From: a virus | Virus record (IMG/VR): IMGVR_UViG_3300021961_000021 | Length of the DNA: 64,000 nucleotides | Direction: 5' to 3' (one strand) | In this document: positions 1 to 64,000 of the stretch, piece after piece | How positions within the stretch are numbered: the first letter of the stretch is position 1 | How the letters are laid out: the number at the start of each line of letters is the position of its first letter | Made by a program: the position numbers and the translations under genes | Notes under the pieces: generated by a model | What the model was told of the DNA's origin: nothing | Seen by the model: only the letters and a program-made list of their open reading frames with translations | Database searches by the model: none

Positions 1-1562
1 TTCTCCCTGGCAGCAGCAGTGTGTCCAGGGTTCTTTACCCCAAGTTGCTTAGCAGCATCAGTTTTAGCGTCAGCACCCAACTGATACCTACCATCATAAT
101 GTCCCCCAGAACCACCAGCTTTATCATATACACCACCAGATTCAATTGCACCAACGGTTTCTCTAAAGGTTGCCCACTGATCAGCGGAGAATCCCATCGA
201 TTGAACCATTCTGTTGGCATCGGCAGAACCAACAGGTGCTTCTGCTGCCTGAGCAGGTGGTGCAAATGTATTTCCAAGTGCATCTAGACCAGCACCTGCA
301 GCATCTTTTGCACCTTTAACACTCGCTTTGACCCCCTTGATGAGATCTTCAGGTCCAGTACCAGTGATCCATTTAAGAATGTTGGTAACCGCCTTCAGCA
401 TCATAATCAGTGGTCCAAATACCACATTACCCATAAACTCAGCAACTTTTAGCAGTGCTGGCATATGTGGTTTAATCCAATCAACCATTTTATTGATCGC
501 TGGACCAAGTGCTTTGAAGAAGTCCCTGATGGCATCAGTTAATGGTTTCAGGAATGAATTAATAAACTGCCCAATCTTATTGAAGATCTTCCCAATTGCA
601 TTGAAGAAGTCTCCAACAATAGGACCAAAAAACTTACCTGCTTCTTTACCAAGAAATCCGCCAAGGGCATTGCCGATCATACCACCAATGGGACCAGCAA
701 CAGCGTTGCCAATAGCACCAAGGGCAGTGCCACCAATCGTAGCACCAGCACCAGCACCTATGGCAGCAGCCTGTCTCTTTTCCTGAGGAATTGACTCATC
801 CTTCATCACATCCTGATATGCCATCACCCCTTGGACAGCACTCTGGATTGCTCTACCAATTACATTACCACCTAGGAACTTGCCTAGGTTCATTACCCCA
901 CCACCAACAAGTCTTAAGACACTGCCAAATGCCTTTATGGTTCCCAGTGGATTTTTGAGGAAACCTAGTCCAAGAAGTGCTGCACCAGCAACACCTAGAA
1001 GTTTCGCTGCACCCTTAATTCGGGTTAACCAGTCGCTACCATCACCAAATGCCTGTTTCCAGGCACCACCTATAAAGTTTATTGTTTTGTTGAAAAACTC
1101 CCAAGCTCCCTTAAAGAACGCACCAATGCGTTCAAACATCACTTGTATTTTTTTGGTATTCTCGGGTTTGCTCAACCAGTCAAGGACACCATAAATCAAC
1201 AGAGTCTTCAAAAGTCTACTCAGATATTCTAAGAATGATGGAGCAACTGATTGTATGAGTCCACCAATCTTTTCACCAATATTGCTTTTCTGGGTCTCTA
1301 CTTGCTGTTCGGATTGCTGATCCTTTACAAACTGGCTCTGCCGTGCAACTTCTGCTGCTTGCGCCTGCTGTGCTTTCAGTTGATTCTGAAGCAAAACACC
1401 GATACTATTAACAGTTGCTCCCAGGGAATTAATTGCATTTAATGTCTGCGAGAAATCTGCACCAGCAACTTGCTTATCGCCAATGACAATCGTCGCACCA
1501 GTATTCTTAGGACCAGTAACAAACTTATAAAATCTTAGTTTGGGGCTAGTGATGGGTGCCAT
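1..1562 (-). CDS. Large tail/baseplate-hub (tape-measure-like) protein with C-terminal lysozyme-fold domain; runs off the window start
   Basis: Hand-translated, absent from the ORF track because there is no stop in the window: MAPITSPKLRFYK..., a Gly-rich amphipathic middle, and IESGGVYD...GRYQLG at 75-146, typical of lysozyme/transglycosylase folds. Frame spot-checked at three places. Confidence 0.7.
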   Translation of the reverse strand, partial: MAPITSPKLRFYKFVTGPKNTGATIVIGDKQVAGADFSQTLNAINSLGATVNSIGVLLQNQLKAQQAQAAEVARQSQFVKDQQSEQQVETQKSNIGEKIGGLIQSVAPSFLEYLSRLLKTLLIYGVLDWLSKPENTKKIQVMFERIGAFFKGAWEFFNKTINFIGGAWKQAFGDGSDWLTRIKGAAKLLGVAGAALLGLGFLKNPLGTIKAFGSVLRLVGGGVMNLGKFLGGNVIGRAIQSAVQGVMAYQDVMKDESIPQEKRQAAAIGAGAGATIGGTALGAIGNAVAGPIGGMIGNALGGFLGKEAGKFFGPIVGDFFNAIGKIFNKIGQFINSFLKPLTDAIRDFFKALGPAINKMVDWIKPHMPALLKVAEFMGNVVFGPLIMMLKAVTNILKWITGTGPEDLIKGVKASVKGAKDAAGAGLDALGNTFAPPAQAAEAPVGSADANRMVQSMGFSADQWATFRETVGAIESGGVYDKAGGSGGHYDGRYQLGADAKTDAAKQLGVKNPGHTAAARE

Positions 1563-1566
1563 TTAC

Positions 1567-4008
1567 TCAAACTCCTCTAATCCCTGTTGCTGCTACTGGG
1601 TCAATAACCTCTGTTCCACCACCTCTGGTATTCGATCTTCTAATAACTGGTTGCACCACAACAGGTGCTACCGCTGCTCCAGTAGGTGCAGGTCTTGTTC
1701 CTCTGGCTGTCTCTTTCAATTTTTCGGTGGTCTCTGCTGCAGTTCTTCCATTATTTATTTCAGGTGTAGCAGCAGGTGCTGGTTTCGTCTGAGGTTTTAC
1801 TATATTTCTATGTTGATTGGGTCTATTAAACAGAGTTGGATAAACCTTACGGGGATCTAGATACTTACTTTTTCCACTCTTATAGACCTCAAAGTGTAAG
1901 TGGGTAGCACCAGTGCCATATCCAACTCTGCCAAGGTCGAGCAATTTACCAATTCTCTGACCAGCATAAACTTTATCTCCAGGTTTTACACTTGGTAGCA
2001 TATGGAGATATCTTTGATCATAACCATCTTCACCCTTGATCATCATACCAGCAAGGTAGTTAACGCTGCTGTTAAATTTTTCCTTTAAAACTGTACCACC
2101 AATAGCAGCAACAACAGGAATCTGAGCATCTTTACCAAAAGGAGGAGTTTCCGTCAGGTCAAGACCAGCGTGACCACCATAGGATCTACTGTCACCGAAT
2201 TTCTGTCCAGCACCACCAGCATATCTACCTTTAGGCAGGGGGAAAATGACTGATCCAGCAGTAGTAGGACCAAGTTGACCTGCAGTTGCTTCCTCGTAAG
2301 ATTTTACAAGTGCCTTTGCAGATGCGAGTTCCTTTGTTTTGATACCAATATTTGTTTTTGCGTCAGTAACTCGCTTACTGATGTTTGATATATTTTGCTC
2401 TTCAATCTTAATCCTCTCACCAACTGTGTGGAAGGGATCTTGATGTGGTGGGAGCATAATACGGTGTTCTGGTCCCTTTTCTTTTTGGACCTTCTTAAGG
2501 TATGCCAGTTTATCCTTAGCATACTTAAGATCACTCTCATCCTTCACAAGTTCACTCTTCATATTAGCGAGTTGAGTTGCTTTTTCTCGTTCTTTCTTCT
2601 TCGCCTCTGTCAAACCAGCATTAATGCCAAGGGCAGTCTGAATACCAGCAGTGAGATCGGAACCAACATCTTGTGCCTTGTCCCCAATATTTCTCAGAAC
2701 ATCACCAAAATACTTCGTTGGATTGTTGACCATATCCATAAATCTGGCGGTCCAATCCTGCACCTTCTTAAATAGACTAGGAATGATTGGTGAGTTAAGG
2801 AACTCAAACATCTTCTGCAGAGCAGTATCTGCCAGAGGTTTGAGGAAGTCGCCAATTATGCCAAATACCTTTTGTATTTCCCGAAACAGTTCAATGAATG
2901 GTTCAACAACTGGTTTCAGGAATGCATTGAACAAAGGCAGTGCAAGTTCGGTGAAATATCTCTTCAGTGGTTCAATAATAGGAGTAATCGCATCTCCCAT
3001 AAAGGCACCAATCTTTTCACCAATAAATGATCCAACCAATTGCCCCACAATAGGACCAAAAGGACCAAGAATCGGTGTCAGCAGTGCTGACATTGCAAGA
3101 CCACCAAGAGTAGCACCAACGCCAGCACCTACAGCAACCTGAACTGAAGATCCAGATGCCATATGTCCTGCTGCTGCTCCAACTCCAGCAAGTGCAGATA
3201 AACCACCACCCTTAAGGAACCTACCAGCACCACGCATAGCAGATCCGCCAAATGCCTTGAGTTTTCGCATCTGACGAATCCGAGCAATGTTCTTTGCTCT
3301 CTGTCTTACAATATCCGCTCTCGTTTTTGCAACCGCAGATCCCTTCGCACCTTTCTTAATTGAACCACTGACAAAGTTACCTAATTTTTGAACATCACCA
3401 ATCAATTTCCACGGTTTCAGTATCCTATCTGCAAGCATCAATGCACCGATACCAGCAACCAATTTGAGTGCACCAATAACGGGATTCTTTTCCCCAAAGG
3501 CACTCATTATAAGATCAACCGCAGCAAAAGTAACCTTCGCTAGGGTTTTAAACCAAACCTCCACAACCCTGAAAAAAACCTTGATGGTTTGTGTGTTCTC
3601 AGGTTTACTTAACCAATCGAGTACGAACCAAGTTAGTGCAGTCTTTGCCAACCAAACAAATGGTTGCAACAGTCTGTCCAACCATCCCATCTTGGGTTTT
3701 TCAATCTTACTTTCGTCTATACCTTTCTCAACGTCCTTACCATCAGCACCCAGTTCAATATCTTTCTCTGCTTTCTTGTCTCGTTCCAACTGCGCTGCTT
3801 GCATTGCCTGAAAGTCAGGCATCACTTGAGTCGCTGTAATACTTGTTATCAGTTTACCAATATCTTCTACGATAAACCCCATCCTGTTGATGGCAGTTGT
3901 CATCGACTTTATAGGGTCAGCACCAATCCCTCCTGTCGATGCTTTATCTTGAATCGCCAGGAAGGATCTAATTTTTACCTGTTTAGGTGGTGCCTGTGTA
4001 TCTGCCAT
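1567..4008 (-). CDS. Tail/baseplate-hub-associated protein with C-terminal M23 (LytM) peptidase
   Basis: 813 aa. HAGLD, YLHM and HLHFEV zinc-peptidase motifs. Located next to g51/g26. Confidence 0.8.
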   Translation of the reverse strand: MADTQAPPKQVKIRSFLAIQDKASTGGIGADPIKSMTTAINRMGFIVEDIGKLITSITATQVMPDFQAMQAAQLERDKKAEKDIELGADGKDVEKGIDESKIEKPKMGWLDRLLQPFVWLAKTALTWFVLDWLSKPENTQTIKVFFRVVEVWFKTLAKVTFAAVDLIMSAFGEKNPVIGALKLVAGIGALMLADRILKPWKLIGDVQKLGNFVSGSIKKGAKGSAVAKTRADIVRQRAKNIARIRQMRKLKAFGGSAMRGAGRFLKGGGLSALAGVGAAAGHMASGSSVQVAVGAGVGATLGGLAMSALLTPILGPFGPIVGQLVGSFIGEKIGAFMGDAITPIIEPLKRYFTELALPLFNAFLKPVVEPFIELFREIQKVFGIIGDFLKPLADTALQKMFEFLNSPIIPSLFKKVQDWTARFMDMVNNPTKYFGDVLRNIGDKAQDVGSDLTAGIQTALGINAGLTEAKKKEREKATQLANMKSELVKDESDLKYAKDKLAYLKKVQKEKGPEHRIMLPPHQDPFHTVGERIKIEEQNISNISKRVTDAKTNIGIKTKELASAKALVKSYEEATAGQLGPTTAGSVIFPLPKGRYAGGAGQKFGDSRSYGGHAGLDLTETPPFGKDAQIPVVAAIGGTVLKEKFNSSVNYLAGMMIKGEDGYDQRYLHMLPSVKPGDKVYAGQRIGKLLDLGRVGYGTGATHLHFEVYKSGKSKYLDPRKVYPTLFNRPNQHRNIVKPQTKPAPAATPEINNGRTAAETTEKLKETARGTRPAPTGAAVAPVVVQPVIRRSNTRGGGTEVIDPVAATGIRGV

Positions 4009-4175
4009 TAAAGTGACGACCTTTGTTGTTGCTTTTGTCGAGCTTCTTCTTCTCTAAGATATCGAATCAGCATATTCACATACACATCCCTTTCCCACGG
4101 CATCATATTTTCTAGTTCTGTGAGACTGTACTTGTGATACTGCATCATTGCAAAGTTCACTTCATAGATATTCAT
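4008..4175 (-). CDS. g51: Baseplate hub assembly catalyst gp51
   Basis: Hand-translated 55 aa: MNIYEVNFAMMQYHKYSLTELENMMPWERDVYVNMLIRYLREEE..., the characteristic cyanophage gp51 signature, next to g26. Confidence 0.85.
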   Translation of the reverse strand: MNIYEVNFAMMQYHKYSLTELENMMPWERDVYVNMLIRYLREEEARQKQQQRSSL

Positions 4176-4195
4176 CAACGAATTGTGGGCAAGGG

Positions 4196-4900
4196 CTATG
4201 CGAAAAAAGCAGCCATACCCTCAAGGACAACCTCACTCTTCACTTCAGTCTTGGGATTGTATACCTCAATAGTGTGGGAAAGTTTAGGCATAGTCTCAAA
4301 GAACTGCTGAACCTTTCTGAACTGTCCAGAGTTCATACCTTCAAAGAATTCAAGGAGTTCCGACTTCTTGTAGTTCTTTGCTTCTTCAATGTCTTCACCT
4401 GTTGCAATAGATTCAATACAATCTGCAGCAAGAGTAAAGATGTCGTCCAGTCCAGGATTATCGGAAAGGTTGTTCTTCACAAATGTATCGATTGAAGGAT
4501 ATTTCATAGTCAGAGTCACATCATCGGTAATTCTAATTACCTTAGAATGATTATCTGGCACCGAGATTTGAACTTCTTCAAGGTTAAGTTCAACATCAAT
4601 TGCAGTCTCATTATCATCTGGTGCAGTGATTCTAAACTCACTGATCTCACCCACGGACTTTGCACGAATACGAAGGAAGAGATACTCGATTTCAAAGGTT
4701 GCCAGTGTGTCAACTTTCTTGACACTGGTGCAATTTTTGATGATCTCTTTAACCGCTTTGATCATCTCCTTCTGATCGCCAGATTCCATTGCAATATAAA
4801 GCAACTTCTCTTCACGAACCAGGAAGGGTCTATATTTTACGATCTGTCCGCTGGGAAGGTTGCACTCATATTCTGGCACAACCAGTGTAGGCAATGGCAT
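4196..4900 (-). CDS. g26: Baseplate hub subunit gp26
   Basis: MPLP...YRPFLVREEKLL N-terminus typical of T4-like gp26. Confidence 0.9.
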   Translation of the reverse strand: MPLPTLVVPEYECNLPSGQIVKYRPFLVREEKLLYIAMESGDQKEMIKAVKEIIKNCTSVKKVDTLATFEIEYLFLRIRAKSVGEISEFRITAPDDNETAIDVELNLEEVQISVPDNHSKVIRITDDVTLTMKYPSIDTFVKNNLSDNPGLDDIFTLAADCIESIATGEDIEEAKNYKKSELLEFFEGMNSGQFRKVQQFFETMPKLSHTIEVYNPKTEVKSEVVLEGMAAFFA

Positions 4901-4926
4901 AGTTTAAAAAACCAATTCAGTGTAAG

Positions 4927-4932
4927 TATTTA
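4927..4932 (-). promoter_or_regulatory. T4-type late promoter (TAAATA) upstream of g26
   Basis: TAAATA 27 nt upstream of the g26 start. The same motif lies before other genes on the minus strand at 10301, 15528, 20983, 27386, 31294, 38758, 41638, 42810, 44870, 53875 and 57071, and on the plus strand at 6590 and 53935. Confidence 0.75.
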
Positions 4933-4940
4933 GACACCAA

Positions 4941-5774
4941 TCAGATACCATCCCACCTTGCCAGTGGTCCAACGTTTCTTCCGACGTATGGTAATCCAGC
5001 TTCAACCATACGACTTACACCACTAGCAGCATCAATAACTGCTGCAGATCCAGCTCTGCCATCATTAGAACTTGGAGACGATGCAACTGGTCCAGGACTT
5101 GCCGATTGTGTTACCCTTGGTGCTCCACCAGAAGTAAGTTCCGTTACAACTTCATTAGTCCAATCACCATTGTACTTAACGGTGGTTCCCATACGAATTC
5201 TTTCAATGTAGAACTGAACATCCAGTTTCATCAGTTGAGTCTGATCATTACTGAATGTCAAGGTACTAACATTATATGGGAAGCAACCCACTGCTCTCCA
5301 TTGAGCAGTAATTTTATTCAGTCTAACCTTTCCTTCTCTAGTTTTTACTACAGTGTTACCGCCAGGTTCCCACTTGGTAATGATAATATCTGAGACGTAG
5401 TTATCGTAAAACTGTGTTCTATTCTCACTATCTCTAGATACCCCATTGATCCAACGATCAAACAAGTATCTATGGAACATATTCTTTGTTACGATGAACT
5501 GAATGTTCAGATCTTGTGGTGTCTGCTGTGTACCATATCTCCTCATCGTACCAAAGTTAGTAACCTCACCAGTCATCAGGTTTCGTGATGGGATGGTTAC
5601 CTGATCAGCAAAATAATCAATTGCTTCATAGTATTGTTGGTATCCACCAAAATCCATCATTGAATCGCGCAAAAATGGCGGCAACTCAATGGTGACAGTG
5701 AACATATTAGAACGTGCTGGTTCTAATGCTCCTGTCGCTACAAGTTCTTTAAATCTGGTGAATGAAACTGACAT
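4941..5774 (-). CDS. Tail tube-like baseplate protein (gp54/gp19 family)
   Basis: ARSNMFTV, V.IPSRNL.T and FP.N.S.L...D motifs of tail-tube-fold proteins. Synteny with g26/g2. Confidence 0.65.
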   Translation of the reverse strand: MSVSFTRFKELVATGALEPARSNMFTVTIELPPFLRDSMMDFGGYQQYYEAIDYFADQVTIPSRNLMTGEVTNFGTMRRYGTQQTPQDLNIQFIVTKNMFHRYLFDRWINGVSRDSENRTQFYDNYVSDIIITKWEPGGNTVVKTREGKVRLNKITAQWRAVGCFPYNVSTLTFSNDQTQLMKLDVQFYIERIRMGTTVKYNGDWTNEVVTELTSGGAPRVTQSASPGPVASSPSSNDGRAGSAAVIDAASGVSRMVEAGLPYVGRNVGPLARWDGI

Positions 5775-6229
5775 CAGTAAACGATTCTCGATGGTACTTC
5801 TATGTGTCTACCATTTACAGTCGTCACAAATTGCTCACAGGGTATTAAACCTACATCATTCCACTCAGAATTTGGGACTACAAATGTTGGAGATAATATA
5901 TTTGATCGTAAATATTTATGGAGAGTTTGAGGAGGAACGTTAATGTTCCCACCGAACAACTGTTCGCCTAGTGCAGCACGGGATCCAGGTTCCAGATAAT
6001 GTAAATTGGAACCCCAAAAATGAGTCCCATCCTCACCTAAGATATAGACCAGAGGATACTTGTCCCAATACTGCATCTTCTCACCAAAGGATGCCTTGTA
6101 TCTAAAGAACACCATCGTTCCAATCTGAGGTACACCTGCTTCCAAGGCATAGGTTAACTGACTACGCCACCAACTTTTCTTCTGGGACCTAGTACCCGCA
6201 AGAGATTTTATGTCTTCAAACAAACTCAT
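5774..6229 (-). CDS. g2: DNA end protector protein gp2
   Basis: YWDKYPLV...GSNLHYL motif. Adjacent to g4. Confidence 0.8.
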   Translation of the reverse strand: MSLFEDIKSLAGTRSQKKSWWRSQLTYALEAGVPQIGTMVFFRYKASFGEKMQYWDKYPLVYILGEDGTHFWGSNLHYLEPGSRAALGEQLFGGNINVPPQTLHKYLRSNILSPTFVVPNSEWNDVGLIPCEQFVTTVNGRHIEVPSRIVY

Positions 6230-6669
6230 ACCTTGAGTTCCTTCTCTGTAAGAACGATGAACTTCATTCTTCTGTCATCACAATATTCCTTTGCAGACTT
6301 CCACTTCGCTTGATTTACCGCATAGGTAGAGACTTCTGTGAGATAACGTTTAGTAATCTTTTTCTGTCTTTTGGGTTCTGCACATTGCTTACTTGGTTTA
6401 ACCTCAACAATATACTTCGCGTTCCCCCCTTCGCGGGTTCTAACCCTAACATAAAAATCAGGGAAATACCGATGAATTTTATTATCGACTGGACTGATAT
6501 AAGGGATGACAATTTCTTCACTACCCCACTCCAAAACATTTTGATTTAGATCACACCACACCATAAATTTTCTTTCCCACAAACTACGATAAATAATGTT
6601 TGTAGGATCCCCTTTGTATTTACCTGGGTTGCTGGGTTTGAATCGTCCCGAATAACTTTTCTGTGTCAT
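6226..6669 (-). CDS. g4: Head completion nuclease gp4
   Basis: YRSLWERKFM.WCD...WGSEE...YFPDF...VEVKP, TnsA-like gp4 signature. Confidence 0.92.
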   Translation of the reverse strand: MTQKSYSGRFKPSNPGKYKGDPTNIIYRSLWERKFMVWCDLNQNVLEWGSEEIVIPYISPVDNKIHRYFPDFYVRVRTREGGNAKYIVEVKPSKQCAEPKRQKKITKRYLTEVSTYAVNQAKWKSAKEYCDDRRMKFIVLTEKELKV

Positions 6670-7734
6670 ATGGCAACTCTAGTTTTCCCAAGATCATTAC
6701 CAATCGCTGTTCCTGGTGGTTCAGGTAATAGTGAATCCATATCAAGTTCCGATACATATCAAACAACAGTTGTAGATTACCTACAATTAAAAATATACGA
6801 TAGCTCTCAAGGCAATCAGTATACAAATCTTGGATCCAGCGGTACTGGATCCCTGTTACAAACTATTTATTTATATCTTCCTCAAGGATTGAAGGAAGAG
6901 TATGGTGCTGAGTATGCACGAGCAACTCTTGGTGCTGCTGGATTAGGTGCAGTCCAAGGATTCAATCAGGTATCTAGTGGAGCCAATATCAATAGATTAG
7001 TGTCCACCTTACAGCAAACCGCTGGTGCCGCAAAACCAGAATTTATTATGAATGCTGTTGGAGCTGCTATCGGTACTGTAAACAGTGCTCTTGGTATTGC
7101 AGCAGATAACTTAGATGCCAACACAATCGCTGCCCTAACAACCAATAAGATCTTCAACCCATATACAGAGACAACATTTAGAGGAGCAGCATTTAGATCA
7201 CACCAATTTAATTTCAAGTGTGCTCCAAGAAATGTCAAAGAATCAAACGAACTTTTTAATATCATTAATGCACTAAGAACTGCAATGCTTCCAGGAACAG
7301 CTGGTGACAAAGATCCTAGCGTTGCTGGAATTGGTTCCGATGCATCATTTAAAGTAACACTTGGAGAATCCACAGAACCGCCAATTGATACTTCAGCATT
7401 TGGTGGTGGTTACATAACGTCAGATAGATGGTTATCTGTTCCAAGTTATTTCCGAGCATCTATTGTCCGTGTAGAGGGTAAGGTAAACGAGACTGGTGAC
7501 ATCGAATTAACTACTGCTCAACCACAGGGGTTGAGAAGAATTATGCAGTTCCCTGTGAATATGGTTCTTACGAATATGTCTATCGATCTCACACCAGATG
7601 GTCCATATAACTCACTGAAAGATGCTCAAGATAGTGTCAAGGATTATGGTCCAGCATCTATGAATATCAGTCTTTCATTTGATGAAACGGCATTCCTCAC
7701 AAAAAATCTTGTTAATGGTGGAGTACAAAACTGA
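6670..7734 (+). CDS. g48: Baseplate tail tube cap gp48
   Basis: LYLP, NP..E..F.G..FRSHQFNFK..P motifs. Followed by g53. Confidence 0.8.
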   Translation: MATLVFPRSLPIAVPGGSGNSESISSSDTYQTTVVDYLQLKIYDSSQGNQYTNLGSSGTGSLLQTIYLYLPQGLKEEYGAEYARATLGAAGLGAVQGFNQVSSGANINRLVSTLQQTAGAAKPEFIMNAVGAAIGTVNSALGIAADNLDANTIAALTTNKIFNPYTETTFRGAAFRSHQFNFKCAPRNVKESNELFNIINALRTAMLPGTAGDKDPSVAGIGSDASFKVTLGESTEPPIDTSAFGGGYITSDRWLSVPSYFRASIVRVEGKVNETGDIELTTAQPQGLRRIMQFPVNMVLTNMSIDLTPDGPYNSLKDAQDSVKDYGPASMNISLSFDETAFLTKNLVNGGVQN

Positions 7735-8474
7735 TGGCATATTTTAAATACTTACCTAAGGTTTACATCAGAAGCAAGACTAGAGTTGATGGCAATCAAC
7801 CATACCAACTTGCAGTAAATATCTTTAGAAGAATCAAGATTCGTGACGATCTTCAGGGTGCTTTGCTCGGTTTCACGCAGTATGAAATTGGAGAAGGTGA
7901 GAGACCAGATCAAGTTGCGTATCGAATTTATGGTGACTCCGATCTTGATTGGGTAGTCCTTATCATCAACAACATTATCAATGTATACAATGATTGGCCA
8001 TTAAATCGTGAAGATCTCCACCAGTATGTCTACGATAAGTATGAATCGGTTGAAGGTATACATCATTATGAAACTCTAGAATATAAAGATCCCTCAACTG
8101 GTTTAATTCTTCTCCCCAGTGGTCTTGTTGTTGACGAATCATTCCAATACACCAAACCAGATGGATCAATTGTTCCAAAGAATCTATCAAGATTTCCGAT
8201 CTCATATTTTGATTATGAGTATGAACTCAATGAGGCAAAGAGAAACATATACCTGCTAAGGAATGTTTATCTTCAAGATTTCATCTCAGAATTCAAAACT
8301 ATGGCAGAGTATCTTCCGAATGCAGAACTCGATGAGAATGGATACAAAAAAACTCCTGGCACACTTGCCGAGGAGTTTATCGGTCTGCCTCGTTACATCA
8401 AACCGAGACAATCTACTGCTTCTACTGGTTCTGCTTCTGGTTCAGGTTCATCTAATGCATTGATTAGTAGTTGA
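7734..8474 (+). CDS. g53: Baseplate wedge subunit gp53
   Basis: MAYFKYLP...GERPDQVAYRIYGDSDLDWVVL..NNI LysM-like gp53 signature. Confidence 0.92.
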   Translation: MAYFKYLPKVYIRSKTRVDGNQPYQLAVNIFRRIKIRDDLQGALLGFTQYEIGEGERPDQVAYRIYGDSDLDWVVLIINNIINVYNDWPLNREDLHQYVYDKYESVEGIHHYETLEYKDPSTGLILLPSGLVVDESFQYTKPDGSIVPKNLSRFPISYFDYEYELNEAKRNIYLLRNVYLQDFISEFKTMAEYLPNAELDENGYKKTPGTLAEEFIGLPRYIKPRQSTASTGSASGSGSSNALISS

Positions 8475-8682
8475 GAATATGATCCAGGATGGTGTGATGA
8501 TGGTGGTGATGGTGATGGTGTCTCCGTCGAGGAACTGGTGTGTACCAGCAATTCCATCCAAACTGAGCATCGTGCACACAATGTGATGGTGTAATCTCCC
8601 TGCGCTCAGCATCTACAGGATACTGATGTGCTGATGCAGCAGGGGGTATTAAAAGTAGTAGTAGCAGCAGAGAAAGTTTCAT
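8464..8682 (-). CDS. Small secreted His-rich peptide
   Basis: 72 aa. Signal peptide ending ASA, two Cys, and RRR followed by nine His. ATGA overlap with the upstream gene. Confidence 0.6.
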   Translation of the reverse strand: MKLSLLLLLLLIPPAASAHQYPVDAERREITPSHCVHDAQFGWNCWYTPVPRRRHHHHHHHHHTILDHILNY

Positions 8683-9290
8683 AGCGTTACTTCATTTCCG
8701 TGTCTCGTACCAATTGTACCACGGATGAACACGTCAAAGGCAATACAGTAGCGACAGTTTTCAGACTGGTTCTGATCTGCCTTGTGCATCAGTTGAGATG
8801 GGAAGACGAATAGACTTCCAGGTTCAGGTTGAAACCTGTGATGCTTTGCAGTGGCATTGACAAATCCCAGAGTATCTGGCTCAAGGATTGGGAGGAAACA
8901 GTTTGGATATGTCCCCGTCTTATCAAAGATCAAATCGCCACTGGTGGGATTGCATTCTATGTAATAAACTCCACTCCAAATAGAATTGGTATGTGTGTGG
9001 AAGTCAGAATAGTCTCCAGGGAAATGAAGAACAATCCAAGAACGTACAATCTCAATCTCAACGTGAGGTGATACGAGAAGGATGTTGTGTGCGTAACTTT
9101 TTACGTTGGAAAGGATGTGTTCTTTAAGGGCAGGATTCTTTTCAAGGATCTGTTTATCTTCAGAAATGCTTTTGGTGTTACCCCAAGCACCCATCCTTTC
9201 GTAATACTGGTTCTCTACAAACTGAAGGGTGCCCTCAGGCACCCCAATATTTTCCTCCCAGACAGGTACAGGGAAGAGTTCGTGAAGCAT
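8679..9290 (-). CDS. 2OG-Fe(II) oxygenase (TIGR02466-like)
   Basis: LFPVPVW, HTH...SGVYY, FPSQLMH and IAFD motifs. Confidence 0.85.
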   Translation of the reverse strand: MLHELFPVPVWEENIGVPEGTLQFVENQYYERMGAWGNTKSISEDKQILEKNPALKEHILSNVKSYAHNILLVSPHVEIEIVRSWIVLHFPGDYSDFHTHTNSIWSGVYYIECNPTSGDLIFDKTGTYPNCFLPILEPDTLGFVNATAKHHRFQPEPGSLFVFPSQLMHKADQNQSENCRYCIAFDVFIRGTIGTRHGNEVTL

Positions 9291-10237
9291 CAGTCCTCTT
9301 CAGCGAGACGAGCAAAGTAACTCAGTGCATCTTCCTCATCAGATGATGCAGTTGCTGCAGTTTTTGCAACTGAGAAACTGTCAACGTCGGATGCCCAGGA
9401 ACGTTCTTCTGATTGTTCAGAAGTTGTACCAGAGTAATCTCCGAATCCAGATTCTTCGTCTTCGTAGGTCTCTCGATCAACGGTGGGACGAACGCTCTTA
9501 CCCAGTACAGTCTGAAGACGTACATCAAGTTCTTCGTAACTCTTGAAGTTTGAGTCATCGGTGAACTCCGAAAGAGAATAGATCTTGTCGTAGATCTCTT
9601 CCAGACGATCGTCATCGTAACCACCAAGAACACCAGGAGTGCTAAAGGAGGAATCGTCGTAGTTCCAGTAACCAGCGACCTGTTTGATCTTCAGTTTGAA
9701 GTCTGCACCACCCCAAAGATCGAAAGGATTGATCGCAGGTTGCGGATCATAGTCGTTCTCGTCGGGTTTCATCCTTGCAGTAACCTTGTCAAAGATGCGC
9801 TTGCCGAACTTGTAGAGAAAGACTTGCCCTTCGTTTTCGGGATTCAAAGGATCCTTGATAACATAAATGTTAGCGTAGTAGGACAGTTTGCGTTTCTGTT
9901 TTCGGGCAACATCCTTATCCGATTCACGACCCGAACTCCAGAGAGTAGAATTATGTGCACACACAGGGCATTTCTCGCCCTTAGTGGTGGGGCAGTTTTC
10001 GATCAACCAACCGCCAGGACCTTGGAATGCGTGACTCCATACCTGTGCCCAAGGAAGTTCGCCTTCAGTCGTCTGAGGGAGAAAGCGAATGATCGCAAAA
10101 CCATTACCAGATTTGTCAACTCCAGGTTTCCACAGGCGATCATCCGCCTGCTTACCACTACCATTAAGTTTCTCAATCTCTTTAGTCAGAGAGGAGAAAG
10201 AAGAACCAGAAGTTTTCTTCAGTGAAGCAAATGACAT
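9290..10237 (-). CDS. g32: Single-stranded DNA-binding protein gp32
   Basis: DKSGNGFAIIRFLP, IENCPTT...CPVC and acidic tail ending YFARLAEED. Confidence 0.97.
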   Translation of the reverse strand: MSFASLKKTSGSSFSSLTKEIEKLNGSGKQADDRLWKPGVDKSGNGFAIIRFLPQTTEGELPWAQVWSHAFQGPGGWLIENCPTTKGEKCPVCAHNSTLWSSGRESDKDVARKQKRKLSYYANIYVIKDPLNPENEGQVFLYKFGKRIFDKVTARMKPDENDYDPQPAINPFDLWGGADFKLKIKQVAGYWNYDDSSFSTPGVLGGYDDDRLEEIYDKIYSLSEFTDDSNFKSYEELDVRLQTVLGKSVRPTVDRETYEDEESGFGDYSGTTSEQSEERSWASDVDSFSVAKTAATASSDEEDALSYFARLAEED

Positions 10238-10306
10238 TTAGTGTGTCTCCGTATTGTTGTGTGTTGTGTGTTGTGTACTACCCCGTTAAGGGTAACATAC
10301 TATTTA
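10238..10306 (-). promoter_or_regulatory. g32 leader: late promoter, 5' hairpin and (ACACAAC)x3 unstructured tract
   Basis: TAAATA at 10301-10306, then TGTTACCCT-TAAC-GGGGTAGTA hairpin, three ACACAAC repeats at 10256-10276, and GGAG SD. Confidence 0.65.
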
Positions 10307-10657
10307 GTCCTGGTCAACCTGATCATCAATCTGTTTTCTCCAGTTCTTAAGTTTTGTTTCCATATCATCAAGAACTTGATTGATGGTCTTACCACCGCTG
10401 TATAAGTCGGTGATCTGATCGATGCGTATTTTTACATCGGATGCCTCGGGGTCCTCCAGTGCCAACAGAGCAATTCTAGCATAGAAAATCTTCTGTTTGG
10501 CGATCAGGGTCATCGTTTTGTCCAGATGATCGATACGTTCCTCCCGATCCATCATCGGGAAGCGCATTGAGATATCATACAAATCTTTGTATAGGGACTG
10601 CATATCAATCAGTTCTTGCTGAACGATTGATGAGTCATAAAAGTTATCGCCACTCAT
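10304..10657 (-). CDS. Conserved cyanophage protein (DUF1825-like)
   Basis: FYDSSIVQQEL...KQKIFYARI..DPEA motif, between g33 and g32. Confidence 0.7.
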   Translation of the reverse strand: MSGDNFYDSSIVQQELIDMQSLYKDLYDISMRFPMMDREERIDHLDKTMTLIAKQKIFYARIALLALEDPEASDVKIRIDQITDLYSGGKTINQVLDDMETKLKNWRKQIDDQVDQD

Positions 10658-10899
10658 AGTGGTAGCACTCCTCTTGAAGTTTTCTTCACATAATTAAGTT
10701 GCTGAGCAGTGTATTTGATTTTATCTTTCAGTGGTCTAGAGATAAGTTTCCCTACGGTTTCGACCTCGATATCAAACTCGTCACAGACAACTACGACGGC
10801 ATCAATATAGTTCGTCAGACCATTACTATTCTTCACCACCTCTTCAACAAGTGAAGAGAATTTTGTTTGCGTCATAAATTTGTCCTGGTATTCTTTCAT
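10654..10899 (-). CDS. g33: Late transcription coactivator gp33
   Basis: YIDAVV..C....IE.E.V.KLIS.PLKDKI...A..LNY. Confidence 0.9.
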   Translation of the reverse strand: MKEYQDKFMTQTKFSSLVEEVVKNSNGLTNYIDAVVVVCDEFDIEVETVGKLISRPLKDKIKYTAQQLNYVKKTSRGVLPL

Positions 10900-11567
10900 T
10901 TGATAGTCGATTCCATAAAATCATTAACGTATTCGCAAAGCAATTTGTAATAGTAATCCAAGTTACGTTTTTCGATTACTTGAACACTACCGTCTTCAAC
11001 CGCAATTATAGTTACGATTTTATCTACTTGTACACCACAACGTTCATAATACATCACAGCATATGCTGTTTCCTGTACAAAATAATTTTCGATCCAGGAT
11101 TCAGTCTTGGGTTTAGTTGATGTCTTGAAGTCAATGACAGCAAGTTCAGAATCAAACTCAGCAATACAATCTACACGTCCAGCAATCCGAAAGTGATCGC
11201 TATACAGAGGACTTTCAAGTAGATGTATGTTGTTGATTCTATCAAGTGTCTTTTGAGAAGACTGAAACATAAACTTAGGTAGTGGATGACTGTCGTCAAA
11301 CACCACTGGTTCGTTTCTTAGATATGATTCGGTATAAGAATGATAGCGATTACCTCGTGCAGTTGCCTGACCTGAGATCTTATTCGCTTGTTCATCACCG
11401 ACTCGTTTTCTCCACTTGATAATGGAATCCTTTTTGCGATGCCCTGTTACGGTGGTCACCGAAGGATACCATTTGCCCTCACCAACTTCATAAAGACGAA
11501 GACCGTTACCTTTGGTAACGGCATTCATTTCAGTCAGTGGAACTGGAGGTCCCACCATATTAAACAT
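10896..11567 (-). CDS. PD-(D/E)XK exonuclease (Cas4-like exonuclease of T4-like phages)
   Basis: YPSVTTV, AGRVDCIAE...IDFKTS and YFVQETAYA. Confidence 0.85.
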   Translation of the reverse strand: MFNMVGPPVPLTEMNAVTKGNGLRLYEVGEGKWYPSVTTVTGHRKKDSIIKWRKRVGDEQANKISGQATARGNRYHSYTESYLRNEPVVFDDSHPLPKFMFQSSQKTLDRINNIHLLESPLYSDHFRIAGRVDCIAEFDSELAVIDFKTSTKPKTESWIENYFVQETAYAVMYYERCGVQVDKIVTIIAVEDGSVQVIEKRNLDYYYKLLCEYVNDFMESTIK

Positions 11568-11569
11568 AA

Positions 11570-12319
11570 TTAAAACCCAAGATTAATTTTGCTGATCAGA
11601 TACTCACGGACAAGACCAGAGCGAACGATGTCTTCGATACCAAACTCAACACAATCAAACGACTTCATCGTTTGAAGGATTCTCATAAAGTCAAGTACAC
11701 CATTCTTTTCATTACTCTTAACCAAATCAGACTGAGTGTAATCGCCAGAGAAAATGATCTTACAATTTTCACCAACACGAGTAATCATACTATCAAGTTC
11801 GTGAAAATTCAAGTTACTAAATTCATCTACGATGACAACGCAGTTATCCATAGTCACACCGCGAATGAAACTGGTGGACCAGAATGAAATGGTTTCTTGA
11901 GCACGAAGATTATCGTAGAGCATTTCAAATGCAGGATCATCAGGCATTTGGAACATATACTTTACCATATTCTTATACGGAATTTGGTAAAGGTTTGATT
12001 TGTCTTCGTGATCTCCAGGAAGGAATCCAATCTCTCTCGTAGGAACAAGAGAACGAACCATATAAACCTTCTCATAGGGAGAAGATGGTTCCAGCACATC
12101 CTTGAGTGCTAGATACAGACTGATAAATGTTTTACCTGTACCTGCAGCACCGTGAAGAACTAGATTCTTTCCTTCAGCATACGAATTGAATACACGTTCT
12201 TGATTATCTGTAAGTGGTTCAATCACTTTAAGATGATCAAGATTGATTGGTTTCTTTCGTCTCATTTGTTTTGCACTCATACCAGACGGTGAAGGAGTTT
12301 TTCTCTTTCTTACAGGCAT
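11570..12319 (-). CDS. phoH: PhoH-like ATPase
   Basis: GAAGTGKT, GFLPG, FIRG.T, DEFSN and GDYTQSD. Start placed at MPVRK. Confidence 0.95.
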   Translation of the reverse strand: MPVRKRKTPSPSGMSAKQMRRKKPINLDHLKVIEPLTDNQERVFNSYAEGKNLVLHGAAGTGKTFISLYLALKDVLEPSSPYEKVYMVRSLVPTREIGFLPGDHEDKSNLYQIPYKNMVKYMFQMPDDPAFEMLYDNLRAQETISFWSTSFIRGVTMDNCVVIVDEFSNLNFHELDSMITRVGENCKIIFSGDYTQSDLVKSNEKNGVLDFMRILQTMKSFDCVEFGIEDIVRSGLVREYLISKINLGF

Positions 12320-12320
12320 A

Positions 12321-12551
12321 CTAAGTAAATCTCGATAGGTTAGCACCAGGGTGAGCCTTTTGGATCTTCTGCATTACAGATTTAAATCCGTCTGACTGCT
12401 TTGGTTTACCATAGATGGCACTGTTGTTTTGATTTCCAAAGTACCGTTCTAATTCTGGGTGCTCTTCTTTGTATTTATCAAGGTCTTTGATAGACATTAC
12501 TTCAGTAATTATCTCTCCAGTTTCCTTGTTTCTAAAATCATAGGTTGGCAT
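12321..12551 (-). CDS. Conserved small cyanophage protein (FmdB-like MPTY N-terminus)
   Basis: MPTYDFRNKETGE. Usual position upstream of phoH. Confidence 0.7.
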   Translation of the reverse strand: MPTYDFRNKETGEIITEVMSIKDLDKYKEEHPELERYFGNQNNSAIYGKPKQSDGFKSVMQKIQKAHPGANLSRFT

Positions 12552-12766
12552 TAGAGTTTGTCCTTATCAAATTGTTTGATCATTTTTTTCATCTCTCGTT
12601 TCATTCGTCTAGCCATAAAAAACATTTGCAGTCGTATTCGGAGGTACTTTATGTTCAATTCAATATAGTATATCAGTTCTTCAAGAGACTGGTATCCGTA
12701 TATTGCCACAAAGATAACGACAATAATTATTGTTAGGTATAGACCTAGAAGATGAGATGGTATCAT
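12551..12766 (-). CDS. Small membrane protein
   Basis: Hydrophobic N-terminal helix and basic tail. Coupled to neighbouring genes. Confidence 0.5.
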   Translation of the reverse strand: MIPSHLLGLYLTIIIVVIFVAIYGYQSLEELIYYIELNIKYLRIRLQMFFMARRMKREMKKMIKQFDKDKL

Positions 12767-13503
12767 TCGATTTTCAGGCAGGGTTGTAGCGAACTACCAT
12801 AATCATCATCACAATCACAATCATTACACCACTCAAGTGCTTTGGAAGTAATTGGAAACTGGCAAATGAAATGCTTTCGGCAAGCTTCTGCAATCATCAT
12901 ATGCTCTTTCTGAGTTCCGTGTGCAGATCTCAGATTGATATAATGGATCCACGAGCGAACTGATCCCGTCATATAGATTTTGGTTGGTGTGGCGAGAGGG
13001 AGCACCATCCTTGCACATTCCTTTGCGACTCCGTGAGAAATCAGTTGACGATAAAGATTTCGTGCCTCCTCAAAGTGCTGTGCAATCTTTCCTTGGAGTT
13101 GGAGTTTTTCATATTCTCCCATATCATCGATACTATTTTGCCTGTTCTTAGTATCTTGCCGACGCAAGTCGGGAATGGGAATGTATTCATCAAGCAACAG
13201 ATCGGTATCAGCATACCGCTGCGAGAACTCTTGATATGTGAACGACCTATGACGCAAAATTTGAGCCGCGATTGCCCGTGTAGTGTTGATTTCTAGGGTC
13301 ATATGTGCTTGCTCAAACACAGACCAATGCCCGTGCTTAATACAATAACTCAGCAGACCTTCAACCTTTGGGTTATCTTGATTGGCAGGATTGCTCACAC
13401 GAGCAATGTAACCCATCGTTGCCTCAGCATCAGGTGTTACAGTGATCAAACATACCGATTCTTTATTCATTTTAGCAGCATACGAGAGAGTACAAGAAGG
13501 CAC
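12763..13503 (-). CDS. thyX: Flavin-dependent thymidylate synthase ThyX
   Basis: HWSVFE and RHRSFTYQEFSQRY ThyX signature. Confidence 0.97.
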   Translation of the reverse strand: MPSCTLSYAAKMNKESVCLITVTPDAEATMGYIARVSNPANQDNPKVEGLLSYCIKHGHWSVFEQAHMTLEINTTRAIAAQILRHRSFTYQEFSQRYADTDLLLDEYIPIPDLRRQDTKNRQNSIDDMGEYEKLQLQGKIAQHFEEARNLYRQLISHGVAKECARMVLPLATPTKIYMTGSVRSWIHYINLRSAHGTQKEHMMIAEACRKHFICQFPITSKALEWCNDCDCDDDYGSSLQPCLKIE

Positions 13504-13733
13504 AGTGCCTGAAAATAATTAATGGTCTTGAGTCCAAAGATAACTGGAAGACTCCAGTTCCACGAGAACATTATAATGGCAGGACCAAAGATTGCAATAC
13601 TTAGAAATTTTACCACATCTTCCGAAGAAACAACTTCATCCTTTGGTTGTTCCTCAGGTACATCCTCTGGTGTTGTTACTTTATTAAACGTGTAAATCAT
13701 TTTTTCTTTTTGTCCGTTACTTGGTATTCCCAT
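13467..13733 (-). CDS. Hypothetical membrane protein
   Basis: Two hydrophobic segments. Operon-like packing. Confidence 0.55.
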   Translation of the reverse strand: MGIPSNGQKEKMIYTFNKVTTPEDVPEEQPKDEVVSSEDVVKFLSIAIFGPAIIMFSWNWSLPVIFGLKTINYFQALCLLVLSRMLLK

Positions 13734-13966
13734 AATTTAGGATTGAGCCTCCCCTCAGATTGTTTAAATCCAATAAAGTCTTCACGATATCGATCCCAGT
13801 ACCAGTCAAACATTTCAGATTGATTTCTTGGAATCACAAGATCATAACAGACTGCACCATCTATTTGATATTCTACAAGATAGCAGGTGTATGGGAGCTG
13901 TCGATTGTTTGCTTCACTCGGATCACAATTCTGTTTTAATATCTTCATCAGCCACGATTTCCCCAA
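13697..13966 (-). CDS. Conserved cyanophage hypothetical protein
   Basis: CDPS.AN...LPY..YLVEY...GRLNPKLW. Confidence 0.65.
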   Translation of the reverse strand: MGKSWLMKILKQNCDPSEANNRQLPYTCYLVEYQIDGAVCYDLVIPRNQSEMFDWYWDRYREDFIGFKQSEGRLNPKLWEYQVTDKKKK

Positions 13967-14379
13967 GTAATTTGTGGAAATGCTTCAGATACAACTGACT
14001 TAGTGATTCGATATTTGTCCTGAAGTTTCTTGTCTTTAACAAGAACAACGACATTTGCTTCTTCAGGATGCAAACCTTCCAGCAACTGAATGAACATTGC
14101 TTCTCTACGAAGTGCGGGGATATCACTACCACCTTTCACAAAGTAGAACAGTTTACGTCCTTCAGTTTCTAGACGAGTGTGTTGAGTGCCTACAGGTGCA
14201 GGGTTGGGAGTGAAAGGAACCTCACCCTCAGGAAGAAGAGAAACAACACTCTCATCAAAGTTCCAGATGAAAAGAGATCTGAGAGTTTGACTGTTGTTCT
14301 CCCTAAGAATTTTAATCTTTTCTACTTTGGTCTTTGCATTAGATGCCTTCTGTAGAATTTCGGAAATGAGCAGTTTCAT
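13948..14379 (-). CDS. Conserved T4-like hypothetical protein next to rnh
   Basis: LISEILQKAS...LLPEGEVPF...RE.MFIQLLEGLHPEEA. Confidence 0.75.
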   Translation of the reverse strand: MKLLISEILQKASNAKTKVEKIKILRENNSQTLRSLFIWNFDESVVSLLPEGEVPFTPNPAPVGTQHTRLETEGRKLFYFVKGGSDIPALRREAMFIQLLEGLHPEEANVVVLVKDKKLQDKYRITKSVVSEAFPQITWGNRG

Positions 14380-14381
14380 AA

Positions 14382-15260
14382 TTAGAATTCACTTATGTTT
14401 TGCATTAGATCATTCAGTTGATACTTAACGAAGTAGTCAATTACCGTAGATCTATTAGGTGGAATTAAAGATTCATAGTTATCTATAATCTTTTCCTCAA
14501 GGTCTTCTGGGATGTATGCGAAATCGATGAGCATTTGATTGCGTCGATATTGCTCCAATGTCTGTGCATCATAACAGAAATCTTCTGGAGACATCGTAGA
14601 CCATTGAGCAAGTTTAATTTTTGATAATGGTTTTTGTCTACGACCTTCAACCAAACATCTATCATCAGATAGAAAATTTGGAATCCCATCACTACGATCA
14701 CCCTTCAGTACGTGCTCTGAGATATACAGATTGGGATCAATATTCTCAACATACTTTTTAAGCATCGGATTGAATTGGGTTACATACCCATACCTCTTAA
14801 GTTGAATGAAGTCTTTATCACCCGAGATAATCAAAGTCTTCACTGGTGGTTGCATATTATTTTGCAGTCTGATGTTTGCCAGACCTTGCTGCTTACACAA
14901 AATAGCAATCACATCATCTGCTTCTGCACCATCAACCTCAACAACTTTATAAGGAAGATTGGAACGAAACTCATCCTTCAACTTATTCAGAACATCGAAG
15001 ATGTTATCCCAGTTATGCTTCGATACCTCACGGTCTTTCTTTCGTGTTCCTTTGTAGCAAGGAAACACTTTACGTCGCCAGTAGTGGCGACTGTCGTAAC
15101 ATAAAACAAGTTCGCCATACATCTTGTAGAACTGCGATCGATATTTACGCAGTGAGTTCAAGATCATATGACGAACTAGGTCTTCTTTCAACTCATCAGA
15201 TTGATTGAGCGAAACCATAAGGTTTGCGATCATCACCTGATTCATATCAATGAGAATCAT
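14382..15260 (-). CDS. rnh: RNase H / 5'-3' exonuclease
   Basis: MILIDMNQ, EADD, ISGDKDFIQL and GDRSDGIPN. Confidence 0.95.
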   Translation of the reverse strand: MILIDMNQVMIANLMVSLNQSDELKEDLVRHMILNSLRKYRSQFYKMYGELVLCYDSRHYWRRKVFPCYKGTRKKDREVSKHNWDNIFDVLNKLKDEFRSNLPYKVVEVDGAEADDVIAILCKQQGLANIRLQNNMQPPVKTLIISGDKDFIQLKRYGYVTQFNPMLKKYVENIDPNLYISEHVLKGDRSDGIPNFLSDDRCLVEGRRQKPLSKIKLAQWSTMSPEDFCYDAQTLEQYRRNQMLIDFAYIPEDLEEKIIDNYESLIPPNRSTVIDYFVKYQLNDLMQNISEF

Positions 15261-15262
15261 AG

Positions 15263-15505
15263 TCAGTCGTCGTCTTCGTCATCAATCATATCATCTTCAT
15301 CCGCAATACGCAAGTAGAGAAGTTCTGACGGGTCAACAAATTCACCATCCATCTGCATCTCTGGATGCATTACCACAGCAGCATACTCAGCTCGCTCTTT
15401 CCATTGATCGAATACATCTTTGAGATTCCAGGAGGAAATAAATCCCAACAGAAAACTCCCAATGGTTAGGAAGAAAGCGATGTAAAGGAAAGTTAAATCT
15501 GCCAT
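15263..15505 (-). CDS. Conserved small membrane protein
   Basis: N-terminal TM helix, HPEM motif and acidic tail. Late promoter at 15528. Confidence 0.65.
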   Translation of the reverse strand: MADLTFLYIAFFLTIGSFLLGFISSWNLKDVFDQWKERAEYAAVVMHPEMQMDGEFVDPSELLYLRIADEDDMIDDEDDD

Positions 15506-15526
15506 TGCAATCCCCCAATTTTTTAA

Positions 15527-15883
15527 TTATTTAGTTGCCTTTTTACGACCAGGGCGGCGGTCTTTTTCATACTGCCAGGCATCCTCAAGAATACCAGTCA
15601 GAAACTTGAGCACCTTCCTTGCTACTGGTTTTGGAATGTGTCCATATGCTTCACGCAAAACTGGACTACCACCTTTGATGTAGTCTTCCAGATCCATACA
15701 AGTAGAAGACAGATTTGCTGCTGTAGTGCTCTCAATAAATTGAGTGCATTCACGACGAGTAAACTTCTGGGTCTTCAGAATAGGATACAGTTTCATAAGA
15801 AACTTTTGTTCTGTTACAGCAGCATCAAGTGCTCTCTCAACAAGGGCACAAAGTTCTTCAACTTTTCCAATGTCAGTTTTCAA
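15527..15883 (-). CDS. Conserved cyanophage hypothetical protein
   Basis: LREAYGHIPKP.ARK...D...YEKDRRPGRKK. Confidence 0.65.
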   Translation of the reverse strand: MKTDIGKVEELCALVERALDAAVTEQKFLMKLYPILKTQKFTRRECTQFIESTTAANLSSTCMDLEDYIKGGSPVLREAYGHIPKPVARKVLKFLTGILEDAWQYEKDRRPGRKKATK

Positions 15884-16125
15884 ATCAGTCCTCGCTTTTT
15901 CAGATAAGAAACAGTTTCATTACACCCACCAGTTTTCTCACCATCGATAATGACTTGTGGGAAAGTAGATCCGTGACCAAATTCAGAATAGAATTGTTCA
16001 CGGGTAAAGTTTACATCAAGAACGTATTCTCGGAAAGTCCATCCCTTCAATGTAAAGACTTGTTTAATCTTTGTACAAAAAGGGCAGCCAGGTTTTGTAT
16101 AAATTGCGGAGTTCTTAGGGGTCAT
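15880..16125 (-). CDS. nrdC: Glutaredoxin
   Basis: YTKPGCPFC and TFPQV...GG motifs. Confidence 0.92.
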   Translation of the reverse strand: MTPKNSAIYTKPGCPFCTKIKQVFTLKGWTFREYVLDVNFTREQFYSEFGHGSTFPQVIIDGEKTGGCNETVSYLKKRGLI

Positions 16126-16129
16126 AGCA

Positions 16130-16750
16130 CTAATTTAAATGGACGTTAAATGCAATAGAATAACGTGGTCGTTCGATTTGATTTGCTTCGGTAGAATGTT
16201 CTAACCAAGAAGGAAATAAAACTAAAGATTCTGGTGTCGGATCAAAATAGATCCCTTCCTCAGTACCAAACATACACATCTTAGCATATGGATTTGGATT
16301 GTAAAAAAGGATTCCACCTTGTTCAGGAACAGTTCTGTGATAGTACACACCAGATATAATATGTCCAGCGTGAGTGTGTCTGACCTGTGCTTTGCCCTTT
16401 GGGCACACATTAATCCACGACTGACTGATCAACCAACCACCCTTCAATGGTTCTATATATGCGTGTGCACTATCAGGAACAGAAATTTTTGTCTGAGACA
16501 AATAACATTCAACCTGTTCCCCAATAAATGCTTCCAACTTTGGCATCGGATGTTCCTTAAACAACTGGAGTAAATGTTGTTTTGCGTGTGTACCGTGCAA
16601 AGTTTCTTGCATAGCATAAGGTGACAAATAAGAACTGTTCTTCCAGTTCCCAGTTGTCTCCAGGGTATCAATCACTTGATCTATCTCAGCAATAATTTCA
16701 GGATCAGAATGATTTGCTGGATGGATTCGTGTGGGAAATAGATCAATCAT
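16130..16750 (-). CDS. 2OG-Fe(II) oxygenase (TIGR02466-like)
   Basis: HTH...SGVYY, FPSWLEH and YSIAFN. Start moved to MIDLFP because the longer ORF begins inside the tRNA. Confidence 0.85.
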   Translation of the reverse strand: MIDLFPTRIHPANHSDPEIIAEIDQVIDTLETTGNWKNSSYLSPYAMQETLHGTHAKQHLLQLFKEHPMPKLEAFIGEQVECYLSQTKISVPDSAHAYIEPLKGGWLISQSWINVCPKGKAQVRHTHAGHIISGVYYHRTVPEQGGILFYNPNPYAKMCMFGTEEGIYFDPTPESLVLFPSWLEHSTEANQIERPRYSIAFNVHLN

Positions 16751-17003
16751 AAACGGAAGGAGGGGGAGTCGAACCCCCAAGGCTGTTACACTCAACTGTT
16801 TTCAAGACAGGTTCCGTCGCCAATCGGATTGCCCTTCCATCTGTATTACCATCGTTCCAATGCCTAACCGCGTTAGCAACAATAGCAATGTTTGTGATCA
16901 GATAGGTAGCAAAGATTACTGTACGAATCAATGCTACTCTATCAGATTCTTGGTCGCAATTACTTGCTTTCTGCCCTAATGCTTTGCACCACAGGTTCCA
17001 CAT
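16743..17003 (-). CDS. Small membrane protein whose 3' end overlaps tRNA-Ser
   Basis: MWNLWCKALG.KA...D.VA.IRT...TN..IVA...RHWN cyanophage-type peptide. No stop until after the tRNA. Confidence 0.6.
   Translation of the reverse strand: MWNLWCKALGQKASNCDQESDRVALIRTVIFATYLITNIAIVANAVRHWNDGNTDGRAIRLATEPVLKTVECNSLGGSTPPPSVYD
16754..16838 (-). tRNA. trnS: tRNA-Ser(TGA)
   Basis: GGAAGGG...CTCCTTCC-G acceptor, anticodon loop CTTGAAA, long variable arm, GGTTCGACTCC T-arm. 85 nt, no encoded CCA. Confidence 0.92.
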
Positions 17004-17196
17004 TACGTTGTTCTACTTTAATCAAACGTTCGTTAAGATCATAGTGTAAAATGTGGTTTTCTGTCAAGACGTAGTGCCCAATAATCTTGGTTCCATCGTC
17101 GTCCCACCCATAAGCGAGGATGTGTTCGTTAACATCATCGTGCTTCAAGTAATCATTATTTAGATAGTGGTTGTAACGTTGATGGAGATTAAGCAT
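16960..17196 (-). CDS. Hypothetical protein
   Basis: 78-aa ORF packed with overlaps. Confidence 0.5.
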   Translation of the reverse strand: MLNLHQRYNHYLNNDYLKHDDVNEHILAYGWDDDGTKIIGHYVLTENHILHYDLNERLIKVEQRNVEPVVQSIRAESK

Positions 17197-17410
17197 TTAC
17201 CAGTTCCTCCTGCTTAAGTGCGGTGAGTTGTTCCTGGCATAGTCTAATACATTCGTCTCGGTAAAACATTAAATCATCATAACAGTTTTCGTCGTGGGCA
17301 GTCGTTCTCAATTCAATATCAGGTTTGTACAGACTCTCGATCAGAAGGGTCAATGCCGTCCGTCTCGTCTCGATCTCTAACTGCTTCATCAAGAAGACCC
17401 TCCGTGACAA
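17189..17410 (-). CDS. Hypothetical protein
   Basis: 73-aa ORF; LIESL.KPD.ELR..AH...C motif. Confidence 0.5.
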   Translation of the reverse strand: MSRRVFLMKQLEIETRRTALTLLIESLYKPDIELRTTAHDENCYDDLMFYRDECIRLCQEQLTALKQEELVNA

Positions 17411-17606
17411 TTTCGCTCACATTATATAGTGTATCATCGATCCGATTGATCTCACCCAGAACAGATCGATAATATTTCTTAGTCTTTTTAAGATGACGTT
17501 TCATTGCCTGAGGATCCTTTTGATGTTTCCTAAGACCTTGAGTGATACTCTTCAACTCATCGTGGGATTTTTTCAATCGCCTATCCCAATAAGATTCATT
17601 CTTCAT
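17319..17606 (-). CDS. Hypothetical protein
   Basis: 95-aa ORF coupled (ATGA) to the upstream large gene. Confidence 0.55.
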   Translation of the reverse strand: MKNESYWDRRLKKSHDELKSITQGLRKHQKDPQAMKRHLKKTKKYYRSVLGEINRIDDTLYNVSEIVTEGLLDEAVRDRDETDGIDPSDRESVQT

Positions 17607-20600
17607 TGTGCATCCTTAATAATAATTCGGTAGTCTCTAAACTGTGATGTCTTAGCCCGTGACGCATTACTATACCATATCGTAGAAGTTTTGTCGTGGG
17701 ATTTCTGATAGATTGCCCACTTAGCACTTCTGGTAAGAATGCCCAGGTGGAAGTTCTTAATCTTGATTTTCTTAGGTAGATTTCTATTGTCTGGATAGTA
17801 AGGAGACTCAATGTTTGATCCATTATTGTCAATAACATTTGGATCTGGCCAAGTATATGTGTACTCCTGATCATCAGAATACCCTGTGCCAGCAGATACT
17901 ACACTATCGATTCTCCAGCGAATATTATATCCTGCTTTTGATTCGTTGACACCTTCGACAAGATCGTATGCCTCTTTAATGTACACCGTTCCCTTCATCC
18001 TGACCTTGAAAGCATTACCACCATCGGGAACAATCACATCGTGATAGAAATTAACATCCTCATTGGCACCTAGTTTTCTAGTCAAATACTGAACAAATGT
18101 AACTGGTTCATTGTAAAGATCGGAAATCGAACTTGAGTTATCCTTCAACTTATCAGTGAACAAAACCTCTGCCAGTTCATTAACTGCTGAGTCATAGTAT
18201 GCTCCAGTATTTACAGAGCCGACAAGCATCAGAGCAGGGTCAGGAACACCGAAATTACCTTGCTCAGCATCTTCGGTACTCGCACCGAAACTCATCCCCA
18301 CTACAGCGCCACTGGAGGGGCACTCAGAACCGTTTATGCTATCGATCCTGACGCCAAGGAACCACTTCTTACCATTCGTCTTGTTCTTGCCAAGGAAGAC
18401 TCGTTCAAGTTGATTGGCGCGGAATCCACCATTACCAGTGTCAAGGACTCCGAGAACTTTAAATCTCATACGACCACCACTGATGGACTCATACTGAATG
18501 GATACGGTGAACCCCTTATCTCCACCAACTTCCCTCATCATAATACCAAGACTGTTATCGCTAGTCTTCTTACTGCCATCAACGTATGTCGGTCTCGGAT
18601 CAACTATCAGATAATTATTAGTGACACTACCGTTCCAAGCAACCGTACTGTTTGAAGAGTTATCAAGATCATACAAACTAATTTGTCCTGGGATGCCACA
18701 CTTAGCAACAGCAGCAGAACTGACATACCCAGCCTCAATCTCTTCCAGGGTCTGTGAAGTAGTAGTTATATTAACCGTCCAATTCATTTCAATCGATTGA
18801 GAATCTTCATTCCAAATAGCCCAGGCTGGGGAGCAAGTTCCATTGTAATGCCCATTATCGACACTTACAATTTGGAATGTTATATCATCGCCTTCAACTA
18901 CACTGAATGAATGTAGAAGATGACCAATCTCTCTCCACTCAGATACTGTCACACTATCAGTAAAGATTTGTGATCCGTTCTTCAATAACTTATAGGTGAA
19001 TTGGGTACATTCCCCAAACCCACCAGTAATACCACCGTGGGATCTCAAGGAGAGATTACCACTCTTAGTGATACCAATCGTTTGGGTGATGTTGTTCTTG
19101 GTACTGTACTCACCATCACAAGCACTACACCCAGAAGCACCACTATCATCCCATTCATCTACGCCACCACATCCGTGACGCATAATGAAAGCATCTTTGA
19201 ATGTGTTAACCGCTACAGAACCATCACATCCATCACTATAGTTCAGATCCCTATAGACAGGAGCCTTAAGTTCTGTGAAAACATAGCACTGCACACCTTC
19301 AAAATACCAATTGCTATTCTCATAACCCAATCTAAATGAGATCTTAACATCATCATAATCATCATCACCAGAGATAAGATCTTCCCACCACTGCCACCAA
19401 GTAGATGTCCAGCGAGTAAATCTTTTATTATTAACGTTCAGTCTCTTCTCACTGAATAACGTATAGTTGGATTCGGCAGATGCAAGATTAGATTTCCAAC
19501 CATTTCCAGTGTCAGTAAACGTTACGGATTGACCCACAGATAGACTGTTCCTTCTATTGCCATCAGGAACAAGAAAAAATCCAAGTCTACAGGGAGCATA
19601 CTGATTGATTATGGATGCGGGAATTGTGTATGACTTTTTTCCAGATGCATCTGTAGCATTCTTGAAAATAACTTCTCCGTATACTGGATTCTTATTGCTA
19701 TCGGTGAGATAATAACCGAAAGTATTTTCGTAACCAGCACTACCTTTCTTGGAATTGAATTTAATTTTCAATCCAGACTCAACTTTATCGGTCAGCCTAT
19801 AGTATCCCTTCTCCAGCACAGGCACTAGAAGAGGTCCACCAATAGGAGACAATGTATATCTGTGATCCTTTCTGTTTGGATTGTAGTAACGATACAATGG
19901 TGCTGCCTGTTCAGCATCAACCAATGCACCAACTGCATCTGAAGATTCATTAAATGCATAGAACATAACCGTGTTTCTGGATCCATAGTTTCCAGCATCC
20001 ATTGTTGCCTTCTCTGCACCAGGCTGAGTTGTCAGGAAGGTATCAGTATCTTGAGCAGAGTATGAGACATACACGGGAACAGAGTTGCGTACCTCTTCAG
20101 TCTCTAATCCATAGAATGCGATTCTTGTATCAGAATATCCAGCGGGAGTTGCTGAGGTAAGGGTATAGGCATAGTCAGTTGAACTAACGTGTTCATAAAT
20201 CGGAATTCTTGGAGCAACACAATTTTCTACACAAATTTTCTTTGTGTATCCAAACTGTTTCTTAGGAACATAGGTATCGCAGTCTGCCTGTGGCGGTTTC
20301 CAAGTTCCACCAGAATACGGTTTAAAGATGCAATCAATATGATCTTTGATGCATTGTTCGTAGTCGTAATTCTTACTGCAATCAACCAGTCCACCATCAG
20401 GACCATTCAAACATAAGTCTCCAGATGTGGGGTCTGCTGGATCTGGATTGGTGAACCTAATTTTTGATGGGGAATTCAGTGGTAAAGGCATACCAACTGA
20501 TTGCATCCAATCAAACAGAAACCCAAGATCAACATCAATTGGACTTACTTTATTTGCAGCAGGGTCTGCTGCAGGCACAAAGTTCCTGATTGATTGCGGT

Positions 20601-20779
20601 GCTTGCGAAGGATAGCACTGCCCAATCAAATTCTCAATGACACTATTGACCGTCTTCTGAGCTGGTTCCCCAGTAGAAGTTTTATTAACTGCTCCACCAC
20701 CAGATGCTACGGGTTCAGCAGCCCCAGTAGGTTCTGATGGATCACAGTTCTGTTCAAACCAACCGTTATCACCCGACAT
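17603..20779 (-). CDS. Large virion structural protein with DUF4114-like domain
   Basis: 1058 aa, Gly/Ser/Thr/Cys-rich. GYENTFGYY...LGFFLVPDG...WEDL...DDDYDD (DUF4114-like) and LYRYYNP...DHRYT repeat. Late promoter upstream. Confidence 0.65.
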   Translation of the reverse strand: MSGDNGWFEQNCDPSEPTGAAEPVASGGGAVNKTSTGEPAQKTVNSVIENLIGQCYPSQAPQSIRNFVPAADPAANKVSPIDVDLGFLFDWMQSVGMPLPLNSPSKIRFTNPDPADPTSGDLCLNGPDGGLVDCSKNYDYEQCIKDHIDCIFKPYSGGTWKPPQADCDTYVPKKQFGYTKKICVENCVAPRIPIYEHVSSTDYAYTLTSATPAGYSDTRIAFYGLETEEVRNSVPVYVSYSAQDTDTFLTTQPGAEKATMDAGNYGSRNTVMFYAFNESSDAVGALVDAEQAAPLYRYYNPNRKDHRYTLSPIGGPLLVPVLEKGYYRLTDKVESGLKIKFNSKKGSAGYENTFGYYLTDSNKNPVYGEVIFKNATDASGKKSYTIPASIINQYAPCRLGFFLVPDGNRRNSLSVGQSVTFTDTGNGWKSNLASAESNYTLFSEKRLNVNNKRFTRWTSTWWQWWEDLISGDDDYDDVKISFRLGYENSNWYFEGVQCYVFTELKAPVYRDLNYSDGCDGSVAVNTFKDAFIMRHGCGGVDEWDDSGASGCSACDGEYSTKNNITQTIGITKSGNLSLRSHGGITGGFGECTQFTYKLLKNGSQIFTDSVTVSEWREIGHLLHSFSVVEGDDITFQIVSVDNGHYNGTCSPAWAIWNEDSQSIEMNWTVNITTTSQTLEEIEAGYVSSAAVAKCGIPGQISLYDLDNSSNSTVAWNGSVTNNYLIVDPRPTYVDGSKKTSDNSLGIMMREVGGDKGFTVSIQYESISGGRMRFKVLGVLDTGNGGFRANQLERVFLGKNKTNGKKWFLGVRIDSINGSECPSSGAVVGMSFGASTEDAEQGNFGVPDPALMLVGSVNTGAYYDSAVNELAEVLFTDKLKDNSSSISDLYNEPVTFVQYLTRKLGANEDVNFYHDVIVPDGGNAFKVRMKGTVYIKEAYDLVEGVNESKAGYNIRWRIDSVVSAGTGYSDDQEYTYTWPDPNVIDNNGSNIESPYYPDNRNLPKKIKIKNFHLGILTRSAKWAIYQKSHDKTSTIWYSNASRAKTSQFRDYRIIIKDAQ

Positions 20780-20781
20780 AA

Positions 20782-20961
20782 TTAAATTTCTTCAACGATA
20801 ATTTCATACAGACCTGTAATATTAGATTCATTCAATGCGGTATCTTCATCCACAAATCTTCGTGCTCGTCTTCTATCCTTTGTCCACTTGGGGGAATCGC
20901 CAACTCTATCCTGAAAATAATCCCACCCGCCGACGAGTCCTGCTCTCTTAGCGATGTACAT
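20782..20961 (-). CDS. Small hypothetical protein (59 aa)
   Basis: Hand-translated MYIAKRAGLVGGWDYFQDRVG...EEI. Follows the late promoter at 20983. Confidence 0.55.
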   Translation of the reverse strand: MYIAKRAGLVGGWDYFQDRVGDSPKWTKDRRRARRFVDEDTALNESNITGLYEIIVEEI

Positions 20962-20993
20962 ATACCTGTTATGGAGATACTTTATTTAGATAG

Positions 20994-21023
20994 AAAAAAA
21001 GGACCTTCTTAGAGAAGGTCCTC
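20994..21023 (-). terminator. Rho-independent terminator
   Basis: AGGACCTTCT-CTA-AGAAGGTCCT followed by a T run. Confidence 0.8.
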
Positions 21024-21326
21024 AGAAAGTTTTTCAAGTTCTTCAAGAGTCATAGGTTTAGTTTCAACTCTACCGTTCAGAACATCATCAGCAAGTTGTG
21101 TCAGATACTCCAGGAATTCTTTAGGAAGAGTTTCGTCTTCACCAAGGGACTGCCAGAACCAAGATAGACATTCTTCATACGGATCGTCATACCACATCAA
21201 AGCATAGTCTTTGTAGTTGCCAGTCATTAGATCACACCAGTTTCTGAATGATCCTCGGATAGACTGCCAACCAGTCATCCAACAATGCCCAAAGTAATAC
21301 TCAACCCAGGTCAGTTTCTTCTGCAT
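21009..21326 (-). CDS. Hypothetical protein
   Basis: Trp-rich 105-aa ORF in a tightly packed small-gene cluster. Confidence 0.55.
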   Translation of the reverse strand: MQKKLTWVEYYFGHCWMTGWQSIRGSFRNWCDLMTGNYKDYALMWYDDPYEECLSWFWQSLGEDETLPKEFLEYLTQLADDVLNGRVETKPMTLEELEKLSEDLL

Positions 21327-21591
21327 CTTGTAGATAGTTATAGTTCCAGGTGTGGGCGATTAAATCAAAGGACAACGAGAAACGATGGACTGCTAACAAC
21401 ATTCCCAGTAAACCGTTGCTCCCTGCAGTCAACTGAATGTATGGCCAACTAGCATAGTCATCAAAAGAAACTGCGATTTGAAAAACAGATTTATCTTTTA
21501 GTGGACGTGGGTAATGTTTACCGAATTGAATAAGTTGCAGGTAGTATTCGGTCCCGAAATCTTTTCGGCAATTGAAGTTAATTAGATTCAT
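21301..21591 (-). CDS. Hypothetical protein
   Basis: 96-aa ORF overlapping its neighbours. Confidence 0.5.
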   Translation of the reverse strand: MNLINFNCRKDFGTEYYLQLIQFGKHYPRPLKDKSVFQIAVSFDDYASWPYIQLTAGSNGLLGMLLAVHRFSLSFDLIAHTWNYNYLQDAEETDLG

Positions 21592-22123
21592 CGGAGTTCA
21601 CAGCAGGTTTGTTACGATCTTTGTCCCAATAATAATTGGAATGTTCAGCATCTAATTTAGCACGTTTGTCGTAGTATTCAGACTCACGCAGATTGTACTC
21701 ACGGCACTGGTCTTTGTCATCTAGAGCACAATCATCTTCCAATGCTGTTCCCATCGGACCTTTCTTGAGTTTTGCCCATTCTTCTTCTGCTTTCTTCCAG
21801 TCCTCAAACTTACTACGGAGGTCTTCATCCATAGTCAGTTCATACTCAGCACATACCTTACGCTGATCTTCTTCTTTAGTCCAATCATTGAAGACAAGGG
21901 ACATTGCACCTGATCTGATAGATTCGGGTGCCATACCCACACACAGCATAAACTTCTCAAACAGTTTGAAATACTGTTTGGCATTCAGGTCTGCCGCTGG
22001 AGCAGTGATTACATAATGCTCTTCGGGGAGCATATCATCGTCAACAGTAGATCCAAACCCACCAGTATAAGTGCGGGTCCAGGTAGCATCAAATTTGAAT
22101 TGAACTTCAGCAGTGTAGGTCAT
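21578..22123 (-). CDS. Hypothetical protein
   Basis: 181-aa ORF coupled to its neighbours. Confidence 0.6.
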   Translation of the reverse strand: MTYTAEVQFKFDATWTRTYTGGFGSTVDDDMLPEEHYVITAPAADLNAKQYFKLFEKFMLCVGMAPESIRSGAMSLVFNDWTKEEDQRKVCAEYELTMDEDLRSKFEDWKKAEEEWAKLKKGPMGTALEDDCALDDKDQCREYNLRESEYYDKRAKLDAEHSNYYWDKDRNKPAVNSDESN

Positions 22124-22359
22124 TTAGGGCAGTGCAGGAAATACTTGTATTCAGCGAGAGCACCGTAGTGCCATTGAATTATATCACAGTCTTTGTAGGT
22201 GCCAACCACCTTGGTGGACTGTTCTTCATCTGTCACAGTCTTAGTGCCCGACATCGAGATAATGATGAGACAAAAAACAATAAAAACAATAAAAAACATA
22301 CTAGCACCAGCAACTCCACGCAGAAATTCTTTCAGAAATTCTTTATCAGATTCATTCAT
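22120..22359 (-). CDS. Small membrane-anchored protein
   Basis: TM helix then V.G.Y..CD..QW...Y.YFLHC. Confidence 0.55.
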   Translation of the reverse strand: MNESDKEFLKEFLRGVAGASMFFIVFIVFCLIIISMSGTKTVTDEEQSTKVVGTYKDCDIIQWHYGALAEYKYFLHCPK

Positions 22360-22591
22360 TTGCTAATTGCTCCATACCTTTGTCATTCTCTTGATAGAGT
22401 TTGTCTAGAGCATTGAGTGCTTGTTGTTCATTGAAACTCTCCCTGAATAGTTTCCAACCTTCTTCTAGTTGTTTGTCTGCCCATCCCCAGGCACCGTGCT
22501 CCATACCATCAATCTGGGCAGCATCAATCTCTTGTTTGATGAGATGACGTAGCATATCAATTTGTTCTTCAGTCATTTGAGTTTTGCCCAT
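22352..22591 (-). CDS. Hypothetical protein
   Basis: 79-aa ORF in the cluster. Confidence 0.5.
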   Translation of the reverse strand: MGKTQMTEEQIDMLRHLIKQEIDAAQIDGMEHGAWGWADKQLEEGWKLFRESFNEQQALNALDKLYQENDKGMEQLANE

Positions 22592-22788
22592 TCAGTAATG
22601 TTTGGATCATTACCCTCGTAAGAGTAATTCACATACAGATTATCACCACCGATATTCATATGATACATCTTACCATCATTCATATAGATGCCAATCCATA
22701 CAGCACGTCCTTCTTCCATCGTTTCGTAGTGTACCATCCTCACATCTTCAAGGACGATTTCATCAGGGTTCTTCACAAAGTGGCTCAT
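22573..22788 (-). CDS. Hypothetical protein
   Basis: 71-aa ORF; NPDEIVLE.V.MVH.E.M motif. Confidence 0.55.
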   Translation of the reverse strand: MSHFVKNPDEIVLEDVRMVHYETMEEGRAVWIGIYMNDGKMYHMNIGGDNLYVNYSYEGNDPNITEWAKLK

Positions 22789-22934
22789 TTACGTTTGATA
22801 ACAGAGATTACTTTTTGGTCTGGATACTGAGACTGTACTACCTGCAGAGCATCCTCATAGTCGATTGCATCTGAAACTAAATGATAATTCACACAATACT
22901 CTTCATTATCCCAGGTTTGAACTTCATAGGGCAT
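22785..22934 (-). CDS. Small hypothetical protein (49 aa)
   Basis: Hand-translated MPYEVQTWDNEEYCVNYHLVSDAIDYEDALQVVQSQYPDQKVISVIKRK. Fills the gap exactly. Confidence 0.55.
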   Translation of the reverse strand: MPYEVQTWDNEEYCVNYHLVSDAIDYEDALQVVQSQYPDQKVISVIKRK

Positions 22935-22935
22935 A

Positions 22936-23127
22936 TCAATCGTCAGTAAGATGGTCGGCACACATCAGTGTATCACATACGGGACAAGATTCTTCCTTCA
23001 ATTTAAGCAATACATCACGGATGTACGTTGTAGATTCAAGAAATTCTTTTGCATTTTGTCCACCCAATCGAACAAAATACAATTCTTCAATTGCTTGATT
23101 AATCATTTCGTCTCTCGTTTGTTCCAT
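22936..23127 (-). CDS. Hypothetical protein
   Basis: 63-aa ORF ending in CPVC...C..H. Confidence 0.45.
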   Translation of the reverse strand: MEQTRDEMINQAIEELYFVRLGGQNAKEFLESTTYIRDVLLKLKEESCPVCDTLMCADHLTDD

Positions 23128-23179
23128 AAGAATGGGGGGTCATTGGGACCCCCCTAGTTTAACAGATTTTAGTCACCTG

Positions 23180-23401
23180 TCAATCGCTGAGCAGACTTCG
23201 GCAAACCCTCTTACAGGTCTGCTGATCATCATCACATTCGATGAGGCAGTTAAAGTAATCGTTAATCAACTCAAGTTCATCAGTGCATCGGTCGATAGTT
23301 TCCTCAAAGTGATTCCATTCCGCTAACTGATTATAAGAAACAAGGTTGTGCATAATGTCCTCCACAGAAATGTATTGCCCATAATGTAGTTGGGTTTTCA
23401 T
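23180..23401 (-). CDS. Small Cys-rich protein
   Basis: C-terminal DYFNCLIECDDDQQTCKRVC. Extended -10 (TG-N-TAGAAT) upstream. Confidence 0.6.
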   Translation of the reverse strand: MKTQLHYGQYISVEDIMHNLVSYNQLAEWNHFEETIDRCTDELELINDYFNCLIECDDDQQTCKRVCRSLLSD

Positions 23402-23496
23402 CTCACCTTTCCTACCTCCATATTCTACCAATATCTAGTCTCACTTGATACAAATACTACACAAAAATTTATGCCTACGAGTTTATACTTAGACAC

Positions 23497-23520
23497 AAAA
23501 AAAGGACCCCGTAGGGTCCT
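23497..23520 (-). terminator. psbA terminator
   Basis: AGGACCC-TACG-GGGTCCT followed by T7. Confidence 0.85.
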
Positions 23521-23544
23521 AGTTGGATTCTTAGATTCCTAATA

Positions 23545-24624
23545 TCAACCGATGGAAGGAGCAGTCAGAGCAACAGGAGTTGCTTCAACGCTTGCCAGGT
23601 CCAGAGGGAAGTTGTGAGCGTTACGCTCGTGCATCACTTCCATACCGAGACCAGCACGGTTCAGGATGTCTGCCCAGGTGTTGATCACACGACCTTGACT
23701 ATCTTGAATGGACTGGTTGAAGTTGAAACCGTTGAGGTTGAATGCCATTGTGCTAACGCCCAGGGCAGTAAACCAGATACCGACAACAGGCCAAGCAGCA
23801 AGGAAAAAGTGTAGCGAACGAGAGTTGTTGAACGAAGCATATTGGAAGATAAGACGACCGAAATAACCGTGAGCGGCTACAATGTTGTAGGTCTCTTCTT
23901 CTTGTCCGAACTTATAACCGTAGTTCTGTGACTCGTTTTCGGTTGTTTCGCGGACAAGGGAAGACGTAACCAGACTTCCGTGCATAGCACTAAAGAGACT
24001 GCCACCAAATACCCCAGCCACGCCAAGCATATGGAACGGATGCATAAGAATATTGTGTTCTGCTTGGAAGACGAGCATATAGTTAAACGTGCCCGAGATT
24101 CCAAGAGGCATTGCATCGGAGAAGGAACCTTGACCGAAGGGATAAACCAGGAACACAGCAGATGCAGCAGCCACGGGAGCAGAATAAGCAACGCAAATCC
24201 AAGGACGCATCCCCAGACGATAAGAGAGTTCCCATTCACGACCCATATAAGCATAGATACCAATCAGGAAGTGGAAGACAACGAGTTGGAAAGGACCACC
24301 GTTGTAGAGCCATTCGTCTAGCGATGCTGCTTCCCAGATGGGATAGAGGTGCAGACCGATAGCATTAGAGGAAGGAACAACAGCACCAGAGATGATGTTA
24401 TTGCCCCACATAAGGGAACCAGCGACGGGTTCACGGATGCCGTCGATGTCCACAGGGGGAGCACCAATGAAGGCGATGATGAAACAAGTAGTAGCAGCAA
24501 GGAGACAGGGAATCATCAGGACACCAAACCAACCGACATAGAGACGGTTATCGGTAGAAGTGACCCAATTACAAAACTGATCCCACTGTGACTCTTGCCG
24601 TTGACGAGTAAGAGTAGCAGTCAT
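23545..24624 (-). CDS. psbA: Photosystem II D1 protein, uninterrupted
   Basis: [22 protein letters not shown] and HNFPLDLA; 359 aa. Confidence 0.99.
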
Positions 24625-24653
24625 AGTTTTATTAGAGCGGGTGTTAACGTTAG

Positions 24654-24738
24654 TTAAGTAAACAAAAAGTAACGAGATGAAACATTTCGTAACCTTTGTT
24701 TACTTATTTATAATAGTACGGTTTTCACCCACTGTCAA
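24654..24738 (-). promoter_or_regulatory. psbA hybrid sigma70/late promoter with hairpin leader (PhotoRC-II-like) and HLR1-like repeats
   Basis: TTGACA(24733-38)-17-TATTAT(24710-15) overlapping TAAATA(24705-10). AGTAAACAAAG.../...TTTTGTTTACT stem. 10-nt-periodic GTTAC-like repeats. Confidence 0.75.
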
Positions 24739-24751
24739 GCCCCTAGTCCAC

Positions 24752-24982
24752 TTAATCAACTGGTCCAATGTCGGAGTGCCACTCCAGATAATGCTCCATC
24801 AATTCCTGATCAAACCTTTCATTATCAAATGAGCGATAGATACCCTGCGACAAAATGTAATCTAAAAACTCGTAAGTGTAACTGGTGATACCACCATTAC
24901 AACAAAAAGACCGAAGGAGCCGCAAACGCCACTCCATTCGGTCATCGGTATATCGCCAGTCACTTTGATAGTTACTGTTCAT
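24752..24982 (-). CDS. Hypothetical protein
   Basis: 76-aa ORF. Confidence 0.5.
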   Translation of the reverse strand: MNSNYQSDWRYTDDRMEWRLRLLRSFCCNGGITSYTYEFLDYILSQGIYRSFDNERFDQELMEHYLEWHSDIGPVD

Positions 24983-25265
24983 TCGGAATCATCCTAATCT
25001 TTCTCGGATTATAGACACAGTTCTCTCCTAGTTCGCACAATTTAATATAATATTCAGCTTTGACCTGGGAGAGATCCATATATTGTTTGAGATCTCTCCA
25101 CTCATTACCTGTCTGAACTTGAAGTCTGTATCGTATCCGTGTCACATTAGGAAACCATCTCAATTGATATTTATGCGACGGATACCTCTTCAAATCTAGA
25201 AAGATAATTGTAAGCGTAGTGTGTACGAGCACCGTGGATACCCCATCCAATCCAAGAATAGGCAT
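24972..25265 (-). CDS. Hypothetical protein (true start probably GTG near 25145)
   Basis: ORF overlaps the upstream lysozyme gene; only the 3' half looks gene-like. Confidence 0.4.
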   Translation of the reverse strand: MPILGLDGVSTVLVHTTLTIIFLDLKRYPSHKYQLRWFPNVTRIRYRLQVQTGNEWRDLKQYMDLSQVKAEYYIKLCELGENCVYNPRKIRMIPNEQ

Positions 25266-25791
25266 AATTCATATACCTTTCGATGGATTTTCCAGGAACA
25301 CGCATCGCTGATTCAATTCGCTTCCACTGAGTTTCATTAGTTAAGTAACGAAGCTGGGTATGAAGTGATGAAGGATCACCACCATAACGGTTAGCGAAAG
25401 AACCAAGACCAATGTACCTGTTAGTTGAGGTCCATTGAATCAAACCATAACCACCATATCTACAAGCATTATACGAGACTCTACTACCACCCTCACAAAT
25501 GTTTGCGTGGAAGTTAGACTCCTGTTTAATGTTGCCCATAATGGCAGCCAACGAGTTTCGATCTCGGATCCCAACTTCTTGGAAATACGCGAGAGCGAGA
25601 CTTTCATTGTGGTTACACCCTTTACAAATTAGTCTTGTCTCTTTGGGTTCTGGAGCAACCTCTCTGGTCGCTGTCTTCTCAGGTACTGATGGAGGTGGAC
25701 CATCCATTTTGTAATTAGAGAATGGCAGTGTTGCCGTACTGGTTGTAACCGTTACCGCAAGGGGCAGGGCTACTGAAAGGAATTGTTGCAC
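25171..25791 (-). CDS. Secreted phage-tail-lysozyme (Phage_lysozyme2-like) cell-wall hydrolase
   Basis: GTG start, hydrophobic N-terminus, AAIMGNIKQESNF...GGYGLIQWT and Q..YL motifs. Confidence 0.8.
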   Translation of the reverse strand: MQQFLSVALPLAVTVTTSTATLPFSNYKMDGPPPSVPEKTATREVAPEPKETRLICKGCNHNESLALAYFQEVGIRDRNSLAAIMGNIKQESNFHANICEGGSRVSYNACRYGGYGLIQWTSTNRYIGLGSFANRYGGDPSSLHTQLRYLTNETQWKRIESAMRVPGKSIERYMNYAYSWIGWGIHGARTHYAYNYLSRFEEVSVA

Positions 25792-25800
25792 TAAAAATAA

Positions 25801-25867
25801 TAGAACTCTACATCCGAATAGAAGGGGGGTACACCTAACCTCTCAGCAGGCACCTTCCTCGGCTCTA
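25801..25867 (-). ncRNA. Unassigned structured 5' leader (candidate cis-regulatory RNA)
   Basis: Nested stems TAGAGC/GTTCTA, CCGA/TCGG, GGAAGG/CCTTCT and TGCCTG/TAGGTG with a CTGAGAG apical loop, ending 9 nt before the GTG. Confidence 0.5.
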
Positions 25868-25890
25868 AATCAAATCACATTCTCATAGTA

Positions 25891-25916
25891 AAAACCCGCC
25901 ACATTGTGACGGGTTT
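25891..25916 (-). terminator. Terminator after endolysin
   Basis: AAACCCGTCAC-AAT-GTGGCGGGTTT followed by TT. Confidence 0.75.
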
Positions 25917-25943
25917 ACATAGTATCAATTATTTAGGTGTTTG

Positions 25944-26477
25944 TCAACCCTTCTTCCACGCTTCGCCTTCTGCCTTACGGCGGCGAGCAAGACCTGCTTC
26001 TACGTTGGAACCAGGGTTGCGGTACATATAAAGAGCATCAGGAACTAAGTCCCATTCCTTATTTTTAAGTCGCTTAGTAATGGTATTAAAATCACCACTA
26101 CCGTAGAACCCAGCACCCAAATTATAAGCGAAAGAAAGAAGAGCACCTCTCTTACCATCACTCATTTCATTCCAATGAGGAATCTTTTGAAGTGCAGGAA
26201 TGAATTGCTTCTTGCACTGATCAATGAGAAGTTCATCTGCTTCTGCTTGAGTGAGAGTATCTCCCATTTGGAATGCAGAACCATCTTTCTTACGGGTTGA
26301 ACCCCAACCAATAGTGATTGGAAGTCCACCACTCAGAGGATCGGGATATGCATTTAAATGACATCCTTCAAATTCTTTGATCAATTTGATTCCCATCATA
26401 GGAACCTCACCACTTGCGGCAGCAGGAGCACTACTGCCGCTGGTTACTTTCCCAGAGGTTTGCCACAATGAGGACAT
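25944..26477 (-). CDS. GH24 lysozyme (endolysin catalytic domain); probably the C-terminal part of a -1 frameshift fusion
   Basis: IKEFEG.HL.AY.D......TIGWG.T, LLSFAYNLG and GL.RRRKAE. Confidence 0.92.
   Translation of the reverse strand: MSSLWQTSGKVTSGSSAPAAASGEVPMMGIKLIKEFEGCHLNAYPDPLSGGLPITIGWGSTRKKDGSAFQMGDTLTQAEADELLIDQCKKQFIPALQKIPHWNEMSDGKRGALLSFAYNLGAGFYGSGDFNTITKRLKNKEWDLVPDALYMYRNPGSNVEAGLARRRKAEGEAWKKG
26416..26453 (-). other. Putative programmed -1 ribosomal frameshift signal
   Basis: G-GGA-AAG heptamer (26447-53) directly before the TAA, 6-nt spacer, then 10-bp hairpin GCGGCAGTAG-TGCTC-CTGCTGCCGC. The -1 frame is the lysozyme frame. Confidence 0.75.
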
Positions 26478-26677
26478 ACATCTCCCGTTGGAGCGGCAGC
26501 AGCAGGTGCTGCAGGTGCTGCTGCACCTTTCTTACCTCTGTAGATTTCTGCCCAATCAATGTTATCTTCCAGATACTTGATAGGGAGATTATCTTCTAAC
26601 CATTGTACTGCTTTGACGTGGTTAGGGTTCTTCTCATCATAGAATTGAAAGAAGTTGTGTAAATCGATACGTGCCAT
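26444..26677 (-). CDS. Endolysin N-terminal domain protein (77 aa) ending in CPHCG
   Basis: MARIDLHNFF...NHV.AVQWLEDNLP, paralogous to the N-terminus of the upstream C39 peptidase. Ala/Pro linker. Confidence 0.75.
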   Translation of the reverse strand: MARIDLHNFFQFYDEKNPNHVKAVQWLEDNLPIKYLEDNIDWAEIYRGKKGAAAPAAPAAAAPTGDVCPHCGKPLGK

Positions 26678-26688
26678 TTTAGTTCTCC

Positions 26689-27360
26689 TCAATCAAAGAT
26701 GCGACCCCAACCATCGTTGCCACCTGGGCACCAACGATGCTTAAGAACTGCTTTTGTGTAAACGGTTTTCTTACCGTTCTCAACAGGACCACTGTAGTTA
26801 TCATTCAATGAACCATACGGATCATTAACGTAATAACCTTTACCATCAGGTGTCTTACCGATAACAACACACATATGACCACCTGTAGGGTTGGTCAGAG
26901 AACCACGATGTAGGATACCAATAACAACTGGTTTACCTGCATCAAGACTCTTGTCGATATCGGAGAAAGACAAGTTGTAACTAAAATGGGACTTGACACC
27001 ATACGCTTGCAGAACCTTAGTCTGTACAGCGTGGTCAGTTGTGTCACCAATTTCAAATACTTTCTTGACATATTCATCATCGCCTTTAATAGATCCAGGC
27101 TTGAGGAATGCAAGACACATTGCACAGGACGAACTGTTACAAGTTCTATGTGCGTCTCTATAGTTATCTACTTGATTGAAGTAGGGCACATCCAGCACTG
27201 CTGGTGTGGGAGGTTTGGTACGGAAGATAGAAACCCATTCGGTTTCAGAATCATCCATAAACGCTTCTGGAAGATTATCCTCCAACCACTGCACTGCGGC
27301 AACGTGATTGGGGTTCTTCTCATCATAATACTTAAAAAAGTTATGAAGATCTAAAGTCAT
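26689..27360 (-). CDS. Peptidase C39-like cell-wall hydrolase with the shared N-terminal domain
   Basis: LDVPYFNQ...C..SSCAM, GKPVV, GGH..V..G and Y.VNDPYG. Confidence 0.85.
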   Translation of the reverse strand: MTLDLHNFFKYYDEKNPNHVAAVQWLEDNLPEAFMDDSETEWVSIFRTKPPTPAVLDVPYFNQVDNYRDAHRTCNSSSCAMCLAFLKPGSIKGDDEYVKKVFEIGDTTDHAVQTKVLQAYGVKSHFSYNLSFSDIDKSLDAGKPVVIGILHRGSLTNPTGGHMCVVIGKTPDGKGYYVNDPYGSLNDNYSGPVENGKKTVYTKAVLKHRWCPGGNDGWGRIFD

Positions 27361-27398
27361 CGTATGCCGTGATGAGAGGCAAATGTATTTATGTAAAT

Positions 27399-27420
27399 AA
27401 AAAATGCCCCTTTCGGGGCA
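27399..27420 (-). terminator. Terminator after hli
   Basis: TGCCCC-GAAA-GGGGCA followed by a T run. Late promoter for the lysis genes at 27386-27391. Confidence 0.85.
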
Positions 27421-27427
27421 TCACCTA

Positions 27428-27535
27428 TCACCAAATTCCAGGAATGATCTGACCTGTTGCGGCATAGGAACCAATTGCGGCAACGATACCGATCATTGCT
27501 GCCCAACCATTAATACGTTCTGCATTTTCGTTCAT
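27428..27535 (-). CDS. hli: High-light inducible protein (35 aa)
   Basis: Hand-translated MNENAERINGWAAMIGIVAAIGSYAATGQIIPGIW, with ExxNGxxAMxG and TGQIIPG motifs. Confidence 0.93.
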   Translation of the reverse strand: MNENAERINGWAAMIGIVAAIGSYAATGQIIPGIW

Positions 27536-27627
27536 TGTTTTTCTCCTTTTTTAGTGTAATAGATTCCGCCACCAACAGTAATGGCAGTAGTGAGTGCAAA
27601 GAATACTACAATAAGTGCTGTTGTCAT
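27532..27627 (-). CDS. Single-TM micro-peptide (31 aa)
   Basis: MTTALIVVFFALTTAITVGGGIYYTKKGEKQ. ATGA-type overlaps on both sides. Confidence 0.5.
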   Translation of the reverse strand: MTTALIVVFFALTTAITVGGGIYYTKKGEKQ

Positions 27628-27743
27628 TTATTTTTTTCTTTTGATTTGTTGTAGATAATGATTTCTTCACCATTGTGGGTGAATACTAATTCGTCATCGT
27701 GCCCCCAGCAGAGTTCTCCATATAGGGCATTTAGTTTTGCCAT
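27624..27743 (-). CDS. Small protein (39 aa), possibly AbrB-like
   Basis: MAKLNALYGELCWGHDDELVFTHNGEEIIIYNKSKEKNK; L.W...D.L.F....III pattern. Confidence 0.45.
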   Translation of the reverse strand: MAKLNALYGELCWGHDDELVFTHNGEEIIIYNKSKEKNK

Positions 27744-27759
27744 ATCCTCATATAACTGA

Positions 27760-28284
27760 TCAGGATTTGGCATAACCAGTCTTTAGATAATCAAGGACTG
27801 TCATAGGATCACTAACCTCGTAAGGATCTGAGGGGCAGTTGCCAACCTTGCCAGGTTCAACAAACATTTGTTCGATCTCACCATTGTTCACAACCATTGC
27901 ATATCGCCAAGAACGATACCCAAATCCAAGATTAACCTTGGCAACTGACATACCCATAGAGTAAGTAAAGTCACCGCTGCCATCAGGCAATGCCTTAACC
28001 TTTTCAATACCTTGATCTTTGAACCAGGCATTCATAACAAAGCTGTCGTTAACAGACAGGCAATAAATATCGTCAATGCCCAGTGAAATGAAGTCATCGT
28101 AATACTCCTCGTATCCAGGGAGTTGAAATGAACTACAGGTGGGAGTGAAAGCACCAGGAAGTGCAAACACAACTACTCGTTTGTTATCAAAAATCTCAGA
28201 CGTAGTGAGATCTTTCCAATAATACGATCCAATAACTTCGTCGTGTTGACGAGTCTTAAAAGTAACTTCAGGAACTCTGGTCAT
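27760..28284 (-). CDS. Peroxiredoxin (Prx5/type II)
   Basis: FALPGAFTPTCS, SVNDSFVMNAW and RSWRYAMVV. Confidence 0.93.
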   Translation of the reverse strand: MTRVPEVTFKTRQHDEVIGSYYWKDLTTSEIFDNKRVVVFALPGAFTPTCSSFQLPGYEEYYDDFISLGIDDIYCLSVNDSFVMNAWFKDQGIEKVKALPDGSGDFTYSMGMSVAKVNLGFGYRSWRYAMVVNNGEIEQMFVEPGKVGNCPSDPYEVSDPMTVLDYLKTGYAKS

Positions 28285-28510
28285 TAGTAGCTTGAGATGG
28301 AATAACAGGGTTGCGAGAGCGATTCTTAATTACGATGAACGCATCGTTCTGATATCGAATCTCGCCAAATGGAGGTGCCCATTTAGGGTTTGCCCCCTCA
28401 GTTTGGTGGATGCCACTTGTAGAGACTCCACCAATTTCAACTCGGATGTCATCATCTTTTGTCCATCCGAGATTCATCATTGTTTTTACAATCTGATCTT
28501 CAATTGTCAC
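28268..28510 (-). CDS. Conserved hypothetical protein
   Basis: V.IGG...SGI......N.KW..P.G...[11 protein letters not shown] motif. Confidence 0.6.
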
Positions 28511-28797
28511 AGGTTCTCTTCCTGCTCAGTCAGAATCACCACATCGCTAGTGGGATAAGCAACACAGGTGAGGAGATATCCATCAGCAATTTGCTCATCA
28601 TCAAGGAAGGATTGTTCTTCATTGTCCACAGTGCCGCTGATCAATCGACCAGCACAAGTTGAGCAAGCACCTGCACGGCAGGAGTAGGGGAGATCCACTC
28701 CTGCTTCTTCTGCTGCTTCCAGAATATACTGATCAGGAGCACACACAAAGGTGGTCTCGGTGCCGTCAGTTAGTTGAAGCGTAACGTTGTATGCCAT
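28507..28797 (-). CDS. petF: Plant-type [2Fe-2S] ferredoxin
   Basis: [22 protein letters not shown] and [10 protein letters not shown]. Confidence 0.97.
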
Positions 28798-28883
28798 TAA
28801 TAAGTCTCACAAACTTTTTCTACTGATGCTGCCAACAAAACGAAGAAGGCAACAGATGTGATTGTAAAGATAATCGAAGTCAT
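28797..28883 (-). CDS. Single-TM micro-peptide (28 aa)
   Basis: [28 protein letters not shown]. Stop overlaps the petF start. Confidence 0.55.
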
Positions 28884-28896
28884 TGTCAACTATTTG

Positions 28897-29106
28897 TCAG
28901 AGGATCCCGAAGAAGAGTTTGCCAGTGAGAGCATAAGAAAGAGCCCCAGCAATAATACCGACCATTGCCCAGCGCCCATTTGCTTTCTCCGCTTTTACAG
29001 CATAAGGTTCAATGCCATAGCGTTCCAAATCTTCAGCAGTCATATACATCGAAGGTTCTTTAGCAAACATATTCATTTGCCCGAACTCATTTTTTGTAAC
29101 AGTCAT
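28897..29106 (-). CDS. hli: High-light inducible protein with MFAKEP N-terminal extension
   Basis: NMFAKEPSMY...AEKANGRWAMVG...TG. Start placed at MTVTK, downstream of the promoter. Confidence 0.9.
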   Translation of the reverse strand: MTVTKNEFGQMNMFAKEPSMYMTAEDLERYGIEPYAVKAEKANGRWAMVGIIAGALSYALTGKLFFGIL

Positions 29107-29110
29107 TGTC

Positions 29111-29160
29111 TTTGTAACGAATTGCAACATAAGTATATATACTTTGTTAAGAAATGTCAA
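29111..29160 (-). promoter_or_regulatory. sigma70 promoter of hli with two HLR1(RpaB)-like direct-repeat boxes
   Basis: TTGACA(29155-60)-17-TATACT(29132-37). TTGACATT-TC-TTAACAAA over the -35 and GTTGCAAT-TC-GTTACAAA at the start site. Confidence 0.7.
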
Positions 29161-29183
29161 GACCTTTTGTTTTGAAATCCTGA

Positions 29184-29435
29184 TCAATTGTAGTGGCGAT
29201 AGGCACCTACTTCAGGATCAGGGTCCAACCATTTTGCATACTCGGGGTCCTCAATCGCAGTCTGCAACTGCATTTCATTGTCGCAAAGGTACATATCAGC
29301 ATACCGTTTTGTCCATTCATTAAATTTTTGAATCCGACAATCGGGTTTGCCGTTAATCTCCAGGGTTCCACACGTCACAAAACGGTAGGGATACCGCTCT
29401 AGAAGGACAACTGGTTTCATAGAATCCTCAATCAC
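29184..29435 (-). CDS. Conserved cyanophage hypothetical protein
   Basis: LLER.PYRFV..G.LE.NG.PD.RIQK...MYLCDNEMQ...WLDPD. Confidence 0.7.
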   Translation of the reverse strand: MIEDSMKPVVLLERYPYRFVTCGTLEINGKPDCRIQKFNEWTKRYADMYLCDNEMQLQTAIEDPEYAKWLDPDPEVGAYRHYN

Positions 29436-29452
29436 TCTTAAACTATAGCATT

Positions 29453-29477
29453 AAAAAAGGACCCACATAGGGTCCTT
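29453..29477 (-). terminator. Rho-independent terminator
   Basis: AAGGACCC-TATGT-GGGTCCTT followed by a T run. Confidence 0.75.
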
Positions 29478-29510
29478 GTGACAGTTCAAGGTTTGGCTCC
29501 ACCAGGAGTA

Positions 29511-29711
29511 TTAAACTCCATATCCAATATCAGAAGCGAGGTGGTCGAGGAAGATTTCGTAATCTTCATCTGGGTCTCCAAAGAATTGGACCCCTACGGA
29601 TTCATAAAAACGAAATAGTTTCTTGAACAGGGATGGGTTTTCCTGATCAAGTGGAATGTCACCGTGGACGACCTGTTTAAGGTAACCGTAATCTGTTTGA
29701 CTGATAGGCAT
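29511..29711 (-). CDS. Conserved small hypothetical protein
   Basis: LD.ENP.LFKKL.RFY...GVQF.GDP.EDY motif. Confidence 0.65.
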   Translation of the reverse strand: MPISQTDYGYLKQVVHGDIPLDQENPSLFKKLFRFYESVGVQFFGDPDEDYEIFLDHLASDIGYGV

Positions 29712-29757
29712 AAGAATACCTCACTTCTATAGACTAGACGTATATCCCCTAAGGGAA

Positions 29758-29830
29758 CGGGTCAGGTAGGGATCGAACCTACGACCGACTGCTTAGAAGG
29801 CAGTTGCTCTATCCACTGAGCTACTGACCC
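29758..29830 (-). tRNA. trnR: tRNA-Arg(TCT)
   Basis: GGGTCAG/CTGACCC acceptor, TAGCTCAGTGGATAGAGC D-arm, anticodon loop CTTCTAA, GGTTCGATCCC T-arm. 73 nt, no CCA. Confidence 0.95.
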
Positions 29831-29836
29831 AAGTAG

Positions 29837-29986
29837 TCACGTCATATCTACCATATATTGACGGATGGTTTCTGCTAGTTCTTCGGCACGATAATGTTCG
29901 TTATCGTTTACATAGTCGTGTAGTTGATCAATCATAATTTCAAGTGCTTGGTTAATGTCTTCAATGAATTCATTGTCCCAATCCAT
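29837..29986 (-). CDS. Small hypothetical protein
   Basis: MDWDNEFIEDINQALEIMIDQLHDY... acidic helical peptide. Confidence 0.45.
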   Translation of the reverse strand: MDWDNEFIEDINQALEIMIDQLHDYVNDNEHYRAEELAETIRQYMVDMT

Positions 29987-30038
29987 TTTGGTCACCCATC
30001 GATTACTTGTTAAGTATATAGCAACTGTTAAGGTGATG

Positions 30039-30482
30039 TCAAGTGTTCGGGTAGTAGTCTTTTCTATAATACCTGCCAAGAATATTACTGTTGTAATAGG
30101 CAGGAGCACCATTCAAAGATTCAGTGAGTACATTGTTGAGAAACAATTGCCGTGTCTCTTCATAATTGGTTTTGCCAGGTGTGAGGTGGAGGGAAAGAAT
30201 CTCCCTCCTAAAGTTTTCTTTACCAAATAATTTGATGTCGTCTTTTAGTTCTGGGCAAGATCCATAATACTTTTTCCAATCAGACTCTAGTGTTTTCCGT
30301 CGCTTTTCCCCTTTAGGTTTTCGATGAGACCAGAAATACTTTCTGCCAATGTACGATTTTCCTGTTGTGATATTGGTAATCTTATAAACAAACCCATAGT
30401 GATTCCCAATACACTCGCTAGTAAAATTCTGGTCATTATATAACCAAGGGTTTTCATAATCAGTCTGCCTCTCCATCGTCAT
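30039..30482 (-). CDS. GIY-YIG endonuclease (T4 endonuclease II/Seg-like)
   Basis: GFVYKITN...SYIGRK, WKKYYGS and F.REIL. Confidence 0.85.
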   Translation of the reverse strand: MTMERQTDYENPWLYNDQNFTSECIGNHYGFVYKITNITTGKSYIGRKYFWSHRKPKGEKRRKTLESDWKKYYGSCPELKDDIKLFGKENFRREILSLHLTPGKTNYEETRQLFLNNVLTESLNGAPAYYNSNILGRYYRKDYYPNT

Positions 30483-30609
30483 CTTCTACCTGAATACCAC
30501 TCACAATGTCTTGAAGGTATTTAGATGGATCGGAATATACTTCCGATTCCAGTTCATCCACGATACGACGAAGATCTGCAATCAATAATCTCAGTTTAAA
30601 GTGATCCAT
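30460..30609 (-). CDS. Conserved small protein (49 aa)
   Basis: Hand-translated MDHFKLRLLIADLRRIVDELESEVYSDPSKY..., cyanophage-type LESEVYSD motif. Confidence 0.6.
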   Translation of the reverse strand: MDHFKLRLLIADLRRIVDELESEVYSDPSKYLQDIVSGIQVEDDDGEAD

Positions 30610-31267
30610 CGTTTAACTCCAGATTAAGAGATTCCCAGTCACGCTGAAACAACTGGAGTCCACTATCGGTCAACGTGTGATCATACATCTTCCAGAAGAC
30701 ATCAAGAGGTACAGTGCATATATCAGCACCTGCTCCAAATGCTTTAACGACATCAGGGGCAGACCGTATAGAGGCAGCAAGAATCTCTGTCTGTACATCG
30801 TGCATCTCGTAGATAGTGTTAATCTCTCGTACCAAACCGATACCGTCCCAATACTGATCGTGTAGACGACCAACAAACGGACTAACGTAGGTAGCACCAG
30901 CCTTAGCAGCAAGAATCGCCTGAGCTGCTGAAAAAATAAGCGTGACATTGGTTTTGATTCCATCCTGTGCTAAGTCTGCACAAGCCAATAGTCCTTGTCT
31001 AGTGCAAGGTAATTTAATTGTAACATTTGGGGCAATCTGATAATAATCGACTGCCATATCCAACATTTCTTCTGCAGTATCTCCCATAACTTCGGCAGAT
31101 ACTGATGCGGTCCAAGAAAATAGTTCGGAAATTCTGTAAATAACGTCTATAGGATCCTGTCCCTGTCTTGCCATCAGTGTTGGGTTTGTGGTAACACCGT
31201 CAACAAGACCAGTTTCTATAGCGGATTTAATTACGTCAGGATCGGAACTATCGAGAAACAGTTTCAT
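30596..31267 (-). CDS. talC: Transaldolase TalC
   Basis: MKLFLDS, GVTTNPTL, IKLP, TNVTLIFS, YVSPFVGRL and LAASIR. Confidence 0.96.
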   Translation of the reverse strand: MKLFLDSSDPDVIKSAIETGLVDGVTTNPTLMARQGQDPIDVIYRISELFSWTASVSAEVMGDTAEEMLDMAVDYYQIAPNVTIKLPCTRQGLLACADLAQDGIKTNVTLIFSAAQAILAAKAGATYVSPFVGRLHDQYWDGIGLVREINTIYEMHDVQTEILAASIRSAPDVVKAFGAGADICTVPLDVFWKMYDHTLTDSGLQLFQRDWESLNLELNDGSL

Positions 31268-31306
31268 CGGTCTTTGTCCTACTGATCTACGAGTATTTAT
31301 CCGCAC

Positions 31307-31337
31307 AAAAAAAGAGACTCACTTATGTGTGAGTCTC
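31307..31337 (-). terminator. Terminator after DUF4278 gene
   Basis: GAGACTCAC-ACATAA-GTGAGTCTC followed by T7. Confidence 0.85.
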
Positions 31338-31344
31338 ATAACGT

Positions 31345-31494
31345 TCATTTAACTTGCTTACTGGGTTCGTAATGCCTTACATACTTAATGCCACGATAAA
31401 TTTCTTCGCGCCATTGTTCTTGCATTGTTTCAAACTTCGCTTTACGAAGTTCTTCGGTGTCATATTGAGCACCACGATAAACTACCTTAGACAT
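31345..31494 (-). CDS. DUF4278-type peptide (49 aa)
   Basis: Hand-translated MSKVVYRGAQYDTEELRKAKFETMQEQWREEIYRGIKYVRHYEPSKQVK. Two YRG motifs, AGGAG SD. Confidence 0.85.
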   Translation of the reverse strand: MSKVVYRGAQYDTEELRKAKFETMQEQWREEIYRGIKYVRHYEPSKQVK

Positions 31495-31525
31495 AAGATT
31501 AACTCCTAAAGAAATGAGATGGTTA

Positions 31526-31565
31526 GTCCCGTTCCTTCAGTCGGCTTTTGCGTCTACGAAACAAC
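31526..31565 (-). ncRNA. Second, degenerate glutamine-II-like aptamer overlapping the end of the upstream peptide ORF
   Basis: TGTTTC-GTAGA-CGCAAAAGCCGACTGAAGGAACGGGAC. Same CGCA/GCCGAC/GGAACGGGAC core as the copy at 31701, but P2 nearly absent. Confidence 0.55.
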
Positions 31566-31692
31566 TTTTCTTTGTGACTTGCTTAACCTCCCACACAAGA
31601 TCATTCTTTTGTTGGTCGGTGACAATTTGACTGGCATTGATTCTACTAATGAGAAGTTGTGCCTGTAAGCAAGTTAAGAAAATCTGTTCCAT
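31537..31692 (-). CDS. Riboswitch-downstream peptide (51 aa)
   Basis: Hand-translated MEQIFLTCLQAQLLISRINASQIVTDQQKNDLVWEVKQVTKKSCFVDAKAD. Confidence 0.65.
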   Translation of the reverse strand: MEQIFLTCLQAQLLISRINASQIVTDQQKNDLVWEVKQVTKKSCFVDAKAD

Positions 31693-31700
31693 AGATGAAC

Positions 31701-31755
31701 GTCCCGTTCCGAGTCGGCTTACTTGCGTTCGCTATTTGGAAATAGCGAATGAACG
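31701..31755 (-). ncRNA. Glutamine-II (Downstream-peptide) riboswitch
   Basis: CGTTCA-[TTCGCTATTT CC AAATAGCGAA]-CGCAAGTAAGCCGACTC-GGAACGGGAC. P1 CGTTC/GGAACG and P2 hairpin. Linked to a DUF4278 gene. Confidence 0.8.
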
Positions 31756-31858
31756 ATAATACTATTTAGTTTTTCTCTTTTTGTTTTTGTGTTTTCTCCT
31801 TTGACAGGGTTTAGTTTTATTAAGATCATTCTTGAGTTGCCTCAAGAATCTGATGTGT

Positions 31859-32023
31859 TTACGAGTCTCTTTTGGATCTAGCATAATCATTTTTCATTGC
31901 AGACAATGCCCAGGCATCAGTCAGTTTCTTCGGTCCTTCGTTCAACAACTGGATTTGAAATGCTGATAGACCAGCCTTCCTCTCCAAATACTCCTGTCTC
32001 CACGACTGTGGGTTCTGGTTGTG
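31859..32023 (-). CDS. Conserved small cyanophage protein
   Basis: SWRQEYL...LS..QI.LL..GP..L..AWAL.AMK.DY motif. Start approximate. Confidence 0.55.
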   Translation of the reverse strand, partial: HNQNPQSWRQEYLERKAGLSAFQIQLLNEGPKKLTDAWALSAMKNDYARSKRDS

Positions 32024-32297
32024 CATCTTCTTGTTCCCATTGTTGTTTAATCTGTTCTGCTTGACGATCAACGTCACGCATAGTTGCTTCAACTTTAGCA
32101 TCAATATACCACTTCTCAACATAGGAGAAAAGATATTCCAAGATGATATTAAGAGGCGGTTTTTGTTTTTTAATCCACCTCTTAATCTTCTGTAGTTCTG
32201 TTTCCTTTTCTGGATCGAGAACTACATTAAATTCAAAGTTGAAATCCTGCGAAGGTGTCTCCTGTGACATCTTGTTTAATGCCTCCAACGACATACG
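31917..32297 (-). CDS. Hypothetical protein
   Basis: ETELQKIKRWIKKQKPPLN...VEKWY. Overlaps nrdB and the downstream ORF. Confidence 0.5.
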   Translation of the reverse strand, partial: RMSLEALNKMSQETPSQDFNFEFNVVLDPEKETELQKIKRWIKKQKPPLNIILEYLFSYVEKWYIDAKVEATMRDVDRQAEQIKQQWEQEDAQPEPTVVETGVFGEEGWSISISNPVVERRTEETD

Positions 32298-33396
32298 ATT
32301 CGATCTCAGTTTCTTGGGGAGCATTCTGTTGCCCCTTGCTGTTCAACCAATACTCTGTCCAAGGGAGAGGATTGTTCTTGGCAGCAATGTCATAGATAGG
32401 ATCAATACCAACTGCCTTCATTCGACGATTAGCGACCCACTCAACATACTGACCAAGAAGTTTAGCATTAAGACCAATCATAGATCCGTCTTTGAATAGA
32501 TACTCTGCCCAACGCTTCTCCTCTTCAACACATTCCTTATACATTTGAATTACGTTTTCACGTTCTTCCTCAATGATACGGATCATCACGGGGTCATCAC
32601 CCTGTGCCCACTTGTTCAGAATATTTTGAGTAAGGACAAGATGTTGGCTTTCGTCTCTGGCGATGAGAGAGATAATTTTAGCGGATCCTTCCATAAGTTT
32701 GAGTTCACCAAACGCAAACGAGCAAGCGAACGATACATAGAATCGGATACCTTCAAGGATGTTGACGTTAACAACTGCGCGATAGAGTTTTCTTTTGAGT
32801 TCATAGAGTGTCTCCTGAGCGGCTGGTGTACCTTCTAGATAGTGCTGCCATTGATTACCGCTACCCCATTCTTGAGCAGCGTTAATGAATTCATCATAAG
32901 CTGCGGTTACAGATTTTGCACGGTTTATGATGTTTTCATCACCAAGAATCGTATCAAAAACTTCTGATGGGTTGCTATACACATTCTTAATAATGTATGT
33001 GTAAGACTTACTATGAATCATCTCAAAGAATTCCCAAGCGATCATCGCAGATTCCAGTTCTGGCAGAGAACACCAGGGAATAAATGCGAGACCAGGACCA
33101 CGACCCTGAATCGAATCAAGAAGAATCTGATACCTCAAATTGGAAGTAAAGATATGCCTCTGAGTTTCACTAAGACTATGATAATCTGCACGATCCTTCT
33201 GCAGAGATACCTCTTCAGGTCTCCAGAAATATCCCATCTGAGTGGTGGTTAGTTTATCGAACACTGGATACTTAGCACCATCGTATCTCTGGACCCCCAG
33301 AGGAGGTCCGAAAAACATTGGTACTTTATTCGTATCAACTGCGTTCTGATTGAACACCGTAACGCCATCAATAGGTTTAGACTTTGCAACTGTCAC
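32233..33396 (-). CDS. nrdB: Ribonucleotide reductase class Ia beta subunit
   Basis: FWRPEEV, LDSIQGR, E.IHS.SY, LEGIRFYVSF, IARDE..H and APQETE. GTG start assumed. Confidence 0.96.
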   Translation of the reverse strand: MTVAKSKPIDGVTVFNQNAVDTNKVPMFFGPPLGVQRYDGAKYPVFDKLTTTQMGYFWRPEEVSLQKDRADYHSLSETQRHIFTSNLRYQILLDSIQGRGPGLAFIPWCSLPELESAMIAWEFFEMIHSKSYTYIIKNVYSNPSEVFDTILGDENIINRAKSVTAAYDEFINAAQEWGSGNQWQHYLEGTPAAQETLYELKRKLYRAVVNVNILEGIRFYVSFACSFAFGELKLMEGSAKIISLIARDESQHLVLTQNILNKWAQGDDPVMIRIIEEERENVIQMYKECVEEEKRWAEYLFKDGSMIGLNAKLLGQYVEWVANRRMKAVGIDPIYDIAAKNNPLPWTEYWLNSKGQQNAPQETEIESYVVGGIKQDVTGDTFAGFQL

Positions 33397-35695
33397 AATC
33401 TTCTTCCTCCTGTGATTCGATTTCATCAAGTAACTGTTGGATGCGAATTGCATCTCGGATGTTCTGTTCTACATCTGCGTCTCCATCAGTTTTACGATCG
33501 TAAGTGTTCTGATAATAAGATGTCTTCCACCCGTACTTATAAGTTGTAAGTAGGTCTTGTGCCATAACAGAAACTGGAACCTCATCATTGGGATAGTTCT
33601 CTGGATTATAGGACCAGTTGCCACTGATTGCCTGATCAAAGAACTTCTGCATCACTGCAGTAACTTTAATGTATCCATCATTAGATTGCATATCCCAGAG
33701 CAGAGTGTACTTGTTCTTCAGGTGTGGATACCCAGGAACAATCTGCTTAAGAGGTCCCTTCTTGGATTTCTTAACGGACAAGAAATCTCTAGGAGGTTCG
33801 ATTCCATTGGTTGCGTTTGACACAACGGAACTGCTCTCTGAAGGCATCTGTGCGGACAGTGTTGAGTTCCGTAGACCGTGCTCCAGGATAGATGCTCTAA
33901 GAGTTTCCCAATCATAGAAATATGCAGGTGCTACCAACTCATCAACGTCCTTCTTATATGTATCGATGGGCAGAATGCCATCAGCATACTTGGTACGATT
34001 GAAGTATCCACAGGCACCTTTCTCTTTAGCAAGTTGATTAGATGCTTTGAGAAGGTTGTATTGGAATGCTTCAGTGAGTTTATGTACCTCAGTAAGGGCA
34101 TAAACATCATCATACTTTGCACCGATCTTAGCAAGGTAATGTGCCAGACCGATGTACCCAATACCCAAGGAACGACGATTCTTAGTGCTAATCTCTGCAG
34201 CAGAAATAGGATATCGCTGATAATCAATCAGTTCATCCAGACCACGAACAGCAAGATCACAAAGGTTCTCAAGTTCCTCAAGAGACTTCAGTTTACCGAC
34301 GTTAATTGCAGAGAGAATACACAGAGCAATCTCACCATCACCATCGATATGTTCCAGAGGATCTGTTGGAAGAGTGATCTCCTGACACAGGTTGGACATA
34401 TTCACTTTGTCCTTAAAGGACGAGTGAGAATTGCAGTGGTCGATATTCATAATGTAGATACGACCAGTCTCTGCACGTTCCTTCAGCAGGTCCAGGATGA
34501 GTTCCTGAGCACTAATAGATTTCTTGGGGATGGTTGGGTCTGCTTCGTACTTGGTGTACAGAGCATCAAAATCATCAGTGCCAAAAGCGGCGTAAAGACC
34601 AGGGACATCGTGAGGGCTGAAAAGATGCATAGATTCATTCTTGATGAATCGTTCGTAGAAGATCTTGCTGATCTGTATGCTGTAATCAAGTTTCCTAACA
34701 CGGTTATCCTCTGTACCTTTGTTGTTCTTTAGAACGATGATGTCTTCGATTTCTTGGTGCCAGATTGGGAAGTGGACCGTTGCGGATCCGCCCCGTATGC
34801 CATTCTGAGTGCAGCATCGGACAGTTGACTCAAACTTTTTGAGAAATGGTACAACACCTGTGTGCTGAACCTCCCCGCCCCTGATCTTGCTGTTGATGCC
34901 ACGGATTCTACCTGCGTTGATACCGATGCCCGCCCTTTGTGCAACGTATCTGCCAATAGCCATATCAGAGCTAAAGATACTATCGAGGGTGTCATCAACA
35001 TCAACAAGAACACAGCTAGCAAATTGTCTAAGCGGTGTTCGTACTCCTGCCAACACTGGTGTTGGGACGTTGATTTTTCCTTTACTTGTTGCTGTGTAGT
35101 ATCGTCTGACATAATCGAGCCTTGTCTCTTGAGGATAGTCTTGGAAGAGAGTTGCAGCGACCATAATGTACATATACTGTGGCGTCTCATACAGACGACC
35201 AGTGCTACGGTCCTGCACCAAATACTTATCAACGATCTGACGAAGACCTGCATAGGTAAATCCCATACAGCGATCGTGATCGATATAACCGTTCAGGGTA
35301 TCCCACTCCTCAGTAGTATATTTGTCGAGGATTCCAGGGTCATATACCCCCTTCTCAATGCAATTTGTGACGTGAGTCCTCAGTGGGATATAACCACTAA
35401 CATTCCATTTAGGGAATACTTGTTTACGAATACTGAACAGAAGTAGCCTTGCGGCTACATATTGGTAGTTTGGGTTGTCTAGAGTTATCAAATCACTAGC
35501 AGATCTAATCAGGATATCCTGAATCTCAGATGATTTAATGCCATCAAAGAACTGAAGATTTGCATTCATCTCTACCTGAGAGACGCTAACACCCGCGAGA
35601 CCATCACAGGCAAACTCAACCATAGCGTGAATCTTATCTAGGTTGAGAGGTTCGGTTGTACCGTTCCTTTTAATAACATTCATACTTTCTTCCAT
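33377..35695 (-). CDS. nrdA: Ribonucleotide reductase class Ia alpha subunit, no intein or intron
   Basis: ATP-cone VIKRNG, ASCVL, SNLCQEI, CILSA, MPSESSS and WKTSYY. Confidence 0.98.
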   Translation of the reverse strand: MEESMNVIKRNGTTEPLNLDKIHAMVEFACDGLAGVSVSQVEMNANLQFFDGIKSSEIQDILIRSASDLITLDNPNYQYVAARLLLFSIRKQVFPKWNVSGYIPLRTHVTNCIEKGVYDPGILDKYTTEEWDTLNGYIDHDRCMGFTYAGLRQIVDKYLVQDRSTGRLYETPQYMYIMVAATLFQDYPQETRLDYVRRYYTATSKGKINVPTPVLAGVRTPLRQFASCVLVDVDDTLDSIFSSDMAIGRYVAQRAGIGINAGRIRGINSKIRGGEVQHTGVVPFLKKFESTVRCCTQNGIRGGSATVHFPIWHQEIEDIIVLKNNKGTEDNRVRKLDYSIQISKIFYERFIKNESMHLFSPHDVPGLYAAFGTDDFDALYTKYEADPTIPKKSISAQELILDLLKERAETGRIYIMNIDHCNSHSSFKDKVNMSNLCQEITLPTDPLEHIDGDGEIALCILSAINVGKLKSLEELENLCDLAVRGLDELIDYQRYPISAAEISTKNRRSLGIGYIGLAHYLAKIGAKYDDVYALTEVHKLTEAFQYNLLKASNQLAKEKGACGYFNRTKYADGILPIDTYKKDVDELVAPAYFYDWETLRASILEHGLRNSTLSAQMPSESSSVVSNATNGIEPPRDFLSVKKSKKGPLKQIVPGYPHLKNKYTLLWDMQSNDGYIKVTAVMQKFFDQAISGNWSYNPENYPNDEVPVSVMAQDLLTTYKYGWKTSYYQNTYDRKTDGDADVEQNIRDAIRIQQLLDEIESQEEEDCDSCKV

Positions 35696-36681
35696 CCAGT
35701 AAATTTTAGTTTTGCTTCTAGACCGTGATAGGTATTAGACTCTATCACGTTTTGAACATCGTGTCCAGCGAGAACCATATCATTGATATCTTTCTCTGTG
35801 ATTTTGGAATCCCATATCACAACTCTTTCGCCCCGATCGATTGCTGCTGATATTCTGGAGACAATTTGTGGGTTGCGTGGTTCGTTATCAAAGATCCACA
35901 CAAGATCGCTAATGCCCCACTTACGAGGATCAGCATCACTTCCGCACATAGCAATCGAGTTGCGAATGAAGAGCGAATCCAACGGTCCTTCAGTGATGTA
36001 GACAGTTCGATTTTTGTCCACGCTGTCGAGACCGAAGAGTTTGGGTTTAGTTTCATCGAAGATTACCGTAATGTAACGAAGTTTAGCAGTGGGAGTTAGA
36101 GATCTCCCTTGAATTCCAAACCAGTTACCTTCAAAGTCGGTAAGGGGAAGGATAATTCTTGGACGATCATTCTGTAGATTATCAAAAGTCTGCTTTTTGG
36201 TATTCACATACCTCTTAAATCTATCTGCATAGTATAACCTATCCAGTGATTCTAGTGGCAACTTACGTTGTTCAAGATATACCCTTGCGGGGTGTTCTTT
36301 ATTTAGAGATGATATTGTTGGTAGTTTAGTTCCCGTATTAAATTTTGGTGTCGATCTAACTACTGCATCATACTTCGGTGTCTCAACCCTAGTTGATTTG
36401 CCAGTCAACCCATCACGATACCTCTCCATAACAAACTGATCGTATAGATCTCTAGCATTATCTTTCAAGAAGTTTCCTAGAGTTCTACCTACAGAACAAT
36501 TATGGCACTTAAAGATCAGGTCACTACCTTTAGCGAAAAAATAACCCCTTGCCTTAGACTTCTGCTTTTGAGAGTCGCCGCAATAGGGGCATCTAAAGTT
36601 GTATAGATTTGAGTGCTTTTCTTTAAACAGGTCTAACCGTCCACCCACTAAGCGGGCGTACTTAAGATCAATGTAACTCAC
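35680..36681 (-). CDS. g61: DNA primase gp61
   Basis: NFRCPYCGDSQK...FKCHNC, ITEGPLDSLF and DNEPRN. Confidence 0.96.
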   Translation of the reverse strand: MSYIDLKYARLVGGRLDLFKEKHSNLYNFRCPYCGDSQKQKSKARGYFFAKGSDLIFKCHNCSVGRTLGNFLKDNARDLYDQFVMERYRDGLTGKSTRVETPKYDAVVRSTPKFNTGTKLPTISSLNKEHPARVYLEQRKLPLESLDRLYYADRFKRYVNTKKQTFDNLQNDRPRIILPLTDFEGNWFGIQGRSLTPTAKLRYITVIFDETKPKLFGLDSVDKNRTVYITEGPLDSLFIRNSIAMCGSDADPRKWGISDLVWIFDNEPRNPQIVSRISAAIDRGERVVIWDSKITEKDINDMVLAGHDVQNVIESNTYHGLEAKLKFTGWKKV

Positions 36682-37103
36682 TTAGTGGCAGTCGCGGGTG
36701 CATTAAGAGTAGCACCCTGAGTTCCTGTTGTCAAGATATTTCCAAAGAAAGATGCTGAACCGATGATGACTACAGCAGCAGTACCAATACCGACAGTAAT
36801 CCATCTAAACGTAGCAAGATCGTTAACCCTATTTTCTATGGTTTCGATCCTAGAAATCACAGCAGTATGTTCTTTTGTATTCTGCATCTTCATTTCCTCA
36901 ATCATTTTGATGATGAGGTTATCAGCACGATCAGATTGTTCCAATCTTTCTTCGTGTTTGGCAAGAACTTGAGCGATGCGATTGTTTCCTTCGGAAATCT
37001 TTTCTACTGCTCGCTCAAGTTTATCGAGCATTTCTTTTGATAGGTCTTCATAGATATTAAGTTTGCTTTCAAGGACCGCTAATTTCTGCAGACCGAATGC
37101 CAT
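36678..37103 (-). CDS. Coiled-coil protein with C-terminal TM helix (XhlA/holin-like architecture)
   Basis: Long heptad region then RWITVGIGTAAVVIIG. Confidence 0.6.
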   Translation of the reverse strand: MAFGLQKLAVLESKLNIYEDLSKEMLDKLERAVEKISEGNNRIAQVLAKHEERLEQSDRADNLIIKMIEEMKMQNTKEHTAVISRIETIENRVNDLATFRWITVGIGTAAVVIIGSASFFGNILTTGTQGATLNAPATATK

Positions 37104-37105
37104 CT

Positions 37106-37732
37106 TTACATCGCCTCCAGACGCTTGCTGTAATAGAACTTCAGCACGTCGGATGGCATCATCCTCTTTACTGACATAGACTTCATAGTTTCTGGTCTAT
37201 AGATCTTGCGAAGTCTCAGTTTTACATCTGCTTCGCTAGAACCATAGAAAACAAATTCAATCTCATCAGAGTGAACAAAGAATGGGAAATATTTACCAGG
37301 AGTTTTCTTCTTCTCCTCACAAACATACTTCCCGTCCTTCATCTTAAACTTACATTTACGAATCTTACCCTTGGGTTGCTTACTCACACCACCCATAGGT
37401 TGATCAAATCCTGCTGTAGGACCATCAGAATCAGCATCAGCACTAAACCCAGCGGCAGATGATGTGCTTCCTGTGCTCATTGTTGGTGCTTCTTCACCAA
37501 TATAATCAAACTCTTCCTTGCGAGATCTTTCCGCCTGTCTACGCTTATGAAAATCCATATAGGATTCTCCAGGCTTGGCAGTCTTGCTGTAATCGGGTTT
37601 GGGTTTTGATGCTGCAGCACGGTCTTCACGAGCACGCTGGTTAGCACCAGGACCACCCAATCTACGATCTTTCTCGGGATCTGGATGCCAGAAATCGGCA
37701 CGTTCTACAAATTGTTTTTTCTGGATACCCAT
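37106..37732 (-). CDS. Conserved late (probably head-associated) protein
   Basis: EEAPTMS.G...GF...AD..GP.AGFD motif; basic. Confidence 0.6.
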   Translation of the reverse strand: MGIQKKQFVERADFWHPDPEKDRRLGGPGANQRAREDRAAASKPKPDYSKTAKPGESYMDFHKRRQAERSRKEEFDYIGEEAPTMSTGSTSSAAGFSADADSDGPTAGFDQPMGGVSKQPKGKIRKCKFKMKDGKYVCEEKKKTPGKYFPFFVHSDEIEFVFYGSSEADVKLRLRKIYRPETMKSMSVKRMMPSDVLKFYYSKRLEAM

Positions 37733-37734
37733 AT

Positions 37735-38106
37735 CTACAACCTAGACAGTTCGGAATATATTTTCGGATCTATCTGAATAGTTTCAAATACTCCAGTATT
37801 ACTTTCTGGAAGTATATTCAAATAGATGAGGTAGGTTTTTAGTATCGACCAATACTGTTGTTCAACTTTATAAATCAATAACGGTATTGCAGCATCACCA
37901 AATACATTGAATAGGACAATCAAATGATTAATAATCAAATGATTACGAAGAACCCCAGTCTTTAAATATCTCCCAAACAATCTCTTAAGATATTTAAATC
38001 TCATCATATCTTCCAGAAAATCATCATAGGTGACAGACTGGGGGTTATCGTAATGTTTGATTGCGAACATTATATGGTTGTCCGCTGTAAGCACCGAAAA
38101 ATTCAT
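37735..38106 (-). CDS. Conserved T4-like hypothetical protein
   Basis: FAIKHYDNPQ....DF.ED..RFKYLKRL..RY...G.LR.HLI.NH. Confidence 0.75.
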   Translation of the reverse strand: MNFSVLTADNHIMFAIKHYDNPQSVTYDDFLEDMMRFKYLKRLFGRYLKTGVLRNHLIINHLIVLFNVFGDAAIPLLIYKVEQQYWSILKTYLIYLNILPESNTGVFETIQIDPKIYSELSRL

Positions 38107-38122
38107 AATATATCAATCAGTA

Positions 38123-38728
38123 TCAGGCATATGTAATTGAAGCAGTATCGGAGATAACTTCTTCAGCGCCAGCATCCGATGTGAGTTTCACACGGAACTT
38201 GTAACCATCGTAAGTTGCTTTGTCTGCAGCAGTCAGGGTCAGAGTTGCAGTGGTCGAACCACTGTACACACCAGCATCGGTAACATTGGTCCAGCGAGTT
38301 CCAGTTGCTGTCTGCTTCTGCCACTGATAAACCACGCTACCTGCATCAGCAGATGCGGTAACAGCAAAGGTTCCAGTGAAGGGATCAGCAGCACCAGTTA
38401 CGTCTGCAGGTTGTGCAGCGATGGTGATTGCCGATGCTGCGTCTGCTGCAATAGCGTCGTCAGCCTGGGTTTCGTTAGCGTTGGTATCAGCATTGCTGAG
38501 GAACATCAGGTGCTCTGCCTTATGGCGGGTCTTACCCGAACCATCGGTGTAAGTACGATATGCCCACCAACCAGGGGCAGTGATGCCGCGTTCTTTGTTC
38601 TCCGAGAGACCTGCCTCGGTATTATCAACAAAGACAATGGTCTCAGTAGCGGACCCAGCACCGTTACCACGGGTGAGACCTACTTGTGTTTTGTTTGCGT
38701 TTGAGTCAGTTCTCCCGTAAAGAGACAT
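38123..38728 (-). CDS. Virion protein with C-terminal Ig-like domain
   Basis: MSLYG..D, GI..PGWW.Y.TY.D..G..RHK.E.L, then ITI..QP...YQWQ...TL.L...D...YRV. Late promoter at 38758. Confidence 0.75.
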   Translation of the reverse strand: MSLYGRTDSNANKTQVGLTRGNGAGSATETIVFVDNTEAGLSENKERGITAPGWWAYRTYTDGSGKTRHKAEHLMFLSNADTNANETQADDAIAADAASAITIAAQPADVTGAADPFTGTFAVTASADAGSVVYQWQKQTATGTRWTNVTDAGVYSGSTTATLTLTAADKATYDGYKFRVKLTSDAGAEEVISDTASITYA

Positions 38729-38773
38729 TGTGTTTCTCCAAATCGTTTCCTATATTGTATTTATAAAAATGTT

Positions 38774-38797
38774 AAAAGGGAGGTCGAAACCTCCCTT
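38774..38797 (-). terminator. Rho-independent terminator
   Basis: AAGGGAGG-TTTCGA-CCTCCCTT followed by TT. Confidence 0.65.
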
Positions 38798-38801
38798 GGT
38801 A

Positions 38802-38987
38802 TCACTCGGCTGCTTCGCAACCTTTGAGCAGAGCAGTTTTAACGGTAGCAACGATCAAATCGTCAACATCATTATCAGTAGTTGCTACATATTTCTCAAG
38901 AAGTTCTACTACCAGTTTTTTAACTTGGCAGGAACCCATAACTTTAAAGAGGATGGGCTTTACAACCAAAAGAATTGCAGGAACCAT
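38802..38987 (-). CDS. Conserved small protein
   Basis: VKKLVVELLEKYV.TTDNDVDD..V..VK.AL motif. Confidence 0.7.
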   Translation of the reverse strand: MVPAILLVVKPILFKVMGSCQVKKLVVELLEKYVATTDNDVDDLIVATVKTALLKGCEAAE

Positions 38988-39047
38988 TTCTAATCTCCGT
39001 GAGGATAACTACCTTATATATGAGACCAGATCGGTGCGGTTAATTCC

Positions 39048-39505
39048 CTAGTGGTTGTGACCTTCCGCAATCAGGATGTCCAGTTCTTCCACAGAAACAT
39101 CTTCGTAGATGTTGCCTTCGCCATCGCAAATGGTGTACTGAGAAACGTAATGGGTATTGCCATCAGCATCAGGTTCAGCAAGTTCAATCAGATCGTGCTG
39201 TGTAGGGATGGTTTGGCAGATGCCATACTCAGCGTGCTCCACATAAGATGCACAAATGTGAGTCTTCTTACCCATCTTCTGAGCGATTGTTTTACGACGA
39301 TTCAGTAGGTACTTGTCAGACTTGTCGTGGTCACCGTCGTTGTCGATGTCCTTGTCTTCCTTACCTACGGCATCAAGTCTCTTACGCTTTGCTGCTTCTT
39401 TGAGTTCAGCAATTTCAAATTGGAGAAGTTTTTTAATAGATTCTTTCATTAGTTGTTCCTTCTTGGGGTTGATGGTAATTGCAGTTTTCTTCTCAGTTAG
39501 CCTCA
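39048..39505 (-). CDS. Conserved late/virion protein
   Basis: LD.VGKED.DIDNDGD.DKSD.YL.NRRK and CA..VEH...G......QH...Y....EDV.V.EL..L..E.H. Start at MRLTEK assumed. Confidence 0.65.
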
Positions 39506-41613
39506 TTCTTTCTCTCCCTTGCCTTTCTAGGACCAACACCCTTATAAAGACGTGATGCTTGTGCTGCTTTCTTTGCTGCTGTTTCTCTGTCACCAGAGAT
39601 TGATGCCTTCCTGCGCTCATTATCTGCCTTCATAGAAGCAGTGAGTGCGAGGTGAGAAGAGATCTCATCGATCTGTTCAACGTCATAACCAAGACGCTCA
39701 CGCCAGGAGGTTCCTTCACCCATACGACTTGCTACTTTACCTGCACCAGAGGATACTGCACGAGCAGTCTTGCCAACGACCTTCTTAATGCCACGCTTAA
39801 CTGCGCTGGCAGCACGACGAAGCAGAGAAGGTTTGTCACTACCACCGCCAGATGACTTGCTTGAAGAACCACCTGAGGAACCACCAGATGATCTTGTGGT
39901 TGTAGTTGTGGTTGTAGTTGTGGAAGAAGAACCGCCACCACCGCCAGAGGAAGAAGACTTCTTCTGACCACCAGATGAACGAATCTTATCGAGGAGTTCT
40001 TCACCCTTTCTACGAGTTTCTGCATCCTTAGATTCAGGCTTCTTAGGAGCAGGAGAATCGGACTGTGCTTTGGGTTTCGACTTGCTCAGAGAATCTCTCT
40101 TCGCTTTGATTCTTGCTGCTTGGTATTCACCAACGGCGTGACCTGCTGCTCTGGAAGCAGCACCAACAACTTTCTTACCTGCTGCTTTGAGTCCTTGCTT
40201 AGCAGAAGATGCTGCACTCTTAGCTGCTTCGCCTGCCTTGGATGCTGCACTCTTAGCAGAGGATGCTGCAGAACCAACCTTTGCTCTAGCAGAATCTGCT
40301 TTCGACTTGAGAGTAGAACCAACTGCCTTAGCAGCAGTCTTTACTTTCTCAACTCTTGCACGACGAACTGCTGCCTTCACTTCAGGCTTTGCGGCATTCT
40401 CCTTAGACTTAGCCGCTGCAGCAGCATAGTAATCCTCAAACAGAGGATACACATCATAAGAAGACATCATATCCAATGCTTCATCAAGCATCTCAACATC
40501 GTCTTCGATCTCAACCATCGCTTCGATGATCACATCCTCAAGATCTTCCTGAGTGAGGAAATCAAAGTCTTCAGCAAGTTCGTCAACCAGTTCCCACATC
40601 CAAGCTTCGCTTACAGGAACACAGTTGGGAACTTCCTTACCGTTCTTCGTCTTCATACCAACTTGCTTATACCCTTTCCAGCAGGGATCTTCACCACCAC
40701 CGTATGCCTTACCCGCTTCCGAAAGTTCATACTCCATTTCCATATTCAGTTGCTTTTTCTCACCCTTAGTCAGAGCACCTCTTTGCTTTCCTCTAGCAGC
40801 CTGTTTTGCTCTATCATCATCATTGGTTGCCTTATGACCGTAACCGTGGAGACCAGGAGAGGAAGAAGTGGTCTTACGGAAGTCACCCCTTTGTGCTCTA
40901 GCATATCTAGATCTTTGTGCTTCTTTATTCTTATCACCGAAGGTGGGTTTCTTCTCAAGTGCAGTTGCTCTATCTGCTGCTTCACCACCACCAGTGGACT
41001 TAGCAATCTTGTTACGAATTTCGGTCTCATTATGTCCGCGCTTTGCCATTGCGGTTTTTTCATCAAGCATTTCTTCGCCTTCTGCTTCATAAGAACTCAT
41101 AATAGAGCCCTTACCATACTTAGCCATTGTTGCTTGCTTAACAATCTCAAGTGCTGTCATTGCAGACTTGCCAGACGGAGCGGGTTTCTTAGGACCAACT
41201 TTTGCTGAGGAACTATTACCACCTCTACCAGCGCCCATACCGCCACGCTCAAGGCGCTGATCATTCATACGATCGGACTCTTCCTCGGGAAGGAACTCTT
41301 CTTTTGCAACTTTCTTGCCAGAGATTGATCTTTGTGCAGCAGTTACAGGTCCCTCAGTCGAAGGCTTCTCTTTGATGGTATCAATCTTGCCAGACGCGCC
41401 ACTCGGTTTTGCATTAATAGTTGCCATATTCTTGCTTTCAAGAATGATGTCAGCAATCTCAATCAACCGAGATGTCTTGAGTTGCTCTTCGATATATTCG
41501 TGTGCTTCACGAAGATCTTCAGAGTTATGCGTAGCATACTCCACCACATAAGTTACTGTTTGAACTTCTGAGGGGGTATATTTAAGGAGTTTTGCTGAAA
41601 GATTGATGTCCAT
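39493..41613 (-). CDS. Large basic/low-complexity protein, probable internal head (core) protein
   Basis: 706 aa. CWKGYKQVGMK..GK.VPNCV motif, K/A-rich and S/G/T tracts, many [ILVM]xE sites. Late promoter at 41638. Confidence 0.65.
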   Translation of the reverse strand: MDINLSAKLLKYTPSEVQTVTYVVEYATHNSEDLREAHEYIEEQLKTSRLIEIADIILESKNMATINAKPSGASGKIDTIKEKPSTEGPVTAAQRSISGKKVAKEEFLPEEESDRMNDQRLERGGMGAGRGGNSSSAKVGPKKPAPSGKSAMTALEIVKQATMAKYGKGSIMSSYEAEGEEMLDEKTAMAKRGHNETEIRNKIAKSTGGGEAADRATALEKKPTFGDKNKEAQRSRYARAQRGDFRKTTSSSPGLHGYGHKATNDDDRAKQAARGKQRGALTKGEKKQLNMEMEYELSEAGKAYGGGEDPCWKGYKQVGMKTKNGKEVPNCVPVSEAWMWELVDELAEDFDFLTQEDLEDVIIEAMVEIEDDVEMLDEALDMMSSYDVYPLFEDYYAAAAAKSKENAAKPEVKAAVRRARVEKVKTAAKAVGSTLKSKADSARAKVGSAASSAKSAASKAGEAAKSAASSAKQGLKAAGKKVVGAASRAAGHAVGEYQAARIKAKRDSLSKSKPKAQSDSPAPKKPESKDAETRRKGEELLDKIRSSGGQKKSSSSGGGGGSSSTTTTTTTTTRSSGGSSGGSSSKSSGGGSDKPSLLRRAASAVKRGIKKVVGKTARAVSSGAGKVASRMGEGTSWRERLGYDVEQIDEISSHLALTASMKADNERRKASISGDRETAAKKAAQASRLYKGVGPRKARERKNEAN

Positions 41614-41636
41614 TGTACGATAAGTTCCCGATAGTA

Positions 41637-42785
41637 TTATTTAGACTTTCTAAAGTCGCTGAATTTTTTAACTGTTTGTCCAGGGGTCATTGCCTGAACT
41701 GCATTCCGATATGCATCAGTACCAACCTTCCAGTCATTACCGCTGCCATCATCTGCAGAGTGATGCTTTTCTTCCACCTCATTGAGATGTTGCAACCAGC
41801 AACGGAACCTCCATCCATTTTCATCTTCAAAGATTGCGTAGTTGGTGCCACGATATACAATTTCACCAATCACACCAGTGTCAAGATGCTCAACAATGGT
41901 TCCGATTGAGAATAACTGATTAGAGATATATGCTTCACGCAATCCCTGAGGATCAAGTTTAGGTGCAATCTCCCACATCTCAGTAACTGCTTGCTGTTCA
42001 TTTGAGATACCCATACCTCTACGAACTGCATTCATTAATTTCTGAGCAAGAGCTTCATCTTTGCCAGGGATACCTTTAGCGAACTCCTTCAGGTTACCTT
42101 CAGCAGCAAATGCTCTCATCTTTGATGCAGACATACCCTCAACACCATCAGCATCAGGGTCACGCTCACCTGCAGATTCTACTTTGAGTTCTTCAAAGTT
42201 ATATGCAGTACCGTTATACTTTGTCAGAAGATTGCTGAACTCAGAAACACGATCACTTCCAACAACCATAGTGACAGAACTATAACCTTCCTCATTGAGT
42301 GCACTGAGAACATTGAAGATGTTGCTCATTGCTTCATCATTGACAATCGCTTCAGAAGCACTGGGATACATCTGCTTCATAAAGTTGATCTTCTCTTTTG
42401 GTTCCAGAGGATTCTTTTTAGGGTCTACAGATCTTGAGGGATAGATTCTGTATGTACCACCAGAACTCATTTGCTCAACCGCATTGATGAGTTTCTCGTG
42501 TCCAACTGTAGGAGGATTGAATCTGCCAAATGTAATTGCAATCGCACCAAGGTCTTCAACACTTGCGTTACCCTCATCTTCAACAGCACCATCCTCAGCA
42601 CCTTGCTGTGCAACTGCCGCTTCATCAGGTGTTACCGCAACAAGTCTCTGACCTTTCTCAGACTTGGCAACAATCGCACCAGATTTATCCGCATAGTAAC
42701 CGTGTCCAACGTGAGTTAGACCACGCTTTGCAGCAGTTTCTCCAGCGACGGTTCTTGCTTCTGTAAGAAATTGAGTGAATTTCAT
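41637..42785 (-). CDS. Cytidylyltransferase-family (HIGH) nucleotidyltransferase
   Basis: ITFGRFNPPTVGHEKL, MVVGSDRV and SAG.RDPD...GMSASKMR. Confidence 0.88.
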   Translation of the reverse strand: MKFTQFLTEARTVAGETAAKRGLTHVGHGYYADKSGAIVAKSEKGQRLVAVTPDEAAVAQQGAEDGAVEDEGNASVEDLGAIAITFGRFNPPTVGHEKLINAVEQMSSGGTYRIYPSRSVDPKKNPLEPKEKINFMKQMYPSASEAIVNDEAMSNIFNVLSALNEEGYSSVTMVVGSDRVSEFSNLLTKYNGTAYNFEELKVESAGERDPDADGVEGMSASKMRAFAAEGNLKEFAKGIPGKDEALAQKLMNAVRRGMGISNEQQAVTEMWEIAPKLDPQGLREAYISNQLFSIGTIVEHLDTGVIGEIVYRGTNYAIFEDENGWRFRCWLQHLNEVEEKHHSADDGSGNDWKVGTDAYRNAVQAMTPGQTVKKFSDFRKSK

Positions 42786-42816
42786 TATATTTGTCAGTGT
42801 TTCCTATTATATTTAT

Positions 42817-44007
42817 CTAGCCCCAATTCTTGTCTACCGTGAAGTTGGCACGAGAGAACTCCAGGCGGTCAACTAACTTCAGTGCATTACCAGATTTGAT
42901 CGCAACAAATCCTTCAGGAGCAGTCACACGGAATCCAGAATCAGTTTGAATGTAGGTTCCGATGTCCTTGACCTGTTCAAGTTTGCGAACAATCATAGTC
43001 TTTGCAGTGATCAAATTCATATAACTAGCAACCGTCATATAGATTGCTTTGCTATAACTGCGGATGAACTTCAGACCATCATTCTTGATCTTCTCATACT
43101 TTGCCTTTGCTGCAGGAGTCTTCTTAGAGTCGATCTCTTTCTGCAGAGCATCACTGTAGAACTTCTCAAATCCCTTACCAACTGCCTGAGCATTGGTGAT
43201 GGGCTTACCCTGACGAATGAACGAGTTGAAATACACCTTGAACATTGCCGACAGCAGGAACTTACCATCCCCAGTTTGCTTGAGGATATCAAGAAACGTA
43301 GATGCTTGACGAAGAGAACCTTCTGCCCGATTAACTGCTGCTCGATAAGAAATAAACTCGGAAGTTGTCATACGGGAAGATCCCGTAGCATCAGTGAAGT
43401 TGGATGAGAATACTGCAATGTCGGATACGTTCTGCATACCAGAAACATCCACACCGAAACTGGGTGACATATCACTCAACAAAGGACCACCGCTATACTT
43501 GGTGTGAAAAACAATGCCAAGTTTGGCGTGTTTTACTTTATAACCAATATGTGAGTTCGTTGGTATTGCGTAAGTAATAGTATTAGGACGGAAAGTTAAG
43601 CACTGAGTGCCATTGATTTTTGCAGTCTTAAGGTCATTGGTGAACAGAAGATCACCCTGCAGGACTCCATTGATTTTCAGTTTGGGTAGGAGCTTCAAAC
43701 AGGTCTTCAACTTACTAGCAAGTTCACCCTGATACCACTCATCAATATCAGATTCAGAAACACAGATCTTAGGAAACTTTGCAAAGACACTCTTGGTCCC
43801 CACAAAGAAATTACCAGTGCCAGGGTGGCGACCACAGATCACAGCAGGAGCACCGTCCCACTTAGTCGTGAGTCTGATGCTGGAGTCTGGTTCGGTGAGC
43901 ATCGTGCCGAGTTCCCGAAGGAAGGCGATAGCGTTCCTGCCTCCATCCGAACCGTTGTTCAGGATGTCGTCTTCCAGGTGCTCTAGGTGGGTGTTTTGCT
44001 TTGCCAT
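42817..44007 (-). CDS. Conserved protein (DUF6267-like) with ligase-type KxDG motif
   Basis: NTHLEHLED, TTKWDGAPA..CG, LQGD.LF, PNTITY and PEGFVA...LKLVDRLEFS. Confidence 0.7.
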   Translation of the reverse strand: MAKQNTHLEHLEDDILNNGSDGGRNAIAFLRELGTMLTEPDSSIRLTTKWDGAPAVICGRHPGTGNFFVGTKSVFAKFPKICVSESDIDEWYQGELASKLKTCLKLLPKLKINGVLQGDLLFTNDLKTAKINGTQCLTFRPNTITYAIPTNSHIGYKVKHAKLGIVFHTKYSGGPLLSDMSPSFGVDVSGMQNVSDIAVFSSNFTDATGSSRMTTSEFISYRAAVNRAEGSLRQASTFLDILKQTGDGKFLLSAMFKVYFNSFIRQGKPITNAQAVGKGFEKFYSDALQKEIDSKKTPAAKAKYEKIKNDGLKFIRSYSKAIYMTVASYMNLITAKTMIVRKLEQVKDIGTYIQTDSGFRVTAPEGFVAIKSGNALKLVDRLEFSRANFTVDKNWG

Positions 44008-44014
44008 ACCAGTA

Positions 44015-44845
44015 TCATACCTCGTATCGGATCACCAGGGCGTTCTGACGGACACCTGTAACTTTGTCCTTGCCCCGACCCTTCATTGCCAGGCGGACCC
44101 CTGCCATCCCCATCACCTCCCTCACCGCTGCCTCATCGATAGGTTTCACACCGTGTTCTGTCATCATATGATCTGCTGCTTTATCGGGATCGGAAGCGAA
44201 CAACATAGCGCCTGTCATACATTCGTGTGTCAGATGATATTTGAAACAGTCATAAACATCAGCAACTCCAGGAACTTTCTTAGAACCAAGAACCTCCTGC
44301 AGTTGTTCATTAAGACCACCTGCCTTTTTCATATCCGACAGGATACGTTTTGCTGTAGGCTGATCAACAGTGCCCTTGGCATTCTCACACTTGTTGTTAA
44401 TCTTTTCCAGAATCAATTGAAGGTATCCCAGCGCAATAACATTGTTCTCACCACCACCACACTCAGCAGCAACCTTCTTAAGAACATTACTAAAAACTTG
44501 AGTTGACTTATCAATACCTGCGCTAGTCAACTGGAAAGATTTGCCCCACTTCATTGAGCACTTGTATTTCTTTCCGTTTGCTGTGAACATAATATCTGTC
44601 TTCGGTTCTTCACCACCGCCAGACATTTTCTTATAAGACTTATAGTATTCCTGATCTTTGTTGATGTTGTCACTTTTATAACTATCAACAATCTTCGTGG
44701 CAACTCTTTTAATATCATCACCAATAGAACTGTATTGTGCTGCAGCTGTGTCCAGTGCTTTCTTTTGTTCAGTATCTGGGTTGACGATTCTACTCATCGC
44801 CTGATACATTACTGCGTGTTCAAATTGCAGTCCCTTGTTCGCCAC
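44015..44845 (-). CDS. Hypothetical protein with PD-(D/E)XK-like motif
   Basis: GLQFE...EPKTDI...KCSMK. Late promoter at 44870. Confidence 0.55.
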   Translation of the reverse strand: MANKGLQFEHAVMYQAMSRIVNPDTEQKKALDTAAAQYSSIGDDIKRVATKIVDSYKSDNINKDQEYYKSYKKMSGGGEEPKTDIMFTANGKKYKCSMKWGKSFQLTSAGIDKSTQVFSNVLKKVAAECGGGENNVIALGYLQLILEKINNKCENAKGTVDQPTAKRILSDMKKAGGLNEQLQEVLGSKKVPGVADVYDCFKYHLTHECMTGAMLFASDPDKAADHMMTEHGVKPIDEAAVREVMGMAGVRLAMKGRGKDKVTGVRQNALVIRYEV

Positions 44846-44875
44846 GGTAGTATAAGAATACGACGAAAGTATTTA

Positions 44876-45421
44876 TTAGAATGTACCTGGCTTCTTGTAC
44901 ATATTCATTGAAAACACTCTACGTCTTCCTTGTGTTGGTGGAACTTCGTGGATTAGTTTGGAATCAAATATAAGCAGTTGTCTTTCTGAGGGATAGTAAG
45001 GACTCGTCCTATCATAGATTATTGGTGAAGAATTATCTTCAAGTCTAAGATAACCAACTGCAGCAAAATCTGCTGGATAGTGGTAATGAGGTTTTGTGTA
45101 ATCTCCAGGACCATAGTCTGCTCCCCAGATGTTCTTTGCATAAAAATGCAGGTCGTTGGTGCCATCGTGTAAACCACCGTAGCACCTACCACCTGTATTA
45201 TATACCAGATTGGAAATCATTCTGCAACATTCCGAGACATACTCCTCACATTTCGGCATTTGCAGATCCCATTCAGTTTGTCTGGCGACAAGGTTTGATG
45301 CTGGAGGAGTTGGTTTATCCAACTCATTCCAGTCATCAATTACTTTGTTTGCTTCTTCAATGCAATCCTGTGGAAGAATGAATTCAAAAACAGGATAACC
45401 AGAACCAACGAATACAGTCAT
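44876..45421 (-). CDS. 2OG-Fe(II) oxygenase
   Basis: WGA.Y..GDY..PH.H...Y, FDS.L.HEV and R.V.S.N. Confidence 0.8.
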   Translation of the reverse strand: MTVFVGSGYPVFEFILPQDCIEEANKVIDDWNELDKPTPPASNLVARQTEWDLQMPKCEEYVSECCRMISNLVYNTGGRCYGGLHDGTNDLHFYAKNIWGADYGPGDYTKPHYHYPADFAAVGYLRLEDNSSPIIYDRTSPYYPSERQLLIFDSKLIHEVPPTQGRRRVFSMNMYKKPGTF

Positions 45422-45609
45422 TACTTAGCAATCATAAACACTCCGTGAGCGTAGAATGCCATAAACATAAATCCCAAGCAAGCAGAAATAATTGTTGCAT
45501 TGCGATTGTGTCGTCTAATAGCATCGTCCACAATTTTATGGACATCCTCTATGGTTGCCAACTGTTGCTCTGGATCATACATTGGACTAAAAGCAAGTGG
45601 ATCAATCAA
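45421..45609 (-). CDS. Small membrane protein
   Basis: V...IDDAIRRHNRNA.IIS..LG...A.Y.HG motif. Confidence 0.6.
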   Translation of the reverse strand: MIDPLAFSPMYDPEQQLATIEDVHKIVDDAIRRHNRNATIISACLGFMFMAFYAHGVFMIAK

Positions 45610-46115
45610 CGATCACCATCAGCGCGTTCTTCAGAACGTGTAACGGTGAATTCACCTTCTGGATACCTAGCAGCGAGTTTCATAGTATTGCGGAAGAATA
45701 CATCTTCAAATCGAAGATCGAGAGCAATGCAGGCTTGAGCAGCATACCAAAGAATGTCGCCCAGTTCTGTAGTCAGATGATCTTTGACATCATCATTCCA
45801 AGGTTTGCCTTGGAATTTAATCTTCTTAACCAGTTCCATAAACTCACCACTTTCAGCAACAAGACCTGAGGCAGCAGTATCCAATCGTTCAATCTTACAT
45901 CCTTGCTTATTCAGTTCTGCGTACCTGTTGACCAGTGCACCAAAATCCTTGGAAGGATCGCTAGTTACCATATCGACAAACTCAATATATTTATCAAGGT
46001 CGATTTCTAGTTGTTCTTGGCGCTGCTGTTTATCAACAAGTTTTTTTGCTGACGGTGTGGTGAACCCAGGATTATTAATGCCTTCGGGGATACCTTCTAC
46101 ATTAGGGATAGTCAT
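45606..46115 (-). CDS. mazG: MazG-like nucleotide pyrophosphohydrolase
   Basis: GL.AESGEF.E.VKK..FQGK...ELGDI.WY.AQAC...N..KL..RYP. Confidence 0.92.
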   Translation of the reverse strand: MTIPNVEGIPEGINNPGFTTPSAKKLVDKQQRQEQLEIDLDKYIEFVDMVTSDPSKDFGALVNRYAELNKQGCKIERLDTAASGLVAESGEFMELVKKIKFQGKPWNDDVKDHLTTELGDILWYAAQACIALDLRFEDVFFRNTMKLAARYPEGEFTVTRSEERADGDR

Positions 46116-46117
46116 AG

Positions 46118-47497
46118 TTAAATCTTGAATTCATCGAAGTTTTTTTTGTTACCAAAGACGTTGACAATCTCAACATCCTTGTCATCGTCACGACCAGCAT
46201 CAACAATGTTCAACTGTTCGTCACAATCATACAGTCGCATTTTGGATCTGTCAATACCAACAACAAATCGTTTGTTCATTGTGGGATCATTGTATCTATT
46301 CTTGAGTTGTTTAATCATAATCTGACCTGCCTGCTCTAAGTCTTCCGATGAGATAAGAGCAAACATAAAGTCTGCAGTAGCAGGAAGACCAAAAGATTCT
46401 GAAGTATCGGTCAGTTCCACATCTGAGTTCCCATAACCACTTCTAGTAGTTTGAGTAGCGGATATGATAGGAACGTTGCACTCCCCAGCAAGACCACGGA
46501 GTTCTTCAGCGATTGCTTTAACATAAGTGTAAGAGTTTACAATGGCACCTTTGTATCGTGCAGAGGCACAAATATTCAGGTAGTCTACAAATATAACATC
46601 AGGAACAAAAGATTTTTTGATCGCCAGTTCCTGCAGCAATGATTTGAAATGTCCAACGTGAGCAGATGCAGTCGGATATTCTTTGATCACAAGTCTACCC
46701 TGAGTCTTTTCACTCAGTTTAGTGATCTTGTTATCGAACATCATCTTAGGTAGAGTTGCCAACTGCTGAACAGACACATCCAGAAGGTTTGCGTCAATAC
46801 GTTCGGCAATCTTTTCCTCTGCCATCTCCAGTGTGATGTAGAGAACGTTGTACCCCATCATCAAATGTGATGCGGCAACGTGACACATAAACAGACTCTT
46901 ACCAACACCAGTACCTGCAAGTCCAATGTTAAGGGTCTTCCTACCAAGACCACCCTTGGTAATCTTATTCAACAACTCAATATCGAATGGAATCTTTTCT
47001 TCCACCCGATGATAAAATTCAAATCGCTCATCGGCATCATAAATGTAATCGTGACCGATCGAATTATCAAAACTCACTGCAAGAGCATCCGACAAAATTG
47101 ACGGGATAGAATCTCGTGTGCGTTTTGTATCATTGCCGTCAGCAATTTGAATAGACTCAAGCAATGCATTATAGATTGCTCGGTCACGACACCACTTCTC
47201 AGTAGTGTCAATCAACCATTTCAATTCGTGAGGTTCTTCATCGGATGTACGAATCAAATTTACAAGAGTATTGTACTGATCCGCAGTCAGATCTCTACGT
47301 GTCTCAAGTTCAATGCACAATGCTTCCCGTGTAGGGAGGGCATCATACTCAATAAAATACTTTCTGACTTCATCAAAGAGAACCTTATTAGATCCGTCTT
47401 CAAAGTATTCATCTTGAATATGAGGTAGAACTCTACGAACAAATCCCTCATTAAAAATGAAAGAGTTGACTACAAGAGTTTCTACTGAACTAGACAT
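46118..47497 (-). CDS. g41: Replicative helicase gp41
   Basis: LAGTGVGKS, TLEMAEE, IKEYPT, DYLNIC, TATQT.R and SESFGLPATAD. Confidence 0.97.
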   Translation of the reverse strand: MSSSVETLVVNSFIFNEGFVRRVLPHIQDEYFEDGSNKVLFDEVRKYFIEYDALPTREALCIELETRRDLTADQYNTLVNLIRTSDEEPHELKWLIDTTEKWCRDRAIYNALLESIQIADGNDTKRTRDSIPSILSDALAVSFDNSIGHDYIYDADERFEFYHRVEEKIPFDIELLNKITKGGLGRKTLNIGLAGTGVGKSLFMCHVAASHLMMGYNVLYITLEMAEEKIAERIDANLLDVSVQQLATLPKMMFDNKITKLSEKTQGRLVIKEYPTASAHVGHFKSLLQELAIKKSFVPDVIFVDYLNICASARYKGAIVNSYTYVKAIAEELRGLAGECNVPIISATQTTRSGYGNSDVELTDTSESFGLPATADFMFALISSEDLEQAGQIMIKQLKNRYNDPTMNKRFVVGIDRSKMRLYDCDEQLNIVDAGRDDDKDVEIVNVFGNKKNFDEFKI

Positions 47498-48092
47498 AAT
47501 GGGTGTAAGTGCTAACTATGTACTTATCATTTGAGGTAGTTGGTCTTCCTTTATGTGGAAAGCACCACAGCGGAGGGAAGATAATCATTCTACCAGATTT
47601 TGGTTTGATTGTCGGACCATTGTGAAAGACTGTTTCACCTCCTTCAGATACATCATTTAGATACCAGAAGATTGAGAGAAACCGTTTTGCACTAGCGTGG
47701 TCACCAACATCAACGTGAAGATCGAATCTATCATCTGTTCCTGCCCGATACTTCTTGATTCTAAATTGTTCAAGTTGCGATCTTTCGGGAAAGAACTGAC
47801 GACATTCAACATCATCCATATACTTTTGAACCCAGTAGTGGGAGGATTCGATAAGAGCATTCTGAAGAATGCCCATATCTTTCCAGTCCTGATGATGTTC
47901 TTGGTTATCGTCTATCCACTGAGTGACATTAAACTGAGTAAACTTTGGACGACCATTGTGATCCAGTGTTTCTACATCGTGTTCTTCAAATAACCGAATG
48001 GCATTTTTGCAAACATCATCAGGTATTGTGTAGTCGTAAACACGAATGAATTCATTAAGATCCATAACCATACTCTTTCTGTGCACATTCAT
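47490..48092 (-). CDS. 2OG-Fe(II) oxygenase (prolyl-hydroxylase-like)
   Basis: FD.HVD...R.L....YLNDV.EGGET.F, FPP.W..PH.G and KY. Confidence 0.88.
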
Positions 48093-49071
48093 CCAGTGCT
48101 TGCATTACTTCGGGGGTGAAATATTTTTCGGGATCAGCAAGTATAACAGAAGGATAAACGGAAGATTCCCCAACAACGACGCGATTCCCCTTACGGGTGA
48201 ATACTCCGTATTTCTCACCCAGTTCCAGTAATCCGAAATAGCGATCCAATCCGCGTTCATCATAGTACAACCTCGTAGCAACTTTACTGTTCTCTTTAGT
48301 GAGTCGGGATTTCTTCGCCTCACACTTGATAATGTTACCCACTACCTCAGTACCATCCTTCTCCTTAGACTTGCTCAAGAACACAATAGTCGATGCAGCG
48401 TACTTCAGTCCACTACCACCGCCCATTTCTTTGGTTGGCACATAGGCACCCACCACGTCATAGGTGTGGTTGGTAACGATCATAGGAACGTTTGCTTTAC
48501 CCAGTTTCAGAGTGAGCACACGGAAGATTGCTTTGACCACCTGAGCACGGGTCATATCACGAGTCTCTTTACCCGCTTCAGAGTCTTCGATTTCTTTTGT
48601 GGTAGACAACATACCAAGACTATCGAGAACAAACATCAAAGGTTTACGTTCGTCAAGTTTCTGCTCCATATACTTCTCAAGGATCTTGAGAGACTGAGTA
48701 CGAAACTCCTGCACGGTAGTGACAGGAACAATCACCATACGTTTGCTGTCGATATTACGACTCTCGATCATCTCACGAGAGATTGCAGATTCAGACTCAA
48801 AATAAATGACTCCAGCATCAGGATCAGTATCGAGGAAATGACGAACGATACTAAGAGCAAAGAAAGTTTTTCCAGTGCTGCTTTCTCCTGCAAGAGCGGT
48901 GATCTTGTTTGAAGGCAAACCTCCATAAATCGAACCACTAAGTAGGGCATTGAAAATATAGCTGCCACTATCAATGTAAGATGCGATATCTCCAGCAGCA
49001 ATGCCGTCAGAAACCACACCAGCATATTCGTTGCCAATCTCAGAGACAACGTTATTTAGGAAACTGCTCAT
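48055..49071 (-). CDS. uvsX: RecA-like recombinase UvsX
   Basis: [25 protein letters not shown] and [12 protein letters not shown]. Confidence 0.96.
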
Positions 49072-51545
49072 ACAAATAGATCTTCTAGGGTTGCAATTTT
49101 TTCTGCTCTCCAGTTGATCGTGTCAAGGATTACTTGGAGAGGATCGAGGAAACTCTTCTGGAATTGTAGGTCGTAATCAATGGACTTGTCAAGTCCAAAT
49201 TCTGTTGGAAGAGTTTGGAAGAACGAGATGATGTTCTCGTTAATTTTATTTGGTTGACGAAGATACAGGAACTTGACCTTTTCACCTTCTTGTATCAACG
49301 GATACTTATGGGTGAGTTTGTTCTTCTTGTTATGGAAATTATATAGGAGTGCTCCACGAACTTGCACTGGAGTTGCCTTTGAGTAAATCGTTACTGGATT
49401 TGAATACTTGCTGAGACCGTTGCAACCTCGGGGGAAAGCGATGTCCTCTGGACGAAGAGATTCAAATTTGTTCCTGAAGTTTGCGACGAACTTTTGAACG
49501 TCGGATTCATCACCATTCATAATTACCTTAAGGGCATCCTTAATGGCAGTACGGCAAGCAGCAGGAGTGGATGATTTAACTGCTTCAATACCCATCATTT
49601 TAAGTTTGGGTTCAGTGAACCTCACACCTTCAATGTCCCAGGCATTGAGAATATACCTTTTCTTAGCAGTCCAGATGCCTTTGTTAGCGATGGTCTCTCG
49701 CTTCATAAACATCTTCTGCTCATAGGCATTTACATATCGTGCCAGTTCTTCGTAAGAACTTTCAATATAAGGTTCAAGTTCCATTGAACAGACCTTATCA
49801 AGGAACCCCACAATTTTCTCAGGAGTTTTCTCTCTCCCTTGGTATACACGGTCAACCAGAGGACCCAGGTTGAGATACAGAGAATCGGTATCAGAAGCAA
49901 TAACATAATCAACGGAATCAGTTTTGAGGATTTTATTAAGATGCTGGTTCATCTTATTCTCAATCCAGCGGATTGAAAGTTGACCAGAAAGAGTAATTGC
50001 CTCAGCATTTGCTAGGTTGAAGTACCGAAAATACTGATTACCAATGGCACCATAAGCGGAGTTGAGTTGGATCTTTCGTGCCATCTGAATGTTATTGCAC
50101 CGCGAGATCTCATTCTGAAGTGTTGGATCACCAGTCTCCTCAAACTTCTGCTTAGCAGCGAGCATCTTCTTTTTGTAGATGGTACGATCACTATAGATAC
50201 GCTGCATCATTTCGGGCAAGAATCCGTGAATGTCCTTGCGATACTGTGCACCATTAGCACATACACAATAGTCGTTTGCAATCTGAACATTGCCAGATAG
50301 AAGTTTATCCACCGAAATGCTAGGGAACCTAGAATCAATCAACGTCTCTGGAGAGATGTTGTACTGCATAATCAGGTGAGGATACAGACTATTGAGGTCA
50401 AATGATACGACCCATTCATACAAACCAGGAATGGGTTCTTTCACATATGCGCCAGCATACTTATCATTTTTATCGCTCTCCTGTTTGGGAGGAACACAGA
50501 TCTTGCGTTCTTTAAGGTAGTTGTAGATAAGCGTATCCCACATACGGACCTGTGAATACACATCCTCAAAGTTCACCTTAGCATCATATGCCATAGTGAC
50601 AGCAAGTTCCAACAGTTTCATCTTATGCTCAAGACGATCCACCAGTTCCACGTCGTGCACGTTGTACTCAACAAACTTCTGCCAGTTCTGGGTATAGAAA
50701 GCTTTAAAGTTCTCAAACTCGCTGTGATCCAGTTTGTTGGCATTAAGTTCAACAAATGCAATATGATCCAGTCGATATGATTCTTGATTGCTATAGGTGA
50801 ACTTTTGGTACAAATCAAGATAGTCAAGGATACTAACGCCCAGGATGTCATAGGCAAGATTCTTGCGACCCTTGATATACACCTCACGCATATTTACCTT
50901 GTCCCAAGGAGAAAGTGATTTCATCCACTTCTCACCAAGAACACGCTCAATGCGACGGCAAATGTATGGGATATCGTACAAGTTACAGTTCCATCCAGTC
51001 ACAATGTCAGGGGTATTATCAACCCACCACTTGTGAAAGTCTGCGAGCATTTCATTCTCAGTCCAGAATACACGATATTCAGTATCGAGTTTTGCTTCAC
51101 GAGTTCCCCAGGTAATGAACTTACCAGATGAAAGATCCTTGATAGTAATAAGAAGCATCTCTTCCTGACACGCCTCAGTATCAGGGAATCCATTCTCGCA
51201 AGCAACCTCAATGTCGATCGTATAGATCTTCATATCCTTGAGATTAAATCTCAGGTCACCAGAATACTTCTCGCTGATCCATTGATATACGAATCGTTCA
51301 TAACCGTGAACTTCAAATCCATCAACGTCCTTATACTTCTCAATGAACTCACGAGCACGACGAGCACCATCCTGAACAACAGGTGCCATCGGTTTACCCT
51401 CAAGAGTCTTCCAGTCACCCTTAGGAGAAGGAACAAACAGAACTGGTTTAATAATCTCCTTATATGAAATGGGCGATCCATTCTCATACCCACGGCAAAG
51501 AATGGCATCGCCCAACAGTGTAACATTCGTGTAATAACTACTCAC
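49068..51545 (-). CDS. g43: Family B DNA polymerase gp43
   Basis: DIEV exonuclease motif, [24 protein letters not shown] and KKRY. Confidence 0.98.
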
Positions 51546-51778
51546 AGATTCTTCTTGTACCTAACGATGGTTTCTTGTGACGGTTCCACTATAGTAAGAA
51601 TGACATCACTTGTCAAGAAAATATCTCGTTGATCTGTGTAGAGGGGGAAAGGTATGATCGTATCATCACCTAGTTTTACACAGGACTGAACAAGGTACAT
51701 CGGTTCCTCATCGAGTTCAACTACCTCCCCCATCAGATGTGTTTGATCCTTCAGAATCACGATTTTCAATGGATTCAT
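51542..51778 (-). CDS. Hypothetical protein
   Basis: 78-aa ORF coupled to g43. Confidence 0.6.
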   Translation of the reverse strand: MNPLKIVILKDQTHLMGEVVELDEEPMYLVQSCVKLGDDTIIPFPLYTDQRDIFLTSDVILTIVEPSQETIVRYKKNL

Positions 51779-52121
51779 TGTGGTGTACCTCTGTTAGTTT
51801 TTCCCATTTTGATTTTACTTCTGGATGCGGTTCGTAAATTGTAACCACTTGACTGACCTGAACCAGTGTTCTGTTATCTACTGATAGAGGAATCCAAGGA
51901 AACAATTCCAAATTTAGATCGTTGATTTTCTGAGGTTCATCAGTGGCACCAGACTCAAACAGCATTTCTGCTGTAGCAGTAAGTGTAATCTGATATGGAT
52001 TGATCAGAAAATATCCAATAGGACTATAAGATTCTTGAGTTGGAAATGCTTCTCTAACGTCAGCAATTACATCTTCACCATTTCCGAGTCTTACGATTTT
52101 TACGGTCATAGTTTTTCTCAA
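51717..52121 (-). CDS. Conserved hypothetical protein
   Basis: VKIVRL..GEDVIAD...L.PWIPLS...V.T.YEPH; similar to the ORF at 60976. Confidence 0.65.
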   Translation of the reverse strand: MRKTMTVKIVRLGNGEDVIADVREAFPTQESYSPIGYFLINPYQITLTATAEMLFESGATDEPQKINDLNLELFPWIPLSVDNRTLVQVSQVVTIYEPHPEVKSKWEKLTEVHHNESIENRDSEGSNTSDGGGS

Positions 52122-52320
52122 TTAATTTGTAATAAACACCGCGAACGAGATCAACGAATGCTTTTCTAGTAGTAATGTTTTTCTCATCTGCTAACAGACG
52201 AGACAAGTATAGCATTTCCTCAACGTGTTCCGTAGGAACATCAAGAGTAATACTTTCATAATCTTCACACAGTCTAGGTGTGCAATTGACATAATGATTC
52301 ATAGAAAAATCCCTCAACAA
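52075..52320 (-). CDS. Hypothetical protein
   Basis: 81-aa ORF; real start probably MNHYVN. Confidence 0.5.
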   Translation of the reverse strand: MLRDFSMNHYVNCTPRLCEDYESITLDVPTEHVEEMLYLSRLLADEKNITTRKAFVDLVRGVYYKLIEKNYDRKNRKTRKW

Positions 52321-52346
52321 AAAGAGACCCCCAGTGGGAGTCTCTT
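52320..52346 (-). terminator. Terminator
   Basis: AGAGACTCCC-ACT-GGGGGTCTCT followed by a T run. Confidence 0.7.
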
Positions 52347-52372
52347 CGATTGTATTTTATTTATACAATCTA

Positions 52373-52750
52373 TCAGAAGGAATAACGAACTTTGAGTTCG
52401 CCACCGAGATCGGTAACCTTGGAAAGATTACCATACTCACCAGTAACCTTGGCAGCAACACCAACGTTCTTGGCAACCTTAGCCTTTACGCCAACTTCAG
52501 CAACAGCAACTTCTTCGTTTTTAGTTTTACCAGTGTTCCACTCGTAACCAGGGCCAATCTCACCATAAACGGTGACACCCTTAGCAACTTTCTCTTCATA
52601 ACCAATACGAAGTTCGGTTTGAGCACCTTTGTAAGTGCTGTCACCGTTGGCAAAAGCAACACCAGAAGTAGTTTTGCTTTCAACGTAAGGACCAGCAAGG
52701 GCAGGAGCTGCCATCAGGGGAAGGGCAGCAAGAGCGATTGCGAATTTCAT
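52373..52750 (-). CDS. Small secreted outer-membrane beta-barrel-like protein
   Basis: Signal peptide ending ALA-GPYV, alternating beta strands, C-terminal VRYSF. Confidence 0.7.
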   Translation of the reverse strand: MKFAIALAALPLMAAPALAGPYVESKTTSGVAFANGDSTYKGAQTELRIGYEEKVAKGVTVYGEIGPGYEWNTGKTKNEEVAVAEVGVKAKVAKNVGVAAKVTGEYGNLSKVTDLGGELKVRYSF

Positions 52751-52777
52751 AAAAGTTTTATGCGATTTACAGTGTCT

Positions 52778-52812
52778 TAAAAAAAGACCTCTACAATCTA
52801 GCAGAGGTCTCG
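52778..52812 (-). terminator. Terminator between the two OMP-like genes
   Basis: GAGACCTCT...AGAGGTCTT followed by a T run. Confidence 0.7.
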
Positions 52813-52840
52813 GATTTTGTCGTTAAGGTTTAGTTAATGA

Positions 52841-53215
52841 TCAGAAGGTGTACTTTACGCCAGCCTTCACGTTGGTCAGGAGGTTATCAACCTCAAAACC
52901 GTTGGTGGTCGAACCCCACACTTCACCGTAGATACCCAGACTATCGGTAGCGGCAATGTTGATGCCGACCTTACCAGACAGTTCAACTTCGCTATCGCCA
53001 CCATCGGGAAGCACGAAGTTGGGACCGAGTTGAGCATAACCAGTCACGTTACCACCCAGAGCACCTTCGACGCCCAGGTGAGTTTCAATGGTGCTACCAC
53101 CATAGTTGCTACCAGCGAAACCTGAATTGGATTCAGCGTTAACGTAGGGTCCTGCCATTGCAGCACCAGCGAAAAGGGGAGCAGCAGCGAGTGCTGCGAA
53201 TGCGGATTTAATCAT
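52841..53215 (-). CDS. Small secreted outer-membrane beta-barrel-like protein (paralog)
   Basis: Signal peptide ending AMA-GPYV; C-terminal GVKYTF. Confidence 0.7.
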   Translation of the reverse strand: MIKSAFAALAAAPLFAGAAMAGPYVNAESNSGFAGSNYGGSTIETHLGVEGALGGNVTGYAQLGPNFVLPDGGDSEVELSGKVGINIAATDSLGIYGEVWGSTTNGFEVDNLLTNVKAGVKYTF

Positions 53216-53366
53216 TTTAGATACCTCGTTATTTTCTCGCAGAATAATATACCTGCGGATGTAAAGAGACTCGACTTGTCTCTGTTTAGTTCACGTCACT
53301 AGGCGAGTAGTTGAGGCTTCGTTTCGATCACTTATTTATAATACCAAGAATCACCTGTCTTGTCAA
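53216..53366 (-). promoter_or_regulatory. Hybrid sigma70/late promoter and structured 5' UTR of OMP-like gene
   Basis: TTGACA(53361-66)-17-TATTAT(53338-43) overlapping TAAATA(53333-38). UTR hairpins AGAGAC/GTCTCT and CGCAGG/TCTGCG. Confidence 0.7.
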
Positions 53367-53818
53367 GAGATTTCGTAGACCTTTTTCTTTTGATGGTCTG
53401 GAATGACTTTCTCAAGTGAGATGGTCAGCATACCATTTGAAAACTGAACGTCTTTAACAATCACATCATCAGCAATATTGAACCCTCTGGTGAAGGATCT
53501 ATTTGCTACTCCACGATGTAGATACTGAGCATCTTGTTCTGGTTGTGACTTAATAGATTCAATAATAAGGATATTGGATTCAGTAGTTACACTGATGTCA
53601 TCCTTATCCCATCCAGCAAGTGCCATCTCAATTCTCCATTCGGTATTTGAATCTTTAATCAAATTATATGGAGGATAGGAACCGCCAGGATGATTGGTGC
53701 CATATGAGTGCAGACGATTGAATACATCGTCCAGTCCTACACTATATCGAGTGACAGCATCCCTGATGCTATCAAGATCTTTCGTAGTGTAACGAACAAT
53801 TTGATCGACGTTGGTCAT
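53363..53818 (-). CDS. hsp20: Small heat-shock protein Hsp20
   Basis: YPPYNL, IE.ALAG, YLHRGVA.RSF.R.F and NGML.I.L. Start at MTNVDQ with AAGGAG SD. Confidence 0.95.
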   Translation of the reverse strand: MTNVDQIVRYTTKDLDSIRDAVTRYSVGLDDVFNRLHSYGTNHPGGSYPPYNLIKDSNTEWRIEMALAGWDKDDISVTTESNILIIESIKSQPEQDAQYLHRGVANRSFTRGFNIADDVIVKDVQFSNGMLTISLEKVIPDHQKKKVYEIS

Positions 53819-53845
53819 TGTAGTTCTCCTTAAAAAGCGAGATTC

Positions 53846-53880
53846 GTTGTGTGGTCCCCGAAGGCAACCGATAATATTTA
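53846..53880 (-). promoter_or_regulatory. hsp20 late promoter, UUCG hairpin and ACACAAC
   Basis: TAAATA(53875-80), GGTTGCC-TTCG-GGGACC, then ACACAAC. Confidence 0.65.
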
Positions 53881-53964
53881 ACAAAATTACTTCCAAGTTG
53901 CAACTACGGTTATCCACACCAGTAAACATTTTCATAAATAGGATCGTAGTGTACTTACGAAGGA

Positions 53965-54444
53965 ATGAAAAAACTTATTCCTCTCGTTATGTTACTGATG
54001 ACGGCACCTGCATATGCCGATGTTACACATAAACTGTCAACTTCAGTTCAATTAACTGTTGATGCTGCTGCTTCACAAGCAACCCGTATTGGTTCAACTT
54101 ATTCGGTAAGTGGCAACAACCTGACCATTACAACGGAGGGTGGACTTGGTTCACTTACTTCTGGTACTGCAGTTGGTTACACTCCAACCGACTATACAGC
54201 ACCAAGCACAGCATTCACATTTACAGAATCTTTCATTCAGGGAGATAACGTCCCAACAGGAACAACCGTTACTAGCGGAGTCGTTGGTTCGCTTCCCGCA
54301 TATGGAAACGTTACGACCACTGCTGGTGGGGTGGCTGGTTCTCTCGCTGGCACTATCACTACAGCTGGGGCGGTATCGCTAACTGCTGGTGGGGCAGGTA
54401 CAAGTGCAACAGGGCAATTCGTGACAGAAATCACTGTCAAGTAA
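53965..54444 (+). CDS. Secreted Thr/Gly-rich beta protein
   Basis: Signal peptide AYA-DVTHKL..SVQL.V. Late promoter at 53935 on the plus strand. Confidence 0.75.
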   Translation: MKKLIPLVMLLMTAPAYADVTHKLSTSVQLTVDAAASQATRIGSTYSVSGNNLTITTEGGLGSLTSGTAVGYTPTDYTAPSTAFTFTESFIQGDNVPTGTTVTSGVVGSLPAYGNVTTTAGGVAGSLAGTITTAGAVSLTAGGAGTSATGQFVTEITVK

Positions 54445-54455
54445 GTTGTATAGAT

Positions 54456-54872
54456 ATGAAGAGAATACTTCTTGTGGTACTACTATCGGGATCGCCCGCT
54501 ATGGCGGTCCCAGTTGTTCCTAACTTTACTCAAGGAACATTAACTTCCACAACGACAACTAAATCAGTTGTCACTGAAACGATCAACTCCCGTGATTATA
54601 GAACAGGATGGGAATACACAATTACAGGTACGAACATTACGAATGGTGGGGCGAAAGTAAATCCATCCACAACAGTAACGTCAACCACGACAACAGGAAC
54701 TCAATCCGCTCTGGATCTAAATTCACTTGGAAACTACACAATCCAAGACGCAACAAAATCCTGGCAGTTTACACAGACATATTCTGGTCCAGGTTTAGTA
54801 AACGAAACTATAATTCAAAGATCAACAGAAATAGAATCGGTCACAGAATCGGTGTCAGTATTCTCGCAGTAG
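54456..54872 (+). CDS. Secreted Thr-rich protein
   Basis: Signal peptide AMA-VPVVPNFTQG...FQF.ETY.GPGL-like motif (here WQFTQTYSGPGL). Confidence 0.75.
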   Translation: MKRILLVVLLSGSPAMAVPVVPNFTQGTLTSTTTTKSVVTETINSRDYRTGWEYTITGTNITNGGAKVNPSTTVTSTTTTGTQSALDLNSLGNYTIQDATKSWQFTQTYSGPGLVNETIIQRSTEIESVTESVSVFSQ

Positions 54873-55621
54873 GTCTTTATGGACTGCCCGCATATGCTCA
54901 GGATGTTGGGGGTGTATCTGCTACTGCTGCTCCTGTTGCTAATAGCAGTGGCAGCGTTACCAACCAGGCGATCCAGGTCTTACAGGGTCCGTATATTACA
55001 AATACCTACGGGGGTGGTGTATCCTGCCAAGGTCCAACGTTAAATATCACACCATTCATCACAGATAGCAAATCTAGGCAAGTACCCTACGAACAATATT
55101 ATAACGATCCAGTCTATGATATGAGAGATCTGGATGATGATGGTGCACCAGATAACCCTGGCAATGTTCTATTCTACAAGCCAATCAGAACTGGTCAGAA
55201 AGATAGTTTATCTTTCAACTACGGTCTATCAGCAACCATATCAATACCACTGGACTTCAGTCTACAGAGTAAATGTAGGGCAGCTGCTGATGCTCAGACA
55301 AAAATGCAAAACCAATTAATTGCTAACAAGAGATTGGATTTTGAGATTGCTCGTTTAAAGAACTGTGGTGAACTGATGAAACAAGGTATTATGTTTCACC
55401 CAAAGTCACCATACTATGCAATCTGTGCAGATGTGGTATTAGTCACTCCTAAGATACCCGTAGCGAATCACACGCACACTATTTCAGTCCCCGCTTCAAC
55501 TGCTTCAAAGACTTCGTTAAATCCGACACAGCGCGGTTCCGATCCCTCTGAGACAGGATACGTTCCCTTACACTCTCACGGGGCGGTTCCTTCCCCCGTG
55601 CCTTCTGCAACTTCGCAATAA
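54608..55621 (+). CDS. Secreted/envelope protein, start uncertain
   Basis: AYA-QDVGGVSATA.P.ANSSGSVTNQAIQV, CQG.TLN.TP and RL.FE..RLK.CG..M..GI.F. Confidence 0.7.
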   Translation: MGIHNYRYEHYEWWGESKSIHNSNVNHDNRNSIRSGSKFTWKLHNPRRNKILAVYTDIFWSRFSKRNYNSKINRNRIGHRIGVSILAVGLYGLPAYAQDVGGVSATAAPVANSSGSVTNQAIQVLQGPYITNTYGGGVSCQGPTLNITPFITDSKSRQVPYEQYYNDPVYDMRDLDDDGAPDNPGNVLFYKPIRTGQKDSLSFNYGLSATISIPLDFSLQSKCRAAADAQTKMQNQLIANKRLDFEIARLKNCGELMKQGIMFHPKSPYYAICADVVLVTPKIPVANHTHTISVPASTASKTSLNPTQRGSDPSETGYVPLHSHGAVPSPVPSATSQ

Positions 55622-56246
55622 TCTTTTTGATTGTCGGTTTAATCAACTTCAACAAAAAGTCCGCGAAAGGTTTTGCCAAGAGTGCTGAAGTAGTTGCAAC
55701 TAGAGCAATTGATGCTGTAGTGGTAACTGCTTCAATGGGTGGCAGCAGAGATTGCTCGGGAGTTATAGGTTGCTCAGGCAATACTTTAACGGGAGTTATA
55801 GGTTGCTGAGAATTCTCCTTGGTAGTATTCCCATTCTCGGATGAATTTACGACAGCAGTGTTGATCTGTGCTGCACGTCTTGCGGCATCTAAAGCATCTG
55901 CCTTCGTCTGTTCGTCAGGTTCCGATTGCAATTTCGGGGGAACAACCTTAGGTCTGCTGAAGGTCATATCATTGGGGTTGTATTCAATCGGATTGTATGA
56001 TGGCATCGTTCCATCACACAAAACCATATTACCCCTAGGATCTTGTGTAGGTAGATCCTTGTTATTGTTCTCTCTGGTCTCCACACAACCAGGAACTTGC
56101 ATAATAGGAGTTCCTATAGTCTCAGTAACTATTGGAGTTCTCGGTATCACAGGAGAAATCTCTGGCACTGCTACCGTAATTGGAGCAACACCAGAGATTC
56201 CAACATCAAGATTTGGTATACTTACATCCCGTATATCAGGCATCAA
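55479..56246 (-). CDS. Pro-rich membrane-anchored protein
   Basis: VPGCVE....CD..MPSY.PI.Y, TM-like TTASIALVATTSALL and basic C-terminus. Confidence 0.7.
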   Translation of the reverse strand: MMPDIRDVSIPNLDVGISGVAPITVAVPEISPVIPRTPIVTETIGTPIMQVPGCVETRENNNKDLPTQDPRGNMVLCDGTMPSYNPIEYNPNDMTFSRPKVVPPKLQSEPDEQTKADALDAARRAAQINTAVVNSSENGNTTKENSQQPITPVKVLPEQPITPEQSLLPPIEAVTTTASIALVATTSALLAKPFADFLLKLIKPTIKKIIAKLQKARGKEPPRESVRERILSQRDRNRAVSDLTKSLKQLKRGLK

Positions 56247-56350
56247 TCCTCAGTAAAAAAACCAACGATTCCAGAAAACAAGTGGAAGAAGAAAACATAT
56301 AAAAAGAACTTCCCTTCGGTATCATTCTTCTTCCTTCTGCTAGTAGTCAT
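56243..56350 (-). CDS. Small membrane peptide (35 aa)
   Basis: Hand-translated MTTSRRKKNDTEGKFFLYVFFFHLFSGIVGFFTED. Confidence 0.55.
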   Translation of the reverse strand: MTTSRRKKNDTEGKFFLYVFFFHLFSGIVGFFTED

Positions 56351-56377
56351 AGTATATGTTTATAGCTACAATATATA

Positions 56378-56677
56378 TCAGAAGGGAATTGCAGGACCAG
56401 ACAGGATTGTTTTGTTTTGTAACGGTAATGCACCGCCAACTTTGGGAATGGATGTCTTAACCAGATTACCGATCATAGGTTTTACTGCATTGATTGCACC
56501 CTCGGTTGCTGCTTTAGTAACAACATCCTTAAGTTTCTTCTCTGCTAGTTCTGCTGCCTTGTCGGTAGCAGATTGAATGATCGCTTCCCTCTTAGCATAG
56601 ACAGTAACACCAACCCCAACCAATGCCAGGTTCATACCAAACGATGCTAGGGCGAGCAAGTTAATTAGTTTCTGCAT
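56378..56677 (-). CDS. Membrane-anchored protein
   Basis: MQKLINLLALASF...GVTVY. Start moved from the ORF track. Confidence 0.6.
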   Translation of the reverse strand: MQKLINLLALASFGMNLALVGVGVTVYAKREAIIQSATDKAAELAEKKLKDVVTKAATEGAINAVKPMIGNLVKTSIPKVGGALPLQNKTILSGPAIPF

Positions 56678-56681
56678 AAGA

Positions 56682-57044
56682 TTATGTGCGAGGTTTAACG
56701 TAACCTTCCTGAGGTTCTTCACCACCATCTTCCTTCGGTTCATCTTCCCAAATAGGACGAACAGAAGGTTCTTCTTCATCTTTAGGTTTGGCATAAACTG
56801 GTGTTGCATCACCAGTTGGTGTATTGGTGCCATTACCAGTATTTTTTGCTGCAGCAATACCGAATCCAGCGAGAGATCCAGAGAATACAGAGGCAATAAA
56901 AGTGGGATCAAAATCGAGAATCTTCTGCCCAGATGGCAGGCGGAAATAAGATGCAGTCAATAATGATGCGCTCCAAACCAGGATTGAAACTTTTATCAAA
57001 TCAGATAACCATTCTCTTTTCTTTTCGTGGTCTTCGTTTTCCAT
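56682..57044 (-). CDS. Conserved two-TM protein
   Basis: WSASLLT.SY...DPTFIASVF.G.LA.FGI. Late promoter at 57071. Confidence 0.7.
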   Translation of the reverse strand: MENEDHEKKREWLSDLIKVSILVWSASLLTASYFRLPSGQKILDFDPTFIASVFSGSLAGFGIAAAKNTGNGTNTPTGDATPVYAKPKDEEEPSVRPIWEDEPKEDGGEEPQEGYVKPRT

Positions 57045-57069
57045 TTATTTAACATAAACGTTTGACACA

Positions 57070-57291
57070 CTATTTATTTTTTGGAGCATTGCAATCATTG
57101 CAGTAATAAGAAAACCCCCATCTAAAGGTTTTCACTACTTGATAGTGATCTTTATCCAGGGGTTTTTCTATGTCACATTTACTACAAATCCTTGTGCTGC
57201 TTTTTACGGACTCGTTTGAGTTCTTTGAGTTCTTCTTTAATGCGTTTGTAAGCAGTCTCAGCATCAATCTTGTCTCCAAGTTCCATTGCAA
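57070..57291 (-). CDS. Small Zn-finger-like protein (start uncertain)
   Basis: CSKC..EKPL....F..YCNDC. Confidence 0.4.
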   Translation of the reverse strand: MQWNLETRLMLRLLTNALKKNSKNSNESVKSSTRICSKCDIEKPLDKDHYQVVKTFRWGFSYYCNDCNAPKNK

Positions 57292-57382
57292 TAATTATAT
57301 CTACCCTAGTACCAAAATGTGCTAGGGCAGTTTCAAATTTGTCTAAATCCTCATACATCAGTAGCAGCCTTTTTCTTGCCAA
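57182..57382 (-). CDS. Conserved small protein
   Basis: FE.AL.HFG.RV..I.A.E.G.KI....AY..IK.ELK.LK. Confidence 0.65.
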   Translation of the reverse strand: MARKRLLLMYEDLDKFETALAHFGTRVDIIIAMELGDKIDAETAYKRIKEELKELKRVRKKQHKDL

Positions 57383-57785
57383 TGTTGTATTTAGATTCCA
57401 GAATCCATTCGCCTTTGTCTTTGAAAGCGATAACTTTAATCTGATTCAACGGAGCGATGTCTTCGATCTGCTCGTCTGCAACGATACCAACCAGTCCCCA
57501 ATCGGAAAGAAGTTTGGTAATACGATTTCTACGCTGAACATCGTTGATTGTAAGGTTTGCGTGTTTGCCATCAAGGGCAAACAGTTCCTTAAAATGTACG
57601 ATGTAGTATCTACCTTTCTTATGTAAGATATGGCAGGACTGAAACAGTTTCTTTTCTTTACGAGAAGCAACACCAATACGAGTAAGAGTTTCTCTAATCT
57701 TCAGAAAGTCATCTGGTTGTTTAAGAGTAACTTCCACCATCATATCAGGTGACCAGCTCAATTCGATGGATTTTTCATCCGTCAT
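57351..57785 (-). CDS. regA: Translational repressor RegA
   Basis: DDFLKIRETLTRIGVA...SCHILHK.GRYYIVHFKELFALDG. Confidence 0.97.
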   Translation of the reverse strand: MTDEKSIELSWSPDMMVEVTLKQPDDFLKIRETLTRIGVASRKEKKLFQSCHILHKKGRYYIVHFKELFALDGKHANLTINDVQRRNRITKLLSDWGLVGIVADEQIEDIAPLNQIKVIAFKDKGEWILESKYNIGKKKAATDV

Positions 57786-58183
57786 TGTCTTCCTCCAGTA
57801 TTCATCTTTTGTTTGATCAAATCAATTTGTTCTTTGGTCAGAATTCGTAACGCATCCCGTGCCTTTTCATCTGAATACTTGAAGTAGTCTTTGATGAGAG
57901 CAAGATCATCAATCTTCTCTTTCTTTTGCCAGGGTGAGAAACGTTTTTTTCGTCTCAGACTATTTAGATAAAATAGATATTGGAGGTCTTTGTCTAGGTT
58001 GTATAACCTATTCATCTCGTTAGCATAGAGGACACTATCCATATGATAAGACAACATCCTGTTGACAATGTAAGGAGGATAATGTTTTTTCCAACCAGGA
58101 TCATCGGAATCTAGTAGATTTTCCTTAGAAAAATTAACAGAATTTAGATAGTCCTTGAGAGGATAGTCACTACGAGAACTCAT
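57782..58183 (-). CDS. g62: Clamp loader small subunit gp62
   Basis: YPPYIVNR.LSY..D..L.ANEMN...RRKKRFS.W...Y..S..KA..AL.IL. Confidence 0.93.
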   Translation of the reverse strand: MSSRSDYPLKDYLNSVNFSKENLLDSDDPGWKKHYPPYIVNRMLSYHMDSVLYANEMNRLYNLDKDLQYLFYLNSLRRKKRFSPWQKKEKIDDLALIKDYFKYSDEKARDALRILTKEQIDLIKQKMNTGGRQ

Positions 58184-58186
58184 AAA

Positions 58187-59026
58187 TCAGGCAAGCAATT
58201 GTTCAATAGGTGATAGACAAGTGAAGTTTGTAATTAGCAATTCTTTCATCCCAGTATTGTTTGGACGATGCTGCATACCATAGGTAATGCTAAATGGACG
58301 TTGATGATAATACCTAAACAACTCTTTGATGTTGTCGTTGATATTGTAAGTGATCATCCAATTCAGATTACTGGCACCACATACATCAGCAAACTTTTGG
58401 TGATCAAATCCCCTGTGCATTGTTCCACCTTTGCCACCATAAAGAAAGTCTTTGATGTCATATGGGGGATCGAGAAACACAAAGGTATTCTCATCGCCAG
58501 GTTCCATAAGAAGATGACTGTAATCCGTATTGGTAATATGCCAATTCTGAATCATCTCAGAATAATGTGGAAGATTTTTAATTCCACGCATCGTAAAGTT
58601 CTGAACAGATGCTTGCGGAGAGAATGACGAATTTTCAGTAAGACCAGAATACGAACACTTGTTCATAATCCAGAAATAAACTGCTGCCTGAAACTCACCC
58701 TGTTTATCGATGGTCTCTTTACACAGATTAAAGAGTTCTCGTGCACTCTCTTTGGTGTCGTACTTATCTTTGTACATCGCCAAGACATTTGAGAGATCTT
58801 CACCATACTCCTGAAGGATTGTCCAGAAGTTATAGAGATACCAATACTTATCATTTACCCACACTGGATTATCAGGATTCCTGCGAGTAAACTCTAGGGC
58901 AACAGAACCCCCACCAAGAAAAGGTTCACGATACTCAGTCACATCCCTAGGGATGTTGTCACATAACATAGACGCTACACGAGACTTACCGCCAGGGTAG
59001 CGCAGTGGGGTTTTCAATCCTTTCAT
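58187..59026 (-). CDS. dam: DNA adenine methyltransferase (Dam/D12 class)
   Basis: PLRYPGGKSR, YREPFLGGGSV and FLDPPY. Confidence 0.93.
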   Translation of the reverse strand: MKGLKTPLRYPGGKSRVASMLCDNIPRDVTEYREPFLGGGSVALEFTRRNPDNPVWVNDKYWYLYNFWTILQEYGEDLSNVLAMYKDKYDTKESARELFNLCKETIDKQGEFQAAVYFWIMNKCSYSGLTENSSFSPQASVQNFTMRGIKNLPHYSEMIQNWHITNTDYSHLLMEPGDENTFVFLDPPYDIKDFLYGGKGGTMHRGFDHQKFADVCGASNLNWMITYNINDNIKELFRYYHQRPFSITYGMQHRPNNTGMKELLITNFTCLSPIEQLLA

Positions 59027-59292
59027 TCAAACTCTCCAGTACGATTACGAATCCGAGAGGTACTGTAACTAGAAGCAAGTGGCAGATCAGTTACGCAGGT
59101 GACACTAATCATTGTTGACTTAGTTGCTTCTGCCATTTGACGATACCCAAGACCAACGTAGATCTGACCACCGACAACAGCAACTGCCATCGATCCCCAG
59201 AAGATGTAGTACCACTTGGACTTGATCTGATACGGGAGAGTGTTTCGCAATAGTTTCATAATCAATAGGAAGGGGACTCCGACTTTAACCAT
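59023..59292 (-). CDS. Small membrane protein
   Basis: YQIKS.WYY.FWG...V.VV.GQ.YVG.GYR.MA motif. Confidence 0.6.
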   Translation of the reverse strand: MVKVGVPFLLIMKLLRNTLPYQIKSKWYYIFWGSMAVAVVGGQIYVGLGYRQMAEATKSTMISVTCVTDLPLASSYSTSRIRNRTGEFE

Positions 59293-59810
59293 ATATTACC
59301 AGACATCGATACCCTCTGTCCAGCGGATCGGAAGGGATATACATAATGATTTAACCAAGAGGGGAAGATAAAGCAGTCACCGTTCTTTGGTTTGACAGGT
59401 CCCCATACGTTGTTGGATCCTTTCTGACGCTCACCATAATTGAAATACAGGGATCCTGCTTCTGGTGTTTCATCGTAAATCCCACTGGGGATATCCAGAT
59501 AACAAACAAAACTTAGATCACCATCGTGATTGTGAACTGGTTGCCAATCGTTTGCTGTCTGAAAGTTTACCCATAACGGTTCGATATCAATATACCCCTT
59601 ATGGTTATTCGTATATTCACGAACGTGATCAAGAATAACTTTCAGTTGATGATCTTCAGGATAGATATACAACTGTTCAGCAAGTTGACCTACCAGTATT
59701 GGTGATGCATCATCTTGTGCATCAAATGCTATAGCGAGCAATTCTTTTCGGAGTTGCTCATTAATCTGCCCTTTATAAATTGAAGGACCGAAAGGACGAA
59801 TCGTACTCAT
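59262..59810 (-). CDS. 2OG-Fe(II) oxygenase
   Basis: WVNFQ....QP.H.H.G.LSFV.YL, FPSWL.H.V.PF and R.S.SGN. Confidence 0.85.
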   Translation of the reverse strand: MSTIRPFGPSIYKGQINEQLRKELLAIAFDAQDDASPILVGQLAEQLYIYPEDHQLKVILDHVREYTNNHKGYIDIEPLWVNFQTANDWQPVHNHDGDLSFVCYLDIPSGIYDETPEAGSLYFNYGERQKGSNNVWGPVKPKNGDCFIFPSWLNHYVYPFRSAGQRVSMSGNIWLKSESPSY

Positions 59811-59811
59811 A

Positions 59812-60420
59812 TCAGTTCAGAGAAAGATCTACCATATTTTGTCCATAAGGACCAAAGTTAACTCCACCTGTAGGGAATGCATTCCAAGCGATTGCTGCCC
59901 TAAGTTCTGGACCGTGATGCGGTACAGACCAGTGGATCATCCAACTTGGCCAAATGAGAAGTTGCCCAGGAGTCGGTTCGACCGCTACAGCGTTCTCGTA
60001 GGTGCCACTGATGATTTCCAACTGGTTCATCGTTCGTGGCGTCAGAGGGTCCTGGAAGACCGTAGGAGACCCCTCTGTGAGGTAATAGATACCAGATAGG
60101 TAAGAGAAGGGATGACGGTGCGGTTGGTGGCATCCACCGCTCTCTGGACCGCTTACGTTGCCCCAGGCGAGGCACACCTCAAGGTCACCTTGCATTTGAA
60201 GTTGTTCTTCATTCTTGATCTCCTTGAGACAGTCTTCAATCCATTTGATGAGTGGTTGAAATTCATCCTGAAGATGGAGATCCCCTTTAGTAGTCTCAAC
60301 CATATTCGGAATATTGAAGAGACCACGCTCACGTTCTAGCAAGGCATCCAAGGTGGGTTGTACCAGTTCTTCGTTATCAAACGAATAAAATCTAACTGGG
60401 AAGAAATCGTGCCTGTCCAT
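59812..60420 (-). CDS. 2OG-Fe(II) oxygenase (TIGR02466-like)
   Basis: FFPV, H.H....SGIYY, WPSWM.H and R..IAWN. Confidence 0.85.
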   Translation of the reverse strand: MDRHDFFPVRFYSFDNEELVQPTLDALLERERGLFNIPNMVETTKGDLHLQDEFQPLIKWIEDCLKEIKNEEQLQMQGDLEVCLAWGNVSGPESGGCHQPHRHPFSYLSGIYYLTEGSPTVFQDPLTPRTMNQLEIISGTYENAVAVEPTPGQLLIWPSWMIHWSVPHHGPELRAAIAWNAFPTGGVNFGPYGQNMVDLSLN

Positions 60421-60979
60421 AATAATTGATGTTCAAGATGGTTCTGTCTTTGTGCTGACGAGGAGCAGAACCAGAATGGTAATGCAACCCATCGAAAATT
60501 ACATACTTACCTTTTACAGGATCGATGTATTGTTTGGGTGTGACTTCAGATGGTGGTGTACCATTGTAGGTTTCTTTATATATGTGAGTAGGTCCATCAC
60601 TGTCATTAACATAATAGATCATCACATAATGTGGGTCGGGGCAATCAACGTGTGGTTGAGTGGGAGGAACAAAGTCCTTCATCACTTTAGCAGCACGTAC
60701 ACGGATCAACTGTTCAAAGTCCATATCGACATTGTTGAGCATCCATTCCCATAGTTTTTTAAACACTATGTCATACGCTTTAGATGTAATCTCAAAGTCA
60801 GTATGAATTATATGCGCAAAATACGGATGCTCTTCGTACCCAGGTAACTGAAGAACCTCCGCATTGCCGTTGTATTTTGATGTAAATTCCTGATAGAACC
60901 AGGGAAAGGTGTTATCTCTACAAAGAACTTCGTAGATCCAATCACTGATTTCATCAGGAACGTATCCTACCTTAATCAT
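60392..60979 (-). CDS. 2OG-Fe(II) oxygenase
   Basis: PHVD....H....YYVNDSDGPT, FDG..YH.G..P and R..LN.N. Confidence 0.83.
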   Translation of the reverse strand: MIKVGYVPDEISDWIYEVLCRDNTFPWFYQEFTSKYNGNAEVLQLPGYEEHPYFAHIIHTDFEITSKAYDIVFKKLWEWMLNNVDMDFEQLIRVRAAKVMKDFVPPTQPHVDCPDPHYVMIYYVNDSDGPTHIYKETYNGTPPSEVTPKQYIDPVKGKYVIFDGLHYHSGSAPRQHKDRTILNINYYGQARFLPS

Positions 60980-61275
60980 ACAATGATCTTTTTACTTGGT
61001 GTTTCGATAAGAGAAAACATTTGTTCGTACTGCTCAACAATTTGATCTTGGGTTTCTGCGATGTACACAACATACGATTTAGGAATCTCAAGATCGACTC
61101 CCCTACCTTTAAGAATAGGTGACCAGGGAGCAAATGCCATAGTCCCAGTGCCAGAAGGAATGGCAACGATAGGGTTACGGATAACAATATTGTCGGTAAG
61201 ATTACCAACAAGGTCTGCGACGACATCTTCGCCAGACCACATTCGGATTAGTTTAACGTTCATTTGAATTGACAC
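60976..61275 (-). CDS. Conserved hypothetical protein
   Basis: VKLIRM.SGEDV.AD...NPIV..P...FAPWSP motif. Confidence 0.7.
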   Translation of the reverse strand: MSIQMNVKLIRMWSGEDVVADLVGNLTDNIVIRNPIVAIPSGTGTMAFAPWSPILKGRGVDLEIPKSYVVYIAETQDQIVEQYEQMFSLIETPSKKIIV

Positions 61276-62201
61276 TGCATCATAATTTCAGTTAGAAATG
61301 CCACCAAGTTGATCTCTTGATCGGCAACGAAAGCAGACTTGTACTGGTACTCACCCAGGATAAGAACTGCTTGGGGAATGCTCTGAGGTTGAAAATACTC
61401 GTAGAGACTGTCATAGATGTTCCTCATAATTTGTGTTGGTTCATTGTCCAGATTAGTTGTCACCCACTTCTTCATCTTCGTGAACTCTTTGGTCTTCAAA
61501 TAAGAAACCAGTTCATTAAGATTTAGGTTAGATACAACAGCAAGAATACCATTATCGATCTTACCGATAGAGGCATACCGCTGCAGTTCGTTCAGGGTAC
61601 GACGAAAGTCTGGAAAATACTTCTGAACTAGCGCCGCCAGAACACGAGGTTCGGCATCAATTCGTTCGGTTTCAAGAATCTTCTGAACCCGAGTAAAGAA
61701 AGCAGCAGCGATCTTTTGCTTTTCCGACTTGCCGAAGTTGAAGTCAACAACAGAACATCTTGAGTGGAGTGGTTGAATAATTTTGTTCTTGTAGTTGCAG
61801 GTGAAGATGAATCTACAGTTGCGACTAAATTCCTCAATAGACGCCCGTAGGAGGAGTTGTACGTCGCTCCCTGTGTTATCTGCCTCATCAATGATGATGA
61901 CTTTGTGTTTAGCAGTCGATGTAAGTGAGACGGTCGAAGCGAAGTTCTTCGCATTGTTTCGGACAGTTTCAAGGAATCGACCCTCGTCGGATCCATTAAT
62001 GACATAGTAATCGGCACCAATTTCATTACACAGTGCTTTTGCAACGGTAGTCTTACCCAGACCAGGACCACCAGAAAGGAGTAGATTGGGGATCTCTCCC
62101 TTCTCAACAAACTTCAGGAATACATCCTTCACAGATTCGGAGAGAATACAATCCTCAACTTTCTGAGGACGGTACTTTTCACACCAAAGAAAATCTGACA
62201 T
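61260..62201 (-). CDS. g44: Clamp loader large subunit gp44
   Basis: LWCEKYRPQ, GGPGLGKTT, INGSDE, IIDEAD, CRFIFTCN and FPDFRR. Confidence 0.97.
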   Translation of the reverse strand: MSDFLWCEKYRPQKVEDCILSESVKDVFLKFVEKGEIPNLLLSGGPGLGKTTVAKALCNEIGADYYVINGSDEGRFLETVRNNAKNFASTVSLTSTAKHKVIIIDEADNTGSDVQLLLRASIEEFSRNCRFIFTCNYKNKIIQPLHSRCSVVDFNFGKSEKQKIAAAFFTRVQKILETERIDAEPRVLAALVQKYFPDFRRTLNELQRYASIGKIDNGILAVVSNLNLNELVSYLKTKEFTKMKKWVTTNLDNEPTQIMRNIYDSLYEYFQPQSIPQAVLILGEYQYKSAFVADQEINLVAFLTEIMMQCQFK

Positions 62202-62208
62202 AATAATA

Positions 62209-62736
62209 TTAAATCCAGTCGGGTTTACGGTCGGGGATGCGAAGATAATTATCTTTCACCCAAGGTTTAGATGCGATATACCGTTTGTAAGCGGTGAACG
62301 TATCTATTGTATCATCTTCTTTCCATTCAACGGGCATAGCACGAACAAATGGAGTTGGACCTTTGCCAGATCGTCCTGCAGGATCTGGACGGGGAAACAA
62401 CTTGTTAGCAGCAGAAAGAGTATGCAAGCAAGAATGAATCTTGGCATACCGATTGGAATACTCTTCACAGAGTGCTAGACCGTGATCAATCAACCACGAC
62501 CAGTTGTGAACAAATTCTCCTGCCCAAATGGTGCAAGGATGATTACGAAAGGCACCTTTCTCGGTGCTGTATGGAGTTCCATCTACTTTGGGCAGAGTAC
62601 CGAAACCTCTACCCCATTTATCAGATGCAATAATAGAAAGCATCTGGCAGCACTCTAGTGGCATCTTGACAATGTGCTTGTCTGGAAGAACTCGTGCTGA
62701 AAGGACGGGAGAGGGATCGGTAACAAAGATGTTCAT
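62209..62736 (-). CDS. Pyrimidine-dimer DNA glycosylase-like protein (DenV family)
   Basis: MNIF......SA..L.DKH.VKM.LE..QML, HPCT.W and YR.Y...K motifs. Confidence 0.75.
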   Translation of the reverse strand: MNIFVTDPSPVLSARVLPDKHIVKMPLECCQMLSIIASDKWGRGFGTLPKVDGTPYSTEKGAFRNHPCTIWAGEFVHNWSWLIDHGLALCEEYSNRYAKIHSCLHTLSAANKLFPRPDPAGRSGKGPTPFVRAMPVEWKEDDTIDTFTAYKRYIASKPWVKDNYLRIPDRKPDWI

Positions 62737-63416
62737 TTTGTTTCTGGTTCTAGAGCGATGTAATACTGAAGATCCAATGCTGCAGACTTGGCAACAAAGT
62801 GAGCAACACGTCCTCCAGATATGCTCACATCATAATCAACTTGCTGGAGTCGGAGGTTCTCAACCTTGAAACAGTAACAAAACTCAGTGTCATCGTCACA
62901 TTCACCAACAGGAATCTCAAAGGTATTGCTGGTTTCGTTCTTCTTGTCACATACCCGAAGGATAATTTCATTTCCTTTGGTAGTCAGACACAGATCAGGA
63001 ACAGCATAGATTTGCGATGCCTTAGAAAGTTTGTCAAGATCTGCAGCAGTTACAGTGAATTGAACATTCACATTGGTCATTGGGATCTCTTTGTTTGGCG
63101 GACGTACAATGAGATCGGGATCGCTGTAGTAGAAACTGGTGCGTCCTCCACGGTTTTGATCTGAGACGATAACCTTTCGATCATCAGTGAAGTCCAAGAC
63201 AGGATCTGTAAACAACGAGATACCACTGAGAAATACAGGGAGGTCATAGATTGCGACCTGAGTTGGGAAGTCTTCGTTAACCTTAGCAGAAGCGTAAATG
63301 TTCTTGTTAACAGAAATCGTGCGGATATAAGAACCAGGATCGATAACGATAGACTTGTTGATGGTTGCAAAGTTCTTCAGTGTATTGTAGGTTTCTTTAC
63401 TCAGGTTCATCTTCAT
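62733..63416 (-). CDS. g45: Sliding clamp gp45
   Basis: LKNFATINKSI, AIYDL..FL, F..ENL and Y.IALE. Confidence 0.93.
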   Translation of the reverse strand: MKMNLSKETYNTLKNFATINKSIVIDPGSYIRTISVNKNIYASAKVNEDFPTQVAIYDLPVFLSGISLFTDPVLDFTDDRKVIVSDQNRGGRTSFYYSDPDLIVRPPNKEIPMTNVNVQFTVTAADLDKLSKASQIYAVPDLCLTTKGNEIILRVCDKKNETSNTFEIPVGECDDDTEFCYCFKVENLRLQQVDYDVSISGGRVAHFVAKSAALDLQYYIALEPETK

Positions 63417-63700
63417 CGGTTAGGGTACTCCTCACGAGTTGCGTTTTTATCATTAAAGTGTAGCAGAAGAACTGCATAATGCAGCACCTTCAAAATGTCA
63501 CGGCGGGCAGTGCCCTTTTTATCATAGCGAGAGGCATACTTCAGGATGTTACTACGGCAGAATGCCTCACCATCGCCACACGCTTCAATCAAATCAAGTG
63601 TCTGAATACCGTCATCACCAGAAGAATAGTGCTGTCGATATGTGTCGGTGATGTAGGTACGCACCTCATCGAGAATTGCTTCTTCGTTGTACTTGAACAT
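63413..63700 (-). CDS. DUF3310-like protein
   Basis: TY.QHYS...IQT.D.I....F...NI.KY..RY.KKG. Confidence 0.75.
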   Translation of the reverse strand: MFKYNEEAILDEVRTYITDTYRQHYSSGDDGIQTLDLIEACGDGEAFCRSNILKYASRYDKKGTARRDILKVLHYAVLLLHFNDKNATREEYPNR

Positions 63701-63715
63701 AGTGTAAGGGGGTGG

Positions 63716-63754
63716 TATTTACCCAGTATAAGGTTTACAGATGGATCGTGTCAA
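63716..63754 (-). promoter_or_regulatory. sigma70-like promoter plus late promoter ahead of the clamp operon
   Basis: TTGACA(63749-54)-18-TATACT(63725-30), then TAAATA(63716-21). Confidence 0.65.
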
Positions 63755-64000
63755 GTGAACACGGTGGGGTTTTCGTTGCTGATAACTTCAATGGTGTCGG
63801 CATTAAAGTCAACATCAATCTTATCGTACAGTTCAAGGAATGCTTGCTTGGTCTCATCATCGAAACGATTGACACTGTACTTGATGGCATCTTCCTTGGA
63901 ATTGAAGATGGAGTATGCCTTGATGATATGAACAAGGCGACGAGTGGAGATCACTTCATCAATGCCACCATCGAAGAAGGTCTTACGAATGACTTGTGCC
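63751..64000 (-). CDS. cobS: C-terminus of CobS/MoxR-like AAA+ ATPase (5' end outside the window)
   Basis: IRKTF.DGGIDEVISTRRLVHI..AY.IF...RFDDETK..FLELY.K.D. Confidence 0.85.
   Translation of the reverse strand, partial: AQVIRKTFFDGGIDEVISTRRLVHIIKAYSIFNSKEDAIKYSVNRFDDETKQAFLELYDKIDVDFNADTIEVISNENPTVFT

Follow-up and report, generated by a model that had tools for sequence, protein, structure and literature searches.

A candidate −1 programmed ribosomal frameshift cassette in the endolysin gene of a T4-like cyanophage

How is a lysozyme expressed when its reading frame is out of register with the gene in front of it? The question is raised by a locus of a T4-like cyanophage, with dozens of uncultured relatives of the same layout, in which, on the minus strand, a 77-residue gene is followed by a lysozyme one base out of frame. 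We analysed this locus within a stretch of 64,000 nucleotides of viral DNA (IMG/VR record IMGVR_UViG_3300021961_000021), referred to here, at its full length, as the window. An earlier note on this DNA had proposed that a programmed −1 frameshift at G_GGA_AAG joins the 77-aa ORF to a GH24 lysozyme, and the tests put forward with that proposal strongly support it. Based on sequence comparison, the locus is very likely a −1 programmed ribosomal frameshift (PRF) cassette in a late-expressed cyanophage cell-wall hydrolase gene; we infer the slippage itself, its efficiency and its purpose.

Layout of the locus and predicted products

All features described below lie on the minus strand. The coordinates given in the earlier note for ORF1, the heptamer, the spacer, the stem, the −1 frame to 25944, the 244-aa product and the GGAG were all borne out. 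ORF1, in the zero frame (26677-26444), encodes an N-terminal module, an Ala/Pro linker and CPHCGKPLGK followed by a stop, and is the predicted short product of 77 aa. Its 3' end reads CTG GGA AAG TAA, corresponding to ...CPHCGKPLGK* in the protein. As read from the sequence, the candidate slippery heptamer G_GGA_AAG occupies 26453-26447 in the X_XXY_YYZ register, and the zero-frame stop TAA (26446-26444; TAA or TAG in every relative) abuts it. A 6-nt spacer, TAACCA (26446-26441), separates the heptamer from a stem-loop of 10 bp with a 5-nt loop (26440-26416), a putative stimulator recognized from the local fold and from relatives. The arms of the stem are GCGGCAGTAG (26440-26431) and CTGCTGCCGC (26425-26416), with the loop TGCTC between them.

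In the −1 frame, the sequence reads GGG AAA GTA ACC AGC and is open from the heptamer until a TGA at 25946-25944. This continuation (26447-25944; 167 codons plus stop) encodes a Ser/Ala/Gly linker and then the GH24 lysozyme. Joined to 26677-26447, it gives a predicted trans-frame endolysin of 77 + 167 = 244 aa. The CPHCGK motif within the linker (26459-26476) is common to both predicted products.

The paralogous gene immediately upstream (26689-27360), identified by protein and profile comparison, combines the same N-terminal module with Peptidase_C39_2. It is preceded by a terminator (27422-27403) and an ATAAATA box at about 27392-27386, and it probably shares a late transcription unit with ORF1. 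A terminator-like hairpin at 25890-25913 (CCCGTCAC/GTGGCGGG, then a T run) closes the transcription unit; this hairpin was read from the sequence and is absent from the consensus scan listing. The neighbours of the locus are the C39 peptidase and a PF18013 lysozyme, and the phage carries two further wall hydrolases.

The −1 ORF matched the Phage_lysozyme profile (PF00959) at 25968-26378, the GH24 catalytic domain, with an E-value of 9.6e-23 and 81.3 bits versus a cut-off of 22.3. It aligned with the solved lysozymes 9kbq, 6et6 and 2anv, and FEG..YPD..ITIG fell on the catalytic positions (Glu/Asp/Thr). The N-terminal module (about 50 aa, DLHNFF..YD..NPNH..WLE..LP; 26528-26677) is rare, with only 47 representative clusters in 1.84 billion proteins. 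Its structural model had a pLDDT of 85.7. Searches with the module gave no Pfam match, no Foldseek match in the PDB, no usable match in the ESM Atlas and a best Z of 2.6 in a wide structure search; an AlphaFold model of a full-length in-frame relative (pLDDT 42.7, shallow alignment) was set aside. Because the module is joined to three kinds of peptidoglycan hydrolase among its clusters (GH24, Peptidase_C39_2 and Peptidase_M15_3), its role is probably in wall binding, targeting or oligomerisation. The CPHCGK motif is invariant as protein with variable synonymous sites, and in-frame relatives have CPKCGKG or CSKCGRG. The CPHC sequence may be likened to thiol-oxidoreductase active sites or zinc hooks.

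In the window sequence alone, the signal is only modest relative to chance. GGGAAAG was observed 10 times in the window versus 7.2 expected, and the local fold at the stem had z = −4.1. In the linkers of related in-frame loci, a helix of at least 7 bp starts at 6.7% of positions, and at 6.7% in shuffles too; these linkers hold helices of 6-12 bp somewhere. The weight of the argument therefore rests on the placement of the elements and their conservation in relatives. Moreover, DNA encoding Ala/Pro/Gly/Ser linkers is intrinsically self-complementary, so the stem is persuasive only via its fixed register and compensatory changes. A search of 25800-27500 against Rfam yielded nothing near any threshold. 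No homopolymer is longer than A3, which makes transcriptional slippage unlikely.

In-frame and out-of-frame relatives

The earlier note had asked whether some relatives carry an in-frame fusion, and most of them do. The N-terminal module, linker and GH24 domain form a single in-frame protein of 220-225 aa in the isolated phages DSL-LC03 and DSL-LC02 and in 62 of the 82 fetched loci. Frame classes were calibrated on the window and these two annotated phages, which infect freshwater Synechococcus and are the closest relatives in culture of the phage type seen here. Compared with the in-frame relatives, the window has a linker insert of 62-65 nt, which shifts the frame by +2, equivalent to −1. 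The CPHCGK-stop layout occurred in no isolated phage of a 50,697-record collection. The PRF-type loci do not group together on the lysozyme tree: they are polyphyletic, with a minimum of 4 changes. Since, in addition, most relatives are in-frame fusions, there is no general requirement for the short product.

Such an insert could also have split the gene without recoding. On this account, the ancestral fusion was cut into a 77-aa module protein and a free GH24 lysozyme translated from the ATG ATG pair (26399/26396) or from ATG 26477, possibly by termination-reinitiation. A single domain suffices for lysozymes of the T4 type, and gene callers annotate the two ORFs separately. We nevertheless judge a split without recoding improbable, in view of how the heptamer, the stem and the codons in front of the lysozyme domain have evolved.

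To sample the heptamer without selecting for it, IMG/VR was scanned for the peptide CPHCGKxLGK with all synonymous codons allowed (any Leu, Gly or Lys codon). This heptamer-blind scan returned 38 loci, 37 of which were from the lysozyme family. All 37 have YTG GGA AAG followed by TAA or TAG in the same register, and the codons around the heptamer (Cys, Pro, His, Gly, Lys) vary freely. The background is diverged: the 26 distinct PRF-type lysozyme domains share as little as 74% of their nucleotides and 38% of their 4-fold sites. The third base is invariant in 3 of 76 amino-acid-invariant lysozyme codons versus 3 of 3 in the heptamer. A split gene leaves the invariance of these three synonymous positions unexplained, given that 73 of the 76 comparable sites vary.

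The short ORF was found in 84 database clusters (90% identity), where it is 69-82 aa long or called longer under TAG=Q, and all end in ..LGK. Read-through of the stop as Gln in three short-ORF clusters was rejected, as these are gene calls under TAG=Q and the DNA has TAG. The breadth of these data bears on whether the layout is an artefact, from a 1-nt mistake in assembly, or a product of decay, in the form of a lysozyme pseudogene inactivated by a frameshift. The two further wall hydrolases of the phage might allow such a pseudogene to be tolerated. However, the same out-of-frame layout is present in 37 IMG/VR contigs from many samples and in the 84 protein clusters, which come from wider public metagenomes and partly overlap the contigs. 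Further, the lysozyme frame is intact in the 26 diverged copies, with substitutions concentrated at third positions. Error or decay is thus a highly improbable explanation.

A helix begins at +7 after the heptamer, beyond the 6-nt spacer, in all 22-23 distinct sequences, with MFE values of −15 to −26 kcal/mol. There are at least three stem sequence classes (GCGGCAG.., GGGCAG.. and GGGGTAG..), and the encoded linker peptide differs between them. Helix positions 1-7 were paired in 161 of 161 cells of a table built from each sequence's own MFE structure and anchored at +7, a construction that leans towards pairing. The anchor was used because the 3' arms of different loop-length classes could not be aligned with MAFFT. 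Double-sided, compensatory changes occur at helix positions 2-7 and 10 (6 of positions 1-7); examples are GGGCAGTA/TACTGCCC in locus L087 and GGACAGCA/TGCTGTCC in locus L091. The conservation with covariation that the earlier note had proposed to look for is found in all out-of-frame relatives, which keep the heptamer, stop, 6-nt spacer and stem. A split gene leaves this fixed-register helix and its compensatory changes unexplained as well.

Two loci, P0168/L121 and P0220/L123, are natural in-frame revertants that provide a control for the frameshift reading; their sister loci, L036 and L086, are of the PRF type. L121 is in frame by a 4-nt ACTG duplication and an A>G change, and L123 by an 11-nt deletion that takes out the stop and the 5' stem arm. 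Their proteins contain CPHCGKPL..VEG.. and ..SPSPVAAQ.., matching the prediction for the trans-frame product. Neither retains the heptamer or the stem: the 5' arm is deleted in L123, and the pairing in L121 is degraded by substitutions.

Start codons in the lysozyme frame

Two possible starts are present in the lysozyme frame of the window. The ATG at 26475-26477, with GGAG 4 nt upstream, had been offered in the earlier note as an alternative start for a stand-alone lysozyme. It is disfavoured by the relatives: an equivalent exists in 4 of 27 distinct sequences, and in 15 of the 27 a stop 6 nt ahead of the heptamer blocks the −1 frame, and neither ATG, GTG nor TTG occurs from there to the Met pair. 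This pair, ATG ATG at 26394-26399, stands at the start of the lysozyme domain, where internal initiation could give a free catalytic domain.

A split gene draws support from the Met pair: 25 of 27 PRF-type contexts contain it, and in the window a GAGG precedes it by 5 nt; GGTGAT lies upstream of the pair in many relatives. However, the same pair is equally present as internal residues of the in-frame fusions. Neither L015 nor L086 has the pair, L086 has no ATG at all, and a split gene gives no account of how the enzyme would be expressed in these loci. Nor does it explain the coding-type evolution of the G-D-D-V-P codons just upstream of the pair, whose variation, mainly at third positions, is a signature of translation in the −1 frame. 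In the sequences compared, no independent start codon for the lysozyme is conserved.

A sub-case of the frameshift reading is that both routes operate, frameshifting yielding the full-length enzyme and internal initiation a free catalytic domain, for three products in all. The evidence for frameshifting and for a split gene applies equally here, and internal starts are documented in other endolysin genes, such as that of Ms6 LysA (Lysin384/Lysin241; PMC3111421). The lack of a Met pair in L015 and L086 implies that internal initiation is not universal. We consider the use of both routes credible, if somewhat unlikely.

Proposed mechanism, related systems and implications

In the preferred reading, a −1 frameshift, ribosomes would translate ORF1 through the N-terminal module, the Ala/Pro linker and CPHCGKPLGK, and the majority would stop at TAA to give a 77-aa non-catalytic protein. 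A minority would pause on G_GGA_AAG against the stem-loop 6 nt downstream and slip back by one base (GGA to GGG, AAG to AAA). They would then read the Ser/Ala/Gly linker and GH24 domain, producing a 244-aa full-length endolysin with the architecture that relatives encode in a single frame. Slippage on GGA_AAG is governed by the host tRNA-Lys and tRNA-Gly repertoire. The purpose would most likely be to keep free N-terminal module and full enzyme at a set ratio.

Several recoding systems share parts of this design. In E. coli dnaX (tau/gamma), an X_XXY_YYZ heptamer ending in A_AAG is followed about 6 nt downstream by a simple stem-loop. The window has the same bacterial-type −1 signal, with that type of heptamer and a stem-loop; in dnaX, however, frameshifting yields the shorter product and uses a Shine-Dalgarno-like stimulator upstream, for which the window has no evident counterpart. 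In IS3-family OrfA/OrfAB, the short product is an N-terminal non-catalytic domain, the trans-frame product adds a catalytic domain, and the shared domain lets both interact. The predicted products of the window are divided in the same way, but IS3 elements encode transposases rather than lysins, and an interaction of the two forms is only conjectured for the window.

Phage lambda G/GT uses the slippery heptamer G_GGA_AAG. As predicted for the window, it makes an abundant short product and a rarer, C-terminally extended one that share an N-terminus. It differs in encoding a chaperone beside the tape-measure gene rather than a wall hydrolase; the window also has its zero-frame stop immediately behind the heptamer and a strong stem at a distance of 6 nt. 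For the −1 frameshifts of tail assembly chaperones, in lambda G/GT and others, PMC3483164 cites Xu, Hendrix & Duda 2004. The window locus does not belong to this G/GT group: its products are an uncharacterised module and a GH24 enzyme, and its neighbours are the C39 peptidase and the PF18013 lysozyme.

CTP1L and CD27L are two-isoform or multimeric endolysins. Ms6 LysA is likewise treated as a two-isoform endolysin in PMC3111421, where PlyC is cited. In all of these, as in the window, one lysis locus gives a full enzyme plus an extra non-catalytic or partial module. They rely on two genes or on in-frame starts within one, and it is a C-terminal module that is made free; in the window the free module is N-terminal and would come from termination versus frameshifting.

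The statement in the earlier note that phage −1 frameshifts lack endolysin examples needs softening, since precedents linking a lysin ORF to a second ORF exist. In H4/4, the connection between a lysin ORF and a second ORF is a predicted −1 shift or an overlap; there, unlike in the window, the endolysin is the upstream ORF and the extension an internal virion protein, and H4/4 is neither a cyanophage nor a carrier of the N-terminal module. A sister cassette is present in S-PM2, where an ORF for the N-terminal module and C39 peptidase ends in GCA AAA AAG TAA; a stem comes next, and the −1 frame encodes a complete GH24. The S-PM2-type and window cassettes share the neighbourhood of N-terminal module, C39 peptidase and GH24, the GH24 in the −1 frame, a stop abutting the heptamer and a downstream stem; the stop and spacer of S-PM2 read TAACCAGC, the same as in the window. 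They differ in that the S-PM2-type heptamer is A_AAA_AAG, its upstream ORF is the whole C39 peptidase and its long product is a two-enzyme fusion. In the window, by contrast, the peptidase has a gene of its own, and the 77-aa upstream ORF encodes the non-catalytic module, ending in a CxxC tail. A literature search found no published description of a lysozyme frameshift of the window type or the S-PM2 type.

A bolder and rather unlikely proposal is that the frameshift serves as a stoichiometry device for a hetero-oligomeric lysin. An abundant 77-aa module-CxxC protein would combine with rarer module-CxxC-lysozyme, and perhaps with the module-C39 peptidase of the adjacent gene. Contact would be made by the N-terminal module that they share, by CPHCG bridged through a metal or a disulfide, or by both. 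If true, slippage efficiency would determine the make-up of a wall-degrading complex of several enzymes. Taken with the cassette of the S-PM2 type, this would make recoding a principle on which cyanomyovirus lysis genes are generally organised.

Textbooks describe programmed frameshifting in tailed phages for tail chaperones and some capsid genes, but not for lysis enzymes. The probable −1 frameshift cassette described here is a comparatively well-supported case in an endolysin family abundant in aquatic viromes. Annotation pipelines systematically miss the layout, calling it a 'hypothetical protein' and a truncated lysozyme. The locus suggests a new route to a two-form lysin in which the non-catalytic module is N-terminal, and it offers a compact, testable frameshift signal for cyanobacterial translation. 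Considered alongside the S-PM2-type cassette, it indicates that recoding is a repeated means by which cyanomyoviruses couple their wall hydrolases or ration them, which bears on lysis timing in ecologically dominant phages.

Architecture of the lysozyme locus

The locus lies on the minus strand, as do all the protein-coding and transcriptional features described here, and the coordinates assigned to it in an earlier note were all correct on re-reading the window. An ORF of 77 codons (26677-26444), preceded by a GAGGAG ribosome-binding site, encodes a module of ~50 residues (26528-26677), an Ala/Pro linker and the tail CPHCGKPLGK, and ends with CTG GGA AAG TAA. A 6-nt spacer, TAACCA, separates the heptamer G_GGA_AAG (26453-26447), which has the X_XXY_YYZ register, from a stem-loop at 26440-26416 comprising a 10-bp stem and a 5-nt loop. 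Local folding gives -30.3 kcal/mol (z = -4.1). In the -1 frame, the sequence reads GGG AAA GTA ACC and, after a Ser/Ala/Gly linker, enters a GH24 lysozyme ending at 25944 (PF00959, E 9.6e-23); the predicted fusion is 244 residues long. By itself, the signal in the window is unremarkable: GGGAAAG occurs 10 times versus 7.2 expected, and linker DNA readily forms stems.

Directly upstream is a gene encoding a Peptidase_C39_2 (C39) protein (27360-26689) whose N-terminus is the same module (27214-27360). Downstream of the lysozyme is a 206-residue protein with a hydrophobic N-terminus that matches PF18013 (Phage_lysozyme2). Three wall hydrolases are thereby consecutive at 25171-27360: module-C39 peptidase, module-CxxC/GH24 and the PF18013 protein. 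A terminator hairpin (27422-27403) upstream of the peptidase gene, a T4-late-like ATAAATA box between the two (region 27385-27422), and a second terminator-like hairpin after the lysozyme (25890-25913) suggest that the peptidase gene and the lysozyme locus constitute a two-gene late transcription unit. Because the nearby genes include hli, peroxiredoxin and psbA, and Kyanoviridae provide the best matches, the window is T4-like cyanophage DNA. The phage itself was absent from the isolated-phage collection, where the best match to a 12-kb query covered 19% of it at 84% identity. Two tRNA genes, for tRNA-Ser(TGA) and tRNA-Arg(TCT), lie at 16753-16839 and 29757-29831; no tRNA-Lys or tRNA-Gly gene was found within the window.

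The module is represented by only 47 clusters among 1.84 billion proteins. Its partners are GH24, C39_2 and M15_3 domains, and it occurs at times in two copies or between two catalytic domains. These arrangements fit a putative role in wall binding, targeting or oligomerisation. The structure model was confident (pLDDT 85.7) and had no match in the solved-structure (PDB) libraries searched.

Conservation of the probable frameshift signal

Of 80 IMG/VR loci recovered in a protein-guided scan, 19 had the out-of-frame layout (PRF type); heptamer, adjacent stop and stem were present in all 19. To avoid circularity, a second scan of IMG/VR used the peptide CPHCGKxLGK with all synonymous codons permitted. 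One of the 38 loci recovered was an unrelated GC-rich match. The remaining 37 belonged to the family, and every one read YTG GGA AAG followed by TAA or TAG. The adjoining Cys, Pro, His, Gly and Lys codons used the full range of synonyms. Across 26 distinct PRF-type lysozyme domains, identity fell to 74% at the nucleotide level and to 38% at shared 4-fold sites; the third base was invariant in only 3 of 76 amino-acid-invariant lysozyme codons versus all three heptamer codons.

Helices also occur in control sequences. In the linkers of in-frame relatives, a helix of at least 7 bp starts at 6.7% of positions, and the same fraction of dinucleotide shuffles (6.7%) has such a helix at +7; in-frame linkers harbour 6-12 bp helices somewhere. 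The evidence for the stem is therefore its fixed register and compensatory changes rather than its mere presence. In all 22-23 distinct sequences, which comprise three or more sequence classes and various loop lengths, the start of the helix is constant, exactly 7 nt past the heptamer. Pairing at positions 1-7 is complete (161 of 161 cells), with double-sided changes at six of these seven positions and at position 10, and two compensatory changes occur within classes (G-C to A-U in locus L091; C-G to U-A in L087). The encoded linker peptide differs between classes. The conservation of heptamer, spacer and stem, with covariation, is what the earlier note had proposed to check.

Translation of the lysozyme frame

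Internal initiation may coexist with frameshifting and yield a free lysozyme. In 27 distinct contexts, we catalogued all ATG, GTG and TTG codons of the lysozyme frame. The alternative start named in the earlier note, ATG 26477, has an equivalent in only four. In 15 contexts, GGT AAA creates a -1-frame TAA 6 nt before the heptamer, so that no start is possible ahead of the Met pair (ATG ATG, 26399-26394) that heads the lysozyme domain. This pair is absent from two lineages, L015 and L086, the latter without any ATG, and corresponds to internal residues in in-frame fusions. Upstream of it, the five G-D-D-V-P codons vary mostly at the third position (GTT/GTC/GTA, CCT/CCA/CCG/CCC), which argues for their translation in the -1 frame; only a frameshifting ribosome could achieve this at 15 of the 27 loci.

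In-frame relatives point to the same product. The isolated phages DSL-LC03 and DSL-LC02 encode module, linker and GH24 in a single gene, of 222-223 residues, annotated as endolysin or lysozyme; the in-frame fusions sought among relatives thus exist, and they outnumber the PRF type. The window's linker is longer than theirs by 62-65 nt. The insert contributes CPHCGKPLGK together with the stop and 5' arm, and shifts the frame by +2, equivalent to -1. Three other in-frame fusions (L043, L056 and L067) carry CPKCGKG or CSKCGRG, so CxxCG[KR] is optional in linkers and does not depend on the frameshift.

Four clusters of longer homologues have the CxxC linker in frame, and the DNA of two was examined. 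Relative to PRF-type sequences, L121 has a tandem ACTG duplication (4 nt) and an A>G change, which put the gene back in frame and abolish the heptamer; in L123, the stop, spacer and 5' arm have been lost through an 11-nt deletion. Both are in-frame CPHCGK fusions without the frameshift signal, their proteins run on into the predicted -1-product peptide (VEG...AAQ...SGDDMPMTG), and each groups with a PRF-type locus as its sister on the lysozyme tree (support 100/99 and 100/100). By restoring the frame and encoding this peptide, these natural revertants show, at the level of sequence, that the functional unit is the trans-frame protein and that, once dispensable, the signal decays.

Distribution and proposed role

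In a 5.8-billion-protein collection, the short ORF formed 84 clusters ending in LGK, all annotated as hypothetical protein. Apparent read-through of the stop in three of these was rejected, as the gene calls were made under TAG=Q; the phage contigs L124-L126 were translated in this way by the source gene callers, giving spurious short-ORF extensions. One cluster, P0031, comes from a contig of 203,685 bp that NCBI lists under a 'Candidatus Nanopelagicaceae bacterium' MAG and that is probably mis-binned cyanophage DNA. None of the isolated phages searched had the CPHCGK-stop out-of-frame layout. The PRF type requires at least four state changes on the lysozyme tree, and the cassette has therefore been repeatedly exchanged or lost.

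The homologous locus of S-PM2 (NC_006820 115534-116717) likewise has GH24 in the -1 frame. There, ORF p156 comprises module and C39 and ends with GCA AAA AAG TAA, followed by a stem; the whole GH24 lies behind it, and the annotated 'putative lysin' p157 is merely its last 72 codons. The S-PM2 heptamer is A_AAA_AAG rather than G_GGA_AAG, and its upstream ORF includes the peptidase, whereas that of the window is non-catalytic and the peptidase is a separate gene. The window is thus a second, distinct solution at this locus.

Overall, the strong comparative support makes it probable that the locus is a real, canonical -1 programmed frameshift cassette. The literature searched described frameshifts in tail chaperones and, in an Alteromonas podovirus, a single predicted shift between endolysin and internal virion protein; it contained no frameshift report for cyanophage lysins. 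The best-supported purpose, we propose, is rationing: slippage at the heptamer would yield abundant free module and little full enzyme.

What the first reader, a model, noticed from the sequence alone, without database searches (positions are those of the whole stretch)
31345..31755. Tandem glutamine-II-like riboswitches, the second written into the last codons of the first peptide
Seen: aptamer 1 (31755-31701) has P1 CGTTC/GGAACG, a 10-bp P2 and the CGCA/GCCGAC core. Just downstream, GGAACG-GGA-CGTTC offers an alternative pairing next to the ATG at 31692. That 51-aa ORF ends C-F-V-D-A-K-A-D-stop, and its DNA (TGTTTCGTAGACGCAAAAGCCGACTGAAGGAACGGGAC) repeats the core with P2 almost deleted. It precedes a DUF4278 peptide with two YRG motifs. 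Known: the Downstream-peptide motif binds glutamine and precedes DUF4278 genes in cyanobacteria, where a role related to glutamine synthetase inactivating factors has been proposed. Inference: the phage senses host nitrogen status through a two-tier switch in which translation of peptide 1 remodels aptamer 2.
Basis: partly seen in the sequence, partly recalled or inferred. Interest (0 to 1): 0.7.

Follow-up and report, generated by a model that had tools for sequence, protein, structure and literature searches.

The report
Gene nested inside phage glutamine riboswitch
This cyanophage puts a glutamine-sensing RNA switch with two sensor cores in front of a small IF17-like peptide gene, and one stem of the switch closes around a complete, conserved 51-codon gene, so sensing nitrogen status and translating that gene must compete on one RNA.

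Summary
Core 1 (31757-31701, minus strand) matches the type-1 glutamine riboswitch model RF01739 just below threshold. Neither core matches the glutamine-II model.

The second core is not a stub with P2 deleted. Its P2 helix closes around the whole 51-aa ORF. The start codon lies in the 5' strand of P2, and the last five codons plus the stop are the aptamer core. P2 covaries across 90 related phage loci. The insert is open in one frame in 85 of 90. In 48 ORFs chosen by protein similarity, the last five codons show almost no synonymous variation.

Two long-range pairs covary only if the two cores swap P1 partners into one nested fold (113/113 and 51/51 loci). The number of independent events behind this is uncertain.

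A weak DUF4278 (IF17-like) gene and a terminator follow. Glutamine probably turns that gene on, by homology with tested leaders, but the window's own expression platform is unclear.

This scan has found the same layout before on other DNA (61 notes, at least 52 genomes). I found no publication describing it.

The parts
31751..31755 (-). Outer P1, 5' strand (CGUUC)
   Evidence: Coordinates. Part of the RF01739 match. Its proposed partner is 31534-31530, on the basis of the long-range pair covariation.
31728..31749 (-). P2a hairpin of core 1 (10 bp)
   Evidence: In short-P2 relatives all four tested P2a pairs show changes on both sides.
31720..31727 (-). J2/3 of core 1 (CGCAAGUA). C31725 is the long-range-pair base X.
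   Evidence: X pairs with the base after the last GGAACG in 113/113 and 51/51 loci.
31712..31719 (-). Box 1 (AGCCGACU), proposed 5' strand of a P3 helix formed with box 2
   Evidence: Box 1 position 1 against box 2 position 8 reads A:U 116, C:G 8, G:U 1.
31697..31710 (-). Inner hairpin: GGAACG 31710-31705, loop GGA, CGUUC 31701-31697. G31704 is the proposed partner of C31550.
   Evidence: formed in the MFE. Core 2's C pairs with the base after the first GGAACG in 107/113 loci.
31684..31695 (-). P2b 5' strand, containing the AUG of the nested ORF (31692-31690)
   Evidence: End-anchored covariation across 90 loci. 12 bp in the window.
31537..31692 (-). Nested 51-aa ORF (two invariant Cys, phrog_504). 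The RNA also folds as an extended P2 rod.
   Evidence: Open in 85/90 relatives in this frame, against 2 and 0 in the other frames. Codon-position variability 0.36/0.19/0.48. phrog_504 E 5.7e-6. 34 homologous clusters. 418 IMG/VR stretches. AF2 helical hairpin, pLDDT 84. Rod 83.7% paired against 41-52% when slid.
31553..31564 (-). P2b 3' strand (codons 43-46 of the nested ORF)
31529..31552 (-). Core 2: J2/3b 31552-31546, box 2 31546-31539, stop UGA 31539-31537, GAAG 31538-31535, outer P1 3' strand 31534-31530, long-range partner G31529
   Evidence: The last five codons and the stop use one codon each in 48 ORFs chosen by protein similarity. The same core with a short P2 scores 36.9-39.4 bits on RF01739.
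31506..31540 (-). Local alternative hairpin: 31540-31527 pairs with 31519-31506 (core 2's 3' strand against the pyrimidine tract and the first bases of the SD)
   Evidence: segment -15.5 kcal/mol; also in the MFE. Not shown to be conserved family-wide.
31345..31507 (-). SD AGGAG 31507-31503 and the 49-aa DUF4278-like (IF17-like) ORF 31494-31345
31314..31337 (-). Intrinsic terminator ending the unit
   Evidence: 9-bp stem, 5 G-C pairs, T-run.

Best explanation
This is a phage-borne glutamine-sensing leader of the type-1 (glnA RNA) class, built from two aptamer cores. It controls a small DUF4278 (IF17-like) peptide gene, and a real 51-codon gene is nested inside stem P2 of the second core.

Shown here:
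- Both cores are present.
- P2 of core 2 closes the ORF and covaries.
- The ORF is coding.
- Its last five codons are frozen by the RNA.

Supported by covariation: the cores fold as one nested unit.
- Outer P1 is 31755-31751 with 31534-31530, capped by C31725:G31529.
- Box 1 pairs with box 2 as P3.
- The inner hairpin is 31710-31697.

Inferred mechanism:
- Glutamine locks the outer P1 and its long-range pair.
- That withdraws the strand 31540-31527 from a competing hairpin with the pyrimidine tract and the start of the SD.
- The DUF4278 gene is then translated. This is an ON switch, as measured for the Synechocystis gifB and Prochlorococcus MED4 leaders.
- The folded sensor buries the nested AUG in P2.
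- A ribosome reading the nested ORF must melt P2b, box 2, the GAAG strand and the outer P1, and it stops on the core itself.
- Sensor folding and nested-gene translation therefore exclude each other.
For: - Rfam: core 1 scores 30.8 bits, E 1.2e-4. The core 2 sequence in short-P2 relatives scores 36.9-39.4 bits, above the gathering score of 35.
- S-PM2 carries both cores with short P2 stems directly before the same gene.
- Of 124 loci, 96 have CGUUCA 142-199 nt upstream of core 2, with an ORF ending at the core UGA.
- P2b pairs 3-5 are 96-100% paired with 3-4 pair types each. Mean helix length is 6.8 bp, against 4.07 +/- 0.21 for shuffled partners and <= 1.8 when slid.
- Coding: 85/90 open in the frame of the core UGA, against 2 and 0 in the other frames. 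Two Cys residues are invariant.
- In an unbiased set, the DAKAD codons and the stop are essentially fixed, while other conserved residues use 2-6 codons.
- Six loci have a homologous ORF inside P2 of the first core instead.
- Nested fold: X against the base after the last GGAACG is Watson-Crick in 113/113 (C:G 72, G:C 41) and 51/51 loci. The side-by-side register fails in 41/113 and 33/51.
- Box 1 position 1 against box 2 position 8 includes a compensatory A:U to C:G change in 8 loci.
- ON direction, and the long-range-pair base acting as the start of an anti-RBS strand: PMC6212724 and PMC6698751.
- C-type platforms in relatives show this anti-SD helix significantly.
- The window has a local alternative hairpin.
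Against: - Core 1 in the window is below the Rfam gathering score, and core 2 gets no match at all because of the 130-nt insert.
- In the window both registers give C:G pairs, and their energies are similar (nested -69.5, side-by-side -67.3 kcal/mol). The nested fold therefore rests on relatives.
- The G:C state is tied almost entirely to one platform type (39 of 41). Only 4 concordant changes lie on well-supported branches, sign test p 0.125.
- The compensatory box change may be a single event.
- The window's platform type shows no significant anti-RBS complementarity (z about -0.2). Its alternative hairpin is not shown to be conserved.
- RNAalifold recovers only the long-range P1 of core 2, not the rod.
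- There are no binding, expression or proteomic data. DUF4278 membership is below the Pfam cut-off.
Confidence: 0.6

Rival explanations
1. Two independent side-by-side aptamers. Core 1 (31755-31705) folds on its own and gates the nested ORF through the competing GGAACG/CGUUC hairpin. Core 2 (31701-31530, with the ORF in its P2) separately gates the DUF4278 gene.
For: - Tandem glnA RNAs are published (PMC2864571).
- Rfam aligns core 1 as a self-contained aptamer.
- In the window both long-range pairs are C:G in this register too.
- The energy is within 2 kcal/mol of the nested fold.
- Core 1 is transcribed first, so it could fold first.
Against: - In 41/113 and 33/51 relatives the long-range pair of core 1 would be G.G, G.A or G.U, and that of core 2 would be C.C.
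- Intra-box hairpins would be C.U and A.G in 8 loci.
- Core 1 always lacks the GAAG strand and core 2 always has a shortened J2/3. These deficits complement each other only in the nested fold.
Confidence: 0.25
2. The 51-codon frame is not translated. The insert is only a long structured extension of P2, and its open frame is incidental.
For: - The insert folds as a long rod.
- No Shine-Dalgarno precedes its AUG.
- Third-position variability is only modestly above first-position variability.
Against: - 85/90 are open in one frame, against 2 and 0 in the others, and lengths differ by whole codons.
- Two Cys residues are invariant and the residue pattern is conserved across very different nucleotide sequences.
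- Synonymous variation occurs at most conserved residues.
- The family is phrog_504, with a confident helical-hairpin model.
Confidence: 0.05
3. The element is a glutamine-OFF switch, or it is not glutamine-responsive in the phage context (a diverged relic, or a sensor of another ligand).
For: - Both cores deviate from the RF01739 consensus (no P3 hairpin; GAAG or GUA missing).
- The window's platform lacks the published anti-RBS arrangement.
Against: - The ligand-contacting elements named in the structure papers are all present: the P1 C-G and G-C pairs, the CGN strand and the long-range pair.
- Both tested natural classes are ON switches.
- The cores are strongly conserved in hundreds of phage contigs.
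Confidence: 0.1

Closest known systems
Type-1 glutamine riboswitch (glnA RNA motif, Rfam RF01739), e.g. the Synechocystis gifB/IF17 leader (PMC6212724), including published tandem arrangements (PMC2864571)
   Same: It has the same P1 sequence, a P2 directly after CGUUCA, the CGNAAGUA strand, the GAAG strand and the long-range pair after P1. It is associated with a DUF4278/IF17-like gene. In many relatives the long-range-pair base starts an anti-SD strand.
   Different: There is no P3 hairpin. Each core lacks one conserved strand. Covariation indicates that the two cores swap P1 partners into one nested fold. A protein-coding gene sits inside P2. The element is phage-borne. The window's copies fall below, or are missed by, the Rfam model.
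Glutamine-II riboswitch (Downstream-peptide motif, RF01704; structure in PMC6698751)
   Same: It has an identical CGUUC/GGAACG ligand-binding helix, a CGC strand with a C:G long-range pair, and a small DUF4278-type ORF downstream.
   Different: No RF01704 match in the window. The Gln-II P2 helix that brackets GGAACGG is absent. The 5' CGUUC pairs as an ordinary P1 rather than as an H-type pseudoknot.
Leader-peptide attenuators, and ORFs housed in peripheral loops of group I introns
   Same: Translation of a small ORF is mechanically coupled to the folding of a regulatory RNA. A gene is tolerated inside a stem of a structured RNA.
   Different: Here the ORF is a conserved protein (two invariant Cys), not a codon-sensing leader. 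The host RNA is a metabolite aptamer, not a ribozyme. The Gln-codon richness of the window's peptide (7 of 51) is not shared by other subfamilies.

Membership tests
Glutamine riboswitch type 1 (RF01739) | Covariance-model score at or above the gathering score (35 bits) | tested here: not met
   Window core 1 scores 30.8 bits and core 2 gets no match. Relatives with the same core 2 sequence and a short P2 score 36.9-39.4 bits.
Glutamine riboswitch type 1 (RF01739) | P1 CGUUC/GAACG and a P2 helix starting right after CGUUCA | tested here: met
   Both P1 strand pairs are present. P2a and P2b covary.
Glutamine riboswitch type 1 (RF01739) | Long-range Watson-Crick pair between the third base of the CGN strand and the base 3' of P1 | tested here: met
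   113/113 and 51/51 loci pair, but only in the nested register. In the window the pairs are C31725:G31529 and C31550:G31704.
Glutamine riboswitch type 1 (RF01739) | P3 hairpin and E-loop strands (AAGUA with GAAG) within one aptamer | tested here: not met
   Rfam forces a 2-bp P3. Core 1 lacks GAAG and core 2 lacks GU. Both strands are present only when the two cores are read as one fold.
Glutamine riboswitch type 1 (RF01739) | Selective L-glutamine binding | not testable with these tools
   Needs in-line probing or ITC.
Glutamine-II riboswitch (RF01704) | Model score at or above 33 bits, and a P2 helix enclosing the GGAACGG loop (H-type pseudoknot) | tested here: not met
   No match in the window at E <= 10. 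Relatives score 24-28 bits, with non-standard pairs in that helix.
DUF4278 (PF14105; IF17-like peptides) | Pfam score at or above 25.3 bits | tested here: not met
   22.9 bits, E 1.1e-4, residues 3-45. Two YRG motifs are seen. phrog_5049 E 2.2e-10. Best described as DUF4278-like.
DUF4278 (PF14105; IF17-like peptides) | Inactivation of glutamine synthetase | not testable with these tools
   This is unproven even for the short picocyanobacterial homologues (PMC6212724).

The most novel reading that the evidence does not exclude
A single compound glutamine sensor, made of two interlocked cores, gates two small proteins in opposite directions. The nested two-Cys peptide is made only while the sensor is unfolded, either during transcription or at low glutamine. 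The IF17-like peptide is made when glutamine locks the sensor. Each ribosome passing through the nested gene erases and resets the sensor, and because it terminates on the core it may also open the downstream ribosome-binding site.
Probability: 0.3. Interest if true: 0.9.

Novelty: new variant of a known kind. Interest (0 to 1): 0.8.

Why it matters
- Riboswitch aptamers are thought of as compact non-coding domains, and a conserved protein gene inside an aptamer helix has not been described in the papers I could search.
- The layout forces a direct physical contest between ligand sensing and translation on one RNA. This regulatory logic can be tested with simple reporters.
- It is common. More than 120 IMG/VR contigs share the exact core and 418 encode the window's peptide clade. 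A 2017 survey found only two glutamine aptamers in cyanophage genomes and concluded that phages rarely use riboswitches (PMC5473149). Standard covariance-model scans miss or under-score these copies.
- It points to phage manipulation of host nitrogen status through IF17-like peptides during infection of marine Synechococcus and Prochlorococcus.

Tried and rejected
- The gathering-threshold Rfam scan of the window found only a tRNA.
- A MAFFT alignment of all 90 ORF-bearing cores aligned on the ATG and broke the P2 register, so I used end-anchored counting instead.
- RNAalifold on the window's clade recovered the long-range P1 of core 2 but not the rod.
- A search for a core 2 variant with G as the long-range-pair base, which would test the inner pair, found none in IMG/VR.
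- No whole genome is held for this window.
- Anti-RBS complementarity right after the last GGAACG is significant for C-type platforms but not for the window's G-type.
- Complementarity of the GAAGGAAC strand to the platform was no better than composition allows, family-wide.
- Tree-based counts of independent covariation events were concordant but under-powered.
- The protein Atlas gave no usable hit.
- Foldseek against the PDB gave nothing with E <= 0.001.
- The Ames & Breaker 2011 paper is not held.
- I considered and rejected the nested ORF as a Gln-codon leader peptide. Gln is enriched only in the window's clade.
- I considered and rejected core 2 as a recombination scar. Its synonymous sites are frozen.
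- The weak freshwater-2 RNA match (E 9) is noise.

Full report
**What is at the coordinates**

On the minus strand the unit runs from about 31757 to the terminator at 31337-31314. It lies between nrdB plus a 135-aa ORF of no known family upstream and transaldolase talC downstream. The phage is a T4-like cyanomyovirus, about 74% identical to Syn9 and Syn10 in this region, with no close isolate.

The gathering-threshold Rfam scan finds only a tRNA. A local permissive scan matches 31757-31701 to the type-1 glutamine riboswitch RF01739 over the full model. The score is 30.8 bits against a gathering score of 35, E 1.2e-4. Nothing matches the second copy, and RF01704 (glutamine-II) matches nothing.

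**The second core is complete and encloses the ORF**

- In S-PM2, two complete short-P2 cores stand directly before the homologous peptide gene.
- In the window and in DSL-LC02, DSL-LC03, S-SRM01 and P-HM2, the CGUUCA that follows core 1 is separated from the second core's 3' half by a 50-58 codon ORF.
- Of 124 loci carrying the core 2 sequence, 96 have CGUUCA 142-199 nt upstream with an ORF that ends exactly at the UGA inside the core. Another 18 have the ordinary short P2.
- With a short P2, the same core 2 sequence scores 36.9-39.4 bits on RF01739, above threshold. RF01704 stays at 24-28 bits, below its cut-off of 33.

The helix that closes the ORF covaries. I counted it outward from the junction.
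- Pair 3 reads UA 46, CG 39, UG 4, AU 1.
- Pair 4 reads AU 42, UA 19, CG 14, UG 11.
- Pair 5 reads UA 53, AU 20, UG 8, CG 5.
- Mean helix length is 6.8 bp, against 4.07 +/- 0.21 with shuffled partners (maximum 4.69 in 1000 shuffles) and at most 1.8 when slid.

The 5' strand of this helix is mostly non-coding leader plus the AUG, and the 3' strand is codons.

In the window P2 continues as a 12+7+9 bp rod (MFE z -4.4). In the window's clade the rod is 83.7% paired, against 41-52% when slid, with three pairs changed on both sides. Because I derived that structure from the window, I count this as moderate support.

**The insert is a gene**
- 85 of 90 distinct inserts are open in the frame of the core UGA, against 2 and 0 in the other two frames.
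- Lengths differ by whole codons.
- The peptides share a hydrophobic N-terminus, two invariant Cys residues and a DAKAD end.
- Codon-position variability is 0.36/0.19/0.48.
- The family is phrog_504, function unknown. All 34 homologous clusters are unnamed.
- AlphaFold gives a two-helix hairpin with pLDDT 84, with no informative fold match.

I chose 80 loci by peptide motifs well away from the core, out of 418 relatives in IMG/VR. In 48 distinct 51-aa ORFs, the last five codons and the stop each use a single codon, or 96% one codon for Lys. Other conserved residues use 2-6 codons. The second core therefore does not drift like synonymous coding sequence.

**Nested or side by side**

Earlier notes of this scan called the cores interlocked, and I tested that claim here. 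In both solved glutamine riboswitch classes, the third base of the CGN strand pairs with the base just 3' of the GGAACG strand (PMC6698751).
- Core 1's base X pairs with the base after the second GGAACG in 113/113 loci (C:G 72, G:C 41), and in 51/51 loci of the independent set.
- Against the base after the first GGAACG, it fails in 41/113 and 33/51 loci.
- Core 2's C would face a C in 42 loci in the side-by-side register.
- The pair-count tool gives the same picture on 14 short-P2 tandems.
- Box 1 position 1 and box 2 position 8 read A:U 116, C:G 8, G:U 1. Intra-box hairpins would be mismatched in those 8 loci.
- Core 1 always lacks GAAG and core 2 always has a shortened J2/3. Together they make one full consensus.

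Caveats:
- The G:C state is tied to one platform type.
- Only 4 concordant changes sit on supported branches.
- In the window both registers pair, and their energies are similar.

**How it probably works**

Published leaders of both classes are glutamine-ON translational switches. In them the long-range-pair base starts an anti-RBS strand (PMC6212724; PMC6698751). Relatives with a C at that position show exactly this anti-SD helix. The window's platform type does not.

Instead the window has a local hairpin in which 31540-31527 pairs with 31519-31506. That runs into the SD and would compete with the outer P1. The nested AUG lies in P2, and the nested stop lies in the core. Ribosome passage and sensor folding therefore exclude each other. 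This step is inferred from geometry and has not been measured.

**Distribution and novelty**
- Six loci carry a homologous ORF in P2 of the first core, and many loci have ORFs in both.
- Exact-core matches in 185,579 species genomes number three, and all look phage-derived.
- Tandem glnA RNAs, the DUF4278 link and glutamine riboswitches in cyanophages are published.
- I found no description of the nested gene or of the swapped-partner fold.
- This scan has reported the same layout before on other DNA.

Noticed in passing
window 31763-31769 (-): CTAAATA lies 7 nt upstream of the sensor's first P1 base, and there is no sigma-70-type promoter on this strand. Relatives instead have TTGACT/TTGCAT-N17-TATAAT-like boxes in the same place. 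From memory, which I did not check, this resembles the T4-like cyanophage late-promoter motif. If so, the timing of expression may differ between phages.
   Followed up: no
L040, L083, L096 (just upstream of the first CGTTCA); L006, L010, L113: Palindromes overlap the predicted -10 box immediately before the sensor. One form fits the NtcA consensus GTA-N8-TAC. An earlier scan note also mentions an NtcA box. The window itself has none.
   Followed up: no
L034:1071-1268 and L065:1674-1875 (-): Strong manA RNA (RF01745) matches of 174-175 bits lie a few hundred bases downstream of the glutamine unit in two marine phage contigs.
   Followed up: no
window 30039-30482 (-): A SegE-type GIY-YIG homing endonuclease (PF19835, E 1.2e-51) lies between talC and a tRNA gene at 29758-29830 (73.1 bits).
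   Followed up: partly
L133, L134, L135: The only cellular-genome hits to the core are two MAG contigs (Acetobacteraceae, Parvibaculales) and a 189,106-bp contig of a Prochlorococcus single-cell assembly. That contig has the same length as an IMG/VR phage contig (L040). These are probably phage DNA binned with, or amplified from, cells.
   Followed up: no
window 31640-31669 (-): A promoter-like site (9 of 12 matches) lies inside the nested ORF. A transcript starting there would lack the 5' half of the sensor. It is probably a chance match.
   Followed up: no
window 31537-31692 (-): The window's nested peptide has 7 Gln in 51 residues, including the conserved CLQAQ. Other subfamilies have one or none.
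   Followed up: partly
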